Positions 1 to 64,000 of a stretch of 64,000 bases of DNA are shown piece by piece. A model generated the notes under the pieces. That model saw nothing but the letters and a program-made list of their open reading frames with translations, did not search any database and was not told the origin of the DNA. A program made the position numbers and the translations under genes. The DNA is from a virus (Duplodnaviria > Caudoviricetes). Position 1 is the first letter of the stretch; each line of letters starts with the position of its first letter. Location of the stretch: IMG/VR virus record IMGVR_UViG_2574179762_000001, positions 1 through 64,000 of that record. One strand, given 5' to 3'.

Positions 1-552
1 TCATCCGAACGGTCGAGCCTGCCGGAGTTGCTGGGATCCCTCTCCTGGCTTCGCCCCACCCGTCAGGGCGTCGTATGACCGCTCGCAGGCTTGGCCGGCG
101 ATACGGGCTGAGTCCGCGTACCCAGCAAGTTCTCCCGCTCGGCGGTCAAGCCGGCTGAACATGTTGGCAAGCACATCGAGGGGATCGCCGGCTGCCGAGC
201 CTGTGCCGGCAGCGGCGGTATTGCCGGCGCGGGCGGCCGCGATGAGCTGGGCAACTCGTATGCGCAGCCGCTCAGCAGCAGCATCAGCGTCGCGAGCATC
301 GGCCCGCGCAGATTCAGCTTCCTTCGTTGCAGCATTGGCAATCTCCGTCTGCGCCGCGGTGCGGCGTTGCTCTTCGGCGCGCGCGAGATCGGCGGCCTTG
401 ATCTGGTCAAGCGCCGCGGACAATGCGGCCTTCGTACGCGCGGCTTCGTAATGCTTGGCGTCTGCTCTGGACTGGACGAGCCGGCCGCCGCCGAAAGCGA
501 GCGCAAGCGCCATGATGGCGGCAAGCCAGAGACGCGAATCCAGTATGCTCAT
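1..552 (-). CDS. DUF2514-like Rz i-spanin
   Basis: N-terminal TM, coiled coil, C-terminal AGQACERSYDAL; close paralog of 61933-62475. Confidence 0.8.
   Translation of the reverse strand: MSILDSRLWLAAIMALALAFGGGRLVQSRADAKHYEAARTKAALSAALDQIKAADLARAEEQRRTAAQTEIANAATKEAESARADARDADAAAERLRIRVAQLIAAARAGNTAAAGTGSAAGDPLDVLANMFSRLDRRAGELAGYADSARIAGQACERSYDALTGGAKPGEGSQQLRQARPFG
63..335 (-). CDS. Rz1-like o-spanin lipoprotein nested in Rz
   Basis: Alternate frame inside Rz; lipobox LSGC followed by Pro-rich mature part; conserved in the element C copy. Confidence 0.7.
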   Translation of the reverse strand: MLQRRKLNLRGPMLATLMLLLSGCAYELPSSSRPPAPAIPPLPAQARQPAIPSMCLPTCSAGLTAERENLLGTRTQPVSPAKPASGHTTP

Positions 553-633
553 GTGGCCTTCCTCCCTTCGCAGAACGCTCGGGCTATTTGGCGCCGCGCC
601 ACAAGCCCACGCACCACCTTGCCTTTGACGTTG
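549..633 (-). pseudogene. C-terminal stump of lysozyme (endolysin)
   Basis: Nearly identical to the 3' end of endolysin 62840-63316 (NVKGKVVRGLVARRQIARAFCEGR); similarity stops at about 633. Confidence 0.8.
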
Positions 634-675
634 CCCTCACCGCCGCTCTGGCGGTGGCTCAGTAAGGAGCCGGCC

Positions 676-819
676 ATGGATACCGCCCTGCCCGCCTACC
701 CCGTCGTCTATACGCTGCTCGGCTGCCGCTGCGTCACGCGCTTCGAAAAGCTGACCGACGCCGTCTCCTTCGCCGTCCGCGCTGAGATCGACGGCTGCAC
801 TGACATTTCTGTGCACTGA
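676..819 (+). CDS. small hypothetical phage protein
   Basis: AAGGAG RBS before ATG; 47 aa. Confidence 0.45.
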   Translation: MDTALPAYPVVYTLLGCRCVTRFEKLTDAVSFAVRAEIDGCTDISVH

Positions 820-830
820 GGAGCCCCGCC

Positions 831-1178
831 ATGGACCACCAACAGGCCCGGGCAGACATCGCCGCCCAGCTCGCGCACGGCCAGGTCGAATCCTTCTGCG
901 AAGGCGACGACGCCATCCGCCACCTCAGCAAGCTCTTCATCGTGCGGAACACCCGCCGCGGCGCCGGCGAGTCCGATGCCGCCTATGCAGTCCGCGTCGG
1001 CTCCTTGCTGACAGACATGCTCGACGCGATCGGCCAGGTGCTGATCGGCGCCAACGTCAAGCACCTCCTGGCGGACGCCGCGGAGAAGCCCATGATCTGC
1101 GCAACCCGTGAAGCCTCCCTGCTGGCTGTCAGCAGGGAGGTGGCCCGCGACGTGCTGCTTGCGCGAGGTGTGGCATGA
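831..1178 (+). CDS. hypothetical phage early protein
   Basis: GAGGAG RBS; ATGA overlap with next gene. Confidence 0.6.
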   Translation: MDHQQARADIAAQLAHGQVESFCEGDDAIRHLSKLFIVRNTRRGAGESDAAYAVRVGSLLTDMLDAIGQVLIGANVKHLLADAAEKPMICATREASLLAVSREVARDVLLARGVA

Positions 1179-1602
1179 CTCGCCGTATCGCCCCCCTGGA
1201 CATCTGGAAGCTCCCCCTGCGCCAGCAGGCGCTGAAGTTCGAGGAACTTCGTCACGCGGCGCGACTGCGTGAGCTAAAGAAGATCGACGCGCAACTGGCG
1301 CTGCTCGAGGTAAAGCACGCCGCCATTAAGGCGGCCGGCTACACCATTTCGGGCGCCGAGATCGATGCCGACCTCTGCGCGGAGGCCTCCATTTCATGCC
1401 GCATGCCATCGTGAAATCGACTGCCGACGCCTACCGCGCGCTTATCGCAGTAGGTTTCAAGCTGGTCGACCGCGGTGAAGGCGGGTACCGCATCGTGCGC
1501 TTGCAGAAGGGGCGCCTCAAGGTCTCGATGGGCATGACGTGCGAACTGTCCGCCAGGCCATTGCGGCCAGCGGCGGCTCCCACTCGAAGTCTTCGGGCTT
1601 AG
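1175..1602 (+). pseudogene. hypothetical phage protein, probably frameshifted near 1380-1400
   Basis: Overlapping ORFs 1175-1414 and 1396-1602 read as one protein. Confidence 0.4.
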
Positions 1603-1801
1603 CGCGACCAGATCGGATCTCTTCCTCTACCCAGGCGTCGTACTCGGCCATCTCCTGCTCGAGCGTGGGCTTGCCTTGGGCGATGCGGATGGCATTGGCG
1701 GTATCCATGAAGGTGCGCAGGTCATTTGCCAGCGCGGCGACCTGGACGGCGGCGCCGGTACCGAGCTCGACTTCGAGCTTCTTATCAAAAAACTTGGTCA
1801 T
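1517..1801 (-). CDS. hypothetical protein opposite to the early operon
   Basis: Protein-like acidic ORF; 3' end overlaps the convergent ORF. Confidence 0.4.
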   Translation of the reverse strand: MTKFFDKKLEVELGTGAAVQVAALANDLRTFMDTANAIRIAQGKPTLEQEMAEYDAWVEEEIRSGRAKPEDFEWEPPLAAMAWRTVRTSCPSRP

Positions 1802-1845
1802 GGGCGCCATATCGGCGGCCTGCCGGAAACCTTGAGCGTGATCCA

Positions 1846-2451
1846 ATGAAAGAACGCCCCATCCTCTTCAGCGGCGCCATGGTGCGCGCCATCCTGGACG
1901 GCCGGAAGACGCAGACACGCCGGGTGGTAAAGGAATCCCATCTCGCTCACACGCGATACGTCCCCGATGGCGCGGGTGATGTGTTCGTCCACGACACCTA
2001 TCGTTGCCCCTACGGCCTTTCCGGCGACCGCCTGTGGGTGCGCGAGACGTGGAGCACGGACTTCGCCAACCACTATCCGCATGACCGCGTCTGGTATGCC
2101 GCCGATGATGACCGCCGCCACGACATTGAAGTGCGCGACGGCGTGCGCGGGATCTACAGCCCAGAGAGCGGCGTGCATGTCCCATTCCGCTGGCGGCCGA
2201 GCATCCACATGCCGCGCTGGGCCTGCCGCATCGAGCTGGAGATCACCGGCGTGCGCGGCGAGCGGCTGAACGACTGCAGCGAGGAAGACGCGCTTGCAGA
2301 AGGCGTGACGCTGCAGCCGTGCCATCCGAGGCACGCCGAGCGCATGGGGCGCGATGCCTACGAGAAGCTGTGGGACAGCATCAACGGCGCCGGCGCCTGG
2401 GATGCCAACCCATGGGTGTGGGTGGTGGAGTTTTGGAGGGTTCAGCGTTGA
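1846..2451 (+). CDS. ASCH-like phage protein
   Basis: MKERPILFSGAMVRAILDGRKTQTRR, GDRLWVRETW, WRPSIHMPRWACRI, NPWVWVVEF motifs. Confidence 0.85.
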   Translation: MKERPILFSGAMVRAILDGRKTQTRRVVKESHLAHTRYVPDGAGDVFVHDTYRCPYGLSGDRLWVRETWSTDFANHYPHDRVWYAADDDRRHDIEVRDGVRGIYSPESGVHVPFRWRPSIHMPRWACRIELEITGVRGERLNDCSEEDALAEGVTLQPCHPRHAERMGRDAYEKLWDSINGAGAWDANPWVWVVEFWRVQR

Positions 2452-2645
2452 TCATCGACCCACGCTTTCGCCCATGCGATGCCTGCCGCGACGGCAAAGT
2501 CGAACGTTGCGTAGTAGCCCAGAGGCTCAGACGCCTCCAGAACGAGATGGTCCTGTTGCACGGTGCCAAAGGCTTCGAACGAACCATCCGACAATTGCTT
2601 CGCAAAGCCACGAACTGTGTAGTCCTTGTAGCTCTCAATGCCCAT
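2442..2645 (-). CDS. small hypothetical protein (67 aa)
   Basis: GGGGG RBS-like run before ATG; protein-like composition. Confidence 0.55.
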   Translation of the reverse strand: MGIESYKDYTVRGFAKQLSDGSFEAFGTVQQDHLVLEASEPLGYYATFDFAVAAGIAWAKAWVDDQR

Positions 2646-2674
2646 GGTAGCCCCCTGTTTCGGAGGATCGTAGC

Positions 2675-3131
2675 ATGATCGATTCCATCATCAAGCCCAA
2701 GCGCCCCGCCGGCCCTGGCTGGATTCGCGAGACGGGACAGGAAATCGAAGCTATCATGCGCGCCGCTGCGATGGGCTTCGCCTGCGAGGCCTGGGGGCAC
2801 CCTGAATCCGGCATTGCCACGTTCAGCGCGGTCGAGGTGGGCGCAGGATCCCGGTCAGCCTGTGCTCGGCCCCGAATACCACCTGAGCATCAGCAAGAAC
2901 GATGGCCGCGGCGGGTCGCGACGCACTACCAGTGCCGAGGCCCTATGGTGCTTGGCGCAATTCGACCTGATCGACGCCAAGGAAGACAATCACGTGCCTC
3001 ACGGTCTGGTGCGCAATTTCTGGCGGCCGGTGGCCGATAGCCTGTCTGGCTATGAATGCCCGTGCGCCGACGACGAGCCGGCCATGCGGGAGGACCTGGG
3101 CGACTATGTCTGGCGCGGGGTGACGAAATGA
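2675..3131 (+). pseudogene. hypothetical phage protein with frameshift near 2840
   Basis: ORFs 2675-3040 and 2814-3131 join if one G is removed from GGG at 2839-2841. Confidence 0.6.
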
Positions 3132-3376
3132 ACGGCCTCGGCGTCGGCACCTATCTCACGATGACAGAGCTCGCGGAGCTGGTCGGCTGCCAGCCGACCA
3201 GCCACAGCTGCATGAAGCGCTGGCTCAAGAAGCACGGCTGGCCCTTCGCAGTGAATATTGCCGGGGTGCCTCAGGTGAGCCGCGCATACCACGCGGCCCG
3301 CATGACCGGGGCCGCCAACCAGAGCGCCAACGATGGCGCCGAAGACGAACCAAACTTTGAAGCACTGCTCGCATGA
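3128..3376 (+). CDS. DUF4224-type excisionase-like protein
   Basis: YLTMTELAELVG...RWL...GVPQVSR; ATGA-coupled to integrase. Confidence 0.75.
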   Translation: MNGLGVGTYLTMTELAELVGCQPTSHSCMKRWLKKHGWPFAVNIAGVPQVSRAYHAARMTGAANQSANDGAEDEPNFEALLA

Positions 3377-4470
3377 TTTCCCGCCGCAAGACTCCTGATG
3401 GCCTGCCGTTTCGCTTGTACCGGCGCGAGGGGAAATTCAAGGTCAGCTACGGGTACAAGCTTCCGAACGGAACGTGGGCATTCCGCCTGGCCGCTCAGCG
3501 CAACAACCCCGATGCTGTTGCCGAGATCGACCAGGAAGCGCGCCGGCGCGCCGATGAACTGAACGGCAACTTCGTGCTGGCGGGAACCACCGAAGCCCTG
3601 ATCAACGAGTACTTCAAATGGCAAACCCGTCTGCCCGCTGACAGCGAAATGCGAAAGGCGGACATCACGCTGACCGAAAATCGCGTTGAGGCCAAAAACC
3701 TGATCAAGGTGTTCGGCAAGGTCAAGCCTGCGTCGATCAAGCCCCACCACATCTACCGGTATCTGGATCGGCGAGCCGAGCTCGGTGCTCCGGCCAAGGC
3801 CAACAAAGAGATCGCCCTGCTGTCTGCTGTGCTCGAGTACGGGCGCCGCTTGGGTGAGCTGCAGATCAACCCCTGCCGCGGCATCAAGTACAACCCAACT
3901 CGGCCACGGCAAAAGTATGTCCAGCCTCATGAGATCGCTCTCGCGCTAGAGATTGGCCGGGCCCGCGGCGGCAGCTACCTGGTACTCGCGCTCTGCGTGC
4001 ACGTGGCCTACCTGACTGTCAGCCGACCGGAAGAGATGCGCACCCTTGTTAGGCAGTCCTCGACCGAAGAGGGTCTCGTGGTTCCCGTTGGCAAGCGAAA
4101 GGGCGGCCAGATCCAGCGCACGAAGCTCGTCCGCTGGTCGCCCGCTCTGCGGAGCGCCGTGAACGAGGCTCTGGCCCTGCAGCGCACGGCGAGCGTCTAT
4201 GTGTTCGGCAATACGTCGGAACAGGTGTACAGCCGCAGCGGCTGGAACACGATCTGGAAGCGGCTGATGGGCTACTGCCAGGCAGTTGCCACTGAGCGCG
4301 AAATTGAGTTCAGCCCGTTCACACTGGCCGACATGAGGCCCAGTGCCGTTACTGACCGGATGGAGGAAGGCGACGACCGCATCACGGACGCCACCGGTCA
4401 CGCGGACGGAAAGATGGTGGCCAAGGTCTACGACCGGCGGCGCGTTCGCAAGGTGCGCCCTACGGCCTGA
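3373..4470 (+). CDS. int: tyrosine recombinase/integrase (element A)
   Basis: SRPEE (R), ADMR, GH...Y motifs; adjacent to att. Confidence 0.9.
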   Translation: MISRRKTPDGLPFRLYRREGKFKVSYGYKLPNGTWAFRLAAQRNNPDAVAEIDQEARRRADELNGNFVLAGTTEALINEYFKWQTRLPADSEMRKADITLTENRVEAKNLIKVFGKVKPASIKPHHIYRYLDRRAELGAPAKANKEIALLSAVLEYGRRLGELQINPCRGIKYNPTRPRQKYVQPHEIALALEIGRARGGSYLVLALCVHVAYLTVSRPEEMRTLVRQSSTEEGLVVPVGKRKGGQIQRTKLVRWSPALRSAVNEALALQRTASVYVFGNTSEQVYSRSGWNTIWKRLMGYCQAVATEREIEFSPFTLADMRPSAVTDRMEEGDDRITDATGHADGKMVAKVYDRRRVRKVRPTA

Positions 4471-4486
4471 CAGGTTCGCCGGAAAC

Positions 4487-4514
4487 GAAAAAGCCCACCG
4501 CAGCGGGTGGGCCT
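4487..4514 (-). terminator. intrinsic terminator hairpin
   Basis: GCCCACC...GGTGGGC stem with U-tract on the minus strand. Confidence 0.6.
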
Positions 4515-4601
4515 TCAAAAATCAAGTTCCAAAAATTGGAAGATCATCTTCCAAAAATCCGGCTAAGTCAGTGGGCCTTAACCTTGGAACCTAATGAATA
4601 C

Positions 4602-4650
4602 TTGGGGTGGCTGATGGGACTCGAACCCACGACGACAGGAATCACAATCC
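4602..4650 (-). repeat. att core, 3' half of tRNA-His(GTG), A/B junction
   Basis: Reverse complement GGATTGTGATTCC...GGTTCGAGTCCCATCAGCCACCCCA; identical to 60104-60152; tRNA 5' half absent. Confidence 0.92.
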
Positions 4651-4835
4651 CGGCATCAATCGCCATTTTTCCCTTTAAAATCAAAACCTTTTCCCTCATT
4701 TTTTCCCACGAGAGCTAGATTTTTCACAAGCAGTCATGCGGGTCTGAGGGGTGCCGTGGGAAAAATTGTACCCCGCGCGAGCGCCATGCGCCACCTCAAT
4801 TTCTGGCGCGCGGTGGAGCTTGCTGGGTTACGATA

Positions 4836-4851
4836 CTGTATATTTATACAG
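4836..4851. promoter_or_regulatory. LexA (SOS) box
   Basis: CTGTATATTTATACAG fits CTGT-N8-ACAG and overlaps a TACAGT -10. Confidence 0.85.
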
Positions 4852-4860
4852 TATCCGTCC

Positions 4861-5199
4861 ATGCCAGACTTCCCTGTCGGCCCTGACGGTCGGTACCAGA
4901 TCCCCAAGCTGACAGCCGCCCAGCTGCGGGCCTTCTTCTTCCGAAGGCCGTGCCCGGAAGTGCGCGATTTGCTGTGGGAGATCCACCGGCTGCGCCTCCT
5001 GCTGCTCCGCGCCAACCAGTTGCAAGAGGCGATGACGGGCGCGAACGCACCCACGACTCAGTTCATTCTTGACATCTTTCGACGTGAGATCGAGGGCGAG
5101 CCGTGCATAAAGGAGCGTCAGGCCTGGGATCTGGAGTTCTTTGGGCCGCGCCGGGTGAGCGAATACACTCGACGGCAGAAGGAGCCTGGCGATGGGTGA
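4861..5199 (+). CDS. SOS-regulated hypothetical protein
   Basis: ATG 9 nt after LexA box; EVRDLLWEIHRLR helix. Confidence 0.65.
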   Translation: MPDFPVGPDGRYQIPKLTAAQLRAFFFRRPCPEVRDLLWEIHRLRLLLLRANQLQEAMTGANAPTTQFILDIFRREIEGEPCIKERQAWDLEFFGPRRVSEYTRRQKEPGDG

Positions 5200-5818
5200 T
5201 GCCCCTCTATCCTTGCGCGATGTCGAGCCGATGCTGGCCGAGGACCGCAAACTCCTGCCGACCCTCGGGAGCTGGCACTACGAGATCAAATATGACGGCT
5301 ATCGAATGCTGGCGGGCACCTCGCCCCGGGCGCTGAAGACGCGCAACGGTGCCGATGCGACGACCTGGTTCCCGGAAGTGGTCTCAGCCTTGTCCGCGCT
5401 ACCGTTGGGCGCCCACATCCTCGATGGCGAGGTTTGCGTGCTGGATGACATCGGGCGATTTGACTTCAATCGTCTGCACACCCGCGCGCGGCGCCGCGGC
5501 TGGTATCCCGGCGCGGATCCGGTGGTCTACTGCGTCTTCGATCTGCTGGTCTATCGCGGGAAGGACATCCGAGGCGAGCCTATCGAGGCGCGCAAGCGGC
5601 GGCTGGCCCAGCTATTGAGCGGACAGCCAGATGGCGTCCTGTTTGTGCAGAGCGAGGAGGATGGGGCTTGGCTCTATCAGTGCGCGCTGGATTTACGTCT
5701 GGAGGGCGTGGTGGCCAAGCGCGCCGTCAGTGAGTACGCCGCGGGACGGTCGTCGAATTGGCTCAAGATCAAGCGGCCCGGCGCTGTCCTGGCGGCCAAG
5801 TTTCACCGGGAGCCGTAA
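5192..5818 (+). CDS. ATP-dependent DNA ligase adenylation domain (LigD-like, no OB domain)
   Basis: EIKYDGYR, LDGEV, FDLL, EGVVAKR, WLKIK motifs. Confidence 0.85.
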   Translation: MGDAPLSLRDVEPMLAEDRKLLPTLGSWHYEIKYDGYRMLAGTSPRALKTRNGADATTWFPEVVSALSALPLGAHILDGEVCVLDDIGRFDFNRLHTRARRRGWYPGADPVVYCVFDLLVYRGKDIRGEPIEARKRRLAQLLSGQPDGVLFVQSEEDGAWLYQCALDLRLEGVVAKRAVSEYAAGRSSNWLKIKRPGAVLAAKFHREP

Positions 5819-5894
5819 GGTCGCGGCTCATGGGGTGCGCTCCTGCGCCCTTCCCCCCGAAGGGACTGTAGACTTTGCCAAGACAGGAGGCACC

Positions 5895-6191
5895 ATGTGC
5901 ACGAACTACGCCCCAGTGCAGCGCCTGGTCCTGCGGGACATCTTCGGCGTCGAGCCGCCGGCAGCCGAGTGGAAGCCAGAGACCTGGCCGGACTATGCCA
6001 CGCCGATCGTGCGCGCCGATGGTGATGGCCGGCGCGACAGCGTCCTGGCCGCCTTCGGCATGATCCCCCGCGACCGCTGGCCTGAGAACGTTCGCCCCTT
6101 CGCGACCATGAACGCCCGCTCGGAGACAGTTGGCGAGAAGCGCAGCTTCAGCGGGCCGTGGAAGAATGGCCAGCTCTGCCTGGTGCCGGCC
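5895..6191 (+). pseudogene. SRAP (YedK/HMCES) abasic-site protein, 5' part
   Basis: AGGAGG RBS, MCTNY with catalytic Cys2, MNARSET, CLVPA; interrupted by insertion. Confidence 0.88.
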
Positions 6192-6695
6192 TACCGGCGA
6201 GTTGCCATGGCATGGACATCCAAAATTCGCAGTGCTGGCGCGGCCTTGATCTGAAATGACGCTGTCCATAGCGCCATCGGTTTTTGCAGGGGGATTCCAT
6301 GATGGCGTCCATACCTCAAGGTCCTTCGCGCGCTGGCGCTGACTTCGCGGGCGGCGTTCGCCACGGCCAGCCTGTAGCACGCTTGGACAATCGGCGCGAG
6401 CAACTCGACCGTGCCGACTGTGAGCGCGGACAATGCCTTGAACAAGATCCCCGCTCGGCGCGCAGGCCCAAGCCGGCCGAGACCGGCCAGTTTCCGACAC
6501 TCGCCGGCATAGCCCCCCGCCCACACGCCGATGGCTGTTACGCCGCGGCAGCGGACAAAAGTCTTCCAACCGGCGCAACCTGGCACGTGCACACCGCGGT
6601 CGCTTTCGAGATGGAAAATGAAATCTCGAAGATTCCGCTTGCAATCTCATGTGGAGTTCCGTAGACTGCATTCACTCGAACAACGAAGAAGAAAA

Positions 6696-7139
6696 ATGAA
6701 CGACCTAGATGCGAGGGAAGGCTTTGCCTTCGAATGCCACATTCGGGATTTTTACGCAGCAAACCTGAAGCGCTATAAACCAGGACATTTGGTTTCCCAA
6801 CGGGAAGTAACGTATAAGACGAGCAGGATAAGAGCAGATCTGCGTACTGTGGATCAGCACGACGTTATCTTCGAATGGGAATTCAAAATTGAAGCCGATT
6901 ACAGTTCGATTGGACAAATAATGGCGTATACGGCTCACGCCAAAGTTGAGTTCAATTTCAATAGAACGGTGCGCTCAGTTATCGCGGCGTTCGAGTTCCC
7001 GGATGAAATTCGAATGGCAATTGAGGTGAATAACCTTGGAATTGAGATGGTCCGTTTACCGGGGGCGATAAGGAACGCAGGACACGTCCCATCTCTGTTG
7101 ACCAACCCGGCAGTGCTTGAAATACCAAGTCTGAAATAA
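6696..7139 (+). CDS. NucS-like PD-(D/E)XK nuclease
   Basis: E..IRD, REV, RADL, EFK, IGQIMAY pattern. Confidence 0.7.
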   Translation: MNDLDAREGFAFECHIRDFYAANLKRYKPGHLVSQREVTYKTSRIRADLRTVDQHDVIFEWEFKIEADYSSIGQIMAYTAHAKVEFNFNRTVRSVIAAFEFPDEIRMAIEVNNLGIEMVRLPGAIRNAGHVPSLLTNPAVLEIPSLK

Positions 7140-7158
7140 ATTTCGTGGAGTCTTAAAT

Positions 7159-8673
7159 ATGCTCAATATCCCACAAGTCAAGTCGAGCATCATCGAAAAC
7201 GATGAAATTTTCGCGGATCCTGATTATCAAGGCCTTAAAATCGTCCGTGCTCAAACAGATAAGGACGCGAATAAAGCCTATTATGATAATAAGTACGAGT
7301 TCCAACATCAACATGGCGACTACACTGTCGTCCGAGCCACGCTCTGCCGCAAGGGTTATGTCGCGACCGAAGTAGCGGAGAAGCAGAGGATTACCGTAAT
7401 GATCCATCCGTCGCTGAAGTTGTTCACCGAAATTGTCAAATACGATCCAGCAGAGCCGCCTAAAGAAAATTACTATGCGCTTGAAATGCTGGAAGCCCAC
7501 AAGCTCACCCAGAGCGATTTTAAAGGGCAAAAGGCTGCCAACAAGGAGATGTTTAAAACATATATCCTCGAAGGTATTAGTGGGGTTCGCCCAATCTTTT
7601 TGCCGATAATCAGCGGTTGGCAATCGAAGGCGGTATTTTCAAAAACGGTTTTCGTTGCCTTTGATGAAGAAGATCCGAATGCAATGTACGGTACGCTGTA
7701 CCTTCCCAAGTCGCCCGTAATGCAATCTGACGGGCAAACACAAACTGCGGCACTGTTTGCGGTGGCAAACACAGCAGATGCGATCGAAAAGAGTGCACTC
7801 GATCGACTGTCCCTGACACTTGAAATCGAATTGAATGTCGATGCGCGCAAGGCCGGGCAAAGTTTTGCAGATCGGAATGGGCGTGGATCCAAGAAAAATC
7901 GAAATCTCGTAATTGGCTTGAATACTGCTGAGCCGATTAGCGACCTGCGACTGCGTGCGACGAAGGATACAGTTTTCGAAAACCGCATCGCGGATGGGCG
8001 AACGACCGGCACATCGGAAACGGCAACCACGAATATCGTAGACCTGAGCACGATGGAGCAAATGCTCCTCGGGGCACTTACCAACAATCGGTTCAAGCCC
8101 GAGCAACTGAAACATTACCACGTCGAACCTTTGTTACCATTCGCCCGTGAATTCACTGAGTTGCTCGATGAGGTTTTCGCGTCGCAATGGCCGGCCACAA
8201 CACCTCCCAAACAGGACACATTCCGGCGCCTATACGTTCATGGGTGGCCGTTCGCACTGAAAGCGATTGCATTTGCGTACTTTGAAAGTCGAGCGGACAA
8301 ACTTACCCCCATCCTTGCCGCAATGACTGTTAAGAATGCGCTCAAATCTCAGGAGGTTGTGTTTGCGGAGGCCTTGGCGGCAGCTGAAAACCCAGAGAAA
8401 GAGCCGGTCATTTCATTTGAAGAACTTAAGAAGCGGTTGCTGGCTATCGACTGGCTCCGGTACCGCAGGCACTGGATTAATATTACCAATTCAAATGTTG
8501 ACAAATCAGGCAACCGAAAGACGTTTGTGCTCAAGAGTACCGGCGAACGTAAGGTCGTGGGCTTGGCTCCAAATACAGCTGCGAACATCGCCACTGTGAA
8601 GAATAAGATCATCTCTGATAAGTGGATCGAACTGACCGGAAGCGATGACGCGCCTATTGCCGTAAAGAAATAA
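7159..8673 (+). CDS. DndB/DGQHR-like domain protein (DGQTQ variant)
   Basis: PIFLPII...SDGQTQTAAL...QSFADRN resembles the DndB family core. Confidence 0.7.
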   Translation: MLNIPQVKSSIIENDEIFADPDYQGLKIVRAQTDKDANKAYYDNKYEFQHQHGDYTVVRATLCRKGYVATEVAEKQRITVMIHPSLKLFTEIVKYDPAEPPKENYYALEMLEAHKLTQSDFKGQKAANKEMFKTYILEGISGVRPIFLPIISGWQSKAVFSKTVFVAFDEEDPNAMYGTLYLPKSPVMQSDGQTQTAALFAVANTADAIEKSALDRLSLTLEIELNVDARKAGQSFADRNGRGSKKNRNLVIGLNTAEPISDLRLRATKDTVFENRIADGRTTGTSETATTNIVDLSTMEQMLLGALTNNRFKPEQLKHYHVEPLLPFAREFTELLDEVFASQWPATTPPKQDTFRRLYVHGWPFALKAIAFAYFESRADKLTPILAAMTVKNALKSQEVVFAEALAAAENPEKEPVISFEELKKRLLAIDWLRYRRHWINITNSNVDKSGNRKTFVLKSTGERKVVGLAPNTAANIATVKNKIISDKWIELTGSDDAPIAVKK

Positions 8674-9028
8674 CGTTGGCGCTTTGCGCAGGTGCTCGAA
8701 TAGATGGCCGCCCCTCACCGGGGGGCATCTATTCAGCGTGCGATCACTTCCTCCAGCGACGTGCCAATGGCATCTATTTGGAGGGCAAGCGGGACGACAA
8801 TGCTCACGTCGGTTTTCGCGCGTGAGCACGGATGCGCCGCCACTGCTGAAGGATCGCTCCCAGCGTCCGATTGCTGCACTGAAGCTGTCACATAAAGTGA
8901 GCCATTTCGAATGACGGTAGTGGGTCGGCAAGAGCCTGTCGGGGGATCTAACTCCATCCATCCCTGATGTCCATACGTTGTACCTTGAGGTGTGCGCGTC
9001 CATGGGCTGCACCTTACCGTTACCGGCC

Positions 9029-9376
9029 ACGGCCGTCTACGAGCCGAACTACGAGGCCGGGCCCAAGTCCACGCGGTACAAAATCTGGCTGCCGGGAGAG
9101 CCGGCGTTTGGGATTGCCGGCTTGTGGAGGGATTGGCCGGATGGAACCTACTCGTTCACCATGCTGACGGTGAACGCGGACAAGCACCCGCTGATGAACC
9201 GGATGCACGCCCCAGGCAAGGAGAAGCGGTCGGTCGTGATCGTGCCGCGCGGGGAATGGGATGACTGGCTGACATGCCGGGATCCGGAGCGGGCGCGCAG
9301 CTTCATGCAGCCCTATCCTGCTACGCTAATGGATGCCGCCCCAGCCCTGAGAAGTCCAATCAGAAAGGAAAATTAA
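9029..9376 (+). pseudogene. SRAP, 3' part
   Basis: YEPNY, IAGLW, FTMLT, RMH, RSVVIV motifs. Confidence 0.88.
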
Positions 9377-9840
9377 TGAGCAAGCCAGTCATTCCCCATT
9401 ACTCCCCATCGAAAACCGGATTTCTTGCTCTCCGAACAGCACAGGACTTGTTCGCGAAGGCGGAGCGAGACCTTGCGGCACTCGAATACAACCCACAAAG
9501 CGCGGACGCTGCCTTCAATTTCTTCGTCACTGCACACCACATCGCCGACTGGGCGGGAGCGTTGGATAGCCGCGATCAACACCCCCTCTTGAAGATATGC
9601 CGACACATCGCAGATGGAGTCAAACACTTTGAGTTGACGGCAAAGCACCACAACCTAGTCTCGGGTGTTGTGGACGAGAGCTATGTTGACGATGGCTACT
9701 TTGAGCCAGGATATGTCGAGCAAGATGTGCACATCCTCCTGGAGCCAAACAATGGCCTCACCAATGCGGATAGGATTGATGTGCTGGAATTGGCCCGCCT
9801 AGTGATTGCCTTTTGGCGGCAAAGGCTCGGCGTTGTTTAG
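9376..9840 (+). CDS. hypothetical protein, possibly HEPN-like
   Basis: AAGGA RBS, TAATG coupling to SRAP; helical, with CRHIADGVKH. Confidence 0.6.
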   Translation: MSKPVIPHYSPSKTGFLALRTAQDLFAKAERDLAALEYNPQSADAAFNFFVTAHHIADWAGALDSRDQHPLLKICRHIADGVKHFELTAKHHNLVSGVVDESYVDDGYFEPGYVEQDVHILLEPNNGLTNADRIDVLELARLVIAFWRQRLGVV

Positions 9841-10025
9841 TCGGGTGGGACTGAGGGCTATCAGTCATCGCCCCCGTTCGATAGTTGGTTTGCCAGCCCT
9901 CCGCGCAATCCCGTCGGCTCCGCCTTTAACATCCGGTCCGCACTCGGCGTCGACATCTGCTTCACCTTGCCCACCAGTTGCTTGTTCGTGAGCGATCGGC
10001 GTGAAGATCGACTCGGGCGCGCTGG

Positions 10026-10448
10026 TCACTGCCCGAACGAGTGCAGCCGCGACTCGTCCAGACTGACGTAGCAGTGGTAGAACTTCTCGCCCGCGTAGCC
10101 CCCGTAGCTGTTCTTGCCATTGATCGCCAAGGTGTACCGCCGGCTCGTCCCTTGCGGACTGGGAAAGATGCCGCTGTAGAAGACGATGCCGATTTTCAGG
10201 CTGTCGGGGTCTTTGAAGTGACGCGGCGCATCGGCCAGGCACAGTGCCTTTCCCGGACCTTCATACGATGGGTCCACCTTCTCGACGGGCTGCGGCTTTT
10301 CCAGTGCGCCCCCTCTCCCGGCGCACGGCTGGTCTTGATATACGACGCGCCCACCGACCTCGCAGCGGTTGACCTGCGCCGACGCGCTGGCGGCCAGCAG
10401 CAAGGCTACCGCACTCGAACCCGCAATCTTTCGCACGTTTGACCCCAT
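10026..10448 (-). CDS. secreted DUF4124-like protein
   Basis: Signal peptide then VNRCEVGGRVVYQDQPC. Confidence 0.7.
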   Translation of the reverse strand: MGSNVRKIAGSSAVALLLAASASAQVNRCEVGGRVVYQDQPCAGRGGALEKPQPVEKVDPSYEGPGKALCLADAPRHFKDPDSLKIGIVFYSGIFPSPQGTSRRYTLAINGKNSYGGYAGEKFYHCYVSLDESRLHSFGQ

Positions 10449-10475
10449 TTTTGTTCTTTGAACGGCGAGCGTAGC

Positions 10476-10498
10476 AAAACCCCGGCGCGCGGCCGGGG
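10476..10498 (-). terminator. intrinsic terminator
   Basis: CCCCGG stem with TTTT on the minus strand. Confidence 0.6.
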
Positions 10499-10513
10499 CA
10501 AGGTCTTAGACCT

Positions 10514-10693
10514 CTACTCAGCGCCCGGCTCCGTCCACCAGTGCTCGACCTGACCTCGTGAAAAGCGGGCAACGACCCGTTCGTCGTCCGCCCTAATTAC
10601 CAGTTCGGTGCCTTCTTCCGCAGCTTCGATCGCTGCGATTTCCTTCACGCGATCCTCATACTTCAGTTTCACATGCACAGTGACGCTTGCCAT
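10514..10693 (-). CDS. small hypothetical protein (59 aa, not in ORF track)
   Basis: Hand translation MASVTVHVKLKYEDRVKEIA...WWTEPGAE; AAGGA RBS; followed by terminator. Confidence 0.6.
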   Translation of the reverse strand: MASVTVHVKLKYEDRVKEIAAIEAAEEGTELVIRADDERVVARFSRGQVEHWWTEPGAE

Positions 10694-10767
10694 AGCCGAT
10701 CCTTCTTCAAAGTTGTGCGCGGAGCACTCATGATACGCCTTTCCGCAGAGTGCACTTTAAGGCACTT

Positions 10768-11325
10768 TTAGATCAGCACAGCCTCTGCCTCGCGCCGCAG
10801 CACCAAGCCGCGCAGCACGCGCCCGCCACCGCGGTTCCACTTCCGGATCTCAGCCGGCACGTCGGCCCACCGACCAGCGTTCACGCGCTTGCGCAGCGTG
10901 CTGGCCTTCAGGTTGCCCGCGCCGAGATTAAACGTCCAGTCGATGATCGCGGCCAGGCGCTCGGGCGTGTCGATGCCCTGGCATAGCTTCAGCACGGCCG
11001 GCAGGTAGACCGTGCGCACCATCCACAGCAGCATTTCCTCGGCCTGCTCCCGGGTGATCGGTGCGTCGCTCAGCGTGACCCGGCGCCCGTTAGGGTAGTA
11101 GGTCGCCCCATACCCGATCGACGGTACGCCTGCCGGGCACAGGTAGGGGCGCAGGTATAGCCCCTCGAAGCGCCGGGCCAGCGCAGCCGCCACCTCGATC
11201 GCAACCGCGTTGAAGTCGCGCGGAGCCGGCACGGGTTCCGGTACCGGGGGTGGCAGGATGCCGGGCGGGGGCGCTGCGACGACCGACGGCTCGAACAGCG
11301 AGAGGAACCGGGTCAGCAGACTCAT
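10768..11325 (-). CDS. GH24 phage lysozyme (endolysin)
   Basis: FEG..L.PY.CPAGVPSIGYG, FNLGAG, GLVLRREAE. Confidence 0.92.
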   Translation of the reverse strand: MSLLTRFLSLFEPSVVAAPPPGILPPPVPEPVPAPRDFNAVAIEVAAALARRFEGLYLRPYLCPAGVPSIGYGATYYPNGRRVTLSDAPITREQAEEMLLWMVRTVYLPAVLKLCQGIDTPERLAAIIDWTFNLGAGNLKASTLRKRVNAGRWADVPAEIRKWNRGGGRVLRGLVLRREAEAVLI

Positions 11326-11792
11326 ACCCGACCCCGGTTCGCAATGACGCGCACGGCAAAGAAGAAGCCGAGGATCACGCCGACCAGTTCACGATCCCAT
11401 TCGCCCATCTTGAAGCCCTGCGCGTTCAGAGCGACGACCCAAAGGTAGATGGCAATCGAGGCGGCCAGGGGGCGAATGATGCCGTTCCACAGGTCGACGA
11501 TGTAGATGCCGGACGGCTTCATGGATGCGGTGACAGCCTGACCCCAGGATGCCGCATCGAGGCGAGCGAGATCCGCTTCAGCCTGCACGTTGATCGTCTT
11601 CACGCCGAGATCGGCCTGCAGCTTGATCGACGCCAGGTTGCGCTCGTGCGCTGCGGCGTCTAGCTCGCCCTGCAGCCGCATGCGCTCCAGTTCGTGCTTC
11701 TGCTCTTGATGAGCGGTCCACATCTGACTGATCTGTTCCCAAATCAGCCGGAAGGCTGAGCCGCCGAGAAAGGAAAGGATTGCGCTGAACAT
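11322..11792 (-). CDS. putative 3TM holin
   Basis: N-terminal hydrophobic segment, IIRP, C-terminal GFFF.VR; coupled to endolysin. Confidence 0.6.
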   Translation of the reverse strand: MFSAILSFLGGSAFRLIWEQISQMWTAHQEQKHELERMRLQGELDAAAHERNLASIKLQADLGVKTINVQAEADLARLDAASWGQAVTASMKPSGIYIVDLWNGIIRPLAASIAIYLWVVALNAQGFKMGEWDRELVGVILGFFFAVRVIANRGRV

Positions 11793-11847
11793 GGTGTCCT
11801 CCGGTTGTTGTCCAGGTGACACCGTAAGTCTGGGCGGCGCGCTGTCG

Positions 11848-11864
11848 CCTGCGGACGAATTGCG
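11848..11864 (-). promoter_or_regulatory. putative late-promoter activator site (lysis)
   Basis: CCTGCGG-ACG-AATTGCG, variant of a motif present five times. Confidence 0.6.
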
Positions 11865-11865
11865 C

Positions 11866-12096
11866 TTAGACGTCGATCACTTGAACAGGGAGAGAGGGGG
11901 CGGCACCCTCGATCACGCCGTCGCGCACGAACACTGTCGCGCCCTGCGACGTGGCGCCGCGGGCTTGCAACAGACCGCCGCCAGGCAGTTGGACGGTCGC
12001 CACCCCGTTCGAGATGGAGAGGACGGTACCGACTTGGAGCGGCGGGTCGGGCAGCAGCCCGAGCAGTACCTTGTAGGGGTTACGCAGTAGCGACAT
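11866..12096 (-). CDS. small tail-associated protein
   Basis: Last gene of the tail operon; OB-like beta pattern. Confidence 0.6.
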   Translation of the reverse strand: MSLLRNPYKVLLGLLPDPPLQVGTVLSISNGVATVQLPGGGLLQARGATSQGATVFVRDGVIEGAAPSLPVQVIDV

Positions 12097-13990
12097 GGGT
12101 TTCCACTCCGATCGTCTGGAACACTTCGGGCATGCTCACGTCGACGCTGGTGCTGCGCACGATGCCGAGGCGCGTGAAGCCGCCATCGACGTACCGCACG
12201 AACTTGCCCGGGGTGATCACGCCCGTCTCGGCCAGTACCGGCAGCCGCAGCGCGAGATGCGCCTGGCGCCCGGTGTCGCCGAGGACTGCCAGCCCGTGCT
12301 GACGCGCGGCATCGACGTGCGTGATGAGCGCGTCGGTCACCATCGGGGCGAGGATGTCGCCAGCCGTGCCGCCGCGGGTCACCTGGCCGAGCACGCCCTG
12401 CCCCTCACCGCTGACGAACACGCGGTTGTAGCGGGGCCGCTCCAGCCACTCGATCGACTCGCGCGTCGTCACGTCGGCAGGGAGTTCGAAGTCCGGCGTA
12501 ACCGAGCTCCAGTTCCACGGCGCCGTCGGGTAGCGCGCCAGCACGGTCAGCGCCTTCTGGCTCGGGTGCGGTTGGATATAGGCACCGGCCGCGCCCGCAA
12601 TCTGGTTCAGCGCCGTGATGTAGGTGCCCTGATGCGACCAGGCGCCCGCCGGTACCAGCCAGTCGGTGAGCGCCCAGTTGACGGTCCAGCCGATGCTTGC
12701 CCCATTGATGGTGAGCGCATCGTTCATCAGTTGCTGCGCCGTGCGCGCGGTCGAGTTGCTGAAGTTCTGCACAGGCGCGTACGGGGCGCCGAGGATGGCC
12801 GATTTACCCTTGCCGCTCACACGGATGGCCGAGCGCCCGAACGTGCGATCACGGCTGATTTGCTCGGCCAGCACGCGGTAGCCAGTGCCGTTGATGACGG
12901 CCTCCAGTTCAACCGGCGTGCCATCAGATCCGGGCTCGATAGCGCCCAGTGTTTCTGGTGGCAGCGCCGCGTTGAATCCCCACGTCCAGGAGTCGGCGTC
13001 GATGCTCAGTGAGAGCGAAAAGGTCGGGAGTTCGACATTGCCGTCAACGCGGCGCAGCATCACAGTGTTCAACACGATATAGACCCTCTTGACGGGAACG
13101 ATGACGGTTTCGCCAGGCTCCGGCGGCTTTTCCTCGTCACATTGATACTTGGCAAAATTCAGGCGGATGTCGTCGCCGGCGTAATCCAGCCACGGGCAAA
13201 CGAAGTTCAGGTCCGTATCACCCTCGAACGGCGGAGTGAACGGCGGAACCACGATCTGCTCGTGACCATAGGCCGGGCGCTTAGCCTCCTGCCAAGGCAC
13301 CTTAGTCGTGTGCGGGGCACGCCGACCCGGCTGGAAGTAGCCACTGATGCGGCGATAGACCGATTTGGCCTCCTGATGGCGCTCCTTCACCACGGGCTTG
13401 ACCGGTCGGCCGTTCTCAAACGGCGAGACTTCCATCCGCTTCAGCGGCGCGGCCTCCTGCCAGCGGTTTCCGGCGCTGACCTTGATGTGCGGCGCGTACT
13501 CAAAAGGCGACTTCAGGGCGCGGTCAAGCGGCGCGGCCGCCTGGTACGGCAGCTTCGTGATGGCGCGCTGCCTGGCTGCCTGCTGCCAGTCCTGCAGTTT
13601 GCTTGCCTCCAGGCGGCGACCGTCCTGCCACGGCTCGGCGCGCACGGGCTTCAGGCTGATCGCGTTCTCGTAGCGCTGTGTCTTACCAGGCTTGAGGTGC
13701 GCCCCGTCCTGGTAGGCCGCGTTCGTGGCGTGGCTCGGCCCGCGGAACACGCGGTTGTCGTAGTTGGCCTGAACGTGCAGCGTCTGCGTTGTGTGCAGTG
13801 TCATCGTCAGGGCAGCTTCGACCGGCTTGGCCTTCTCTGCCGTGACGGCAATCTGCAGCGTCGGCGCGTGCGTGGTTAGTTGAACCGCGATGATCGTCGG
13901 AACGCCGTCGGGGTTCAGAGAGAAATTAAGGTCTACATGCCCGCCCGCAGGCGGGGTGTAAGCCTTATGAAAATTCAGATCGTTGCTCAC
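12080..13990 (-). CDS. tail tip/hub protein
   Basis: Position in tail operon; internal W/Y-Q repeats. Confidence 0.65.
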   Translation of the reverse strand: MSNDLNFHKAYTPPAGGHVDLNFSLNPDGVPTIIAVQLTTHAPTLQIAVTAEKAKPVEAALTMTLHTTQTLHVQANYDNRVFRGPSHATNAAYQDGAHLKPGKTQRYENAISLKPVRAEPWQDGRRLEASKLQDWQQAARQRAITKLPYQAAAPLDRALKSPFEYAPHIKVSAGNRWQEAAPLKRMEVSPFENGRPVKPVVKERHQEAKSVYRRISGYFQPGRRAPHTTKVPWQEAKRPAYGHEQIVVPPFTPPFEGDTDLNFVCPWLDYAGDDIRLNFAKYQCDEEKPPEPGETVIVPVKRVYIVLNTVMLRRVDGNVELPTFSLSLSIDADSWTWGFNAALPPETLGAIEPGSDGTPVELEAVINGTGYRVLAEQISRDRTFGRSAIRVSGKGKSAILGAPYAPVQNFSNSTARTAQQLMNDALTINGASIGWTVNWALTDWLVPAGAWSHQGTYITALNQIAGAAGAYIQPHPSQKALTVLARYPTAPWNWSSVTPDFELPADVTTRESIEWLERPRYNRVFVSGEGQGVLGQVTRGGTAGDILAPMVTDALITHVDAARQHGLAVLGDTGRQAHLALRLPVLAETGVITPGKFVRYVDGGFTRLGIVRSTSVDVSMPEVFQTIGVETHVATA

Positions 13991-14391
13991 GCCTCAACCA
14001 GCGATCCGACCGACATTGACACATCGCCGCCCTCATAGAGTTGGGTGGTAGGCTGCCCGTTTGAGGTCAACACTACTTCAGCGCCTACGTCCATATCAGC
14101 GACGAATGTTCCGTCACTGGCGACGATCCGGCCCCAGGTAGCGTTACCCGTCTTCAGCGCCAGCTGCGACGCCCCGACCAAGATCGGCAGCGTCATGCCC
14201 GAGATCGTGCCGGCCGACGGGTAGGCGAACGGCAGCGCCGCGAGCTTGACCTGCGTGGTTACCGCCGCGCCGGTGTCCGGCCGGGTGCCGCTATAGATGT
14301 TCAGCACGCCCGCCGCGCCACCGCCGTCGATGGCGGTGGTCAGTGCCTTCAGGCGGTTGGCGATCACCGTGGTCGAAAGGGCGAGCGTCAT
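13987..14391 (-). CDS. virion structural protein
   Basis: LNIYSGTRP, GNATWGRI motifs; coupled in tail operon. Confidence 0.7.
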   Translation of the reverse strand: MTLALSTTVIANRLKALTTAIDGGGAAGVLNIYSGTRPDTGAAVTTQVKLAALPFAYPSAGTISGMTLPILVGASQLALKTGNATWGRIVASDGTFVADMDVGAEVVLTSNGQPTTQLYEGGDVSMSVGSLVEA

Positions 14392-17117
14392 GGGGCGAGT
14401 TCCTCATAGCCGATGATCAGGGCCGGTGCGTTGGCGACATACTTGCGCACCATCACGTAGTCGATGGTGCTGCTTTGGTTGCTTTCCCAAGTGCGGGCCA
14501 TGAGCAGTTGCGCTGACGACGCAGACACTCCAGTCCGGGTCTTCAGCAGTACGTCGTCAATGATGAGTTGCGCATTGCCGTCGGCTCCCCAACCCAACTG
14601 CACCCGACCGCTGGCCTTCTTCGGGGAGAAGTCGCCGGTGGTGGCACTGTCTGCCTCATTATTGATCGCCAAACGGGACTGAGTCAGGCGTGGCTGCGGC
14701 GAGTCCAGCACCAACTCGAAGGAGGGGCTTGCCTGCGTGCCGGTAACAAAACCCAAGGCCCGGTCGGTGTTGCCGGCTCCATTGCCGCCAGAAGTGGCGA
14801 TGTTGTTGTACCTCGCAATGACCTCCACGCCGGAATTAAACGAGGCGGACGAACGCAGTTCCACAAAAGCCGAACGGCCTTGTACGGCCACTACCGAGGC
14901 CCCATTGCAGGTGACGAAGCCGCCGGAATCGTTGTAACGCAGCCACTTGGAGTCGGGCACCGCCCCGTTAGCCAGATCGAAGTCATCGAACAGCAGCGGG
15001 AACGCCGCCGCACCACTGCTCGCCACCGGCGTCACGGTGTTGTACACCACGGAGAACTGCGCATTGCCGCTGTCCAGGTTCTGGCCGCCCAGGTTCACCC
15101 AGTAGAACGCGGTACGGTTCGGCGTGGTGCCGACCACCCGCTCCAGCCAGTACGGCAGGCTGTTGCCGGCCAGGTCGGTGAAGGCAATATCGGCGGTGTA
15201 GTCGCCCTTCGCGGTCGGGAACGTCTTCAGCATCAGTGCCACATCCGCCGCCAGCGCGGTGTTAGTCCCTTGGAAGGTCTGGCTCATCGCCAGTGGGCTC
15301 TCGCCGATGCGCACCAGCACCGCGTGGTTCGTGCCCAACCCCACCGCCTGCGGCATGGTGATCTTGCGGCGGAGCTTGGCGATGGTCTCGGACGGGTAGC
15401 TGCTGTATAGCGGCATCAGCACCGGCGTCACCATGTCCTGCACTACCGCGTTGTAGGTCTTCGAGTAGTCGCGGCCCAGCACCTGATACTTGTAGCTCTC
15501 GTTGACGTTATCGAACACGTAATTGCCGCTGGCGTCAGACCAAGCGCTCTGCACCAGTCCGCTGCCTTCCTCGATCAGCCGAACCTTTTGCGGCGTCGGG
15601 GTGTTGTTCACTGTGGTCTGTCCGGCGACCCGGCCCCTGCCACCCCAGGTCTGGTCGGTCTGGCCTGCGTAGCCCTTGTGTCCCTTGACGGATTGCGGCC
15701 CGGTTACAGGGGAGGACGGCAGCTTGGTGTAGGCATACATCGGCAGCACGTTGCTGTACGTACGGCGCGAGAACGCAGGGTCGGCAAAGGGGGCGGACGG
15801 CGGGGTGAAGGCGCCGTAGTACACCGGCGAGCCGACCACCATGCGCCATTCATCGAGGTAGCCCGTGAAGAAGAAGGTAGACGGCTCTCCCCCGAAATAC
15901 AGGGGGTTGGCGGTGCCCCATACCTGCTGCCCGGCGGTGAACGTTGCCGTGCCCACGGACACCCCGTTGAGGTACAAAGTGAGGGTCGTGCCGTAGCGCA
16001 CCAGCGCGACGTGATACCAAGTGTTGGCCACCAGCGTGCCTGCCGGCCCAATGCTTTGCGTGTAACTGGAGCCGTTGGTAGACGCTTGGCCCTGCACCTG
16101 ATTGCCGACACGGAGAATCCGAAAGGCGGCCGCCCCACTCGCATTGTATTTCGACACCAGCACCGTCGTGCCCGCCGCAACCGTAGTCGGGTAGAACCAC
16201 CCCTCGACGCAGAAATCGTAGTTCGAGACTGCCAGTTCCGGGGCGTCAGGGGTGTTCAGGTAGGTGTTGCCGCCGAAGAACCCTGACGAGCCGAACTTGG
16301 CCGGGGAGGCGGACAGGGCTACCGGGGTGGCGGTGGAACTGGTCATGAGCCGACCGGAACGTGACGAGTCGATCCATTGCAGGCTGTTGCCCGCCGTCTT
16401 CTGATCGAAGTGCAGCAGCACGGCAACAAACAACCAGTCGTCAAACTGCGTGGAGGGTGCCGAGAACCCACTGGTATAGCGCGCCACCCCCAAAGTGAGG
16501 CGCAGTTCGTCGTAGTACGCCTCCAAGAAAGTGGAGCCGGCGGTAAAGTTCGACTGCCCCAGCGTAAAGGGCTGGGTCAAGCTGCAACTGATTGCACTTG
16601 AAATCGTGCCCGTGCCCTTGGCGACGCCGTTGATCCACACCGTCAGCGTGTTGCCCTGCCGCGTCAGGGCGACGTGAGCGAAGGCCCCGGTGGGCAGGTC
16701 GCCTGCACTGCCTGCAATCAATTGCACGCCGCCGACTGAAACATTGACCGCCCCGTTGGCGGCCCGCGCTACCAGCCAGTCTTGATTGGCCGGCGTGGCG
16801 TCATCCCACCGCCCCATGATCGCGCCGTAGTCGGTGCCCTGTGACACCGGCCAGACGAAGCACTCCACGGTGAAGTCGGCGCTGCCGAAGTCCAGCAGTC
16901 TGCCGGGCGGGTAGCGCCAGTAGTTGCCGTTGGCACTGCCGGTCTTCAGCGATGTGGTGCCGAACTTGGCCTGCACACTGCTCATGGCGGTCGTACCGAC
17001 GCAGCCCGAAAACATGCCGGTAAGGTACTTGGAACTGTCCCAAATAGCGGTGGCGCTGCCGTAGACGTTCTCGAAGTGGGACAGCAACGCCACATTGTCG
17101 ATGTATGGATCTGCCAC
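14388..17117 (-). CDS. tail fibre/adhesin with two LamG-like domains and a DUF2341-like domain
   Basis: Repeated LLHF...DF.VE.W...HVAL.R...DE.R modules; LPYWLE..FYWV. Confidence 0.75.
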   Translation of the reverse strand: MADPYIDNVALLSHFENVYGSATAIWDSSKYLTGMFSGCVGTTAMSSVQAKFGTTSLKTGSANGNYWRYPPGRLLDFGSADFTVECFVWPVSQGTDYGAIMGRWDDATPANQDWLVARAANGAVNVSVGGVQLIAGSAGDLPTGAFAHVALTRQGNTLTVWINGVAKGTGTISSAISCSLTQPFTLGQSNFTAGSTFLEAYYDELRLTLGVARYTSGFSAPSTQFDDWLFVAVLLHFDQKTAGNSLQWIDSSRSGRLMTSSTATPVALSASPAKFGSSGFFGGNTYLNTPDAPELAVSNYDFCVEGWFYPTTVAAGTTVLVSKYNASGAAAFRILRVGNQVQGQASTNGSSYTQSIGPAGTLVANTWYHVALVRYGTTLTLYLNGVSVGTATFTAGQQVWGTANPLYFGGEPSTFFFTGYLDEWRMVVGSPVYYGAFTPPSAPFADPAFSRRTYSNVLPMYAYTKLPSSPVTGPQSVKGHKGYAGQTDQTWGGRGRVAGQTTVNNTPTPQKVRLIEEGSGLVQSAWSDASGNYVFDNVNESYKYQVLGRDYSKTYNAVVQDMVTPVLMPLYSSYPSETIAKLRRKITMPQAVGLGTNHAVLVRIGESPLAMSQTFQGTNTALAADVALMLKTFPTAKGDYTADIAFTDLAGNSLPYWLERVVGTTPNRTAFYWVNLGGQNLDSGNAQFSVVYNTVTPVASSGAAAFPLLFDDFDLANGAVPDSKWLRYNDSGGFVTCNGASVVAVQGRSAFVELRSSASFNSGVEVIARYNNIATSGGNGAGNTDRALGFVTGTQASPSFELVLDSPQPRLTQSRLAINNEADSATTGDFSPKKASGRVQLGWGADGNAQLIIDDVLLKTRTGVSASSAQLLMARTWESNQSSTIDYVMVRKYVANAPALIIGYEELAP

Positions 17118-17126
17118 AGTGACTCC

Positions 17127-18308
17127 TTAGCGCCAAGGTCCAGATACGTCGATGAACACGAAGCCGAAGTTCGAGCCGCCGTCCCCGGGCGGCGCGTGCC
17201 GCAGCGCGACGAACCGTTTGTTCGGGTAGTCGTCAGTGCCGGGTACTACGTCGCGGTGCGAGAAATAAGCGGATATGTTCTGTGGCGACATATACCACCC
17301 GGGCAGCGTGCCCCGCAGCGAGTTGCCGCCATACACCACGGTTGGACTGAGCAGCAGGCCGTTGTCCCCGCCGTTCGGGTACGTCAGGAAGCCATTGATG
17401 TTCAGGCCAGAGTAGTTAGCGTTGATCGGCGTCAACGCGCACTGCTTGGTCATGGCGAGTGCCCCTACCAGTGCGGTGGTGGCGCGTGGCATGAAGATAC
17501 CGTTCGGGGTCGAAGCGGCATTGGTGTTGCTGTACCCCAGATCAGACAACACTGACGAGGCCATGGCTACATTACTGGCCACCCCGCCATTAATCGTTGA
17601 CATGAACTTGTCGGTGGTGTTCTTGGCGAGCAGATCACCAAAATACTGGGAGATGCCGTTGACACCACCGACCACCGTCTGCGGCGCCAGCCACAGGTAG
17701 AACCCTCGATCATCCCCGGCGAGGAACCACTTGCGCGTGGTGGCATCGGCGGCGCTCGACCTGCCCCAGTACAGGCCGCCAGACACCTGCGCGGCGGTCG
17801 GGTACGGGTTCACGCCGGTGTCCACGTCATACATCCCCTCGTAGGCCACTACCCGGGCATTCAGCGTTCCGGTGTCATCGACACGCAGGTAGCCGCCCGA
17901 ATAGGCGGGGGCGGTCGAGGTGTACACCGCCTTGTTCGTGCCCGAGAATACCTTCGACCAGCCCAGCGGTGCCATCTTGGCGGTGATGGTGCCGGTTGCG
18001 GTCTGGTCCGAGATGCCGGTGGCGTCGAACGTGACCGTGTTGCCGGTGATCGACAGCACCTTCTTTTCGCCATTGAGTCCGGCCGGCGTGGCGCCGGCGA
18101 TCAGGGCCACCGATTGAACCTCAAACGGGAAGGCGGTGCCGAAGGTGGCCGTGGCGACGCCGCCTGCGACCACCAACGACGACAAGGTCTGTTGACCCCA
18201 ACCGTCTTTCAGGCAAGCGTCGAGCATCGGAATCAACCCGCCGGCGTTGCCGTACACGGTGGACGCCCCCGCCATATCGCCGTGCATGAACCTCACTACG
18301 TTGGACAT
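17127..18308 (-). CDS. tail-associated protein (paralog 2)
   Basis: LDACL..G, APLGW.K.FSGTNKAVY, YLRVDD. Confidence 0.7.
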   Translation of the reverse strand: MSNVVRFMHGDMAGASTVYGNAGGLIPMLDACLKDGWGQQTLSSLVVAGGVATATFGTAFPFEVQSVALIAGATPAGLNGEKKVLSITGNTVTFDATGISDQTATGTITAKMAPLGWSKVFSGTNKAVYTSTAPAYSGGYLRVDDTGTLNARVVAYEGMYDVDTGVNPYPTAAQVSGGLYWGRSSAADATTRKWFLAGDDRGFYLWLAPQTVVGGVNGISQYFGDLLAKNTTDKFMSTINGGVASNVAMASSVLSDLGYSNTNAASTPNGIFMPRATTALVGALAMTKQCALTPINANYSGLNINGFLTYPNGGDNGLLLSPTVVYGGNSLRGTLPGWYMSPQNISAYFSHRDVVPGTDDYPNKRFVALRHAPPGDGGSNFGFVFIDVSGPWR

Positions 18309-18317
18309 GATGCTCGC

Positions 18318-19532
18318 TCAGTTGAAGGACCGAATCGGGCCGGTCAGGTCGAAGAAGTAGCCGCATCCGATATAGGTGGCGGCGTTCGGGCTACCAGCGG
18401 ACATGAAGGCCAGCTTCTTGCCGACCAACTGGCGCATGCCGTCAATCTGTGCAAGATGCTGGATCACCGCGTTGGCCGAGCCCGTCGGCAGAGGCTGTAG
18501 GATGTGGTACATCCCCGGCAGCCACCCCCGCAGCCCGCTACCGGCGGGGACCATCACGTTGTTCAGAAAGAAACCCCCGGTACAGGCATCCGGCCAGCCA
18601 AACGGGCCGGTGAGGCTGCCAGAGACACTGGCCGAGACCGTTCCGGGGGACACGTGCCCAATCTGCTGGGGGGAGCCGATGCCGTTGGGTGGGCGCGGCA
18701 CATAGCCGGTCGTGCCACTGGGTATTGAGTAGGCCAGGTCACCGGAGTTGATCGAGCTATAGCTCGACATGTCAATGGTGAATCCTGACAGGATGGCGCC
18801 GTAGCCGTCCATGGTCTGCTGGGCGTCCAGATCGCCGAAGCCCATCGTCACGCCATTCATGGTCAGGCTCTGAACGGCGCAGGGATTGACCCAGAAGTAG
18901 AAGAAGCGGTCGTCGCCGTAGATCGCCCAGTTGCGCAGGCCGCCGTTGGTCACGGTGCCGTCCGACTTGGGCCAGTTCAGCACATTCTGGGCCGGACGCG
19001 GCACCGGGTAGAAGCCAGTATCCACGTCGGTCATCATCTCGTAGGCCGTGACCTGCGCGACGCGGTTGGCGAACCCCAGCGCGGTCGGGTTGTCGTCGAC
19101 CCGCAGATACAACCCGACCGTATTGATCGTCGCGGCGGTACGGTACACCGCCTTGTTGGTGCCCGAGAACGGCTTGGTCCAGCCCAGCGGCGCCATCTTG
19201 AACACCACGGTGCCGGTGGCACTGGCGGGCAAGCCCGACGCCACGGTGACCGTGACGCTGGTCTGGCCAATCGCCGTGATCTTGAACTCGCCGTTGAACT
19301 GGCTCTCGTTGGCGCCGGAAATCAGGATCACCTGACCTGCCATCAGGCCGTGTCCGCTGCCGACGAACACCTGCGCGGTGGTTCCCGACACCGAGATAGA
19401 CGACACCGGCCGGCTGCCATAGCCGTTGAGCAGGCAGGCGTCGAGCACCGCGAGCAGGTTGCCGGCGGTCGCGCCCAGCGTCGGTGCGCCGTAGTCCTGC
19501 GAGGTCAGTAGTTTCGGGAATACGCCTGGCAT
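18318..19532 (-). CDS. tail-associated protein (paralog 1)
   Basis: Same motifs as 17127-18308. Confidence 0.7.
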   Translation of the reverse strand: MPGVFPKLLTSQDYGAPTLGATAGNLLAVLDACLLNGYGSRPVSSISVSGTTAQVFVGSGHGLMAGQVILISGANESQFNGEFKITAIGQTSVTVTVASGLPASATGTVVFKMAPLGWTKPFSGTNKAVYRTAATINTVGLYLRVDDNPTALGFANRVAQVTAYEMMTDVDTGFYPVPRPAQNVLNWPKSDGTVTNGGLRNWAIYGDDRFFYFWVNPCAVQSLTMNGVTMGFGDLDAQQTMDGYGAILSGFTIDMSSYSSINSGDLAYSIPSGTTGYVPRPPNGIGSPQQIGHVSPGTVSASVSGSLTGPFGWPDACTGGFFLNNVMVPAGSGLRGWLPGMYHILQPLPTGSANAVIQHLAQIDGMRQLVGKKLAFMSAGSPNAATYIGCGYFFDLTGPIRSFN

Positions 19533-19541
19533 CGTGTCCTC

Positions 19542-22500
19542 TTATGCGTCAACGTCGCCACGGATCTGCAGGCGGAAGCTGTCCGACTGGCCCGTTGCAC
19601 TAGATTGCAAAACCGTACGCGCCAACCAGATCGGGTAGTTCGCCGCACCGGTGTTGAACCGCAGCACGTTGCCGGCCGCCCAACCACCACCCCAACCGGC
19701 TGAACGCAGCGTGAAATACGGCTGTCCGGTCGCCGGATTGACCGGAGCGATGTCGGCGTTGACCGAACCCGTGCCGATCTGGCCGACCGACTCGCCGATG
19801 ATGCGGAAGCTGCTGGCATCGGTGAACACCAGCGCCCAGCGCTCCTGGATCGCCGACTTGTCGGTCAGCAGGATCGGGTAGCTGGTCAGGTTGTAGTTCG
19901 AGCTGGGCGAGCCGCCCGACACCGTGTCGGCGAACGCCGAGGCCCAGGTGGGCTGCGTGAAGTTCAGCGACACCCGCGCCTGCAGATCGCCAAAGATCAG
20001 CGCCGAGCTGACCTTCGACTCGGTGGCCGGGTAGGTGTGCGTCAGTTGCTTGGTGAACGCCAGCTTGCCGGTGATCTGCACGTCCGACAGCAGCGCCATG
20101 TCCTCGACGCGGTTCTCGACGTAGATCGGTGCGACCATGCCGGCCGTGCTCACGGTCGGGCCGAACGTCAGCGTGCCGGCGTCCAGGTCGGTCGTGTACA
20201 TCGTCGGGTCCATCACGACCGGGTTCGGCGTGCTGCTGTCGATCACGCGCATCGCGGCGACGCGCACGCGGCCGACATTGACCACCAGGCCGTTGCTCGG
20301 CGTGGCCGCTTGCTTGGCCGTGTGGTGGATGACCGCCACGTAGCCCTTCTGGAAGATCGGCACGCGGCCATCGGACGGCAAGCGCACAGGGTCCAGGCCG
20401 AGGATCGAGCTATCCAGCGGAAGGTAACTGTAGGCGACCGCATTGAACGTGATCGTGTCGGCGAACACCGGGTACGGCTTGAGGATCTTGCCGTCGGTGC
20501 CGACCGCCGCCGCGTTGTACCAGATCGCGCTCTCGTTGCCCGCAGCGGTCACCCGCTGGCCGAAGCGCAGGTTGACCACGCCGGTCTGGTAGTTGACCGA
20601 GCCGAGCACGTTCGTGCCCGTGATGGTGCCGTCGGCGTTGGCTGTTACGGTCGCCGTGCCGCCGGTCAGCGGGCTGTACTGGATCTGCAGCGAGCCGGTC
20701 ACCACCGGCGCCTGCGGGATACGGAAGCTCACGAAGTCCACCGGCTGCCCGGTGACCTTGGTCAGCAGCGACGCAAGCACGATGGCGTTGCTGGCACCAG
20801 GCGTCCAGTTCGTCAGCACCATCTCGCCCGTGGCGTAGTTGATCGTACCGGCCAGGGTGCCCCCGTTCGTGCTCGGGTTGAAGTCCGTGTAGAGCGAACC
20901 GTTGCCGTTGCCGTCGTAGAACGTCTTGCCGCCCCAGGTGAACATCACCGAGCCCGGCACCACTGGCTCGTTGTAGAGGTAGGTCAGGTCACAACCCCAC
21001 TGCGCGAGCGTCACTTGCTGCTGCTGTGCCGTGCCCTGGCTGGTCATGTACTCCACGTCCACCGAACCACTCAGGTCGTTCGGGTAGGTCGCTGCGGCGT
21101 TGTAGTACGTGATGCCGGTCATCGCGTTCTGATAGACCGGCTCGGCAATGTTGATGCCGAAGCCGTTCGCGTTCTTCATGTAGCCAATACGCTGCGATGA
21201 ATACTGCGGCTGCGGCAGGCTGACCGTCATATCCGGCTTGAACGTGATCGTACCGGCCGTGTTGTTCACCGCGCCATTGGGCACAGCCGTGCTGGTGCCG
21301 TCCGCGTTGTAACGCTTCAGGTTGCCAGCGCCGTCGGCCTGCGCGGTGATGTACGGGTCAATCTTGAAGTACTGCATCTGCGCCGGCACCTGCGAGATCA
21401 CGCTGTAGTCGCTGATGACGACGTTCCAGGTGACCTTGGCCGTGCCGGGCACGATGTTCTGGTCGTTCAGCGTCAGGTTCAGGTTGCCGTTGCCGTCGCG
21501 CGCTGGCGCGGTGAAGTGCTGCGTCTTCTTGGCGCCCAGGTTGTAGTTCAGCGTGAACACCGTGCCGCCGGCCGGCACCGCATTGGGCGTCAGACGGATC
21601 TCGTACTGGCCGTTGACCCATCGGATGTAGCCGGTGCCGTCGCCCGAGAATTGCTGCGTGCTCACGTTCAGCGTGGCCGTATTCGTGCCCGACGGCAGCT
21701 TGAGCCAGGTCACGGTCACCGTGCTCATCACCAGTTGCTGCGTGTTGTCGCTCGGCGTGATGAGGAAACTCACGTACGGCGCAAGCGGTGCGGTGTTCGA
21801 GCGGTTGAAATACTGCGGCGCGCTGGCCCAGGCGAACAGAATCGCCGATGAGTCATCCGGCAGGCTGCCCAGCGTCAGCGTCACGTCGCCGGTCGCGTAG
21901 TTGACCGTGCCGACGCCGATGCTCGGGTCGCTACCTTTGAGCGAGCCAATGCTGCCGCCACCCACGTCGGTCAGGGTGTACCAGTTACCCTGCGACATAT
22001 AGGCGACCTGCAGCCGGCGTGGCGCCGGGGCCGGGTACAGCCGCTGCACGAACACGTTGACCCGGTTCGTCTGGTCGATGTCGATGGTAGCGGTGTTCAT
22101 CGCCATGATCGGCACGCCAGCCGGCATCCAGGTCATCGTCACGTTGCCGGTCTGCCCCATGCTCTGCGACAGCAGCACCGTGTTCGTCGCATACGACACC
22201 GTTCCGACCACCACGCCCGACGCCGTGAGCACCAAGTTGCCGGTGCCGTCGTCATTGGTGGGCCCGAACACCAGCGTGCCCGGCTTGATCGCGGTTGGCA
22301 CGTAGATCGTCTGCGGGTAGGAGCCCGACACCGATACAGTCTGCTGCTGCAGCGTGGTGCCCGACTGCACTGCCGGATTGGTGTTGCCGGCCGCGTTCAG
22401 GTTGGTCAGCGGGATCTGCTGCTGCGCGCTCGGTACCAGTTGCGAGAAGATCGTGCTGGCCGTCACCGACACGTCGCCGGGGTTGGCCTGCTGCGTCAGC

Positions 22501-23207
22501 GGCGCCACGCCGTAATAGTTGGCCGCGTTGGCGACGATGGTGTCGCGGCAGATCGCCTGGTTGGACGCCGTGGTGTCGTAGGGGCTCGGATCGGGGCCGT
22601 TGAACGTGTAGAGCAACTGGGAGCTGATCGTGCAGGTCACCATCACGCCGGTCCACTTGTAGCCCGACGGCAGTGTGAACTCACGGTTGACGCTGGTCAC
22701 GGTCTGCACGCGCACGTACTGGCTGAACTCGGTGGTCAGGCCCTCGTTCTGCACCAGGACCAGCGTTTGTCCGACCTTGGGCGTAGCATCGCCGATCTTC
22801 AGCAGCAACTGGATGCTGCGCTGGCCTTGCAACTGATTGCCGAGCAGTTGGCCCGGCCACTTCACCGACTTCGCCAGGTACGACTGCACGTTGTTGGCCG
22901 CGTCGCTGCGGTGGTCGGTCCAGCTCTTGGTGCTGAACATCGTCACCGACACGCTGGGGTCGTCAGGTGCCTTGAGCACGATGGCATGCGCGCCGAGGTA
23001 GGTATCGGTGCCAGTCACCTGCACCGACGGGAAAGCCTTGCGCAGCGAGATCCGGCCGTACGTGCGGTCCAGCTCCGACACGTCGGGGAACAGGTTGTTC
23101 GAGGCACCGTCGACAACCTCGTTCGCCGTGATCCGCCCGCCACCGTTATCAGTGTCAAGCAGAACCTCGGACTGCATTAGTTTGATGTCGCCGGATTGGA
23201 TGGGCAC
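19542..23207 (-). CDS. large tail/central fibre protein
   Basis: 1221 aa; NNLFPDVSELDR; repeated G.VNY.TG units. Confidence 0.75.
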   Translation of the reverse strand: MPIQSGDIKLMQSEVLLDTDNGGGRITANEVVDGASNNLFPDVSELDRTYGRISLRKAFPSVQVTGTDTYLGAHAIVLKAPDDPSVSVTMFSTKSWTDHRSDAANNVQSYLAKSVKWPGQLLGNQLQGQRSIQLLLKIGDATPKVGQTLVLVQNEGLTTEFSQYVRVQTVTSVNREFTLPSGYKWTGVMVTCTISSQLLYTFNGPDPSPYDTTASNQAICRDTIVANAANYYGVAPLTQQANPGDVSVTASTIFSQLVPSAQQQIPLTNLNAAGNTNPAVQSGTTLQQQTVSVSGSYPQTIYVPTAIKPGTLVFGPTNDDGTGNLVLTASGVVVGTVSYATNTVLLSQSMGQTGNVTMTWMPAGVPIMAMNTATIDIDQTNRVNVFVQRLYPAPAPRRLQVAYMSQGNWYTLTDVGGGSIGSLKGSDPSIGVGTVNYATGDVTLTLGSLPDDSSAILFAWASAPQYFNRSNTAPLAPYVSFLITPSDNTQQLVMSTVTVTWLKLPSGTNTATLNVSTQQFSGDGTGYIRWVNGQYEIRLTPNAVPAGGTVFTLNYNLGAKKTQHFTAPARDGNGNLNLTLNDQNIVPGTAKVTWNVVISDYSVISQVPAQMQYFKIDPYITAQADGAGNLKRYNADGTSTAVPNGAVNNTAGTITFKPDMTVSLPQPQYSSQRIGYMKNANGFGINIAEPVYQNAMTGITYYNAAATYPNDLSGSVDVEYMTSQGTAQQQQVTLAQWGCDLTYLYNEPVVPGSVMFTWGGKTFYDGNGNGSLYTDFNPSTNGGTLAGTINYATGEMVLTNWTPGASNAIVLASLLTKVTGQPVDFVSFRIPQAPVVTGSLQIQYSPLTGGTATVTANADGTITGTNVLGSVNYQTGVVNLRFGQRVTAAGNESAIWYNAAAVGTDGKILKPYPVFADTITFNAVAYSYLPLDSSILGLDPVRLPSDGRVPIFQKGYVAVIHHTAKQAATPSNGLVVNVGRVRVAAMRVIDSSTPNPVVMDPTMYTTDLDAGTLTFGPTVSTAGMVAPIYVENRVEDMALLSDVQITGKLAFTKQLTHTYPATESKVSSALIFGDLQARVSLNFTQPTWASAFADTVSGGSPSSNYNLTSYPILLTDKSAIQERWALVFTDASSFRIIGESVGQIGTGSVNADIAPVNPATGQPYFTLRSAGWGGGWAAGNVLRFNTGAANYPIWLARTVLQSSATGQSDSFRLQIRGDVDA

Positions 23208-23606
23208 TTAAATCTCCATTAGCCGCAGGGTGGCGAGGTAGAAGTCCGCGTCAACCACGTCGCTGTAGTGGACGACCGGGTGGGCTTCGAGCCCGGCGCC
23301 GTCGTGGTGCCGGAAAATCACCAGGCGAGCCTGCCCGCGCAGTGTAAGAGTCATCTGCTGTCCGGCGACTGCGGCCCAATTTCGCAATTGGTCGATCACG
23401 TCCCGGTTCATCCAGCCGCTCGCGTCGTCCGCCGGCTCCAGGGTGATCGGGCGGCCGGCGATGCGGGTGGCGGCGCTGACAATGAGCGCCCCGGTGATCG
23501 TGCGCTGCGCAGTCTGCTCGACCGGCGCCCACATGTTCTCGTCCGACCAGTACAAGTCAGGCGACAGGTCGACGGACGTGGCGCCGACCGCCAGGGTGAT
23601 GCTCAT
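23208..23606 (-). CDS. distal tail-like protein
   Basis: Directly follows tape measure; GRPITL motif. Confidence 0.65.
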   Translation of the reverse strand: MSITLAVGATSVDLSPDLYWSDENMWAPVEQTAQRTITGALIVSAATRIAGRPITLEPADDASGWMNRDVIDQLRNWAAVAGQQMTLTLRGQARLVIFRHHDGAGLEAHPVVHYSDVVDADFYLATLRLMEI

Positions 23607-26600
23607 GTGTTGGACCTCCCCGAGAGGCTTTCGAGTTGCCGCATGACTGCGGTCAGGTTTTGCGCGTCACCATCGCTTGCGACGTTGACGGGGGTATTCT
23701 TGCCGTTCAGGTTGATATTGACGGTCTTGGCGGCAGCCGCCTTCGGAGTGCCGGCATCCTGCTTCTTCTGCAGCCCTTGCACGGTTTCGAGGATGTTGCG
23801 AGACTGGTTGTATGCCGTCTCGATGCTGCGGATACCCTCGAAGCTGTAGATACCCTTGCCGCTGTACTGCTGCATCACGTTGCGGTTGAAGTTGGCTGCG
23901 TCGAACGCGGCCTGCGCCGTCTTCAGGTCATCCGCGCCGAGCGTGCCGCGGGTCTGCTTCTCCACGAGCGACGCAATGGCGTCGTTCTGCGAGGCAGTCA
24001 CCATGTGAGGGTTCGCGTTGCCGCCGCCCTGGCGCGAGCCGCCTGCCGCGTCAACGCGCTGTGCGTTCGTCGCCTCGGTGTTGCGCATGCGGATGGCGTC
24101 GATTTCCAGTTGCAACTGCCGCACTTGTTCCTCGCCAGCCTGCGCCTCCTGGAGCTTGGCCTGAGCATTGCGGATGCGCAGTTCGATCTCCTGCTGCTTG
24201 GCCGGCGTCAGTTGACCGGTCGCGTCCAGGGCGGTGCGATCCGCCTCGGCAGCCGCGATGGTCTGTTTCGTCTCGACCTCGACCGCCTCAATGTGCTTGC
24301 GCACCCCGTCGATCTGGATCTGCTTCTGGCGGATCTGGTACTCCTGCGCCTCGCCGATACGCCCGTACATCAGGGCTTGCTGCTCCATCGTCTTGTAGTG
24401 CGCGAGGTTTGCGCGGATGCCGATCTCCGTCTCAGCGGCGTCCTGGCGCAGAACGGCGACCTTGCGCTCGGCCGAACGGGCGGTGTCCGACAGGGCATCC
24501 CGGTACAGACCCTCGGCGTAGGCAGCGTCGGCGGCGGCCTTGGCGACGTTCGCGTGCGACTCGGCAGTGTCGACCTCCTGCGACCGCATCCGGGACAGTT
24601 CGGAAGCGGCTGCCTCGGCGGCGGTCTTTAGTTCCCCCAAGCGCGCAGCGTTGTCCTTGTACGTCTCAGCGGCCAGGCGCCGGGCCTGCGTCTCGATCGC
24701 TGCGGCGTCTCCGGCCACCTTCGCGCGCTCGGCTTCGGCGGTTTTCTTGTCGATCAGGTCTTGCAGGGTCTTGATCTGCTCCTTCTGGTCGTCGCGCAGT
24801 TTCTCGGACCCGCCAGCAGCGATAATCAGGGACTCGGCCTGCGCCTTGAGGTAGATCACCTCCTGCTGGCGTGCTGCTGAGAGCCGCTGCAGCGCGACTT
24901 CATCACCCTCCGCAGCGCGCACTGCCACCTGCCGCATCTCGATCTCGTTGCCGGCGATGTGGGCCAGTTGCACGGCAGCCTCGCCCTCGTGCTTCTTCGC
25001 TTGGGCGAGCTTTTCCGAGATGAGCGTATTGGCCTCAGCCTGCTTGTTCACGTCGACGTAAGCAGCCTGAATCGCGTACCAGCCCTGTGCCGCGCCGGCG
25101 GCCTGCTGCCCCGCCTGAACAGCGGCCGAGCCCGCTCCAGATTGGGCTTGTGCGTTCCCGCCGGCAGCCGCAGCGGCGTCGGTGTGGGCCTTGGCGTTCG
25201 CGGCCATGCCAGTCGCTGCCCCCTGCGCCTGCGAGCCGGCCTGCTGTGCCGCCGTACCCACCTTGCGCTGCGAGTCCGCCACCTGGTCGCCACCGCCGGC
25301 TAGTTGCTCCAGGGCGCGGCCGAGCTTCGCCTGCCGGTCGATCATCTGATCGAACAGCACGCCCGATTCTTTGTACGCACCCTTGATGTCGCCGTTGATG
25401 ACCCCCGCGGTGAGAGTCGCAGTCTGTTTGACCGCCGTGAACACCAGGTCGAGCGTCGTCGAGACACCCATCATCACCGAGCCGGCCACCACCCCGAGGG
25501 CACGCAGCGCGGTCGTCAGGACCGTCATCGCCCCGGTGTCGCCGATGGTCTGCGACGCGAGGGTCATCGTGTTCTTCAGGCGCGCCCACGTCGCCTGGAA
25601 CCCCTCGACGTCCTCGGTACCCTTGGCCATCGTCTTGGTCAACTGCTCAGCAAGGGCGGGCAGCATGTCGGCGGCCATGATCTGACCGGCCTCAGTCATC
25701 TTGGTCAGTTGCTTGACCGACAGGCCCATGCCGTCGGCAGCCACCTTCAGCGCGCCGGGTAGGCTGTCGCCGAGCTGCTGCCGCAGTTCTTCCATCGACA
25801 CGGTACCCTTGCCGGCCATCTGCGAAAGGGCTTCCAGTGCCAGGGCGGCGCGCTCGCTCCCCTGCCCCATCTGGCCTGTTGCGCGGATGACTGCGGCGAA
25901 CACAGCCTCGGTCGTGCTGGCCGCGATGCCGGCCTGCTGCATTGACACCGAGAAGCGCAGATAGGAATTGGAGATCTCGCCGACGGCGATGCCCGACTTG
26001 TTCGCCGTCTCGCGCAGGAACTCGATCTGCCTGGCAGCTTCCGTGAGGCTGCCCGTCGTGATGGCGAGAGTGCGGCGCATCGACTCCAGTTGGGTGTTCG
26101 CGTCGAGGAACCGCTTTGCGAGCTCGAACGTGCCGTAGGCCGCGCCCAGTTGCTTGATCCCATCAGCCACCCACTTCGTCGCGCCCCCCGTCTTGGTGGC
26201 GGCCTCGCTGGTGTCCTCCAGCGACTTCTTCAGTTCCTCGATGCGGCGCTTACCGGATGTGAACGCGCGATCGAACTCCTCGCCAGACACCGAAGCGTCG
26301 TTCGCCAGCAGGTGCAGGGCCGCAGTGACCCGATCAATCTCCAGCCGCACTGATTGCGCAGACCGCACGCCGGTCACGGCAAACGCATCATCGAGCGCCT
26401 TACGCGCCTGCGCGGAGCTCTGAACGAACTGCTGGTACCGCTGCTCCGTAGCGATCTTGGCGTCGGTGGCCTGCTTCGCCAAGGCTTGAGACTCGGCGTA
26501 CTGGCGCCGCTCGGCATCCAGTTGCTCGCGCGCTGCGGCTCCCAGCTTATAGCGGTTGTTGATCTGTAGAGTGGTCAGGCGATCTTCTTCAGCCAGGGCG

Positions 26601-27403
26601 GCGCGCTTACGCTCTGCGGCGTCTGCTTCAGCCTGGCGCAGCGCGACCACGGCGGCCTGCTGCTGCTCGATCGCACCGACCGTCTCCGCGAACGCGCGCC
26701 CGAGCGTGCCCTGCGCCTGCGCCATGTCCTCTGTAGCGACGCCGGCGGCCTGCAGCGCCTCGCGCGACTCACTCAGCGCGGCGGTGCGGCGGGTGAGCTC
26801 CTTCGTCGCGGCAGCGGCCTCGGCGTTGGCGAGCTTCGACTGCGACGCCAGTTGCTTCTCGCCTTCGGCGGCATCACGGGCAGCCTGGTGCGCTGCCTGC
26901 ATCGCGGCGCGCTTCTCGTTCAGCGCGGCGCGTGCATCAAGCACGGCCAGTTGCGCGTCCTTCACCGCCAGTTTGTACTCGGCTTCGGTTTTGGCAGCGT
27001 CGTCGGTCGTAACCTTGAGCCGGGCCAGCGCGTCGCGCTTGGCGGCGAGATCCTGCTGCGCCGCACGCACTTCTACCGTGGCCTGCTGCTCGGCTTCCTT
27101 GAACTTGGCGGTCGTGCCAGCCAGGTCGGACAGTTCCTTGCCAAGCGCGCCTGCGGCGTCTTTCGCCTTCTGCTGGTCCGTCGCCAGTTCGTCGACGGCA
27201 ACCTTCAGTTCGGTGAAGGTTTCGATCGCGGCCTGTTGGCCCGCGAGCTTGTCGATCTCGGCCGCCAGCTTCTCAAATTCGGGCGCAGCGTCCCCACCCT
27301 GCTTTGCAAGGTCGTGAACGATGCCGGACAGCTTTCGGATTTCCTCGCCGCCAACCGTTGTGGCAGTAACCTGGAGGGAAACGTCGCGGTTATTATCTGC
27401 CAT
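23603..27403 (-). CDS. tape measure protein
   Basis: 1266 aa Ala-rich coiled coil; QMAGKGTVSMEELRQQLGD. Confidence 0.92.
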   Translation of the reverse strand: MADNNRDVSLQVTATTVGGEEIRKLSGIVHDLAKQGGDAAPEFEKLAAEIDKLAGQQAAIETFTELKVAVDELATDQQKAKDAAGALGKELSDLAGTTAKFKEAEQQATVEVRAAQQDLAAKRDALARLKVTTDDAAKTEAEYKLAVKDAQLAVLDARAALNEKRAAMQAAHQAARDAAEGEKQLASQSKLANAEAAAATKELTRRTAALSESREALQAAGVATEDMAQAQGTLGRAFAETVGAIEQQQAAVVALRQAEADAAERKRAALAEEDRLTTLQINNRYKLGAAAREQLDAERRQYAESQALAKQATDAKIATEQRYQQFVQSSAQARKALDDAFAVTGVRSAQSVRLEIDRVTAALHLLANDASVSGEEFDRAFTSGKRRIEELKKSLEDTSEAATKTGGATKWVADGIKQLGAAYGTFELAKRFLDANTQLESMRRTLAITTGSLTEAARQIEFLRETANKSGIAVGEISNSYLRFSVSMQQAGIAASTTEAVFAAVIRATGQMGQGSERAALALEALSQMAGKGTVSMEELRQQLGDSLPGALKVAADGMGLSVKQLTKMTEAGQIMAADMLPALAEQLTKTMAKGTEDVEGFQATWARLKNTMTLASQTIGDTGAMTVLTTALRALGVVAGSVMMGVSTTLDLVFTAVKQTATLTAGVINGDIKGAYKESGVLFDQMIDRQAKLGRALEQLAGGGDQVADSQRKVGTAAQQAGSQAQGAATGMAANAKAHTDAAAAAGGNAQAQSGAGSAAVQAGQQAAGAAQGWYAIQAAYVDVNKQAEANTLISEKLAQAKKHEGEAAVQLAHIAGNEIEMRQVAVRAAEGDEVALQRLSAARQQEVIYLKAQAESLIIAAGGSEKLRDDQKEQIKTLQDLIDKKTAEAERAKVAGDAAAIETQARRLAAETYKDNAARLGELKTAAEAAASELSRMRSQEVDTAESHANVAKAAADAAYAEGLYRDALSDTARSAERKVAVLRQDAAETEIGIRANLAHYKTMEQQALMYGRIGEAQEYQIRQKQIQIDGVRKHIEAVEVETKQTIAAAEADRTALDATGQLTPAKQQEIELRIRNAQAKLQEAQAGEEQVRQLQLEIDAIRMRNTEATNAQRVDAAGGSRQGGGNANPHMVTASQNDAIASLVEKQTRGTLGADDLKTAQAAFDAANFNRNVMQQYSGKGIYSFEGIRSIETAYNQSRNILETVQGLQKKQDAGTPKAAAAKTVNINLNGKNTPVNVASDGDAQNLTAVMRQLESLSGRSNT

Positions 27404-27502
27404 GTGGGCCCTACGCGAGATGTGGAGTGGTGACAGGGGAGCGTCAGCGCCCTCCCCTGAGCACCCCGGCAGCGAACGCGCCGGGGCGAGCGCAGCGCGC
27501 TA

Positions 27503-28270
27503 TTAGGCGGCGCTGTCGAGCAGCTTGACGGTGTACGGCTCGGTCTTGCCCACCGGAGTCTTCAGACGACCCGGCAGATTGACGGTGGCGAAGTCGTTCT
27601 GCAGGAAGTCGAACGCGGAGTTCGATGCGATCACGGCTTCGTACACGTCAACGATCACCGGCAGGTTGTCGGCGAAGTTGATGCCATCCAGGCGCAGGCG
27701 AGCGCGGATCTGCGCATTGGTCGAGCCGCGGATCAGCGTGCCGGTCACGGCGTTGGTATTGCCGGTAACCTTCAGCGCCTGAGCGTCGGTGATGGCACCG
27801 CCAACCAGCGCGCGAATCCAGCCCATGCGCCAGTTCACTTCGTAGTCGGTACCGAGCACGTAGGTGGTCGAGCCGGCGGTGTTCTTCACCAGGAAGCCGG
27901 CCTGCTGGAAGTTCTGCTTCGACAGTTCCACCCAGGCGCCGAGTTTGGCGGTGATCGCTTCGTCAGCGATGCTGCCTGCGGCGGTGTTGATGTCGCTGTC
28001 AGTACCGAGCAGCGCAGTCGTCAGACCTTCGCGGTTCACCTCCGCCAGTTCCAGGGTGAACTCGGTCGGCTTCGGGAGCGTGACGGTTTCGAGAATCTGA
28101 CCGTAGGTGTTACGACCGCGGGACGTGTTGTCCTTGATGTCGACGGCAGGCTTGATCTCGAACTTCTTCGCCTCATACGGGCCCTTGAAGGGGTCAAATA
28201 TAGCGGAGGTGGTGTTGTAGCGCGCGATGTAAAGGTCGCCAGCGCCGATAAAGCCACGAGCTGCGGACAT
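27503..28270 (-). CDS. major tail tube protein
   Basis: GFIGAGDLYI N-terminus; position before tape measure. Confidence 0.75.
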   Translation of the reverse strand: MSAARGFIGAGDLYIARYNTTSAIFDPFKGPYEAKKFEIKPAVDIKDNTSRGRNTYGQILETVTLPKPTEFTLELAEVNREGLTTALLGTDSDINTAAGSIADEAITAKLGAWVELSKQNFQQAGFLVKNTAGSTTYVLGTDYEVNWRMGWIRALVGGAITDAQALKVTGNTNAVTGTLIRGSTNAQIRARLRLDGINFADNLPVIVDVYEAVIASNSAFDFLQNDFATVNLPGRLKTPVGKTEPYTVKLLDSAA

Positions 28271-28337
28271 AAATGTTCTCCAGAGAGTTGGGCCAGCACT
28301 GGCACGTCAGCACTATGGCGATTCGCAGCGTGCCGTG

Positions 28338-28354
28338 CCTGCGGATGAATTTCG
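28338..28354 (-). promoter_or_regulatory. putative late-promoter activator site (major tail)
   Basis: CCTGCGG-ATG-AATTTCG; CATAGT 20 nt downstream on the minus strand. Confidence 0.65.
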
Positions 28355-28807
28355 TTAAGGGCTCGTCAGATCCTCGACGTAGAGCACGTCAATATGGATG
28401 CCTGCGAATACGGTGGGTGCTCCGTCCTCGCGGGCACCGATCACACGCCCCTTGTAAGTCATGCCCTTTGCTTTGCCATTCAGGCGCATCCCGTGTTTCG
28501 GCTCGCCGGTGAAAATGGCACGCTTCAGGTCCGCAATGACCAGGTGCGCGGCGTCATTCGGGTGATCCGGGTCGCATTCGGTATGCGCCTCGAACACGTA
28601 CCGCTGGCTTACCACCATTGCAGTCAATGCGTCGTCCTGCGGCGTGTCGTTGCCTTCGACCAGCACCAGGCACGGCAAGTCTTCCTCGCTGAACGCGCGC
28701 TTCCCGCGGAACACCCGCTGGCCGATGTCGGTGTTGAACCCGTTCGCCTTCGTGATCCGGGCGACGCGGTTGCTAAGTTCGAGCGCGATGTCGCTTGCCT
28801 TACTCAT
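28355..28807 (-). CDS. tail terminator-like protein
   Basis: ITKANGFNTDIG motif; position. Confidence 0.7.
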   Translation of the reverse strand: MSKASDIALELSNRVARITKANGFNTDIGQRVFRGKRAFSEEDLPCLVLVEGNDTPQDDALTAMVVSQRYVFEAHTECDPDHPNDAAHLVIADLKRAIFTGEPKHGMRLNGKAKGMTYKGRVIGAREDGAPTVFAGIHIDVLYVEDLTSP

Positions 28808-29528
28808 TTCCAAGAGCCTTTTTCAGTTCGTCTGCCGTGAGCGTGACCACCGTCTTTCCGAGGCGGTCCGCAACGTCGTTCAGGAACGTCTCGTCCAGTG
28901 CCGCACGGAACAACTGATAGACGGACGGGCCATACAGCGCCTTCAGGTCGCCCCGCTTCTTCCCGGAGGTGCCGGGCTTGCGTGTCATCACGAGCAGGTT
29001 GCCGCTGCGCCCCCGGACGAAGAACGACTGCACGCTGGTGATTGGCTTGCGCCCGCCGCGCGTGACCTCGACCGAGATCCCGTCCTGCTTCATGCCGACC
29101 GGAATGCCGAGCGCCGGGTTGCCCACGCGGAGCTTCCACGGCAGCAGCGAACCGGCCTTGCGGGGGTTGCGCCCCATCTTCCCGGGCGCGATTGAGTCGT
29201 TCGAGAACTTGACGGGCCGCGTCAACTGCTGCGCGCCGTACTGCGTCAGCGTCGTCAGGCGCCCGCGCGCGAGGATCCGCGCTGTCGGCTTCGCCGGGTC
29301 GGTGGCCAGCTCGATCGCCATGCGCTCATCGAGATAGCTGTCCGGCAGGTTTATGCCAGCGTTCATCTTCGCTTTGGCGTCGGCGAACGCCGTCTGCACG
29401 ACCGTGTTCACCGCCGTGACAGCCGCGCGGCCGAGCGTGGCATCGTCCAGGCGGGACAGCGAACTGGCAACCTCGTCCAACCTGACGGTATCTACCGTGA
29501 CGGAGAAAGCGGATGAACGGCCAGCCAT
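28800..29528 (-). CDS. lambda Z-like minor tail protein
   Basis: Basic protein ending LYGPSVYQ. Confidence 0.7.
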   Translation of the reverse strand: MAGRSSAFSVTVDTVRLDEVASSLSRLDDATLGRAAVTAVNTVVQTAFADAKAKMNAGINLPDSYLDERMAIELATDPAKPTARILARGRLTTLTQYGAQQLTRPVKFSNDSIAPGKMGRNPRKAGSLLPWKLRVGNPALGIPVGMKQDGISVEVTRGGRKPITSVQSFFVRGRSGNLLVMTRKPGTSGKKRGDLKALYGPSVYQLFRAALDETFLNDVADRLGKTVVTLTADELKKALGNE

Positions 29529-29839
29529 CACGCCCTCCGCAGTACGTAGCGCGCGGTGTAGCCGTTGTCCTCGAACGCTGGGGAGTCGATGAGGTAGGAC
29601 TGGTTTGGAATGGGCACCCCGTCGGCGTCGACAAGGGCCAGTGATTCGTTGCGTTGAGGGCGCAGGGAACGCTGGCATGTCACCACCGCTCGGGCGAACG
29701 ACATCTGCCCGTCCGTACCGACCACCTCAACGTTGAACTCGATGTTGACGCGACACGGATCGGTACCACGCAGAACCGCATCCTCACCCAGTCGAGCGAG
29801 GATGCGGTCCGAGAGGCGTTGGAACGCGCTCAGTGCCAC
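29528..29839 (-). CDS. head-tail joining protein (FII-like)
   Basis: Position after capsid gene; GTG start inferred. Confidence 0.6.
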   Translation of the reverse strand: MALSAFQRLSDRILARLGEDAVLRGTDPCRVNIEFNVEVVGTDGQMSFARAVVTCQRSLRPQRNESLALVDADGVPIPNQSYLIDSPAFEDNGYTARYVLRRA

Positions 29840-29840
29840 G

Positions 29841-30884
29841 TTACGAGATCGACAGCTCGACGATCGCGTCGGGGCGGGTGCAGAGGTGGATCGGGTTGGA
29901 CTGCGCCTCGACTTCCACACCCTTGTTGAAATCCAGCATCTCCTGCTTCGCGTAGTACGGCAGGCCCAGCGTGTTCACCGTCTCCATGTAGTCGGCGGGC
30001 ACGAACGTGGTGCTGAACAGTTCCGGCACGCCTTCCGGCACCATGTGGGCCTTGCCGTCGGCGATGTAGTCGGTGGAGCCGACCTTGCCGCGGTATTCCT
30101 CCCACACCACGCCAGCCCACATGAAGCCGCCGCTCGGAGCGCCGCCGCCGCCGCCTGCGCCGTTATTGGCGCCAGGGCCGCGCAAGTCCTGTTGCAGCAT
30201 CGCACGGTCCTGGAAGTTGTCGTACGCACGCTGCACGGCCGGATGGTCGACGAAGGCGTCGAAGAAGCTAGCCGAGCACAGCACGCGGATGCCGCTGTAC
30301 TCCAGGCCACCGAGTTTCTGTTCCATCGTGCGCTTCGCCCCGACGACCTTCGAACGCAGCTTCGTCGCATCGACGTTCAACGCGAGGGCTAGCGCAGTCT
30401 TGCTCAAGCCGAAGACCTGGAACAGGTCGAGCAGCAGCGAGCCGTCGGAATCGAGCACTTGGCCCTTGAGGGCGCCCATGCGCTGATACTCGATCGTGGC
30501 GTCGATATTACGGCGCAGTTTCGACAGGCGCTTGTTGACGATATTGGTCACCAATTCCTCGTCCGTCTCGCTGCCGAACGCGCGAACGTTCTGCACCTCA
30601 TCGGCGTTGATGGTGGCGCGCTGGGGCAGGTGGACCGACGGCACCGCAACCAGTTGGCGCTTGTCGGCACCGACCGGCTTGGCGGGGGCTCCGCGCGAAC
30701 CTGCGGCTACCAGGCTGATGTTCGTGCCTTGACGCTCGATCATCATGGAGGTGGTCGAGACGCCTTCCTCAGCGAACCAGCCCAGTTGGGCAAGGCGCTT
30801 CGGCTGGAAAGGCACGTCGTTGATGGCCTTGGTCAGCGAGACGACGCCGAAAGCGTCGCCTTGGAAAATATCGAGTGCCGGCAT
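29841..30884 (-). CDS. major capsid protein (lambda E family)
   Basis: TIEYQRMGALKG, QSNPIHLCTRP. Confidence 0.92.
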   Translation of the reverse strand: MPALDIFQGDAFGVVSLTKAINDVPFQPKRLAQLGWFAEEGVSTTSMMIERQGTNISLVAAGSRGAPAKPVGADKRQLVAVPSVHLPQRATINADEVQNVRAFGSETDEELVTNIVNKRLSKLRRNIDATIEYQRMGALKGQVLDSDGSLLLDLFQVFGLSKTALALALNVDATKLRSKVVGAKRTMEQKLGGLEYSGIRVLCSASFFDAFVDHPAVQRAYDNFQDRAMLQQDLRGPGANNGAGGGGGAPSGGFMWAGVVWEEYRGKVGSTDYIADGKAHMVPEGVPELFSTTFVPADYMETVNTLGLPYYAKQEMLDFNKGVEVEAQSNPIHLCTRPDAIVELSIS

Positions 30885-30917
30885 TTGCAGATCTCCTGTG
30901 GTGTGGTGGGGTTCCGC

Positions 30918-31271
30918 TTAGTCGCGGACGACGATGCCGGCCGTTGCCAGATCTGCGCGGGCCGGGGCATCCAGGCCGACCAGCGCGTACGATGCGACCT
31001 CCGAAGCGCGGACGATCACGGTAACCTCCTGATCGACGGTCAGGTCCGGTGCCGGTGCGTAGAGGATCGCCGCGGCAACGTGCGAGCCGTCGGTCGCGCC
31101 GTCGGCGTAGGGGACATACTTGCCCGTTGCGGTCACCTTGCCGAGCAGTTGCCCGGACGACAGAGCGCCGGCGCTGGCGGCGAGGGTGACTTGTTCACGG
31201 CTGTACGAGCCCTCGGCTTCCGAGAGCAGGAATTCCGCCGTGTGCAAGCCTTCGGTGAAGATTTGAGGCAT
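30918..31271 (-). CDS. head decoration protein (lambda D-like)
   Basis: EFLLSEAEG.YSRE, GQLLGKVTATGKY. Confidence 0.85.
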   Translation of the reverse strand: MPQIFTEGLHTAEFLLSEAEGSYSREQVTLAASAGALSSGQLLGKVTATGKYVPYADGATDGSHVAAAILYAPAPDLTVDQEVTVIVRASEVASYALVGLDAPARADLATAGIVVRD

Positions 31272-31274
31272 GAC

Positions 31275-32309
31275 TTAAGCTCCTTGTTTGGCTTTTTGGC
31301 GCGCAGCCCAAATACTGGTGGACGAAACCGCCTTGGACTGCGCATCATTGGCGGTCGAACCTTTAACCGGCGGGGTCGTGTCGATCGGCTTGGTCTCGGA
31401 CTTCGCGGCCAGGCGGGCGCATAGCGTCTCGCGCACCTTCTCGATCGAGGTGTTGGCACGAATGAACGCAGCGGCATCCTCGGGGCGCTTGGCGACGGCG
31501 CACAGCGCGCGGATCTCGCTGGCGTTGGCGATCATCGGGCGCACGTCCTCGATGGCAGTGACCTGCAGCGCCCAGTGCGCGGCGAAGTCAGCCAGGCCAG
31601 CCTCGGTCGCCAGCGCGAGCACCTGATCGGCCAGCGCGACGGGCGCAGCGGCAGCAGCGGCGGCAGCGGCTTCGGCAGCAGCGGCTTCAGCGGCGGCAGG
31701 GTCTGCGGCTGCCTTGAACAACGCCTGCACGTTCTGCGGCAGGCGGTCGAAGTCGTACACGGCTGCGGCCACCTTCAGAGCCGGCTCCATCTCGTCGGCA
31801 AAGCCCTGAGCGACGGCATCTGCGGCGCTCAGCCACGTTTCGGCGGCGAGCAGTGCCTTGACTTCGTCTTCGGTGCGGCCCGTGCGCGCGACGTAGGTGC
31901 CAATGAGCGAGGCGCCGATCTTGTCGAGCACGTCGGCCATGTCGCGCATCTCATCAGCGTTGCCATAGATGCCGTTCATGGGGTTATGCACCATCATGAA
32001 GGCGTTTTCCGGCATGATGATCTTGTCACCAGCCATCGCCAGCAGGCTCGCCGCGCTGGCGGCCACACCCAGCACCTTCACGGTGATCTCAGCGCCGGTA
32101 GCTCGCAGCGCGTTGTACATCGCCAAGGCGTCGAATACCGAGCCGCCCGGGCTGTTGATGTCCATGTCGATCTTTTTGACCGTGCCAAGCGCCTTCAGCT
32201 CGTCGATGAACATTTTGGCCGTGACGCCCCACGCGCCGATCTCGTCAAACACCGAGATTTGAGCGGGCTGGCTGTCGGCCTTTGCGATGATCTTGTACCA
32301 GTCTCTCAT
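31275..32309 (-). CDS. ClpP-type head maturation protease with scaffold tail
   Basis: INSPGGSV, AASAAS, MVHNP, ETWLSA. Confidence 0.92.
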   Translation of the reverse strand: MRDWYKIIAKADSQPAQISVFDEIGAWGVTAKMFIDELKALGTVKKIDMDINSPGGSVFDALAMYNALRATGAEITVKVLGVAASAASLLAMAGDKIIMPENAFMMVHNPMNGIYGNADEMRDMADVLDKIGASLIGTYVARTGRTEDEVKALLAAETWLSAADAVAQGFADEMEPALKVAAAVYDFDRLPQNVQALFKAAADPAAAEAAAAEAAAAAAAAAPVALADQVLALATEAGLADFAAHWALQVTAIEDVRPMIANASEIRALCAVAKRPEDAAAFIRANTSIEKVRETLCARLAAKSETKPIDTTPPVKGSTANDAQSKAVSSTSIWAARQKAKQGA

Positions 32310-32358
32310 GGCAGTCCTTTTTGATGTTGCGGATTCTCGGCATCCGCAAGCAATCACG

Positions 32359-32375
32359 CCTGCGGTTAGATTTCG
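32359..32375 (-). promoter_or_regulatory. putative late-promoter activator site (protease/capsid)
   Basis: CCTGCGG-TTA-GATTTCG; GAGAAT 20 nt downstream. Confidence 0.65.
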
Positions 32376-32377
32376 GG

Positions 32378-32575
32378 TCAGTCCTCACCGCCCTTTTCAG
32401 GCGCGACCTTGCGCCGCAACTTGTCCCGGATGAAGACATACAACTGCAGGCACGAGAGGATGAACGTCACCCACAGCAGCGCGGCAGGCAGTGCATTCGT
32501 GATGATCTGAGTGACGCCGACGACGGCAGCTGCACCGGCTTTGCACAGGTCCGTGAGAAGTTCGGTCAGTGTCAT
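32378..32575 (-). CDS. small membrane protein, holin-like
   Basis: 65 aa, hydrophobic core and basic C-tail; ATGA-coupled to portal. Confidence 0.55.
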   Translation of the reverse strand: MTLTELLTDLCKAGAAAVVGVTQIITNALPAALLWVTFILSCLQLYVFIRDKLRRKVAPEKGGED

Positions 32576-34065
32576 TTTTTCGCCTTGTTGGAGTCGGGGT
32601 ATTCGCTTGGTGCATTGCCGTCTGGTGCTCCATTGGCGGGCAGCGGGGCCGTTGGCAGGCCGAGCTCTTCTTCCCGCTTCTTATCGGCCGCACGCTCGTC
32701 GTCCACCTGCTCGGGGTCGTCGCCGCGCTCGGAGATGACACTGGAGCGCGACCGGAAGCCCGCGGTGACTTCCATCTGCTTGCCCTGCACGTCTTGAACG
32801 GGATGGATGTATTGCCAGCCGTGTGGGGCCCATTCGACTGCCTTGGCGTCCTCGGCAACGGACGTCGGCAACGCGCCGACGAGCACAGCCTGGTCAACCC
32901 AAGCGTCGCGAACCCGCTGGCAGAACATGGGAATGAGCACATGCCACTGCCGCTGCTCGACAAAGCGGCGGAATTCCTGGATGACGACGCGCAGCGTCCG
33001 GTCAGACACGTTGATGATGTCGCCCGACAGCAGCTCATACGGCACGCCCTGCCCTGCCGCAGTTGCAAGGTGCTGCGTGCGCATATAGTCCGCGTAGGTC
33101 GTACCGGCCTCGGGCGGGTCGCTGAACACCGCCTTCTCGCCTGGCAGAAGCTCCTGCGAGATCCCGGGCTGCAAGGCCGCGACCGGCGTGCCGTCCGTCT
33201 CATAGTTGATCGCCTCGCCCGTGAGCGGGTCGATGCCATCAGGACTCGTGGGCACCTGCTTTTCGATGAACACCGTGAACAGGTTGGCGAGCTTCTGGCG
33301 TTCGAGTACTGCGTCGTCGAAGTCAGCAACGTTCCGCAGACGTGCCAGGACAGACGCGAACTCAGGAACACCGCGGAGCTGGCCGGGGCGCTTCGGCTCG
33401 AAAACGTGCAGGATCTCGTCGGCCGGCACGCGGATCAGTTGCGACTTGTCGATGTTCCCGGCAACAAAGTCGGTCGGGTGAGCTTTGTAGAGCCAGTAGG
33501 CGACGCGGGCGCCCAGGCGATCCAGTTCGATGCCCTGGCGGATCTTGTTGCCCGTCGGCAGACCCGGCCACGAGTCAGTGTCGAATTGCGGGCAGTAGTC
33601 CGACTCGATGACCTGAACCTGGAACGGCACCTCCATCGATCCTTTGCGGCGCCACCGCTTGCGCCCGAACACCTCGCCCGACTCGACCCACGAGCGTGTG
33701 ACCAGCGCCTCCTGCGCATAGAAGTTCAGCACACAGTCGGCATCGGACTGTGCCACCCACCTATCCCATAGGCCGGTAACCATCTCCTTGAGTGCGTTGT
33801 CCTTGATGCGCTTGGCGCGTGGCACGATGCCGGTGCCGACCAGGTTTGTCACCCACCGCTGACCGCCGGCGCTGGCTGTCCAGTCGTTGCGCGCGGCGTC
33901 GCGCGCTCGGTCGCGTACCTTCGGTGCCGAGGTGATTGCCCGATTGGGGCCAGAAGACGGCGGGCGCCACCCGCGCATGCGACGTCCGTTTCCGCCTGCG
34001 TCGTACTGAGCGACGATCGACGAGATAGCGCGGGAAACGCCGTTGCGGAATCGATCAAACATCAC
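32572..34065 (-). CDS. portal protein (lambda family)
   Basis: RDRARD..RND, RQGIE.D..G..VAYW, RPGQLRGVP. Confidence 0.93.
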   Translation of the reverse strand: MMFDRFRNGVSRAISSIVAQYDAGGNGRRMRGWRPPSSGPNRAITSAPKVRDRARDAARNDWTASAGGQRWVTNLVGTGIVPRAKRIKDNALKEMVTGLWDRWVAQSDADCVLNFYAQEALVTRSWVESGEVFGRKRWRRKGSMEVPFQVQVIESDYCPQFDTDSWPGLPTGNKIRQGIELDRLGARVAYWLYKAHPTDFVAGNIDKSQLIRVPADEILHVFEPKRPGQLRGVPEFASVLARLRNVADFDDAVLERQKLANLFTVFIEKQVPTSPDGIDPLTGEAINYETDGTPVAALQPGISQELLPGEKAVFSDPPEAGTTYADYMRTQHLATAAGQGVPYELLSGDIINVSDRTLRVVIQEFRRFVEQRQWHVLIPMFCQRVRDAWVDQAVLVGALPTSVAEDAKAVEWAPHGWQYIHPVQDVQGKQMEVTAGFRSRSSVISERGDDPEQVDDERAADKKREEELGLPTAPLPANGAPDGNAPSEYPDSNKAKK

Positions 34066-34274
34066 TTGTACCCCCGGCCGCCGTAGTACATCTGCGTACG
34101 TCGGCGCGGCGGCGTGGGCGTCTGCTCAACCAGCTGCCGCCGCATGTCGTCGCGTGCCTGGATAAGTTCGCCGATCGAGGCGTAGGTGATGCTCTGACTG
34201 CCGAGCGTCACCCGGCGCTCGCCTGCGGCGATGGCCTTGTTCAGCACGTCGATTTCGGATTGGGTGACCGGCAT
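34062..34274 (-). CDS. gpW-like head-tail joining protein
   Basis: AIAAGERRV...ITYAS..EL. Confidence 0.8.
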   Translation of the reverse strand: MPVTQSEIDVLNKAIAAGERRVTLGSQSITYASIGELIQARDDMRRQLVEQTPTPPRRRTQMYYGGRGYK

Positions 34275-34327
34275 GGGGTGACCTTGGATGGATGCACGCC
34301 GATTCTCGGCGGCACACCATCCATGCG

Positions 34328-34344
34328 CCTGCGGTCAGATTTCG
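34328..34344 (-). promoter_or_regulatory. putative late-promoter activator site (gpW/portal)
   Basis: CCTGCGG-TCA-GATTTCG; GAGAAT 20 nt downstream. Confidence 0.65.
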
Positions 34345-34346
34345 TC

Positions 34347-36479
34347 TCACCCCATGTACGGCGAACGTGAGACGCGGCGACGCCGAGGCTGTTGCGCCGG
34401 GGCTGGAGCGACGGCCGGCGCGATAGGGGTGTTTTCCTGCATCTCCCGCCGATCTTCCCGGGTAATCAGATCGCTGTTCTCGGCCAACGGCCGTGCCCAC
34501 GGCGGGGCCTTGTCCCAATCCTTTAGCTTGTCGAGCGACAGGCGAAGGCAGCCGGCGCGGATGTAGCCGGCCAGGTCGAACGCCTCATTCCGCTTGCGCA
34601 CCTGCTTCCAAACCCCATTCGGCAGACGCACTTCCGACCGGAACATCTCATCGTAGAAGGCCGGCGACAGCCAGCTCGGCAGGTGGATGTATCCGGCGCC
34701 CGCTTTCTGCCGCTTCAAACCGGTGGAAACCGCGTCTTTCAGTAGGTTCGGGTTCAGCATGTAGAGCGGGATGTCCCCCTCTTTCCCCTTCTTCCCGCCC
34801 ACCAGCGACTCGCGGATGATGGGCGCAGTCTTGGTGGAGGCGCCCTTCACGAGCATGACTCGGGAGGCGTAACCCTGAATGCGGATGCGACGGTACCAAT
34901 CGTAGGCCTTGTCCGTAACGCCGTCCTCGCCGCCAGAGTCGACGATGGCGAGCTTGATCTGGAGTTCCTTGCCCTCGATGCTCGTGCGGTACGTCGCGCG
35001 CACGACCCGCTCTGTGAGCAGATCCCAGTCTTCGGCATAGGAAGCGGGGTCGATTGGCGCGAACTCCTCCCCCACGCCCGGCCTCGCGGACTCTGTGATG
35101 GAGTAGCGGTCGATCAGCCATTGCTCCATGTGAGGGCCGATAGCGTGCGCCTGCACCACGAACCGGGCATTTGCGCCACCCTGGACGTCGACCGACGCCA
35201 TCACGCAGCGTGCCTCGTCGGGGATGACATACCGCTGCAAGTCGTCTTCCTTGCGACTGGACGGGTCCGCGCTGTTTCGAGCGGCTTCGGCCAGCAGTCG
35301 GGACATATAAGGCATGCCCTGGTCGACGTTCACTGTGTTCTTCAGCGGTTCCTCGTCGCCGCTTAGCTCATACTGGCGCAGCGCCGTGAAGTAGCGCAGC
35401 AGCAGGGATTTCCAGGACTGGAACGCCGCAGCCACCCCTCCGACCCAGTAGCCCGCTGTTGGGGCGACGACCGCCTCGCCAACAGGATCGTCGTCGATAG
35501 TCAGGCGCACCCCTTCGGGTAGCCAAAGCCCGCAACGATTCAGCATGGGCTTCAGTTTCGGCGCGTGCATGGCACCGCAGTGCGAGCAAATGATGCGGTT
35601 GTACTGGTCTGCCAGCAGGTCCAGACTGTCTTCCCGCACCATCTGCCCGAGTTGGTCGAGCGGCGGCAGATGGAACAAACCCATGCCGGGCTCGGCCTCG
35701 AACCACTCACGGCAGTCGGGGCATTTCCAGTACCAGCGGCGGCGGTCGGAACCGTTGTAGAGGCCGAGAATGCCGTTCGTTGGAGGGGCCTCGTGCGGCG
35801 TGGCCGGCTGCCAGTTGGGGTCGGTGAGATCCCGGCCCGGGGACGACTCGGCCAGCGCCATGCCGCGGGACATGAACGTGGTCGTCCGCTTCAGCCCTAG
35901 CGGAAACGGCGCGCCTTCCCCACCGATGTCGTCCGGCATGCGGTCGAGATCGGTGAAGGCCACGTATCGGTAGGTTGAGCCCGACAAGTTTGAGACGGTC
36001 GGCCAGCCAATCTTCAGCCACATGCCGTGCTTGAACTGCTTGTCATGCACGGTGTCGTCCTGGCTCGCCCCGGACTTCATCTCGGCCAGGCTGGGCGAAT
36101 GCCGCAGCGCCCGGTCAATATCCGTCTTACTGAACTCGCGGGCCTTGTCCTGTGACATCTGCACGAACAGCATATCGCCCGGGTCGTTGACGACTGCATG
36201 CGCCATCCATCCCAGCAGCAGAGCCGCGGTCTTCCCGGTCCGCGCAGGTCCAACAAACGCCAGGGCTTCGTGACGCCGGCTGGCGAGCATGTTCATCGGC
36301 TCGACCATGTACGGCGTCTCGTCGGGCGACCAGGGTGTCGCCGGGCCGCCGGTCTGCTTGATGATCAGGTTCTGCGCCGCGCCCTCGCTCACCGACACCC
36401 GCTTCGGCGGCCGGAAGGCGGCATAGGGGCTGATGACATCGGCTAGCGCCACGTCGTAGTGTTGGAAGTCGTCAAGCAT
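34347..36479 (-). CDS. terminase large subunit (GpA family)
   Basis: TPYMVEPM, GPARTGKT Walker A, CPDC/CSHC, VDVQ, RNEAFD. Confidence 0.93.
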   Translation of the reverse strand: MLDDFQHYDVALADVISPYAAFRPPKRVSVSEGAAQNLIIKQTGGPATPWSPDETPYMVEPMNMLASRRHEALAFVGPARTGKTAALLLGWMAHAVVNDPGDMLFVQMSQDKAREFSKTDIDRALRHSPSLAEMKSGASQDDTVHDKQFKHGMWLKIGWPTVSNLSGSTYRYVAFTDLDRMPDDIGGEGAPFPLGLKRTTTFMSRGMALAESSPGRDLTDPNWQPATPHEAPPTNGILGLYNGSDRRRWYWKCPDCREWFEAEPGMGLFHLPPLDQLGQMVREDSLDLLADQYNRIICSHCGAMHAPKLKPMLNRCGLWLPEGVRLTIDDDPVGEAVVAPTAGYWVGGVAAAFQSWKSLLLRYFTALRQYELSGDEEPLKNTVNVDQGMPYMSRLLAEAARNSADPSSRKEDDLQRYVIPDEARCVMASVDVQGGANARFVVQAHAIGPHMEQWLIDRYSITESARPGVGEEFAPIDPASYAEDWDLLTERVVRATYRTSIEGKELQIKLAIVDSGGEDGVTDKAYDWYRRIRIQGYASRVMLVKGASTKTAPIIRESLVGGKKGKEGDIPLYMLNPNLLKDAVSTGLKRQKAGAGYIHLPSWLSPAFYDEMFRSEVRLPNGVWKQVRKRNEAFDLAGYIRAGCLRLSLDKLKDWDKAPPWARPLAENSDLITREDRREMQENTPIAPAVAPAPAQQPRRRRVSRSPYMG

Positions 36480-36861
36480 CGTTGGACTCCATCCGCTCAA
36501 AGACGGCAGCCAGCTCGCCAAGCGCCTCATCAATCTGTCGCCCCACTTCCTCCGCGACTTCCGGCGCCAGAGCGAGGCGGCGCTCGAGGTGATCGGGCAG
36601 CGAGCGCAGAGTCTGGGCAATGGTGGCGTAAGCGGTCGCGGTCGCCTGAATGACCGCAGATCTCGCGACGTATTCGCCACTCTTGATCTTGAACTCCAGC
36701 TCGTTCAGGTCGGCCTTTGCCGATTCGTTACGCGCCCTGGCTTCCTCGAAGTCTTCGATAGCCTCCGGCTTCACGTATTCTTTCGGCTTCCGGCCAGCGC
36801 CAGGGCGGGCGCCCCCGTGGCCATTACCCTTGGCGGCACGGGGCTGCATCGTCTCGCTCAT
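36472..36861 (-). CDS. terminase small subunit (DUF1441-like)
   Basis: HGGARPGAGRKP; upstream of TerL. Confidence 0.75.
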   Translation of the reverse strand: MSETMQPRAAKGNGHGGARPGAGRKPKEYVKPEAIEDFEEARARNESAKADLNELEFKIKSGEYVARSAVIQATATAYATIAQTLRSLPDHLERRLALAPEVAEEVGRQIDEALGELAAVFERMESNDA

Positions 36862-37112
36862 TAGCTCCCGCCCCCTGCGCCAGTGCCGTCAGCCGGGGAA
36901 ACGCTGGCCACAGGACCGGTCAGCCAGGCATGCAACTCGGTCGCGCGCACGAAGGCAAGGCCGCGTTCGCCCAGCTTTACCAGATTGACGGGAATGTCTC
37001 CCCGCTTGATCGACGCCTCCAGCAGGTCAACGGAAATGCCGACCACGGCTGCGGCTGCGGCGAGCCGGTAGAGGCCAGGTGGCGCGGACGGCGCGACTTG
37101 ATTAATTTCCAT
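36861..37112 (-). CDS. small HTH/excisionase-fold DNA-binding protein
   Basis: LY.L.AAA..VGIS..LL...I..GDIP pattern. Confidence 0.55.
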   Translation of the reverse strand: MEINQVAPSAPPGLYRLAAAAAVVGISVDLLEASIKRGDIPVNLVKLGERGLAFVRATELHAWLTGPVASVSPADGTGAGGGS

Positions 37113-37145
37113 GCCCGCATGGTGCGATTTTCAGTGCTGGGGCGT

Positions 37146-37162
37146 CCTGCGGCTGGATTTCG
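37146..37162 (-). promoter_or_regulatory. putative late-promoter activator site (terminase operon)
   Basis: CCTGCGG-CTG-GATTTCG. Confidence 0.65.
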
Positions 37163-37502
37163 GGGGCTAGAGAGAATGTTTCGGGGCTGCGGCGCCCGTT
37201 TCACGGTTAAGCCATGGGAATTGCTGCCCGAATCAAGTTTGAAAACCCGAAAAACCCCCGCAGGCCGCGGCTCTTTGGCCCCGCACGTAGCATTTCCCCT
37301 ATAGGGACCCCAGCGATTGGCCGTGCCCTGGTTCAAAATAGCCGCCCGAAGAGCTAACAGGGGCCGATGTCTGAGGCGGGGCGACGGCACCCCAGATTTC
37401 TGGCGGCAGCAGACTGGCTACCTCAGTAGCGGTTGCGCGTGCTCGACACACGCTTGACCGAAGTGGGTGGTAACGACCGACGGCTTACAGCCGACCCTTC
37501 CA

Positions 37503-37671
37503 GACCGATTCTGTTGAAAAACTCGATCCGCCCCTTCAGAAGGCCAGACCTGTCAAAACTTGACCTCTCAGATCGGCCTGTATTGAATGATCGTTGATCG
37601 GTTGAGGGGGTTGGGTACCCCCGAAATCCCGTCGGAAACCGATTCTGTCGAGTTTCTCAACAGAATCGGTC
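37503..37671. mobile_element. 169-bp MITE-like element
   Basis: 24-bp terminal inverted repeats GACCGATTCTGTTGA(A/G)AAACTCGA with 1 mismatch; no ORF. Confidence 0.65.
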
Positions 37672-37889
37672 ATTTCCGGTCATTCGAATTTCAACCATAA
37701 TGAACGCTACCGAACTGGCTTCCGCGGATGTCGCTCCAGACGCGCCCTGCGCAGACGTGAGGCAAGGTCCTGTCGCCCAGCAGTGAGGCGAGTTCCCAGT
37801 GATTGCCGCAAGAATCAAGTCTTTCATTCCGCGCGACAGCGGCAGCATCGGATTCCAAGGGCCGACTGGCGTTCCGTTATCTTCCATGC

Positions 37890-39089
37890 TCATGAGCATT
37901 TAAGGGTAACTAAGAAGCAAGCATTGTTCGCGTTAATATGCTGCCCACTCCCCACGAAATTATTCAGATTTGTGGGCTGAAAGAGATACGATCCAACCAG
38001 AGGAAATAAAAAAGGAGTTGTCGGATTGACGTGCACTGGAAAATTTCGAACTTGGCCATCTGGATCAGTTTTTTGGCAGGCCCAGTCAGCATAGCCACCA
38101 CCAGTAAAACATTCGACAGTCCTAATAGATGTCACAATTATCGATGAGCTGTTAGTGAATTTAGGAATATCAAGAGACCAAATGAAATTCGTTTCGCTTG
38201 AGCCCGTGGCACTTAGCAGTCGCGTACTGCCGGTATCAACTCGGTGGATGTGCACGCTGTCTTTAGACGTGCAATCCGCGTTGTCCACGACGCTTAAAGT
38301 GTAATCTACATCTGGCGGGGCGGGGGATGCAGTTACACCTGCAAGCACGGGTGGATTTTTCCCAAGAAAACCTGTGATATTTTGGAGGCCGGGAGCACTA
38401 ATCTCTGCCGAAACTGCACTTTGCTGATTATCGATAACCCAATATAGCGCAAACTGATCTTTTGGACAGACCCAAGCTTCTTTCGGCATGTAATAGCGTG
38501 CCTGCTCCCGCTCGCCTGCTGTAATATCGGCTAAAGTGACATACAAGTGAGCAGTCGCGGAGCAACTGTGTTTGCTATTATGCCCCGAGGCCATCGGTTC
38601 CGCGAGTATTCCTGCAGGAAGGTTCGATCGCAGCGTGAAAGGATCCCCGTGGGCTTCAACGAGACGCCCCTCCTTCATGCTTAACTGCCCTCGCTCGATG
38701 ATTGAAACTCTAATCGGGCGGGTAATGCCGAGTCGGGCCATTTGATGAATTCGCGCTGGGTGCAGCGTAAACGCGAATGTCAGGTGAAACTCCTCCGTCT
38801 CCCGATTCAAAATACCGGTGCAGGCGGGCAAATCGAAGTCCTCCCTGGTCGTTACCAGATCTTTAACCTCAACCACACTTCCTTGTGGCAGCGCGATCTG
38901 AAACGGGTCCCATTGCAAATCTACATCTGCCAAACGGATGGGGGTCAGGGGAGAATGTAAGGTAGGCTCAAACAGAATCGTTATTGTGCCGCAACCCTTT
39001 AGGTCAAGTTTGCCGCCACCGAGTCTCTGCCCAAGCTGAAGATGTGGGGTTGAACAAATAGAAAGTTTGCTAGTGAACGTTAGCGGCAT
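37890..39089 (-). CDS. hypothetical moron protein (399 aa, beta- and Cys-rich)
   Basis: Long AT-richer ORF with GGAGA RBS; family not recognised. Confidence 0.7.
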   Translation of the reverse strand: MPLTFTSKLSICSTPHLQLGQRLGGGKLDLKGCGTITILFEPTLHSPLTPIRLADVDLQWDPFQIALPQGSVVEVKDLVTTREDFDLPACTGILNRETEEFHLTFAFTLHPARIHQMARLGITRPIRVSIIERGQLSMKEGRLVEAHGDPFTLRSNLPAGILAEPMASGHNSKHSCSATAHLYVTLADITAGEREQARYYMPKEAWVCPKDQFALYWVIDNQQSAVSAEISAPGLQNITGFLGKNPPVLAGVTASPAPPDVDYTLSVVDNADCTSKDSVHIHRVDTGSTRLLSATGSSETNFIWSLDIPKFTNSSSIIVTSIRTVECFTGGGYADWACQKTDPDGQVRNFPVHVNPTTPFLFPLVGSYLFQPTNLNNFVGSGQHINANNACFLVTLKCS

Positions 39090-39943
39090 GGCTTTGTCTC
39101 CGTTTTCCCTGAAATCCGGACAGTTGTCTCATCGGTTTGCGCAGGCCCATCCCGGATGGAGCGTGCCCAGCGCCCCTCGCTGCGAGTATTGCATCGACAA
39201 ACGCGACCTCTTCGGTCGACTCTATACCTTCCTTCGCCGCCGCATAATTACCTCCTCCATGAACATTCAAAACCGTGCTAACGTGTACGCGTCGCGCAAA
39301 TCAAACCATGGGGAAATCACACCGCAACTTGCAGGCGGCGACATACGGCCCCTCTTCTTGAATTCCCCGTATTTGTTTAGGTCGTTAAGCTTCGGGCTAA
39401 AACTAGATTCCTGCACATTTAGCGCCGCATCCAAAATTTAGACTCAATATAGTTGCCACCTATACGTACTTCAAGGGCCAGTTCACACTCGTTTCTATCT
39501 CGAATTGACGTTGGTGCGATAGTTGGCGCCAATGAACCAGAAATTTGTGCACGGTAGTCGATAAATTTTCATTGGATTTTCAAAAATGGAACACTCTGAA
39601 AATTACTTAATTCTGTAATAAATATAGAAGAGCGGCGCAGATTTCCAATCTGTCAACACTAGCCGCGGGGAGGCGACCGACGTATGTTTTACAGCGGCCT
39701 AGCAGCAGGTCGCTGAAATACTCTGCCGGAGCGGTCTCCAGCTATGTATAGATGGTTGCGCTATTCTTGTTGCTTCCGTCGCGACGGCAATCCGCGGAGT
39801 TTGCTGCTCGGCGGCAGTCGGCCCCGTTCCTGCGCAACGCCGGCACCCAGACAGCCCTTTCCTTCCCGTCCCGCAATTTGGCGAAGATCCATAAAGGCCG
39901 CTGACTGGTGGGCTGGAGAATTGCGTCAGGTAGGGCGCAGGAC

Positions 39944-40414
39944 TTAGGAGAGTGGCAGAGTCAGTTGAGCGGCGGGGCTGGCTTGGTCGGGTCGCTCGGC
40001 TTGGGCTGTGCTGCGCGGTATTCGCCCTCGGGCCCGCAGGATCATTGGGATCAGCCCCTTGCTCTCGACATGGGTGCGGAGTTGCTGTACCCGGCGCTCG
40101 GTGATACCGAACTCCGCGGCGATCTCGCGCGTACCCGCACCATGTGCCAGGCGTTCCGCGATCAGGCGGTCGCGCCGGTCCATCGCTTCCAGGTGTCCGC
40201 CGGGAATCCACAGTGTCTCGCTGCCGTATGCGGCAACCAAGCGGCGGAAGGCGGCATGCCCGATCAGCCGGGCGACCGGGTGACTCTTGTCGGCCGTGGC
40301 AGGGATATATACGTTGGCGCCACCGAACCAAGCCACCAGCAGTGAGGTGGCCGTGTAGCCAATCTCAGCACTCACATCCTCCAGCACTCCGTTTGCCTTG
40401 ATTCTGTCCATCAT
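39944..40414 (-). CDS. Mor/C-like late transcription activator
   Basis: FGGANVYIP, YGSETLWIP, RDRLI...REIAAEFGITERRV HTH. Confidence 0.7.
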   Translation of the reverse strand: MMDRIKANGVLEDVSAEIGYTATSLLVAWFGGANVYIPATADKSHPVARLIGHAAFRRLVAAYGSETLWIPGGHLEAMDRRDRLIAERLAHGAGTREIAAEFGITERRVQQLRTHVESKGLIPMILRARGRIPRSTAQAERPDQASPAAQLTLPLS

Positions 40415-40422
40415 GTCCCCGC

Positions 40423-40839
40423 TCAGTCAAAGACAACCCCGTAGGTGGAAGCGGCGTGAGCCTCGACCTGCCTTATGTATTCCGCCATGGCGCCGACAGT
40501 GATCTCGCCGCGGGCGATTGATGGCTCGACCAGCACTACTCGGCCGTCCTGCAGGCGATGTTCCTCCGGTGGCAGGAACCGCTCCTTCATGTGCTTGTGC
40601 CACGTCGCCTTGCTGAACCGGCAACCAACGACCACCGCCTGCTCGGCGATCGGCTCGATCACCGCCACCCAGTAGAAGCGGACCTGCTCTTCCGTGCGGT
40701 CAGCACCGTCGTCCACCAGGATCACCCTGAGGGGGCGGCCGTCGCTAGCCATCGCCGGCGCCGCCGCCTTGACGGTGGCTATCACCGCCTGCCAGTCCGC
40801 CCGGCCCCGGAGGGTGAACTCCCGGTAGACCTCTGCCAC
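40423..40839 (-). CDS. NinB-like recombination protein
   Basis: RTEEQ..FYW, WH.HMK..FL, MAEYI..VEA. Confidence 0.75.
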   Translation of the reverse strand: MAEVYREFTLRGRADWQAVIATVKAAAPAMASDGRPLRVILVDDGADRTEEQVRFYWVAVIEPIAEQAVVVGCRFSKATWHKHMKERFLPPEEHRLQDGRVVLVEPSIARGEITVGAMAEYIRQVEAHAASTYGVVFD

Positions 40840-40840
40840 G

Positions 40841-41056
40841 TCAGAACGACATACCGACGGCGAAATCGGTGCGCTTCATGTTGTCGACCTTGCGCGCGGT
40901 CTCGGCGCCCAGCACGATGAACTCCTGGCCGGGATGTTCGCGCGCCAGCCGTTCCGCCTCCGTCACGGCGGACTCATAGCCCGGGTGGTGGTACTTTGGC
41001 GGGGTCATCCCGGTGGGCGACCAGACGATCCAGAATTTTTCGGCGCTGTCAGGCAT
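40841..41056 (-). CDS. hypothetical phage protein
   Basis: FWIVWSP...H...SA..EAERLA..HPGQEF motif. Confidence 0.65.
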   Translation of the reverse strand: MPDSAEKFWIVWSPTGMTPPKYHHPGYESAVTEAERLAREHPGQEFIVLGAETARKVDNMKRTDFAVGMSF

Positions 41057-41231
41057 TCTTGCTTCCTTCCTGTTTGGCACGGGCCTCAGTCAGCGTGCGC
41101 GTCTTTGCCACGGCGCACGCTATCTGCTGGCAGCGCATCCGGCTGATTCCGTAAGCGGCGGCTGCGACCGCCAAGGATTTGCCATCAATGACCAGCATGT
41201 GGTGGATGGCGCGGTTTCGGTCTGTTTTCAT
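41049..41231 (-). CDS. small HTH protein
   Basis: AAAYGISRMRCQQI. Confidence 0.5.
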   Translation of the reverse strand: MKTDRNRAIHHMLVIDGKSLAVAAAAYGISRMRCQQIACAVAKTRTLTEARAKQEGSKNA

Positions 41232-41346
41232 CTCTGCTGCAGGTAGACATCGATTGGACCGAGCTCGAGTACGGCGCGACCGCGAGGCGCGCGCCAGTAC
41301 CCCAATCCCCAGCGGAGCGGGTTGAGCCCGCGGATCTTGATGCGCA

Positions 41347-41873
41347 TCACGCCGCCTCCCGGTCTTCGTCCAGGCCGGCGGCCGGCATGCGGCGCGTGCC
41401 CTCCTTCTTCAGCCGCACGACGTTGCCGGAACGGATCCGCCGGTCTGCCTCGAAGATCGCCGCGGCGTGCTGTTGCTTCGTGACGGTGGCCAGCAGACCT
41501 CGTACAGGGACATCGCCTCGTTGAGCCGCGGCAGGTCGCCGACACCGAGCCGGAGCGCGCGGAGCGCCTTGCACCGCTCGCCAATGTTGATCATGGCGTT
41601 CTGCGCGGCATAAATCACGGCCAAGCCCACCTCTCGGTTGCCGGCCTTCTCACACAGCACCTGAGAGCAGTTCAAGGCGTTGACGATGGTGTGCCAGTCG
41701 TCCTTCGTGGCCTCCCCGCGCGCCAGCGCCTGCACGGACCAGTGCGCGGCGCCGAGGATGGATTCGCGGTCAGACTGTTGCAGGGGCTTGTCGCTGTCGA
41801 ACAGCAGCGCGGCGATGTTCGTGCGCACCTGGCGCGGCCGGTAGGCCTTGTCCCGCTTCTTCTTGGTGGCCAT
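41347..41873 (-). pseudogene. hypothetical nin-region protein, frameshift near 41498
   Basis: Adding one base joins 41409-41873 to the LLATVTKQQ...DEDREAA frame. Confidence 0.6.
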
Positions 41874-41874
41874 C

Positions 41875-42312
41875 TCAGAAAACCTCCCTCACCCATCCGC
41901 CGCCCTTCTTCATGGGCAGCTTCGTTGCCTTCACCATGCGGAAGTACGGCAACACCTCCGCGCACAACTTGATCTTCATTTGCCCGTGGGCCGTCACGAA
42001 TCCGCCCTTGGTTTCGTGGATCTCCAGTCGCGTGTCGGCTGGGAGCACCAGGAAGTCCACCTCGTAGAACGTGTTGTCAGCCAGGCGCACACGCATCGGG
42101 TGGAACTTCCAGTCGAGGACAAGCCCTTGGCGCTTCTCTTCGTCCAGCAGGATGGAATAGGCGCGCTCGGTCTTGTTCATCTGGTCCTTGGGCAGGCGGC
42201 CCAGCGCATGGAAGCGCGCCATCGGGTCGGCCTTCTTGGCCGGCGCCGGCTTGGGCTGGCGTGCCTGGAGCGCGGCCAGCTGCTCTGCGGTCCATCGGAG
42301 CATCTTGCTCAT
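41875..42312 (-). CDS. DUF1064-like PD-(D/E)XK endonuclease
   Basis: MNKTE..Y, FYEVDF, EIHETKG. Confidence 0.75.
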   Translation of the reverse strand: MSKMLRWTAEQLAALQARQPKPAPAKKADPMARFHALGRLPKDQMNKTERAYSILLDEEKRQGLVLDWKFHPMRVRLADNTFYEVDFLVLPADTRLEIHETKGGFVTAHGQMKIKLCAEVLPYFRMVKATKLPMKKGGGWVREVF

Positions 42313-43070
42313 GCCGCGGCTCCCATGAACATGCTGGTCTGGATTGGATTGGCGCGGCGATCCCAGAACACCAGAGACTGGCGCGACTCGATCCGCTCGC
42401 GCATGACCTGAGCTCGCGATTCCTTGCTGGCCGGCGTGTAGGCGCCCTTCCACTTCGAGTCGATGCCCACGTTCTGGGCGATGTTCGTGCTGTCGGCGCT
42501 GGCAAAGGGAAAACGGCTAAAGACTTCCGGGTCCAGCATGCGCAGGCCGTGCAGCTTGCAGACCGGCCGGCCGTGCTTGTCGCACACCACATCCATCGCC
42601 TCGGACATGCGCGTCCACCATGCCGCCGTGCCGACCTGCGCGTAATCGCCAGAACTGCCAAGGCACACGCGCGGCCATGCCATCGCCAGTCGTTCCAGGC
42701 GCTCCAGGCTTTCGTGCAGGTGCCAGACCGGGGCGCCGACCCACGGGGCACGCTCGCGCCACGGCCACTCAGCCAGCAGGGCATCGTTCGCTTCCTCGTC
42801 GCCGTCGATCACGTCCGGGATCACGGCGAAGTCAAAAGAGGGGTACCGATGAAGCTCGGCCACCCATTCATAGAACGGGTTCCAGTCGGTAATCGGCTTG
42901 CCAGAGCGCCAGGCGGAGAAGGCGCCGTTGTCTACGGCGAAGGACTGCGCCACCTCGAGGACGATGCCGAGTTGGTCAGGGCGGTGGAACGACACGAAGG
43001 CGTGCCCGGCAAAGACCGCCTTGGCTGCGGCCGTCGTCGGGGTAATGGGAGTTCCGTGGTAATGGATCAC
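42309..43070 (-). CDS. TGT/DpdA-like guanine transglycosylase-fold protein
   Basis: DNGAFS, PDVIDG, PVWH, LGSSG, KLHGL, FASADST in TGT motif order. Confidence 0.7.
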   Translation of the reverse strand: MIHYHGTPITPTTAAAKAVFAGHAFVSFHRPDQLGIVLEVAQSFAVDNGAFSAWRSGKPITDWNPFYEWVAELHRYPSFDFAVIPDVIDGDEEANDALLAEWPWRERAPWVGAPVWHLHESLERLERLAMAWPRVCLGSSGDYAQVGTAAWWTRMSEAMDVVCDKHGRPVCKLHGLRMLDPEVFSRFPFASADSTNIAQNVGIDSKWKGAYTPASKESRAQVMRERIESRQSLVFWDRRANPIQTSMFMGAAA

Positions 43071-43456
43071 ACCGACACTCCCACGAGGAGGGCGACGTCG
43101 TCGTCGCTGGTCTTCGGGCCGATCTGTGCCACTACCGAGACGCCAGACTCCAGGATGCGGCGATGCACGGCACTGATGTAGGCCAGTCGCTTCTGGCTGT
43201 CAGCCTGGGCGCCCGGTTCGCCGCGGCGCGTTTCGATGTCGACGCCGCGATGGTGGGCACGCAACGTCTGCTGGCCGCCCAGCGCTTGGTGCAGCCCGTC
43301 GGCGATGGCTTCGTGGTAGGCGCTGCGGTGCTGCGCGCATGCCGCGATGATGTGCTCGGCGTGGATCATCGTGCTGCTGGCGATCTCCAGCGCGTAGACG
43401 ATCATCGCGCCGTTGGCTGGACACTTGCACACGAACTGGTGACGATAGATATTCAT
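43067..43456 (-). CDS. QueF-like T-fold protein
   Basis: F.C.CP, internal E, YHE, RGVDI in QueF order; GTGA-coupled to the TGT-like gene. Confidence 0.6.
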   Translation of the reverse strand: MNIYRHQFVCKCPANGAMIVYALEIASSTMIHAEHIIAACAQHRSAYHEAIADGLHQALGGQQTLRAHHRGVDIETRRGEPGAQADSQKRLAYISAVHRRILESGVSVVAQIGPKTSDDDVALLVGVSV

Positions 43457-43692
43457 ACCCCTCTCCCCTTGATCCACTCGCGGCGCTGGGCCGCCTGTTC
43501 CTCCGATACAGCCGCGTGCTTACCGCAGGCCTGCACCTCGGCGCCGATCCAGCGCAGCGTCAGCGCTTCTTTCAGGCACCGGCCCATCCCAACCCGGGCA
43601 TGGGCCCGGTCGCTGGCCTCCAAGTGCGCCTCTCCGGCAGCGGTGCGAGGCTTCACAGTGAAGTGCCGGCACGTAATGCAGTGGTCGCTCAT
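43453..43692 (-). CDS. small Cys-rich hypothetical protein
   Basis: CITCRHF...GRC...C; coupled on both sides. Confidence 0.6.
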   Translation of the reverse strand: MSDHCITCRHFTVKPRTAAGEAHLEASDRAHARVGMGRCLKEALTLRWIGAEVQACGKHAAVSEEQAAQRREWIKGRGV

Positions 43693-44773
43693 GCCGCCTC
43701 CTGCTCTGATGGATAGAAGAAGGCGAGGATCCGGGCATGCATGGCCTCGTCGCGCTCTGTCTCCCGCAGGAGCTGCTGGCGCCACGGGCCTTCCCCTGCG
43801 CGCTTGAATACACGAACCTTGAACGACATGAAAAGCTCGCCCTCCTCTACCTTCCAGGCGACGCTCAGTTCCGCGGCTTTCGCCTTGATCCCCTCGATGC
43901 TGTTCCACCACTCGGCGGCGGTCTGCGTCGGCGTAGCTGGGTCAGCCGGCTTGCCGGCCACAGCCGCCGCGGCTTTGGCGGCCTGCTCGCGCGCCGAGCG
44001 AATAATCCCCAGGATGTAGCCGGCGTTCGGCCTCTCGTTGGGCTTCTTCATGCCGAACACCTCGACCGCTTCTGCGATCTCCTGGTCAGACACGGCCAGG
44101 CGGACCATCTCGGTGACGTCGGCGTGATTGCTGGTCACCGCCATGCCGTAGGTCTTGCGGAGCAGGATGGCCAACTGCACGGGCCGCGGGTTTTCCTCGC
44201 CGGTCGTCTGGTTCAGCGGGTGTGATGTGGCGTGGGCTGCTGCCCCCGCGTTGCCGCTGAGGTTCACATCACCACTAACCTTTGAAGTAGTAGGTGATGG
44301 TGATGGTGAAGGGCATTGCTCAGGCACAGCTCCGGGCAGTCCATCGGGCAGTCCATCGGGCACTGCTTCGGGTTGTGCTTCGAGCATGCTTGGAGCATCG
44401 CTTGCGGCATGCCCGGGGGACTTCCTGCCCCACCTCTTTTCTGCTGCTAGTGTGGCTTTTGCTACGGCACTTTCTTTCCGCGTCTGGCTTGCCCGAAGCT
44501 CTTCATCGGCGCGCTTCTGGTGCAGCAATCCGTTCTCTTCCTTGAAGAATCGGATCACAGCAGGCTTCGCCCTCTTCCATGCGGCAGCCGTAAGGCGCGT
44601 GATCTGCGCGCCAGCGTCGCGTCGTCGTGGGGCGGCGGCCCATTGCGCCAGTAGTCCATGAGCAGCAGCAGGTATGCCCCATGCTGCTCAGTGGTCAGGC
44701 GCGTGGTGTCCGCCAGGTAGTCGCCGATGAACAGCGGCATCCAGACGTCCGCCTTGTCTTTGGCCTTGCTCAC
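43689..44773 (-). pseudogene. YdaU/DUF1376-family replication initiator, frameshifted near 44608
   Basis: [24 protein letters not shown]; removing 2 nt from GCGCGC restores LAQITRL..W into 43689-44558. Confidence 0.8.
44311..44412. repeat. degenerate 12-bp tandem repeats, candidate origin iterons
   Basis: GGCAGTCCATCG twice, GGCACTGCTTCG, GGTTGTGCTTCG and others inside the initiator gene. Confidence 0.55.
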
Positions 44774-45192
44774 TTCGATACCTCCAGGGGCGGCAGGTAC
44801 GCCGCCAGCAAGGTTTGCGTCTCACGGGTCAACTCGGCCTCATCAAAGCCATACACGGCAGCAAAGCGCTTCACGCCCAGACCGTGCACGCCGGTGTTGC
44901 CGCGGTGGTGCTCCGGGCAAAGCGGGATGGCGTCTCGGTGCTCGGCGCGCTGGCCCATGCCGGTACCCTTGCGCGGGTGATGGATCTCCGCCGGCGTGGC
45001 GCCCAGGCCCAGCCGACGGCAGCAGGCGCAGCCGAGCGCGGCGACGTGATCAAGGTAGATGCGCTCCGCCTTCTTCGCGCGCGTCTTCCCCTTCTTCTTG
45101 AAGGGGCTGGGAACCAAGCCTGCGGTCTGTCTCAGCCAAATAGTTGAATGCAGTGGCGTTCTTCGACGAAGTTGGGTGCGACGCTTTAGCAT
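44770..45192 (-). CDS. Ref-family/HNH-like nuclease
   Basis: [20 protein letters not shown]. Confidence 0.8.
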
Positions 45193-45311
45193 GACGCAAC
45201 CCAATCCGTCGTCGACAGATTTTGCGCGGGCTTTACCCCCACCGAAGTACGATTGAAAGTGGAAGCCTTGTATGCCAGCATCGCTAGCTCAACAATTTCG
45301 AGAGGACAACA

Positions 45312-45500
45312 ATGGCACGATTCCGCATTGAAACGGTCACCGATCCCGCAACCGGGCTTATCTATACCGAGATGTATTACCCCGAAAATGCAGCTACCCC
45401 TTCGGCACGCACGAAGCCCATCTATCCTTCGCATGAAGCTGCCGAAGCAGATGCAGTGAAGATGTTCCAGGACTGGGCGGAGGGTCTGGATAAGCAGTGA
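45312..45500 (+). CDS. small hypothetical protein, reverse-oriented moron
   Basis: GAGGA RBS; 62 aa. Confidence 0.6.
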   Translation: MARFRIETVTDPATGLIYTEMYYPENAATPSARTKPIYPSHEAAEADAVKMFQDWAEGLDKQ

Positions 45501-45547
45501 TCTAGAAGTCTGCGTACTACTAGTACCAGTATGTTGGAGGCCAGGAC

Positions 45548-45739
45548 TCATGCGGCCTCCAGCCGTTTTCGCTCGCGGGTCGACCAGCTTCCCATCTCAG
45601 GCACGTTCGCCTGAACCAGTGCGGCCGCCATAGGCGGGCTGACGCTATTGCCGCACATGCGCACCTGGGCATGCTTCGGCAGGCGCTTGCCGCCGATGAT
45701 CTCTGGTGCGATGTCGAGCAGGAGTTGGTCGCGGATCAT
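45548..45739 (-). pseudogene. C5 cytosine methyltransferase remnant (internal deletion)
   Basis: N-terminal MIRDQLLLDIAPEII fused to motif-X end QVRMCGNSVSPP. Confidence 0.7.
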
Positions 45740-45752
45740 GCTGTCGCCCTCG

Positions 45753-46088
45753 TTACTGCGCTGCGGCCATAGCCGCCGCAGCACTCGAGGGTTCGTCAGC
45801 CAAGCTCAGCAGTTCCTGCCAGGCGCCCGTCGCTTCGCACTTCCGCTCGCCAGAAACCGTCAGGCGGCCAGCATCAAGCAGACCGCGCGCCACTCGGCAG
45901 ACGGATCCCATAGGGAGATTGGTTCGGTAGAAGAGATCCCATCGGGTCAGTTTGACGGCCGGCCCGGTGAAGTGGGACATCACCATGTCGTTCTGGACGA
46001 CTCGCTTTGCGTTCGTGATTGCATCGTGCGAGGCCGCTTGCGTTTCAGACATGCGGCGGTCCGAGGGGGTGCTGTAAATTTGTTCCAT
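45753..46088 (-). CDS. hypothetical winged-HTH protein
   Basis: LTR.DL...TNL..GSVC...RGLL..GRL. Confidence 0.6.
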   Translation of the reverse strand: MEQIYSTPSDRRMSETQAASHDAITNAKRVVQNDMVMSHFTGPAVKLTRWDLFYRTNLPMGSVCRVARGLLDAGRLTVSGERKCEATGAWQELLSLADEPSSAAAAMAAAQ

Positions 46089-46151
46089 GTTTCTCCCCGG
46101 CTTTCCGGTAAATGACTTGGGTACGCGGCGCCTTGTATCGGCGCGCTGTTA

Positions 46152-46544
46152 TCAGGCAGCCTTCATTGCCTCGATTTGGGATTCCAACTCGCGGATGCGG
46201 CGCTGCTCGTTTGTCTCGCGGCTGGTCACGAAACCGCAGACGCTGTCTTCGTACTGGCGGATGGCCCAGTTGCCGCAGAGAGCCTGGAACTTGATGCGGA
46301 AGTCGAACGGCAGGTACTTCTTCCCGCTCAGGATGTTGGAGAGGTGCGACTTGGGCATGCCCAGGATTGCTGCCGCATCCGAGATCGAATAGCGAACGCG
46401 GCGTTTCGCCCAGCAGAGGACTGTCGCGTCTGCCTCGTGGCGCAGGCGTGCGATCAGAAAGTCCGCAACCATCTCCGGCTCTCCGACGACTTCGAAAAAC
46501 GGCATCTCCCGTTGCATCTGTTCGCTCCCTAACAGTTGTTCCAC
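46152..46544 (-). CDS. HTH regulator in CII position
   Basis: DAAAILGMPKSHLSNILSGK; downstream of cro. Confidence 0.7.
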   Translation of the reverse strand: MEQLLGSEQMQREMPFFEVVGEPEMVADFLIARLRHEADATVLCWAKRRVRYSISDAAAILGMPKSHLSNILSGKKYLPFDFRIKFQALCGNWAIRQYEDSVCGFVTSRETNEQRRIRELESQIEAMKAA

Positions 46545-46626
46545 TTGTTCCGCCTAGCGTTCCACGTACCAAGCGGCGTCAAATGAAGGCGTCACTTCGG
46601 ACGCCTCTATGAACCGCGAACTGCGC

Positions 46627-46875
46627 TTACTTCCCGTTGCTGCACCTTTTGCTCTTGCAGCAGTATTCGCGCACGAAGGCCCAATCGACTTTGTCGTTGA
46701 GTTCTTCACAGGCGACGGCACCTTCGGTGAGCCGCTCGATTACTGGGCACTGCTCGGCCGACACCGGCCGCTTGCCAGAGATCCACTGGTAGACGAGTCC
46801 TTGGGAGACCCCAAGTCGCTTTGCGAAGGCGGCCTGGCTGGTCTTCGTGGTTTCGAGATATTCGGCGAGCTTCAT
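46627..46875 (-). CDS. cro: Cro/YdaS-like regulator
   Basis: SQAAFAKRLGVSQGLVYQW; divergent from cI. Confidence 0.85.
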   Translation of the reverse strand: MKLAEYLETTKTSQAAFAKRLGVSQGLVYQWISGKRPVSAEQCPVIERLTEGAVACEELNDKVDWAFVREYCCKSKRCSNGK

Positions 46876-46884
46876 GAACCAAAT

Positions 46885-46948
46885 ACTAGCATAGCTAGTT
46901 AAATCGTCAATAGCTATGCTTGTTGTGCAAACAAATAGCATTGCTACA
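46885..46948. promoter_or_regulatory. OR-like operators (three TAGC-N3-GCTA sites) over divergent promoters
   Basis: ACTAGCATAGCTAGT 46885, AATAGCTATGCTTGT 46909, AATAGCATTGCTACA 46934. Confidence 0.75.
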
Positions 46949-46957
46949 CTCGCGCGC

Positions 46958-47962
46958 ATGTCGCGACCAAGCAAAACTCTCGAAGCCTGGCAAGCCGAAG
47001 ACGCCGCGCGTCTGAAGGCGCTCTATGGCGAGCGCAAGGGCAAGATGAGCCAGGAGGAATTCGGCAGCCGGTTCGAAATCGGCAGCCAGGGCATGGTCTG
47101 GCAGTATCTGAACGCCCGCCGTCCTCTGAATATCAAGGCGGCCACCGGCTTTGCGCGTGGCCTAGGTGTCGAAGTCGATGCGTTCAGCCTGCGGCTGGCT
47201 GAGGAGATCCGCAGGGCCTCTAGTACCGTCACCGACACGGTTCCGACCGTCCCTTCTGGCGCCGAGGCTGGCGGGAAGCCATCGGATCGATTGCGCATCG
47301 TCATGGCGGAGCAGCATCTCGACATTCCCGGGGTGGCGCAGCTCTTGGGCGTTGAATCGGCCGTCGTGCGTTCATGGCTTGAGCAGGATGCGCCAAAACT
47401 GCATCTGCACCACGCAGTCAAGCTGCAAGAGGCCTATGGCTACAGCCCTGCGTGGCTGATCAATGGCAAAGGGGAAGCGCGGCTATCGAACCTCCAGGAG
47501 GCCGAGCTGGACGAGCCCAGCCTGCCCGAGGACACATTCCCAATTCCACAGAGTGTTTTCAAACGGATTCCGGTTAGGGGCATGGCGCAGTTGGGAGACA
47601 ACGGACACTTTGTCGATATTGAATATCCAGTCGGGCACGGGGATGGATACCTCTATTTCCCCACTGCCGACCCTGATGCGTACGGATTGCGCTGCAATGG
47701 TGAGTCCATGCGACCGCGGGTCAAGCACGGAGAGTTTGTAGTTGTCGAACCCAATCGCGCCGTAACCAATGGCGACGAGGTCCTGGTAAAGGCCCAAGAC
47801 GGCCGTGTCATGGTGAAGGAACTGGCCTACGTCCGCGACGGCGTCGTGCACCTGTCGTCCGTGAACGAGCGCCACGGCATGCTGCGGATTCCTCAGGAAC
47901 AGATCGTCCGCCTGCAGTACGTAGCCGGCATCGTGAAGTCCTCGGTCTGGCGGCCGGATTGA
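46958..47962 (+). CDS. cI: CI-like repressor, two HTH domains + S24 peptidase
   Basis: Two XRE HTH segments; GESMRP (Ser), VKEL (Lys). Confidence 0.9.
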   Translation: MSRPSKTLEAWQAEDAARLKALYGERKGKMSQEEFGSRFEIGSQGMVWQYLNARRPLNIKAATGFARGLGVEVDAFSLRLAEEIRRASSTVTDTVPTVPSGAEAGGKPSDRLRIVMAEQHLDIPGVAQLLGVESAVVRSWLEQDAPKLHLHHAVKLQEAYGYSPAWLINGKGEARLSNLQEAELDEPSLPEDTFPIPQSVFKRIPVRGMAQLGDNGHFVDIEYPVGHGDGYLYFPTADPDAYGLRCNGESMRPRVKHGEFVVVEPNRAVTNGDEVLVKAQDGRVMVKELAYVRDGVVHLSSVNERHGMLRIPQEQIVRLQYVAGIVKSSVWRPD

Positions 47963-48037
47963 TCGCCGATACGTGTTGGCGAAGACGAAAGCTTATGCGC
48001 CACTCACCCACAGCTCACACAAAAACGCGACCTAAGA

Positions 48038-48658
48038 ATGGAAAGTCCAATAACTTCGTCTGAACCCGGTATTAGGAAGGCCCTTTCCCACCTCGACTCC
48101 ATGCTGGTCCCGAACGAGGTCGCGAAATGCTACGCCGTGCAGCGCCGACTCTTCGCACTTCTCCATCGCCGGGTCATGGTGGCGGCGACCTCGGGGAGGC
48201 TGATCGGCATCAGCCGGGGCTTGATCGGCGGATTCACGCCAGTGGACATCCGCTGGCAAGACGTCAAAACGGCAAACGTCAAAGCGGGAATCTTTGGCAG
48301 CGACATTACGATCACCGCCCTCACCCAGCCTGACTTAGCGAGCGGCGGGACCGTACGCACGTTCCAATTTACCGGGCTCAGGAAGGCCGACGCGCAGGCG
48401 GTATATCGTGCCTGCCAGGCGCAGGAACAAGCATGGCGCGAAAAGCGGCGGCTTCGCGAGTTGGAAGAGTTGCGAGCCAAGTCGGGCGGCTTCCAGGCAT
48501 CATCGCCGCGCGACGTGTCGTTCGGGAACGACGAATCCAACTCTGGCAAGGGAGATCTCACTTCGCGCCTCAAGCGCGCAAAAGAGATGCTCGATAGCGG
48601 TCTGATCAGCGATTCCGAGTACGAGACGATTAAAGCGAAAGTTATCTCGGAAATTTAG
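48038..48658 (+). CDS. bacterial PH-like domain + SHOCT protein
   Basis: ATSGRLI...DIRWQDV; C-terminal LKRAKEMLDSGLISDSEYETIK. Confidence 0.75.
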   Translation: MESPITSSEPGIRKALSHLDSMLVPNEVAKCYAVQRRLFALLHRRVMVAATSGRLIGISRGLIGGFTPVDIRWQDVKTANVKAGIFGSDITITALTQPDLASGGTVRTFQFTGLRKADAQAVYRACQAQEQAWREKRRLRELEELRAKSGGFQASSPRDVSFGNDESNSGKGDLTSRLKRAKEMLDSGLISDSEYETIKAKVISEI

Positions 48659-48753
48659 CCTTATGCGCGCACGTCGCCCTCAGTTGGGACCGCAGAAGGT
48701 TTGGATGCCGGCCGCCATGGGGCTGCGGGCACATCCCATGGGGAGAAGGACCA

Positions 48754-49050
48754 ATGAACGATTCAGCCAAAGAGATGATGCTGTATGACGCCCAAAAGAA
48801 GAGCGTCGGCGTCGCCTATGCACTGTGGTTCTTCTTGGGCATGTTTGGGGCCCACCGCTTCTATGCGGGGTCCAACGCGATTGGCTTCGGCCAAATGGCG
48901 CTCAGCATCCTTGGCTTCCTCGTCCCATGGGGCGTCGGCCTCTTCATTTTCGGTGCGGTCAGCATATGGGTGCTGATTGATGGGGTACTTCTTCCAGGTG
49001 TGATTCGAGACTACAACGTGCGACTGGCGAGTAGCCTGGGGAACGCTTGA
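48754..49050 (+). CDS. TM2-domain membrane protein
   Basis: KSVGVAYALWFFLGMFGAHRFY. Confidence 0.85.
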   Translation: MNDSAKEMMLYDAQKKSVGVAYALWFFLGMFGAHRFYAGSNAIGFGQMALSILGFLVPWGVGLFIFGAVSIWVLIDGVLLPGVIRDYNVRLASSLGNA

Positions 49051-49183
49051 GCTTCCGCAGCTGTGAAGCCATCGGCCTGGCGGCCGGATTGATATATGGC
49101 AGCGCAGTCGTGGCTCGGATCGAGTCGATCATCTAGAAGTGGCTTACATACCAACAACATAGTCCCATCAAGGGAGAGCACGG

Positions 49184-50089
49184 GTGACCCACGTATTCGG
49201 CGGTGAATGGACGGAACAAAAGCTCGTGGCCTTGAAGAAGTATCTGGAGGCCTATCGGAAGATTTTCACGATCAATGAAAAAGCCCGGTACTTCCGAACC
49301 GTCTATATTGATGCGTTTGCCGGTACCGGCGAGCGCAGCGACAAAGCGCCGGCTTCCGAGAAGCCAACCCTCTTTGACAACACCGACATAGATGCACCAC
49401 AGGCCACCGGCCTGCACAAAGGAAGCGCTCGCATTGCACTCGAGCTTGAGTCACCGTTCGATCAATACGTCTTCATCGACAAGAATCCCAAGCATACTGC
49501 TGGCTTGACGGAAATGATCGAGCATGATTTTCCGAACCTTAGGTCACGGTGCCGCATTCTCACAGGCGATGGCGTGGAGATTGTCCGCGAGCAATTGATA
49601 TATGGACATGACTGGAAGAGAACTCGGGCTGTGTTGTTCATCGACCCCTACGGAATGAACATCCACTGGGATCTGATCCAGCGCATCGCTGCCACGCAAG
49701 CAATCGATATGTGGCTCCTTTTCCCGCTTGGCCAAGGTATGAATCGGCTACTTAGTCGCGATCATCTTCCGAATCCAGGTCATAGCGCGAAGCTCACTGC
49801 AGTGCTCGGCACTGACGAATGGAAGACGCGGTTCTACAGTAGCCAAACACAGACGGATCTCTTTGGCATCGAGTCGGAGAGCAGCTTGAAAACTGCCACA
49901 TTCGAAAATATGGTGGAGTTCCTAAAAGAACGCCTTTCGAGTGTGTTTGCTGGCGTTGCATCCGACGTCATGATGTTGGAGAACTCGAAGGGTAGCCCAC
50001 TGTATGCCCTTTGCTTTGCAGCCGCGAACAAGGCTGGTGCTAAGACCGCCATTAGAATCGCTTCCGATCTCCTCCGAACGCGTCTATAG
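49184..50089 (+). CDS. tcmP: three-Cys-motif partner protein (methyltransferase-like)
   Basis: WTEQKL..L..YL, YIDAFAGTG, GSA..AL, FIDPYG. Confidence 0.85.
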   Translation: MTHVFGGEWTEQKLVALKKYLEAYRKIFTINEKARYFRTVYIDAFAGTGERSDKAPASEKPTLFDNTDIDAPQATGLHKGSARIALELESPFDQYVFIDKNPKHTAGLTEMIEHDFPNLRSRCRILTGDGVEIVREQLIYGHDWKRTRAVLFIDPYGMNIHWDLIQRIAATQAIDMWLLFPLGQGMNRLLSRDHLPNPGHSAKLTAVLGTDEWKTRFYSSQTQTDLFGIESESSLKTATFENMVEFLKERLSSVFAGVASDVMMLENSKGSPLYALCFAAANKAGAKTAIRIASDLLRTRL

Positions 50090-50091
50090 TA

Positions 50092-50107
50092 CTGTACGTT
50101 TAAACAG
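50092..50107. promoter_or_regulatory. LexA (SOS) box upstream of DUF5131
   Basis: CTGTACGTTTAAACAG within a longer palindrome 50089-50110, just after TATAGT. Confidence 0.75.
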
Positions 50108-50118
50108 TACCTCATACC

Positions 50119-50859
50119 ATGGCCACTACCACCACGATCGAATGGACTGATATGACGTGGAACCCGGTCACGGGCTGCATCAAGATCAGTCAAGGCTGCA
50201 AGCACTGCTATGCCGAACGGATGGCAAAGCGCCTTCATGCAATGGGTAGCGCGCGATACGAGAATGGCTTCGCCCCTACACTGCATCACGATCTCATTGA
50301 TACTCCCCGCCGCTGGAAGAAGCCGCGTGTTGTCTTTGTCAATTCGATGAGCGACCTGTTTCAGGAAGACGTGCCTCTCGATTTCATCCAAGCCGTCTTC
50401 AAGACCATGGTCGAATGCCCACAGCATACCTTTCAGGTCCTGACTAAGCGTGCAGACCGACTGGCGCAGGTCGCTGATCAGCTGCCTTGGCCTGCGAACG
50501 TGTGGATGGGCGTAAGTGTCGAAGATGATCGGGTAGTGCATCGGATCAAGGACCTTGCGTCCACGCCTGCCCAAGTCAAATTCCTCTCTTGTGAACCACT
50601 GATCGGACCTCTTGAAAAGCTGCCTCTCGCTGGGATCGACTGGGTCATTGTCGGCGGAGAGTCAGGGAAAGGCGCTCGCCCAATGGAAGAAGCGTGGGTT
50701 CAATCGATCCGCCGCCAATGTCGAGCTGCTCGTGTCGCCTTCTTCTTCAAGCAGTGGGGAGGTGTCCGGAAAGACCGAACGGGTCGCGAGTTGAACGGCA
50801 GAACATATGACGAGATGCCAAGAAAGCGCGGATCGTCACTGACCCAGCTAGCCGCGTAG
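50119..50859 (+). CDS. DUF5131 / phage Gp37-Gp68 radical-SAM-like protein
   Basis: [35 protein letters not shown]. Confidence 0.9.
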
Positions 50860-50861
50860 TC

Positions 50862-50932
50862 AAAGCCCGCCACCCGGCGGGCTTTTTGTCGCCCGCACCA
50901 CACACCTGAGCCGCCCTTGTGGCGGCTTTTTT
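50862..50932 (+). terminator. two tandem intrinsic terminators
   Basis: AGCCCGCC...GGCGGGCT-TTTT and AGCCGCC...GGCGGCT-TTTTTT. Confidence 0.75.
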
Positions 50933-50950
50933 ACGCACGTTGCTATCAAC

Positions 50951-51027
50951 ACTAGCGAAGCTATTAAAACAATAAATGCAAAACAACTAGCGTAGCTATT
51001 GAATTAACAGACTAGCGTTGCTAGTAT
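50951..51027 (+). promoter_or_regulatory. OL-like operators and pL-like promoter
   Basis: ACTAGC-N3-GCTA at 50951, 50986, 51011; TTGAAT-17-TAGTAT. Confidence 0.75.
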
Positions 51028-51581
51028 TTCTCCATCAGCTCACCGATGGAGTCACAGATGTCCCGTCCCACCTAAGCCAGGATCTTCCGCCGCCAGCCGG
51101 CGCGCGCTGACCAGTCGCACACCGTCGTGCACGCCGCCGACCTGTTGGATGCTTGAGATGGACCGCAGATGCCAGCCAAGGAATCAGCGGCGCAGGTCCC
51201 GGTAGGCGTCCATGAACTCGAAGAAGTACTTGGACGCTGCAAGCAGGAAGGCGAGGAATTTGTTGATAGCAACCAGCACGGCGTTCTCTGCTGGCAACGG
51301 ACGAGTGAGAGCAATGACCACAAGCACCAACGAAACGAACCAAGACAGCGTCTTGATGAAGGCGGCCAAGTGGAAGCAGCGCCGTCTGACTGCGGCCTGG
51401 GTTGCTGCGCTGATTAACGCCGGGATCTTCGTTGCTTGCCAGAACCGGGCAATCCCCTCCTGGATCTTGGTCTTGATGGTCTTCATCAACGCCGCCCTCT
51501 GCTTGTCTGTGTTGTTCGATCTGCGCAGCAAAGCATAAACCAACCGCAATACACAACACACCACCCGGTGCGTGTCACAAG

Positions 51582-51800
51582 ATGGAGAGCGACATGGTTT
51601 CAGCGGTCAGGGAGCGCCACCGCTCCAAGGGCTCGGGCGGCATCCACATCCTCCGTGGCAAGGACCTGAAAGCCGTTGAGCAGCGGGCCCGCGCCATCGT
51701 CAGCGCGATAGATGCCATGCGCAGCCCCTCCATGGGCCTGCCGCGCATGGACACCGCCAGCGGCGATCACATCGTCGAAGTCCGGTACTACGGTCTTTGA
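51582..51800 (+). CDS. hypothetical early protein
   Basis: ORF in early operon ending VEVRYYGL. Confidence 0.5.
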   Translation: MESDMVSAVRERHRSKGSGGIHILRGKDLKAVEQRARAIVSAIDAMRSPSMGLPRMDTASGDHIVEVRYYGL

Positions 51801-51811
51801 GGGGGAACGTT

Positions 51812-52093
51812 ATGGCTACCACCGTCACGATCACCCACAACGGCACCTCCCTGCTGGTGTCCGGCAGCTACTGCCGCGGCTATGACGCCACGCTCGAGCA
51901 GCCTGGCGAGCCCGACGCCTTCTACGTGGACACCGTCACCGACAGCGACGTCGATGTCACGCACCTGCACGACCTGAAAGAGATCGCCGGCCTGGCGCTG
52001 GAAGCGCATCTGGACAACGAGGCGGCAGAGGCCTGCGAGGCGGCTGACCGTCAGCGAGAAGAGCGTCGCTTTGCCTTCGGGGTGGCGGTATGA
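51812..52093 (+). CDS. hypothetical acidic early protein
   Basis: GAGGGGG RBS; coupled to next gene. Confidence 0.6.
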   Translation: MATTVTITHNGTSLLVSGSYCRGYDATLEQPGEPDAFYVDTVTDSDVDVTHLHDLKEIAGLALEAHLDNEAAEACEAADRQREERRFAFGVAV

Positions 52094-52445
52094 AGCCAAC
52101 AATCACAAAGGGGCCCTGGCGCGTCGAGCCATTCATCGTCGACGGCAAAACCGTCTCCATTCAAGTGCGCGGCCCCGCCAGGGACGATAACGCGCGCGGC
52201 CTCATCCTGCCCCAGACCTCGTATGCATCCGACGAGCAGCAGCGGATTTGCTATGTCGAATCCGAGGCTCAAGCGCTGGTGAATGCGCGGGCAATGGCTG
52301 CGGTCCTGACCTACTTGCTGTCGCCATCGAGGTGGATCGCCTGCTGACCAAACAGAAGTGGATCGTCGACGGGTTGGACCCAGAGAGCCGGCTACTTGCT
52401 GCTGCACGAGCCGCCATCGCCCAAACCACCGGAGAGCAGCAATGA
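52090..52445 (+). pseudogene. hypothetical protein, frameshift near 52302
   Basis: TKGPWRV...NARAMAA then PDLLA in another frame. Confidence 0.6.
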
Positions 52446-52678
52446 CCGCAGAACAAGCGGCAATGCGCCAGGCCATGCGCGAAAACTTGCAGCGCGAACT
52501 GTTGCGCGAGCTCCAGCTGGCGCACCGGATCATCGTCAACGCCCTGGCAGTCATGACCCCCGCGCAGAAATCGGAGTGGGCCGCCAGAAACATCCTGAGC
52601 GGCAATGACAGCGAAGGCACCACCCGCGCCCACGAGCGCGCGGCAGTCATCGCCAAAGCCATTGGGAGCGCAACGTGA
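52442..52678 (+). CDS. hypothetical protein
   Basis: GGAG RBS; ATGA coupling. Confidence 0.6.
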   Translation: MTAEQAAMRQAMRENLQRELLRELQLAHRIIVNALAVMTPAQKSEWAARNILSGNDSEGTTRAHERAAVIAKAIGSAT

Positions 52679-52796
52679 CACAAGACAAGCTGCGCGAAGC
52701 CCAGACCCGAAGCCGCGCCCTCCTCTATTACGTGCTCGGCTTGTTCGCGGTCGTCGCCGCAGCGCACGAAATCACTCTCTATCTCGGAGGCTGAAC

Positions 52797-53024
52797 ATGA
52801 TCACCAAAAACACAGATCTGCGCCACGTCGTGACCGGCGTGAAGCTCTCCCGCATAGAGCGCATGGAAGCGCAGTTGCGTCACATGGTTGCGTCGAACCA
52901 TGCCCAGCGGCAGCAACGCAAGGCTGAGAACTCGCGCCGCGGCATCTCCCCGCGCGTCGCGATCGGGAGCGCGCACGTGCCCGCCGCAGTGGCCCGCGCC
53001 TTCGCGTACATCAAGGTGGCCTGA
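52797..53024 (+). CDS. hypothetical basic protein
   Basis: GGAGG RBS. Confidence 0.5.
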   Translation: MITKNTDLRHVVTGVKLSRIERMEAQLRHMVASNHAQRQQRKAENSRRGISPRVAIGSAHVPAAVARAFAYIKVA

Positions 53025-53050
53025 CAGCCCCGCCATTCAAAGAGGAATCC

Positions 53051-54301
53051 ATGGGAGCACCCGAAATCGAAGTTCTGGATCCGGCTCGGGCAGAGCCGGC
53101 CCTCGCCCTTGCGCTGTATGACCCCATCATGGCCGGCCTTGCCGAGCTGCGAGAGGCCGGCGCCGAGGCCTTTGACGTGGAATCGACGGCCGGCAACAAG
53201 GCCGCCCGCGAGTTCGTGCAGCGCTGCGTGGCCACCCGCACCGCAACGGATGAGGCCTACACGAACTGGAATCGCCCGATTCTGGACACGCAGAAACGGG
53301 TACGCGAGAAGCGCGACGAGATCCTGGCAGCCGTGAAGGAGATCGAGCAGCCGGTCAAGGATCAGATCGACGCCGAGCAGAAGCGCAAGGACGAGGAACG
53401 CATTGCTAAGGCCCGCGCCGAAAGCGCTCGTATTAGCGCGCATCAAGCCTGCCTGAACGCGATCGCCACCCTGCCGAAGGAATACCTGAGCGCTTCCGTC
53501 GCCGACGTGGCTGCTGCCATCCGCGATCTGGAATCGCCGGAATACCTTGGCCAGCGCAACTGGGAGGAATACGCTGACCAGACCAAGGGGACGGTCGATA
53601 CAGCCCTTTCCACCCTGCGCGTGCACCTGGAGAACGCCAAGGCACGCGAGGAGCTGGCGGCCATGAAGGCGAAGCAGGAAGCCGAAGCCGCGGCCCGCCG
53701 CGCCGAGGACGCCAAGGCAGAGGCTGAGCGCAAGCGCGTAGCCCGCATCAAGGAACGCATCCACGCGATCGAGACTTCCCCGTCGACCTGCATCGGTCTG
53801 GGCGTGAAGCAGATCCAGCAGCGGATCGCCGCGCTGGCCGCCGAAGCCGCCGACGACTTCGCCGAGTTTCAGGCCGAGGCCGGCGCCGCGATCGAAGCCG
53901 CGCTGGGCAATCTGAACGCCATGCTGGAAACCGCTCGCGATGCCGAGGAGCTGGCCCAGCTGCGCGCCGACAAGGCCCGCCGCGAGCGCGAAGAAGCCGA
54001 AACCGTCGCCCGCAAGGCACGCGAAGAGCAGGAAGCCAAGGAAGTCGCCGAGCGTGCCGAGCGTGAAACCGAGGCAAAGCGCCAGGCCGATGCCCGCGCC
54101 GCCGAGGAAAAGCGCCAGCGCGAGGAAGCCGCCGTCCGCCGCCGCGAGCAAGAGGCCGCTGCGGCCGCCGCCAAGCGCGTGCGCGAGCAGGCAGAAACGC
54201 TGCTGGCCCTACTGGTCGAAGCCCGCGCCCATGTGCCGGCCGGCGACCTGGCCGACCGCATCGACACCACCATCAACGCAGCCACCGGAGCCAAGCAATG
54301 A
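53051..54301 (+). CDS. coiled-coil protein (DUF1351-like position) upstream of recombination genes
   Basis: 416 aa Ala/Glu/Arg-rich; GAGGA RBS. Confidence 0.7.
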   Translation: MGAPEIEVLDPARAEPALALALYDPIMAGLAELREAGAEAFDVESTAGNKAAREFVQRCVATRTATDEAYTNWNRPILDTQKRVREKRDEILAAVKEIEQPVKDQIDAEQKRKDEERIAKARAESARISAHQACLNAIATLPKEYLSASVADVAAAIRDLESPEYLGQRNWEEYADQTKGTVDTALSTLRVHLENAKAREELAAMKAKQEAEAAARRAEDAKAEAERKRVARIKERIHAIETSPSTCIGLGVKQIQQRIAALAAEAADDFAEFQAEAGAAIEAALGNLNAMLETARDAEELAQLRADKARREREEAETVARKAREEQEAKEVAERAERETEAKRQADARAAEEKRQREEAAVRRREQEAAAAAAKRVREQAETLLALLVEARAHVPAGDLADRIDTTINAATGAKQ

Positions 54302-54957
54302 ACAGTCCGGAGCAATTCGCGACACAAGCCGTGCAGCAGATGGACGTGAATCTGATTTCGGGCCCGGCCCCGGAAAGCCTCGGCCAACTGTTCGAGGCGC
54401 TGGCGACCGCTCAAGGCGAGTTCCAGCCCATCGCGAAGAGCCGCACCGCGTACGTGCAGCCCGAAGACCCGAGAAAAGCACCGTACACGTTCGATTATGC
54501 CGACATGGAGGAGATCCGGAGCAAGACCACTCCGGCCCTGTCGAGGCACGCCTTGGCGCTCATGCAGATCGTCTCGGACAAGCCCGAAGGGGGCACGCAC
54601 ATCCGCACAATCATCGCTCACAAGTCCGCGGCCCGCATCGAGTCGTCGCTTAGTCTCGTTCGCGGCGATGCCGACCTCAAGAGCTTCGGGGCATCAATTA
54701 CGATCCTGCGTCGCTACATCGTGGCGGCCATGCTGAATGTTGCAGGCGAAGCGGACCTTGACGACAGCCCAGATCCCGACGCCGGTGTCGGCCTGTCACC
54801 CGTGGCGCCCGAAGTGCACACCGGCATGCGCGACGCGACGACCATCAGCGAGCTGAGCAAGCTCATGGGCGGGCTGGAGAAGTCGGAAAAGGCCAAGTAT
54901 CACGACTACTTCAACCAGCGCATGCAGGAACTGCGCGTGGCGCAGGAGGCGGCGTAA
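54298..54957 (+). CDS. ERF-family ssDNA annealing protein
   Basis: ALA.AQ.EF, YAD, GASIT..RRY, D.D. Confidence 0.85.
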   Translation: MNSPEQFATQAVQQMDVNLISGPAPESLGQLFEALATAQGEFQPIAKSRTAYVQPEDPRKAPYTFDYADMEEIRSKTTPALSRHALALMQIVSDKPEGGTHIRTIIAHKSAARIESSLSLVRGDADLKSFGASITILRRYIVAAMLNVAGEADLDDSPDPDAGVGLSPVAPEVHTGMRDATTISELSKLMGGLEKSEKAKYHDYFNQRMQELRVAQEAA

Positions 54958-55593
54958 ATGTTGATCGTGGAGTGCGAGCAAGGCAGTGATGCCTGGCTAC
55001 AGGCCCGCGCCGGGGTCAACACCGCCAGCAATTTCAAGATCGCCCGGTCCCGCAAGAAGGGCGGCGACTGGTCAGAGGACGCGCTGAACCTCGCATTCGG
55101 CACCGCAATCGAGCGGGAGAGCGGCTTCCCGCTGAACGAGGGGCACGAAACCTGGCAGATGCGCCGCGGCCGTGAAATGGAATCGGACGCGCGCATCGCA
55201 CACCAGGCCGACATCGGCGTCTACGTGAAGCCGGTTGGCATGGTGCTCACCGATGACCGCATCTTCGGCGCCAGCGCCGATGGCTGGATCGGCAACGACG
55301 GCGGCGCCGAATACAAGTGCCTCGTCTCGACCAAGGAACTGCGCACGACCCTGATCAACCACGACCTGCAGCAGTACATGGACCAGGTGCAGGGAAACAT
55401 GTGGCTGTCCGGCCGCGCCTGGTGGGACCTCGGGGTGTACTGCCCGGCCATGAAGGCGGCGACCGGCAAGGAATTCTTCCGCTGGCGCTTCAAGCGCGAC
55501 GACGACTACATCGACGCCATGGTGGCGGATCTGATGGAGTTCGAGAAGCTGGTGCAAAGCAATCTGGCCGAGCTGCGCAAGCTGGCCGCCTGA
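54958..55593 (+). CDS. YqaJ/lambda-exonuclease family
   Basis: QGS..W...R.G..TAS, GASADG, EYKC, Y.DQVQ. Confidence 0.88.
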
Positions 55594-55613
55594 TCCACTC
55601 CGGAGAACAGAAT

Positions 55614-56762
55614 ATGTGGTTTCGCAATCTCACCCTCTACCGCCTCACAGACTTCCAACTGCGCGCCGAGGAACTGGCCGAGGCATTGGAAAAGCACGCA
55701 TACACCTCGTGCACGGATCTGGAAATGTCCTCGCAGGGTTGGATCTCGCCGCGCGACGGCGGCAGCCTCGTCCACAGCGTCAACGGCCAGATGCTGATCA
55801 CCTTGTGCATCGAGAAGAAGCTGTTGCCTGCCGCCGTGGTCAAGGAAGCTGCTCAGGAGCGCGCCGCGGAGATCGAAGAGCAGCAAGGCTACAAGCCCGG
55901 CCGCAAGCAGCTGCGCGAGATCAAGGACGCCGTCACTGACGAACTTCTGCCCAAGGCATTCAGCATCCGCACCAAGATTTCCGCATGGATCGATCCTGCC
56001 AATGGCTGGCTGGCGATCGATGCATCCAGCAGCGCGAAGGCTGATGCCCTCCTCGGCTACCTGTTCAAGTCCGTGGACGGGCTGGAATTGGTCGCCCTGC
56101 GAGTTAAGCATGCTCCGGTGGCCGCTATGACGGAATGGCTCGCCACGGATTCGGCCCCGGCCGGCTTCACGATCGACCAGGATGCGGAACTGCGCGCCAC
56201 TGGCGAGGGCCGCGCCACAGTGCGCTATGTGCAGCACACGCTGGAAGCGGAAGACGTGAGCCGCCACATCGCCGCCGGCAAGCGCTGCACCCATCTGGCC
56301 ATGACGTGGAACGACCGCGTCTCCTTCGTGCTGACCGACGGGCTGACGCTCAAGCGCGTTGCGGCGCTCGATGTCCTGAAGGAATCGGCCAGCCCGGCAG
56401 AGCAGACGGCAGACGAGGCTTTCGACGGCGACTTCCTGCTGATGGCCGGTGAACTCGCCCGCATGCTGGCTGACCTTATCGACGCACTGGGCGGCGAACA
56501 GGTGCCCGAGGCGCCAGACGACCTGGTATCCGCTGCCGAGGATGCGGTCTCGCCGGCGAGCGGGGAACCCGACCCGCTCTACCCGCAGGCCGTGGAGGTG
56601 GTTCAGAAAGCCAAGCGCTCCAGTATCTCGTTGGTCCAGCGGCACCTGCGGATTGGGTACAACCGCGCGGCGCGCCTACTCGAGCAGATGGAGGGCGGCC
56701 GGATCGTCTCAGCGATGGGGTCTGACGGCAGTCGCTCGGTTCTGGCGGGAGCGGCAGCATGA
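55614..56762 (+). CDS. rdgC: RdgC fused to FtsK-gamma domain
   Basis: [20 protein letters not shown]; C-terminal DPLY..A...[19 protein letters not shown]. Confidence 0.88.
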
Positions 56763-57460
56763 CGGCAAAGAACTGGATGGCTTGGACGCCAGAGGAAGAT
56801 GCGCTCCTGCGCAAGCACTGGGGCAACAAGGAATCCACAAAGCGCCTCGCCACGCGCTTCCCTGGCCGGTCCGCTGCAGCAGTTCTGAAGCATGGCTATG
56901 TCGCGTTGGGGCTCGGCCCGCGCAATTGCGGCCGCGAGAGCTTTTCCCCGGTCTGGGAGGGCGTCAAGGGCTTGCTGGTCGGCGGAAAGATGATGACGTC
57001 CAAAGAACTGGCCAAGGCGCTGAAGGTCACGCCGCACGCTGTGCAGGAGTGCATGCGCGATCGCCACGGTAAGGAAGTGCACGTCGGCGGCTATATCAAG
57101 GTGGCCGCGCACTCCCCGCGGGTCAACCGCTGGAAGCTGGGCCCGGGTCCGGATGCGCCCCAACCTCCGCGCAAGACCAAGAAGGAGGTCAACCGCGAAT
57201 ATTCCCGCCGCATGAGCAAAGACCCCGAGTATTGCGCGCGGCAGAACCTACTGGCCCGGCCGCGCTACGCCGAAAAGATGGGAAAGCTGATCCGCCCGGA
57301 CGCGGCCGTTCAGTGGATGCAGCAGGCGCCACAGCACGACGAGCAACCGATCAAGATGGGGATCGCCCGCCAAGGTGAATGCCATCCGCGCGCCGCGTTC
57401 TTCCCTATCGCCGGCAAGGGCTTGCTCAGTCGCACCACACCAAACCACACGACACCATGA
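56759..57460 (+). CDS. hypothetical DNA-binding protein; C-terminus possibly chimeric
   Basis: Myb-like [10 protein letters not shown] start and an HTH segment. Confidence 0.55.
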
Positions 57461-57584
57461 CCTGCAATGCCGCCCTATTGTGACTGCCGCCGTGTCCATC
57501 GTTCACCTGGCAATCGGCATCTATGCGCAGTACCGCCTGACGCTACGGATGGCAGATTTTGACAAAAAAGAAGGGAACCGAGGA

Positions 57585-57617
57585 ATGATCCGCGACCAGT
57601 TTCTGCTCCAAATCGCA
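57585..57617 (+). pseudogene. N-terminal stump of a second C5 methyltransferase-like gene
   Basis: GAGGA RBS + MIRDQFLLQIA, similar to MIRDQLLLDIA at 45739. Confidence 0.45.
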
Positions 57618-57637
57618 ATGATAAGGACGCGGCATCC

Positions 57638-58303
57638 CTATCTTTTCAAGGGAACGAGATGGAGAAGTCCCTCCAATGACCACCCTCCCCAAGCCATTGT
57701 GTGCGATAGCAAAACCATCCAGAAAACTGCGAGTGCAGCACTGACGTATATGGGAATCCGGCTAACGGAAGGCTTCCAGAGAATCAGCTTGGAAGTAGCT
57801 TGCTCGATCCAGCCACGGCTGGCATTTACCCCAAGGTCCTCCGCCACCCAACTTCTTATTTGGTCTGGACCCATCGTGAGTGGATCGTTGACCCTCGCTC
57901 CAGTCTTGTTGACGTCGTCTAGCGCTTTCTGTTCGGCAGCGGTTAGGAAGTTTGTGTCTGATGAAAAGACCTGGAAGACCTTCTTATGGTCCTTCAGATC
58001 GTCCAACAACCATACCTCGAGTTGTCGAGCGGCGCGCTCCCAACGCATTTGCCAGAACTTCGCCCCGGCTGCCATAAGCATTTGCCAAATCGATACCGCC
58101 AAGCCAAGTCCGCAAATGGCAAAGGTAAGGATTGGTGCAGCTTGCCCACTCGACTGCACAAGCCCAGCGATTATTACGCCCTGGAAAATCATAAAGAAAT
58201 TGTTTCGCTGCGTCAGTTGCGAGATCTCGAAATCTCGTTGGCGTAGCGTCAATTCGAACGCGGACGCGATATTCCCGGCTGGTGAGTCTTTTGGATCAGG
58301 CAT
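57638..58303 (-). CDS. RipA-like membrane protein, candidate anti-phage moron
   Basis: R.FEI.QL.QRNNFF, two TMs, KFWQ..WE, C-terminal SVSRIP + TM; GGAGG RBS. Confidence 0.65.
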   Translation of the reverse strand: MPDPKDSPAGNIASAFELTLRQRDFEISQLTQRNNFFMIFQGVIIAGLVQSSGQAAPILTFAICGLGLAVSIWQMLMAAGAKFWQMRWERAARQLEVWLLDDLKDHKKVFQVFSSDTNFLTAAEQKALDDVNKTGARVNDPLTMGPDQIRSWVAEDLGVNASRGWIEQATSKLILWKPSVSRIPIYVSAALAVFWMVLLSHTMAWGGWSLEGLLHLVPLKR

Positions 58304-58335
58304 GTTGTCTATTCCTCCTTCGTCGAGATCCTAGC

Positions 58336-58488
58336 ATGAGCCTCATCAACGTCATCTCCCTCTCTGGTGGCAAGGTCAGCACGGCCATGGCGATCTTCGC
58401 GCTTGAGGAACATGGCCGAGATGCCTGCCGCTTCGTCTTTGCCGACACCGGCAACGAGCACGAGGCCAGCCGGAGAGTAAGACATTAG
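58336..58488 (+). pseudogene. PAPS-reductase-like N-terminal stump
   Basis: SLSGGKVS, VFADTGNEH, then early stop. Confidence 0.7.
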
Positions 58489-58562
58489 CGGGTGTGCGAC
58501 ATAACAACAGATGCAGAACACTATTAACCGGGTTATAGCTATCACCCGCCATACCTGGCGGA

Positions 58563-58802
58563 TTGGAGTACGGGGTGAGCGACTTCCTATCAACGGCGCA
58601 ACTGGCCGACCTGGTCGGATGCAAGCAGAACCAGCGTCACGAAATGGTCAAATGGCTGGACCGGGAGCGTTGGCGCTACGTCATGGACAAGAACGGCCTA
58701 CCCAAGGTCGCCAAGGCGTACTACAAGCGAAAACTCGGGATCGAGGATTCGAAGGGGCAAGCGAAGTATGACGACGCGCCGAACCTCGCAGCGTTTGCGT
58801 AA
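58563..58802 (+). CDS. DUF4224-type excisionase-like protein
   Basis: FLS..QLADLVG...GLPKV; overlaps int. Confidence 0.75.
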   Translation: MEYGVSDFLSTAQLADLVGCKQNQRHEMVKWLDRERWRYVMDKNGLPKVAKAYYKRKLGIEDSKGQAKYDDAPNLAAFA

Positions 58803-59985
58803 AGAAGCCACTGGCATCGATCGGCTGGTCAAGTACATCGGCGCGAAGAAGGTCTCGTTCTACTACAAGCACCCTGACGGGAAGAGCGAGACCCTGGCCT
58901 CCGCCCCGCTTGGCGACCGCAAGGCAATCGCCGAGGCGGAGCGCGTCGCCAAGCGGAAGGCCCTGGACATTCAGGCCGGTCAGATCATCGCCGGGTCGGT
59001 GGCGGACCTGATTGATCGCTTCAGGACTGAGGTCGCCCAAACGCACTACCGTGACCAGTCCAAAGAAGGCAAGGCGGTCAGAGACAGCGCATTCGAGAAC
59101 CTGACGAAGTTCTTCGGCAAGATGGCGCCGGCAGGGCTGAAGACCGTGCACGGCTACCAGTACCTCGATGCGCGGGCGAAGACAGGTGCGCCCATCAAGG
59201 CCAACAAGGAGCTGTCCCAAATGTCGACGATCTGCAACTATGGCGTCCGCTGGGGGCTGATGGAGGCAAACCCCTTCGTCGGCATGATGCTGAACAAGAC
59301 CGACAAGGACGTCCGGACGGTCACCCGAAGCCAGGTGGTGCGGTTCTACCTGTGGGCCGTACGGCAAGGCCAGGCCTACCGGACCATGGGATGCGCCGCG
59401 ATGTTCACCTACCTGACCGGCTTCCGCGCCGCCGAGGTCCGCCCGTTCCACCTGTCCGGGCTATCGGATGACGGCGTGCGCGTGGTCGGCGCCAAGCGAA
59501 AAAAGGGCGAGGCCGAGGTCGTCAAGGTTCGTGACTGGTCCCCTCGCCTGCGCGCGGTCGTCGAGCGGGCGAAGCAGACCGCCGCCGAGACTTCCACAAA
59601 AAAGGTGGTGGTCAAGAGCCTCTACCTGTTCCCGAACAGGAGGGGCCAGCCCTACAGCAAGAGCGGCTGGGGGTCGGTCTGGCAGGATGCGATGTGGGAA
59701 TGGATCTCAACGTTTGATGTCGAGGCAGCAGAGGCACTGCGCGCCGAGCGAGAGCAATCCGCCGCGCGGCGAAAGGACAGAAGCGCGGGCGCCTGGACGT
59801 CCGGATATTCGATTGCCGAGCACGAGGCGTATTTCTCGACGCTCGACATCCGTCCGGCTGCGATCACGACAAAGCTCGAGCAGCGTTCAGCGGACGCCTA
59901 TGACTTCGCTGCGCACGCGAACCCGTCAACAACGCATCGCCACTATGACCGGCGCAAGGTCAAACGGGCGGCGGCTACAGAATAA
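58768..59985 (+). CDS. int: tyrosine recombinase/integrase (element B)
   Basis: TGFRAAE, LDIR, AH...HY; adjacent to att. Confidence 0.9.
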   Translation: MTTRRTSQRLRKEATGIDRLVKYIGAKKVSFYYKHPDGKSETLASAPLGDRKAIAEAERVAKRKALDIQAGQIIAGSVADLIDRFRTEVAQTHYRDQSKEGKAVRDSAFENLTKFFGKMAPAGLKTVHGYQYLDARAKTGAPIKANKELSQMSTICNYGVRWGLMEANPFVGMMLNKTDKDVRTVTRSQVVRFYLWAVRQGQAYRTMGCAAMFTYLTGFRAAEVRPFHLSGLSDDGVRVVGAKRKKGEAEVVKVRDWSPRLRAVVERAKQTAAETSTKKVVVKSLYLFPNRRGQPYSKSGWGSVWQDAMWEWISTFDVEAAEALRAEREQSAARRKDRSAGAWTSGYSIAEHEAYFSTLDIRPAAITTKLEQRSADAYDFAAHANPSTTHRHYDRRKVKRAAATE

Positions 59986-60103
59986 GGGGAGCAGAAAACA
60001 GAAACGGCGCCGATGGCGCCGTGGGAAAACTCCCATTTCCGCGGGAAATTCCGCATCGTGAAACGGTCATAAAACCCGTAAACCATTGATGCGAAAGAGA
60101 ATT

Positions 60104-60152
60104 TTGGGGTGGCTGATGGGACTCGAACCCACGACGACAGGAATCACAATCC
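60104..60152 (-). repeat. att core, 3' half of tRNA-His(GTG), B/C junction
   Basis: Identical to 4602-4650; tRNA 5' half absent. Confidence 0.92.
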
Positions 60153-60259
60153 TTGTTCAATATCCATTGAAATCAAAGCACTAGCGCGTTTCTTTGGAAA
60201 CCACCATGGTCTGCGACCCGCACCCTGTCTAGGCCGCTTTTACCAAGTTCCAAAGAAAG

Positions 60260-60288
60260 TTGACCCAGATACTGTATATCCGTACAGT
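60260..60288 (+). promoter_or_regulatory. sigma70 promoter with overlapping LexA box
   Basis: TTGACC-17-TACAGT; CTGTATATCCGTACAG at 60272-60287. Confidence 0.85.
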
Positions 60289-60296
60289 ATCCAGCC

Positions 60297-60704
60297 ATGC
60301 CAAGATTACAGCCGATGCCGCGACCGCCCGCCCCGCCGGACGGCTACGACCCCTGCCCCATCGACCCTAACTACGACCGCTACTACATCCTGGATGAGGC
60401 CGGCCAGCCGGTGCGCGTCTATGACTACGGCGTGCACGCCCGCTGGGAGTCCTTCGAAGGCAAAGCCTTCCAGATCAGGGACATGCTCACCGACTATGGC
60501 GTGGAGGTCTGGACCTACTTCTCGGGCTGGGGCAGCTTGCGGGATGACGAGCCGCCCGTCTTCCGGACTACGGTCAGGGGGCCGCTGCTCGACAAGACAT
60601 TTCGCTCGCTCACCTGGGAAGAAGCCGAAGACAAGCACCGCCGGGTGATCGAGAAGGTCCGCCGCACGATGTCGCGGAAGCCCGGCGTGTCGGACGGCGC
60701 CTGA
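60297..60704 (+). CDS. SOS-regulated hypothetical protein
   Basis: Follows LexA box; PPVFRTTV..G...TWEEA...H. Confidence 0.7.
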   Translation: MPRLQPMPRPPAPPDGYDPCPIDPNYDRYYILDEAGQPVRVYDYGVHARWESFEGKAFQIRDMLTDYGVEVWTYFSGWGSLRDDEPPVFRTTVRGPLLDKTFRSLTWEEAEDKHRRVIEKVRRTMSRKPGVSDGA

Positions 60705-60759
60705 TAGCGACGGCCAAGCGGCGCGCGGAGACTGGCGGCATAACCATCAGGAGACTGCC

Positions 60760-60981
60760 ATGCCAGGACAAGACATCCACGTAGTACCCGCCGATGGCCG
60801 CTGGGCCGTTGAGACCGAGGGCGGCCACGGCCGAGAGACGTTCGACACCCAAGCAGAGGCCATCGCCGCCGGCACCGAGAGGGCCAAGGCGAAAAAGGTC
60901 GAGCTGTTCATCCATGGCTTGGACGGCCAGATTCGAGAGCGCAACACGTTCGGCAACGACCCGCGCGACGTGAAGGGTTGA
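60760..60981 (+). CDS. DUF2188 domain protein
   Basis: HVVP..G.W.V...TQAEAI...IHG.DGQIRER.T.G.DP. Confidence 0.88.
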   Translation: MPGQDIHVVPADGRWAVETEGGHGRETFDTQAEAIAAGTERAKAKKVELFIHGLDGQIRERNTFGNDPRDVKG

Positions 60982-60985
60982 CGCC

Positions 60986-61624
60986 ATGCCTGGGCGGCGC
61001 GAGGCCCCGCCCCTGAACTTGGCCAGCTTCCCGCTGATGCTGGCCAAGCGCGGCGTGATGCCGCACGGTGACGACTGGCTCTACGAACTGAAATACGACG
61101 GGTATCGCCTGCTGGCGCGGACGGGCGACCCGGCGGTACGCCTGCGTGAAGGTGGCGACGCTACCAGCTGGTTCCCTGAACTGCACATCCCCTTGGCGGC
61201 CCTGCCCGCGGGCTGCGTGCTCGACGCCGAGGGCGTGGTGTTCGATGACATCGGCCGCCCCGACTTCAACGCCTTCCATGCGCGGGCCCTGCGCAGGCGC
61301 TGGTATCGCGGCGCGCCCCCTGTCGCCCTCGCCGCCTTCGACCTCCTGGTCCTGCGCGGGCGGGACATCCGAGACTGGCCCATAGAGAAACGCAAAGCGG
61401 CGCTGCAGAAGCTGCTAGGCGGGGTGACCGTTGGCCTGCTGTACGTGAGCGCCGTGGACGATGGTGAATGGCTCTACCAGCATGTGCGGGCCCTCGGCAT
61501 GGAGGGCATCGTCGCCAAGCGCGCCGGCAGCCTGTACCGGGGCGGCGCATCCGACGACTGGCGCAAGATCAAGGTGCCTGGCTACCACCGCCTAGGCAAG
61601 TTCCAGCGTGAACCTCTCGCTTGA
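60986..61624 (+). CDS. ATP-dependent DNA ligase adenylation domain (no OB domain)
   Basis: ELKYDGYR, FDLL, EGIVAKR, WRKIK; paralog of 5192-5818. Confidence 0.85.
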   Translation: MPGRREAPPLNLASFPLMLAKRGVMPHGDDWLYELKYDGYRLLARTGDPAVRLREGGDATSWFPELHIPLAALPAGCVLDAEGVVFDDIGRPDFNAFHARALRRRWYRGAPPVALAAFDLLVLRGRDIRDWPIEKRKAALQKLLGGVTVGLLYVSAVDDGEWLYQHVRALGMEGIVAKRAGSLYRGGASDDWRKIKVPGYHRLGKFQREPLA

Positions 61625-61711
61625 CTGGTACGGGCGGACTGGCGCTGCGCAGTATTGGGTCCACCCGCGCATCCAGTGTAGTGGAGGGCGTGAAACGCTG
61701 GGCTTTGTCGA

Positions 61712-61936
61712 TTAGTCCGCCACCGCCGCATCGGTGCCCTCGTCCGGCTCAATGGACTTTGCGCAGTGATCGCGATCAATCCAGTTCAGGAATCGGCAGA
61801 GGATACAGCCCCATCTCCTGCCCTGCTGCATGGCCTTGCCGGCCCGGCTTGAGATCGTCTCATCGGGACTGCCGCCCGCGATGGTGTTGACGAGCTGGTC
61901 GAAGGATATGAGCAGGTTCCAAAGGTAGCGCTTCAT
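61712..61936 (-). CDS. conserved small phage protein
   Basis: DQLVN...GSPDETISSR...DHC. Confidence 0.7.
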   Translation of the reverse strand: MKRYLWNLLISFDQLVNTIAGGSPDETISSRAGKAMQQGRRWGCILCRFLNWIDRDHCAKSIEPDEGTDAAVAD

Positions 61937-62475
61937 GATCCCTCCGCCGGCTTCGTCCCACCCGTCAGGGCGTCGTATGACCGCTCGCAGGCTTGGCCGG
62001 CGATACGGGCGGTGTCTGCGTATTCAGCCAAGATTCCCGCGCGGCGGTCAGCCCTTTCAAGCACGTCGGCAAGCATTCCGATGGGATCGAAGGCTGTCTG
62101 GCCTGCGCCGGCAGCGGCGGGATTCTGGCCGGCTCGGCTGGCGGCGAGTAGGTCGGCAACGCGGGCGCGCAGCCGGTCAGCAGCGTCGCCAGCACTGCGA
62201 GCGTCGTTGCGCGCAGCCTCAAGTTCCTTCGTTGCGGCATTAGCAATCTCCGTTTGCGCCGCCGTGCGGCGTTGTTCCTCCAGGCGCGCGGCATCGACAG
62301 CCTTGACCTGGTCGAAGGCGGCCAACCTGGCGGCCTTCTCCCGATCGGTCTTCATTTCCTCGATCTGGCCGCCCAGGCGCCAGCCGTTGGTGACCCAGCC
62401 GGCGGCGAACAGCAGCGCGGCCAGCGCCCCGACCCCGATCGCGCGCCACGGTATGTTGGTCGGGATCGGGATCAT
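61933..62475 (-). CDS. DUF2514-like Rz i-spanin
   Basis: TM + coiled coil + AGQACERSYDAL. Confidence 0.8.
   Translation of the reverse strand: MIPIPTNIPWRAIGVGALAALLFAAGWVTNGWRLGGQIEEMKTDREKAARLAAFDQVKAVDAARLEEQRRTAAQTEIANAATKELEAARNDARSAGDAADRLRARVADLLAASRAGQNPAAAGAGQTAFDPIGMLADVLERADRRAGILAEYADTARIAGQACERSYDALTGGTKPAEGS
61965..62240 (-). CDS. Rz1-like o-spanin nested in Rz
   Basis: Lipobox LTGC, Pro-rich. Confidence 0.7.
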   Translation of the reverse strand: MPQRRNLRLRATTLAVLATLLTGCAPALPTYSPPAEPARIPPLPAQARQPSIPSECLPTCLKGLTAARESWLNTQTPPVSPAKPASGHTTP

Positions 62476-62843
62476 GCTTCGTCCACGTCAGGCAGGTCGA
62501 CGGTGTGCCCGCTCAGGTGGTGCGTGCTGTCACCGAGGAAGGTGATCTGGCCGGGCTGCGCGCCATTGCATCCAACGAACGAATGGCAGCATCGCCTACC
62601 CTTGGAGCTCTCCCAGTCCTGCAACACACTCGGGGTCAGGACAGGACGCTCAAAATCACCATTGAATCCCCATTTCGGTTTGTTGGCCACGTGGGGCGAC
62701 GCCTCCGTTTCGCCAGGAGGGAGCCAGCCAACAGGAATCGTCTTGCCGATGGGCGTACCGTCCGGCCATAAGCAGCCCGGGCAATTGAACCGGATGCCGT
62801 AGAACTTCCCTTCGCTGTCGCGGACGATCTTGGCCTTGCTCAT
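62472..62843 (-). CDS. DUF6527-like metal-binding protein
   Basis: FNCPGC, WGFNGD...TPSVL, CHSFV, DSTH.L.G.TVDLP. Confidence 0.75.
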   Translation of the reverse strand: MSKAKIVRDSEGKFYGIRFNCPGCLWPDGTPIGKTIPVGWLPPGETEASPHVANKPKWGFNGDFERPVLTPSVLQDWESSKGRRCCHSFVGCNGAQPGQITFLGDSTHHLSGHTVDLPDVDEA

Positions 62844-63316
62844 ACCTGCCTCCCTTCGCAGAACGCACGGGCTATTTGGCGCCGCGCCACGAGCCCACGC
62901 ACCACCTTGCCTTTGACGTTGACCCAGAGTGACAGCGCCGCACACGCGCCGGCCATATCGCCTGCATTCGCCTTGCGTGCCATGCTGCTGCTGCAGAACG
63001 CCTCCACGCCGATGTTGTAGGCGGTATCGACGAACGCCACCTTCTGCCCATCGGTCAGCGGCACATGCACGCACCCCATGACGCCCTCGGCATGCCGCGC
63101 GAGATCGGCGTCCAATTTGGCGGCGCACTCGTTCGGCGTGTAGGTCTTGCCCCAGATCGCGTCTTCTGTCGCGCCGGTGCAGTAGGTGAGCACGCCGCCA
63201 ATGTCGCGGTAGGTTTTGTAAACGGTGCCTTCGTTCGCTGGCACCACTTTCATCAGCACTGCAGCGGCCACCACCCCGACGATGGCCACCAGCCGGTTGC
63301 GCAGCGCGGGGTTCAT
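62840..63316 (-). CDS. GH24 SAR-type endolysin
   Basis: N-terminal hydrophobic SAR-like segment then EG...YRDIGGVLT.C.G. Confidence 0.88.
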   Translation of the reverse strand: MNPALRNRLVAIVGVVAAAVLMKVVPANEGTVYKTYRDIGGVLTYCTGATEDAIWGKTYTPNECAAKLDADLARHAEGVMGCVHVPLTDGQKVAFVDTAYNIGVEAFCSSSMARKANAGDMAGACAALSLWVNVKGKVVRGLVARRQIARAFCEGRQV

Positions 63317-63582
63317 TTCCAAATTCCCTTGACCGTCGACCAGGCGGCCACGATGCCCGACACAGCCGCGGCGATATAGCCGATTGGCCGCACGGCCTTG
63401 CCGATCCAGTTCAGCGCCTTGAATGCCCCGGCCGCCGCCTGGAACGCCTCGACAATGTCGGCAGTGTTCGACTCCACTCGGGCGGTTGCCTCGGTGTTGA
63501 GCTTCAGCTCTGACTCGATCGTGTTGACCCGTGCTACCAACGCCTGAAAGTTTTCTTCGTTCATGGTGTTGATCCCCGTCAT
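63313..63582 (-). CDS. holin-like membrane protein
   Basis: Coiled coil + C-terminal hydrophobic segment; coupled to endolysin. Confidence 0.55.
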   Translation of the reverse strand: MTGINTMNEENFQALVARVNTIESELKLNTEATARVESNTADIVEAFQAAAGAFKALNWIGKAVRPIGYIAAAVSGIVAAWSTVKGIWK

Positions 63583-63615
63583 AAGCCGCCAACCCGGCGG
63601 TACTTCATCAAATGG

Positions 63616-63816
63616 TCACGTGCAAATCATCACTACAGGTTGCTGCGCGACCGATACCGCTGGCGCCAACGAGAGCACCTCAATTGCAATCTGAGAGATT
63701 CGCCCCTTCGGATTGCTGATTGACAGCACCTCCGCTATCTCCTGGCTTACGCGCCCCTTCGGGTTCGGAATCGATATGACCTCGACAACAGTCTGGGAAT
63801 TGCGGGCTGCAGTCAT
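63616..63816 (-). CDS. small protein with 17-aa internal repeats
   Basis: SQ...EV(I/L)S..NPKGR repeated. Confidence 0.55.
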   Translation of the reverse strand: MTAARNSQTVVEVISIPNPKGRVSQEIAEVLSISNPKGRISQIAIEVLSLAPAVSVAQQPVVMICT

Positions 63817-64000
63817 TTACGCGCACTCCACACCAAACTCGGCAGCATTGAGATTGGTTTTGGTCCAAGCTGCGCTGGTAGCCGGATCTGTTTCGCGAAT
63901 CTCGCTGTAGTAGAGTTGCGAAGTGCCGAGCGCCTGCGCGGTACCCGAATAGTCTGTGCCGGCCGAGCGGGTCACAGCCTTCACCAATCGGTCCCCGGCA
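63817..64000 (-). CDS. virion protein C-terminus (partial)
   Basis: Open frame to window edge ending DPATSAAWT...NAAEFGV. Confidence 0.55.
   Translation of the reverse strand, partial: AGDRLVKAVTRSAGTDYSGTAQALGTSQLYYSEIRETDPATSAAWTKTNLNAAEFGVECA

What the first reader, a model, noticed from the sequence alone, without database searches (positions are those of the whole stretch)
6186..9028. Transposase-free cassette with NucS-like nuclease + DndB-like (DGQTQ) protein splits the SRAP gene
Seen: the SRAP frame stops at LCLVPA (6191) and resumes at TAVYEP (9029). CCGGCC is present at both junctions, and excision restores a 214-aa SRAP. The AT-richer insert holds a 147-aa PD-(D/E)XK protein and a 504-aa protein with a DndB-like core in which DGQHR reads DGQTQ. 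No dndACDE or recombinase is present. Inference: a two-gene anti-phage system (nucleotide-sensing DGQHR/ParB-like protein plus nuclease effector). From memory the layout resembles Dazbog (small gene + DndB-like gene), so it may be a distant member or a new system.
Basis: partly seen in the sequence, partly recalled or inferred. Interest (0 to 1): 0.75.

Follow-up and report, generated by a model that had tools for sequence, protein, structure and literature searches.

The report
Recombinase-less island carrying Dpd-linked nuclease pair
A 2.8-kb insert that splits a prophage repair gene is a stranded remnant of a three-integrase genomic island, and its two genes form a conserved nuclease-plus-sensor pair seen almost only in bacteria that mark their DNA with 7-deazaguanine, so it may be an unrecognised restriction arm of that system.

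Summary
An SRAP gene is cut at 6191/9029. CCGGCC flanks a 2837-bp, AT-richer insert, and joining the halves gives a 214-aa SRAP like intact homologues.

The insert is not an orphan cassette. Its 83-bp left end and 107-bp right end match the ends of a GInt-like element in related genome G092. That element carries three tandem tyrosine-recombinase-like genes plus a small gene, and sits at the same SRAP codon. The window copy has no such genes, and none were found in its genome.

The cargo is a 147-aa PD-(D/E)XK protein with a NucS/EndoMS-like fold and a 504-aa ParB/DndB-like protein with an invariant DGQTQ motif. They form a conserved pair: the small gene lies directly upstream in 31 of 33 loci from several phyla.

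The pair tracks the Dpd 7-deazaguanine DNA-modification system:
- DpdA occurs in 31 of 33 pair-holding genomes, against 3 of 78 and 11 of 251 in two genera.
- In nine loci the pair lies within 6 kb of dpd genes. In four of these examined over ±20 kb, no canonical dpdD-K operon was nearby.
- The window's genome has a full Dpd system 2.8 Mb away.

Best reading: a Dpd-dependent restriction or sensor module. This is inferred, not shown. It has no Dazbog or other PADLOC match.

The parts
5895..6191 (+). SRAP gene, N-terminal half (99 codons). The frame runs on into the insert for 20 more codons to a stop at 6252-6254.
   Evidence: Pfam SRAP profile positions 28-103; ORF list
6186..6191 (.). Left copy of the 6-bp junction repeat CCGGCC
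   Evidence: Sequence; intact homologues hold one copy
6192..6274 (.). Left end of the element, on the far side from ginA. It is 84.3% identical to the corresponding end of the G092 GInt-like element.
6275..6695 (.). G+C-rich (0.61) stretch of unknown origin with no convincing gene
   Evidence: No Pfam match for its ORFs; only 29-41-bp matches in 41 related genomes; GC
6696..7139 (+). ORF1, 147 aa: a PD-(D/E)XK nuclease with a NucS/EndoMS-like catalytic-domain fold. E13, D48, E62, K64, Q74 and Y78 are invariant.
   Evidence: Alignment A2; model pLDDT 87.6; Foldseek 2vld E 9.6e-7, 5gke E 2.2e-6
7159..8673 (+). ORF2, 504 aa: a ParB/Srx-DndB-like protein with a helical C-terminal part. The motifs MQxDGQTQT and QSFADRNGRG are invariant.
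   Evidence: Pfam DndB 27.1 bits; alignment A1; model pLDDT 88; PadC Z 6.3, BrxU Z 5.0, ParB-N Z 5.0, SspE Z 4.0
8698..8734 (+). Inverted repeat (15-nt arms, 87% complementary) 25 nt after the ORF2 stop; function not shown
   Evidence: I23; not scored as a terminator
8922..9028 (.). Right end of the element, on the ginA side. It is 88% identical to the G092 element's end and recurs in 13 of 78 genomes of the genus.
9023..9028 (.). Right copy of the junction repeat CCGGCC
9029..9376 (+). SRAP gene, C-terminal half (115 codons)
   Evidence: Pfam SRAP profile positions 107-206

Best explanation
Two layers. (1) The 2837-bp insert is a derivative of a GInt-type genomic island that lacks the recombinase genes. 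This island family uses three tyrosine-recombinase-like proteins plus a small protein and inserts at a fixed CCGGCC site inside SRAP genes. The window copy keeps both island ends and a 2-gene cargo but has lost, or never had, the gin operon. Its genome holds no relative of that operon, so it is probably now fixed in place. (2) The cargo is a conserved operon of a small PD-(D/E)XK nuclease (ORF1) and a ParB/DndB-like DNA-binding protein (ORF2). It works together with the host's Dpd system, which puts 7-deazaguanine bases (dPreQ0/dADG) into DNA. Most likely ORF2 reads whether DNA carries the Dpd mark and controls ORF1, which cuts unmarked incoming DNA. That would make the pair an alternative or additional restriction arm beside DpdD-K, much as SspE, DndFGH and other modules serve phosphorothioate marks. 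Shown here by computation: the insertion, the shared ends, the conservation of the pair, the intact nuclease motif, the ParB-like fold, and the co-occurrence with Dpd. Inferred: that the two proteins bind each other, that they read the mark, and that they restrict DNA.
For: Element:
- G092 holds an SRAP split at the same codon, with ORFs of 439, 573, 682 and 146 aa in one overlapping array. Box-II-like H-x-x-R and C-terminal Tyr motifs are visible in all three large ORFs, read by eye.
- Its left and right ends match window 6192-6274 and 8922-9028 at 84% and 88% identity. The flanking SRAP halves are less alike, at 74.5% and 81%.
- This layout fits the published GInt description: ginABCD at one end, then cargo, then a short far end, with 6-nt staggered cuts and short direct repeats (PMC5385486, section 3 read).
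- No gin homologue was found in G000.

Pair:
- An ORF1 homologue lies directly upstream of the ORF2 homologue in 31 of 33 loci from at least five phyla. Stop and start overlap by 4 nt in L035 and L038.

Dpd link:
- DpdA (PDLC02807) was found in 31 of 33 genomes with an ORF2 homologue. The two misses are the two loci that also lack ORF1. It was found in 0 of 14 control genomes.
- Base rates of DpdA are 3 of 78 in the window's genus and 11 of 251 in the genus of G116.
- In that second genus the ORF2 family is in 4 of 11 DpdA+ genomes and 0 of 240 DpdA- genomes (Fisher p 2e-6).
- dpd genes lie within 6 kb of the pair in 9 of 33 loci. In L048 DpdD directly precedes ORF1.
- In G098, G100, G101 and G096 the pair sits beside dpdABC and queCDE, and no DpdD-K hit at E<=1e-15 lies within ±20 kb apart from one weak DpdJ-like helicase.
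- DpdD was not found genome-wide in five of the six genomes first seen with the pair adjacent to dpdABC.
- G000 itself encodes DpdE, F, G, H, J, D, B, A, B and C plus QueC and QueD.

Defence context:
- A P2-like prophage carries the pair between the replication gene and the portal gene, next to PD-T4-9.
- CBASS and other defence genes lie near L038.
Against: - No experiment and no expression data exist for the pair.
- In 22 of 33 pair genomes DpdD is also present, so the pair is not needed there as the only restriction arm.
- Dpd islands without any restriction operon are known (PMC12235509 passages). Adjacency to dpdABC therefore does not prove a restriction role.
- DGQTQ lacks the Arg of the DGxQR motif that contacts the NTP phosphates in relatives (PMC12065111 passage), so ORF2 may not act like SspE or DpdB.
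- Many pair genomes are related actinomycetes, so the counts overstate the number of independent events.
- The pattern scan that found the 33 loci required two exact motifs, which biases the set towards close family members.
- Sequence kinship of the G092 recombinases to the founding GInts was not tested. Pfam sees only a weak Phage_integrase match in one of them (18.6 bits).
- Terminal inverted repeats are not above chance (66 of 500 shuffles).
- Most copies of the right end (13 of 15 loci outside the window) have no ginA beside them.
Confidence: 0.55

Rival explanations
1. The pair serves Dpd modification rather than restriction. ORF2 could act like DndB as a regulator, or like DpdB as a helper that loads or targets DpdA. 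ORF1 could act as a DNA-binding or nicking accessory.
For: ORF2 is DndB/ParB-like. DndB is a regulator and DpdB is an ATPase helper of DpdA (PMC5699537 and PMC10164549 passages). The pair lies beside dpdABC in loci without dpdD-K. Islands that only modify DNA are reported.
Against: The catalytic residues of ORF1 are invariant in 11 of 11 aligned sequences. ORF2 is only faintly like DpdB (hhalign probability 10.6%, E 0.0029), and those loci already hold one or two DpdB genes. The pair often lies far from dpd, including in a prophage defence hotspot beside PD-T4-9.
Confidence: 0.2
2. The pair is a free-standing two-gene anti-phage system (sensor plus nuclease) that needs no DNA modification. Its link to Dpd would then be only co-residence in defence islands.
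For: It is a two-gene operon in defence-type surroundings. In 24 of 33 loci no dpd gene lies within 6 kb.
Against: The co-occurrence holds across whole genomes, not only within islands. DpdA is in 31 of 33 pair genomes against 4-5% base rates, and the pair is in 0 of 240 DpdA- genomes in one genus.
Confidence: 0.1
3. The pair is carried by mobile elements as a counter-measure to Dpd restriction, or as another function that serves the element in Dpd+ hosts.
For: It rides on a GInt-derived cassette inside a prophage region and on a P2-like prophage. A function aimed against Dpd would also be found only in Dpd+ hosts.
Against: It lies next to dpdABC in loci where no DpdD-K was found to counter. 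In L048 it is embedded directly after DpdD. An intact nuclease is an unusual anti-restriction tool.
Confidence: 0.08
4. The pair is a type IV (modification-dependent) nuclease that attacks phage DNA carrying 7-deazaguanine or other modified bases.
For: ParB/DUF262-like domains sense modified DNA in GmrSD/BrxU and SspE (PMC12065111 passage). BrxU is among the structural matches, though weakly (Z 5.0, rmsd 10.5).
Against: It lives almost only in hosts that themselves carry deazaguanine-modified DNA. That would be self-destructive unless it reads a different derivative.
Confidence: 0.05

Closest known systems
[quoted passage not shown] 2017, PMC5385486)
   Same: The relative in G092 has four co-directional genes of matching kind and order at one end of the element: two or three tyrosine-recombinase-like proteins and a small protein. 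It inserts at a specific site with a 6-bp repeat. The paper infers 6-nt staggered cuts. Cargo next to the shared end is diverse.
   Different: The window copy has no gin genes at all. The target, an internal codon of an SRAP gene, is not among the targets in the paper's supplementary file (0 occurrences of DUF159, 'SOS response' or peptidase). The terms remnant, truncated, miniature and degenerat* have 0 occurrences in the 2017 main text, and remnant, non-autonomous, degenerate, vestig*, 'lost the gin' and 'without gin' have 0 in the 2024 preprint. Sequence kinship to the founding GInts was not tested.
Dpd 7-deazaguanine restriction-modification system (DpdA-K)
   Same: The pair occurs almost only with it, sometimes inside or beside the dpd cluster. 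ORF2 belongs to the same ParB/DndB-like superfamily as DpdB.
   Different: Neither protein matches any PADLOC Dpd model at E<=0.1. ORF2 against a DpdB profile gives only hhalign probability 10.6%. DpdB has DGQQR, while ORF2 has DGQTQ. The pair was not named in the Dpd papers I looked at (passages only).
SspE of SspABCD-SspE, and other restriction arms keyed to a DNA mark (DndFGH)
   Same: This is the working model I propose: a ParB/DUF262-like sensor of a host DNA mark coupled to a nuclease (passages). SspE is a weak structural match (Z 4.0).
   Different: In SspE the sensor and an HNH-type nuclease are fused and the mark is phosphorothioate. Here the nuclease is a separate PD-(D/E)XK protein and the mark would be 7-deazaguanine. 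DndC is not in the genome.
NucS/EndoMS mismatch endonuclease
   Same: ORF1 has the fold of its C-terminal catalytic domain (2vld: TM 0.63, rmsd 2.1 over 110 columns, 22% identity) and the D...ExK...Q motif.
   Different: ORF1 has only 147 aa and lacks the N-terminal domain of the ~230-250-residue NucS/EndoMS chains (target lengths).
Dazbog
   Same: It is a two-gene system that includes a ParB-superfamily protein (passage).
   Different: There was no PADLOC hit. That PADLOC 2.0.0 holds Dazbog models is my recollection. There was also no Pfam DUF262 match at E<=0.1.

Membership tests
GInt | ginABCD operon (three tyrosine-recombinase-like genes plus a small gene) at one end of the element | tested here: not met
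   No recombinase lies in window 6192-9028. tblastn with the G092 gin proteins against the whole G000 genome found nothing. The operon is present in the G092 relative that shares both ends.
GInt | Site-specific insertion flanked by short direct repeats, consistent with a 6-nt stagger | tested here: met
   CCGGCC stands at both junctions. G092 is split at the same codon. Intact homologues hold one copy of the site.
GInt | Sequence kinship of the recombinases to the founding GinA-D proteins | not tested
   The founding sequences were not on hand. Only gene order, sizes and motifs were compared with the paper's text.
GInt | Excision as a circular molecule | not testable with these tools
   This needs PCR across the joined ends, or read data. 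No sequencing run was listed.
Dpd system (known components DpdA-K) | Match to a curated Dpd protein model | tested here: not met
   PADLOC gave 0 families for ORF2, and for ORF1 only PDC-S02 at E 0.034. The same library names DpdA-J in the genome's own cluster.
Dpd system (functional association) | Co-occurrence with dpdA in the same genome | tested here: met
   31 of 33 pair genomes hold DpdA. G000 is one of 3 DpdA+ genomes among 78 in its genus. In the genus of G116 the pair is in 4 of 11 DpdA+ and 0 of 240 DpdA- genomes.
DndB (Pfam PF14072) / DGQHR proteins | Score above Pfam's gathering cut-off, and the DGQHR motif | tested here: inconclusive
   The score is 27.1 bits against a 29.1 cut-off, E 2.8e-6. 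Many homologues carry a precomputed PF14072 hit. The motif reads DGQTQ in 26 of 26 aligned sequences.
Dazbog | Match to DzbA/DzbB models or to the DUF262 domain | tested here: not met
   No PADLOC hit at E<=0.1 and no Pfam DUF262 hit at E<=0.1. That Dazbog contains DUF262 comes from a passage of PMC12065111.
NucS/EndoMS | Two-domain protein: N-terminal domain plus C-terminal PD-(D/E)XK domain | tested here: not met
   Only the catalytic-domain fold is present in 147 aa.
SspE / GmrSD | ParB/DUF262 domain fused to a DUF1524 (HNH-type) nuclease | tested here: not met
   ORF2 shows no such Pfam domain. The nuclease is a separate PD-(D/E)XK gene.

The most novel reading that the evidence does not exclude
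The ORF1-ORF2 pair is a compact, self-contained restriction module that reads the 7-deazaguanine mark written by DpdABC. It would be a two-gene alternative to the eight-gene DpdD-K machinery. It would also be portable, since it rides on GInt-type islands and prophages between Dpd-positive hosts. [quoted passage not shown]
Probability: 0.4. Interest if true: 0.8.

Novelty: new variant of a known kind. Interest (0 to 1): 0.72.

Why it matters
How Dpd systems restrict DNA is poorly understood. [quoted passage not shown]

A two-gene module that appears only where DpdA is present, and that stands beside dpdABC where DpdD-K is missing, offers a small and testable candidate for reading 7-deazaguanine in DNA. 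It also suggests that one DNA mark can serve several interchangeable restriction arms, as is known for phosphorothioate.

Separately, the locus shows three things about GInt-type islands. They target an internal site of SRAP genes. They leave behind recombinase-less remnants. And they can sit inside prophage regions, which may be how these otherwise non-transmissible islands travel.

Tried and rejected
- **Intron:** I considered a group I or group II intron, because the insert is precise and lies in a coding gene. Rfam with permissive filters gave only a chance snoRNA-like hit (E 0.19). The junction bases do not fit either splice rule if the SRAP frame is to be restored (my reading).
- **IS or Tn3-type ends and terminal inverted repeats:** the first 26 nt of the two ends align from base 1, but 66 of 500 shuffles score as well. 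I do not claim this as a feature.
- **Phage collection:** no near match for window 4700-10500.
- **Same prophage with an intact SRAP:** not found. The best ligase homologues in 78 genomes are at most 67-68% identical. The empty-site evidence therefore rests on homologous SRAP genes.
- **Promoter and terminator scan of 6100-9100:** nothing above the shuffle expectation.
- **RNA evidence:** no RNA holder was listed, and read laying was not used.
- **Foldseek of the whole ORF2 model against PDB:** no match at E<=0.001. The domain-level matches come from VIA-align and are middling.
- **PHROGs:** no family for either protein.
- **NCBIfam:** nothing meaningful.
- **Earlier findings of this scan:** none.
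- **Stretch 6275-6695:** no Pfam match for its ORFs and no gin remnant by tblastn. Its origin is unexplained.
- **Literature:** searches for dpdA with NucS, and for DndB with 7-deazaguanine and dpd, turned up no description of this pair in the papers I opened. Those were read as passages only, and supplementary tables of the Dpd papers were not read.
Full report
**Observation**

The window holds an SRAP (SOS-response-associated peptidase) gene in two pieces. The first piece is 5895-6191 and matches Pfam SRAP profile positions 28-103. The second is 9029-9376 and matches positions 107-206. CCGGCC stands at 6186-6191 and 9023-9028. Counting one repeat copy, the insert is 6192-9028, or 2837 bp. 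Its G+C is 0.52, with 0.47 and 0.49 for the two genes, against 0.62 for the window.

The two pieces joined in a script translate to 214 aa that read through the junction like intact homologues. Intact SRAP genes of G011 and G019 hold a single copy of the site. In G066 the two halves abut without a gap at 81-83% aa identity. These are homologous SRAP genes in other surroundings. The same prophage with an unbroken SRAP was not found among 78 genomes of the genus.

**What the insert is**

The right 107 bp of the insert (8922-9028) recur in 13 of 78 genomes of the genus. Nearly always they are followed by the same junction and an SRAP C-terminal part or a remnant of it. Two further copies lie in the window's own genome.

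One of these loci, in G092, has an SRAP split at the same codon (...LCLVPA|YR...). Its 6.6-kb insert holds four co-directional ORFs of 439, 573, 682 and 146 aa, with overlapping or closely packed ends. The three large ones show H-x-x-R and C-terminal Tyr motifs on inspection. Pfam gives only a weak Phage_integrase match for the first (E 0.0016) and nothing for the others.

The window's insert shares with this element only its two ends. Window 6192-6274 is 84.3% identical to one end and 8922-9028 is 88.0% identical to the other. The flanking SRAP halves are 74.5% and 81.0% identical. The ends being more alike than the SRAP-N flank fits separate insertions into different SRAP genes, but does not prove it.

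The gene set and layout fit the GInt islands of Bardaji et al. (PMC5385486; abstract, section 3 and passages read). Those have ginABCD at one end, then cargo, then a short far end, with site-specific insertion, short imperfect direct repeats and inferred 6-nt staggered cuts. All four genes are needed for excision and integration. A later paper treats GInts, SEs, RITs and Tn554 as separate tyrosine-recombinase transposon groups (PMC10214605, passages).

I did not compare the G092 proteins with the founding GInt sequences, so I call the element 'GInt-like'.

The window copy has no gin genes. The whole genome G000 gave no hit with any of the four G092 proteins (tblastn, E<=0.01). It also gave no hit with GinC by the genome search, although GinC relatives occur in 17 of 78 genomes of the genus. 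The cassette is therefore probably immobile now.

Two origins are possible: deletion of the gin operon from an island that carried the pair as cargo, or mobilisation in trans in an earlier host. I cannot tell which.

Of 15 other loci with the right end, only the G092 locus has ginA beside it, and one lies at a contig start. What lies next to those ends is varied metabolic cargo: acyl-CoA ligase, nitroreductase, MFS transporter, thiolase, a beta-lactamase-fold hydrolase and GST. Recombinase-less remnants therefore seem common.

SRAP is not among the targets in the supplementary file of the GInt paper (0 occurrences of three terms).

**The cargo**

ORF1 (147 aa) has no Pfam, PHROGs or NCBIfam family. 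An alignment of 11 homologues shows E13, D48, E62, K64, Q74 and Y78 invariant, which is the PD-(D/E)XK pattern with a following Q...Y. Its model (pLDDT 87.6) matches the catalytic domain of NucS and EndoMS. For 2vld the values are E 9.6e-7, TM 0.63 and rmsd 2.1 over 110 columns; for 5gke E is 2.2e-6. ORF1 lacks the N-terminal domain of those enzymes.

ORF2 (504 aa) scores just under Pfam's DndB cut-off. Its relatives number 244 at E<=1e-3 and are about 500 aa long. They are 50-77% identical across Proteobacteria, Firmicutes, Actinomycetes, Bacteroidota and Acidobacteriota, and are mostly unnamed. In 26 of 26 aligned sequences the motifs MQxDGQTQT and QSFADRNGRG are invariant. DGQTQ is therefore a family trait, not decay.

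The ORF2 model (pLDDT 88) has a ParB/Srx-like domain at about residues 64-240. Matches are PadC Z 6.3, pNOB8 ParB-N Z 5.0, BrxU Z 5.0 and SspE Z 4.0, which are middling scores. A helical part follows. Foldseek on the whole model found nothing at E<=0.001. The protein-atlas neighbours are all DndB clusters.

ORF2 is not a DpdB. It matches no PADLOC DpdB model, and hhalign against a DpdB profile gives probability 10.6%.

**The pair and Dpd**

A pattern scan of species-representative genomes returned 33 loci with an ORF2 relative. In 31 of 33 an ORF1 relative lies directly upstream. Stop and start overlap in L035 and L038. No other neighbour is shared by all loci.

In nine loci (L035, L036, L038-L041, L048, L062, L064) dpd genes lie within 6 kb. 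Typically these are DpdC-DpdB-DpdA-DpdB with queC/D/E. In L048 DpdD directly precedes ORF1.

Across whole genomes, DpdA was found in 31 of 33. The two misses, L034 and L066, are the two loci without ORF1. DpdA was found in 0 of 14 control genomes.

DpdA is otherwise rare:
- It is in 3 of 78 genomes in the window's genus, where the only ORF2 holder, G000, is one of the three.
- It is in 11 of 251 genomes in the genus of G116. There the ORF2 family is in 4 of the 11 DpdA+ genomes and in 0 of the 240 DpdA- genomes (Fisher p 2e-6).
- Those four genomes were already among the 33, and related genomes are not independent.

G000 carries a full Dpd system 2.8 Mb from the window: DpdE, F, G, H, J and D, QueD, QueC, then DpdB, A, B and C. 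DndC is absent from the genome.

DpdD was found in 22 of 33 pair genomes. It was not found in five of the six genomes first seen with the pair adjacent to dpdABC. Within ±20 kb of four such loci no DpdD-K model scored at E<=1e-15, except one weak DpdJ-like helicase. CBASS, PDC-S01, Mokosh-like and SspH-like genes lie nearby.

In a Lelliottia P2-like prophage the pair lies between the replication gene A and the portal and terminase genes, next to PD-T4-9. That this position is a known P2 defence hotspot is my recollection, not a tool result.

One of the 33 genomes (G124, locus L064) is unpublished. Without it the counts are 30 of 32 for ORF1 adjacency, 30 of 32 for DpdA and 8 of 32 for dpd genes within 6 kb.

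**Mechanism**

What is shown is association and protein anatomy. My inference is that the pair is a restriction or sensor module that depends on the Dpd mark. ORF2, as a ParB/DndB-like DNA binder, would distinguish marked from unmarked DNA. ORF1 would cut the unmarked DNA. Host DNA would be protected by DpdABC.

This explains three things:
- why the pair is not seen without DpdA;
- why it can stand where DpdD-K is missing;
- why mobile elements in Dpd+ hosts carry it.

The nearest working analogy is SspE, in which a ParB/DUF262-like domain senses phosphorothioate and drives a fused nuclease (passages in PMC10164549 and PMC12065111).

Several points count against it:
- The missing Arg in DGTQ-type motif DGQTQ may mean that ORF2 has no canonical NTPase activity.
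- Most pair genomes also hold DpdD.
- Dpd islands that only modify DNA exist (PMC12235509 passages).
- No expression, binding or cleavage data exist.

The rival readings are a modification accessory, a free-standing system, a counter-defence function and a type IV enzyme. They are scored in their own section.

**Comparison and novelty**

GInts, Dpd, DndB-like proteins and NucS-fold nucleases are all known. Three things appear new in the material I could search and read:
- SRAP as a GInt-type target, and a remnant that keeps only the ends and cargo.
- The ORF1-ORF2 pair as a Dpd-associated module (searches; passages).
- Its occurrence where DpdD-K was not found.

I read those papers as abstracts, named sections or passages only. 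Apart from one file I read no supplements, so a mention there could have been missed.

The Dazbog idea is not supported.

Noticed in passing
G000:C8:305000-329000 (loci L089 and L067), outside the window: This is a complete Dpd system: DpdE, F, G, H, J and D, QueD, QueC, DpdB, DpdA, a second DpdB, and DpdC. Two DpdB genes flank DpdA here and in L038 and L035.
   Followed up: yes
G000:C1:1926602-1926706 and G000:C8:2313488-2313581: Two more copies of the 107-bp island end (84% and 77% identical) lie in the same genome. Each is followed by the junction and a short SRAP remnant. The neighbours are unrelated (an 826-aa protein; a beta-lactamase-fold hydrolase) and no gin genes are present.
   Followed up: partly
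window 3056-4470 and 4400-4800: An excisionase-like gene and an integrase gene are followed by a dip in G+C (0.53). The ligase-SRAP block comes next, and lysis and tail genes start from about 10768. No tRNA gene was found in the window, so the prophage boundary and attachment site remain unclear.
   Followed up: partly
window 5192-5818 and 61010-61615; also G066, G019, G018, G005 and G001: A short ATP-dependent DNA ligase gene stands next to SRAP genes in several genomes of the genus, in either order. A second ligase copy (54% aa identity) lies near the far end of the window. An SRAP-N-like fragment lies about 2.4 kb before the window start (G000:C8:3098107-3098281).
   Followed up: partly
window 6275-6695: This 421-bp G+C-rich stretch lies between the island end and ORF1. 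It has no gene match and no relative in 41 related genomes. Its origin is unexplained.
   Followed up: partly
L037 (Lelliottia wanjuensis contig), 5489-9118: In a P2-like prophage the pair sits beside a PD-T4-9 system, between the replication gene A and the portal gene.
   Followed up: partly
L005 (G019) 2967-3284: A ginA-like fragment (31% identity over 114 aa, E 6e-6) lies about 1.2 kb downstream of an intact SRAP gene.
   Followed up: no
L032 (G092) 13092-13520 and 14058-14945: A DUF4431 gene sits between ginA and the island end. An Mrr-type restriction endonuclease gene lies just beyond the split SRAP, in a low-G+C stretch.
   Followed up: no
window 8967-9028 against L012 6323-6571: In one remnant copy the island end supplies an ATG that is in frame with the SRAP C-terminal remnant. 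In the window a 5-bp difference breaks that frame, and an in-frame TTG at 8978 and ATG at 9002 remain. Whether the C-terminal half is ever made is unknown.
   Followed up: no
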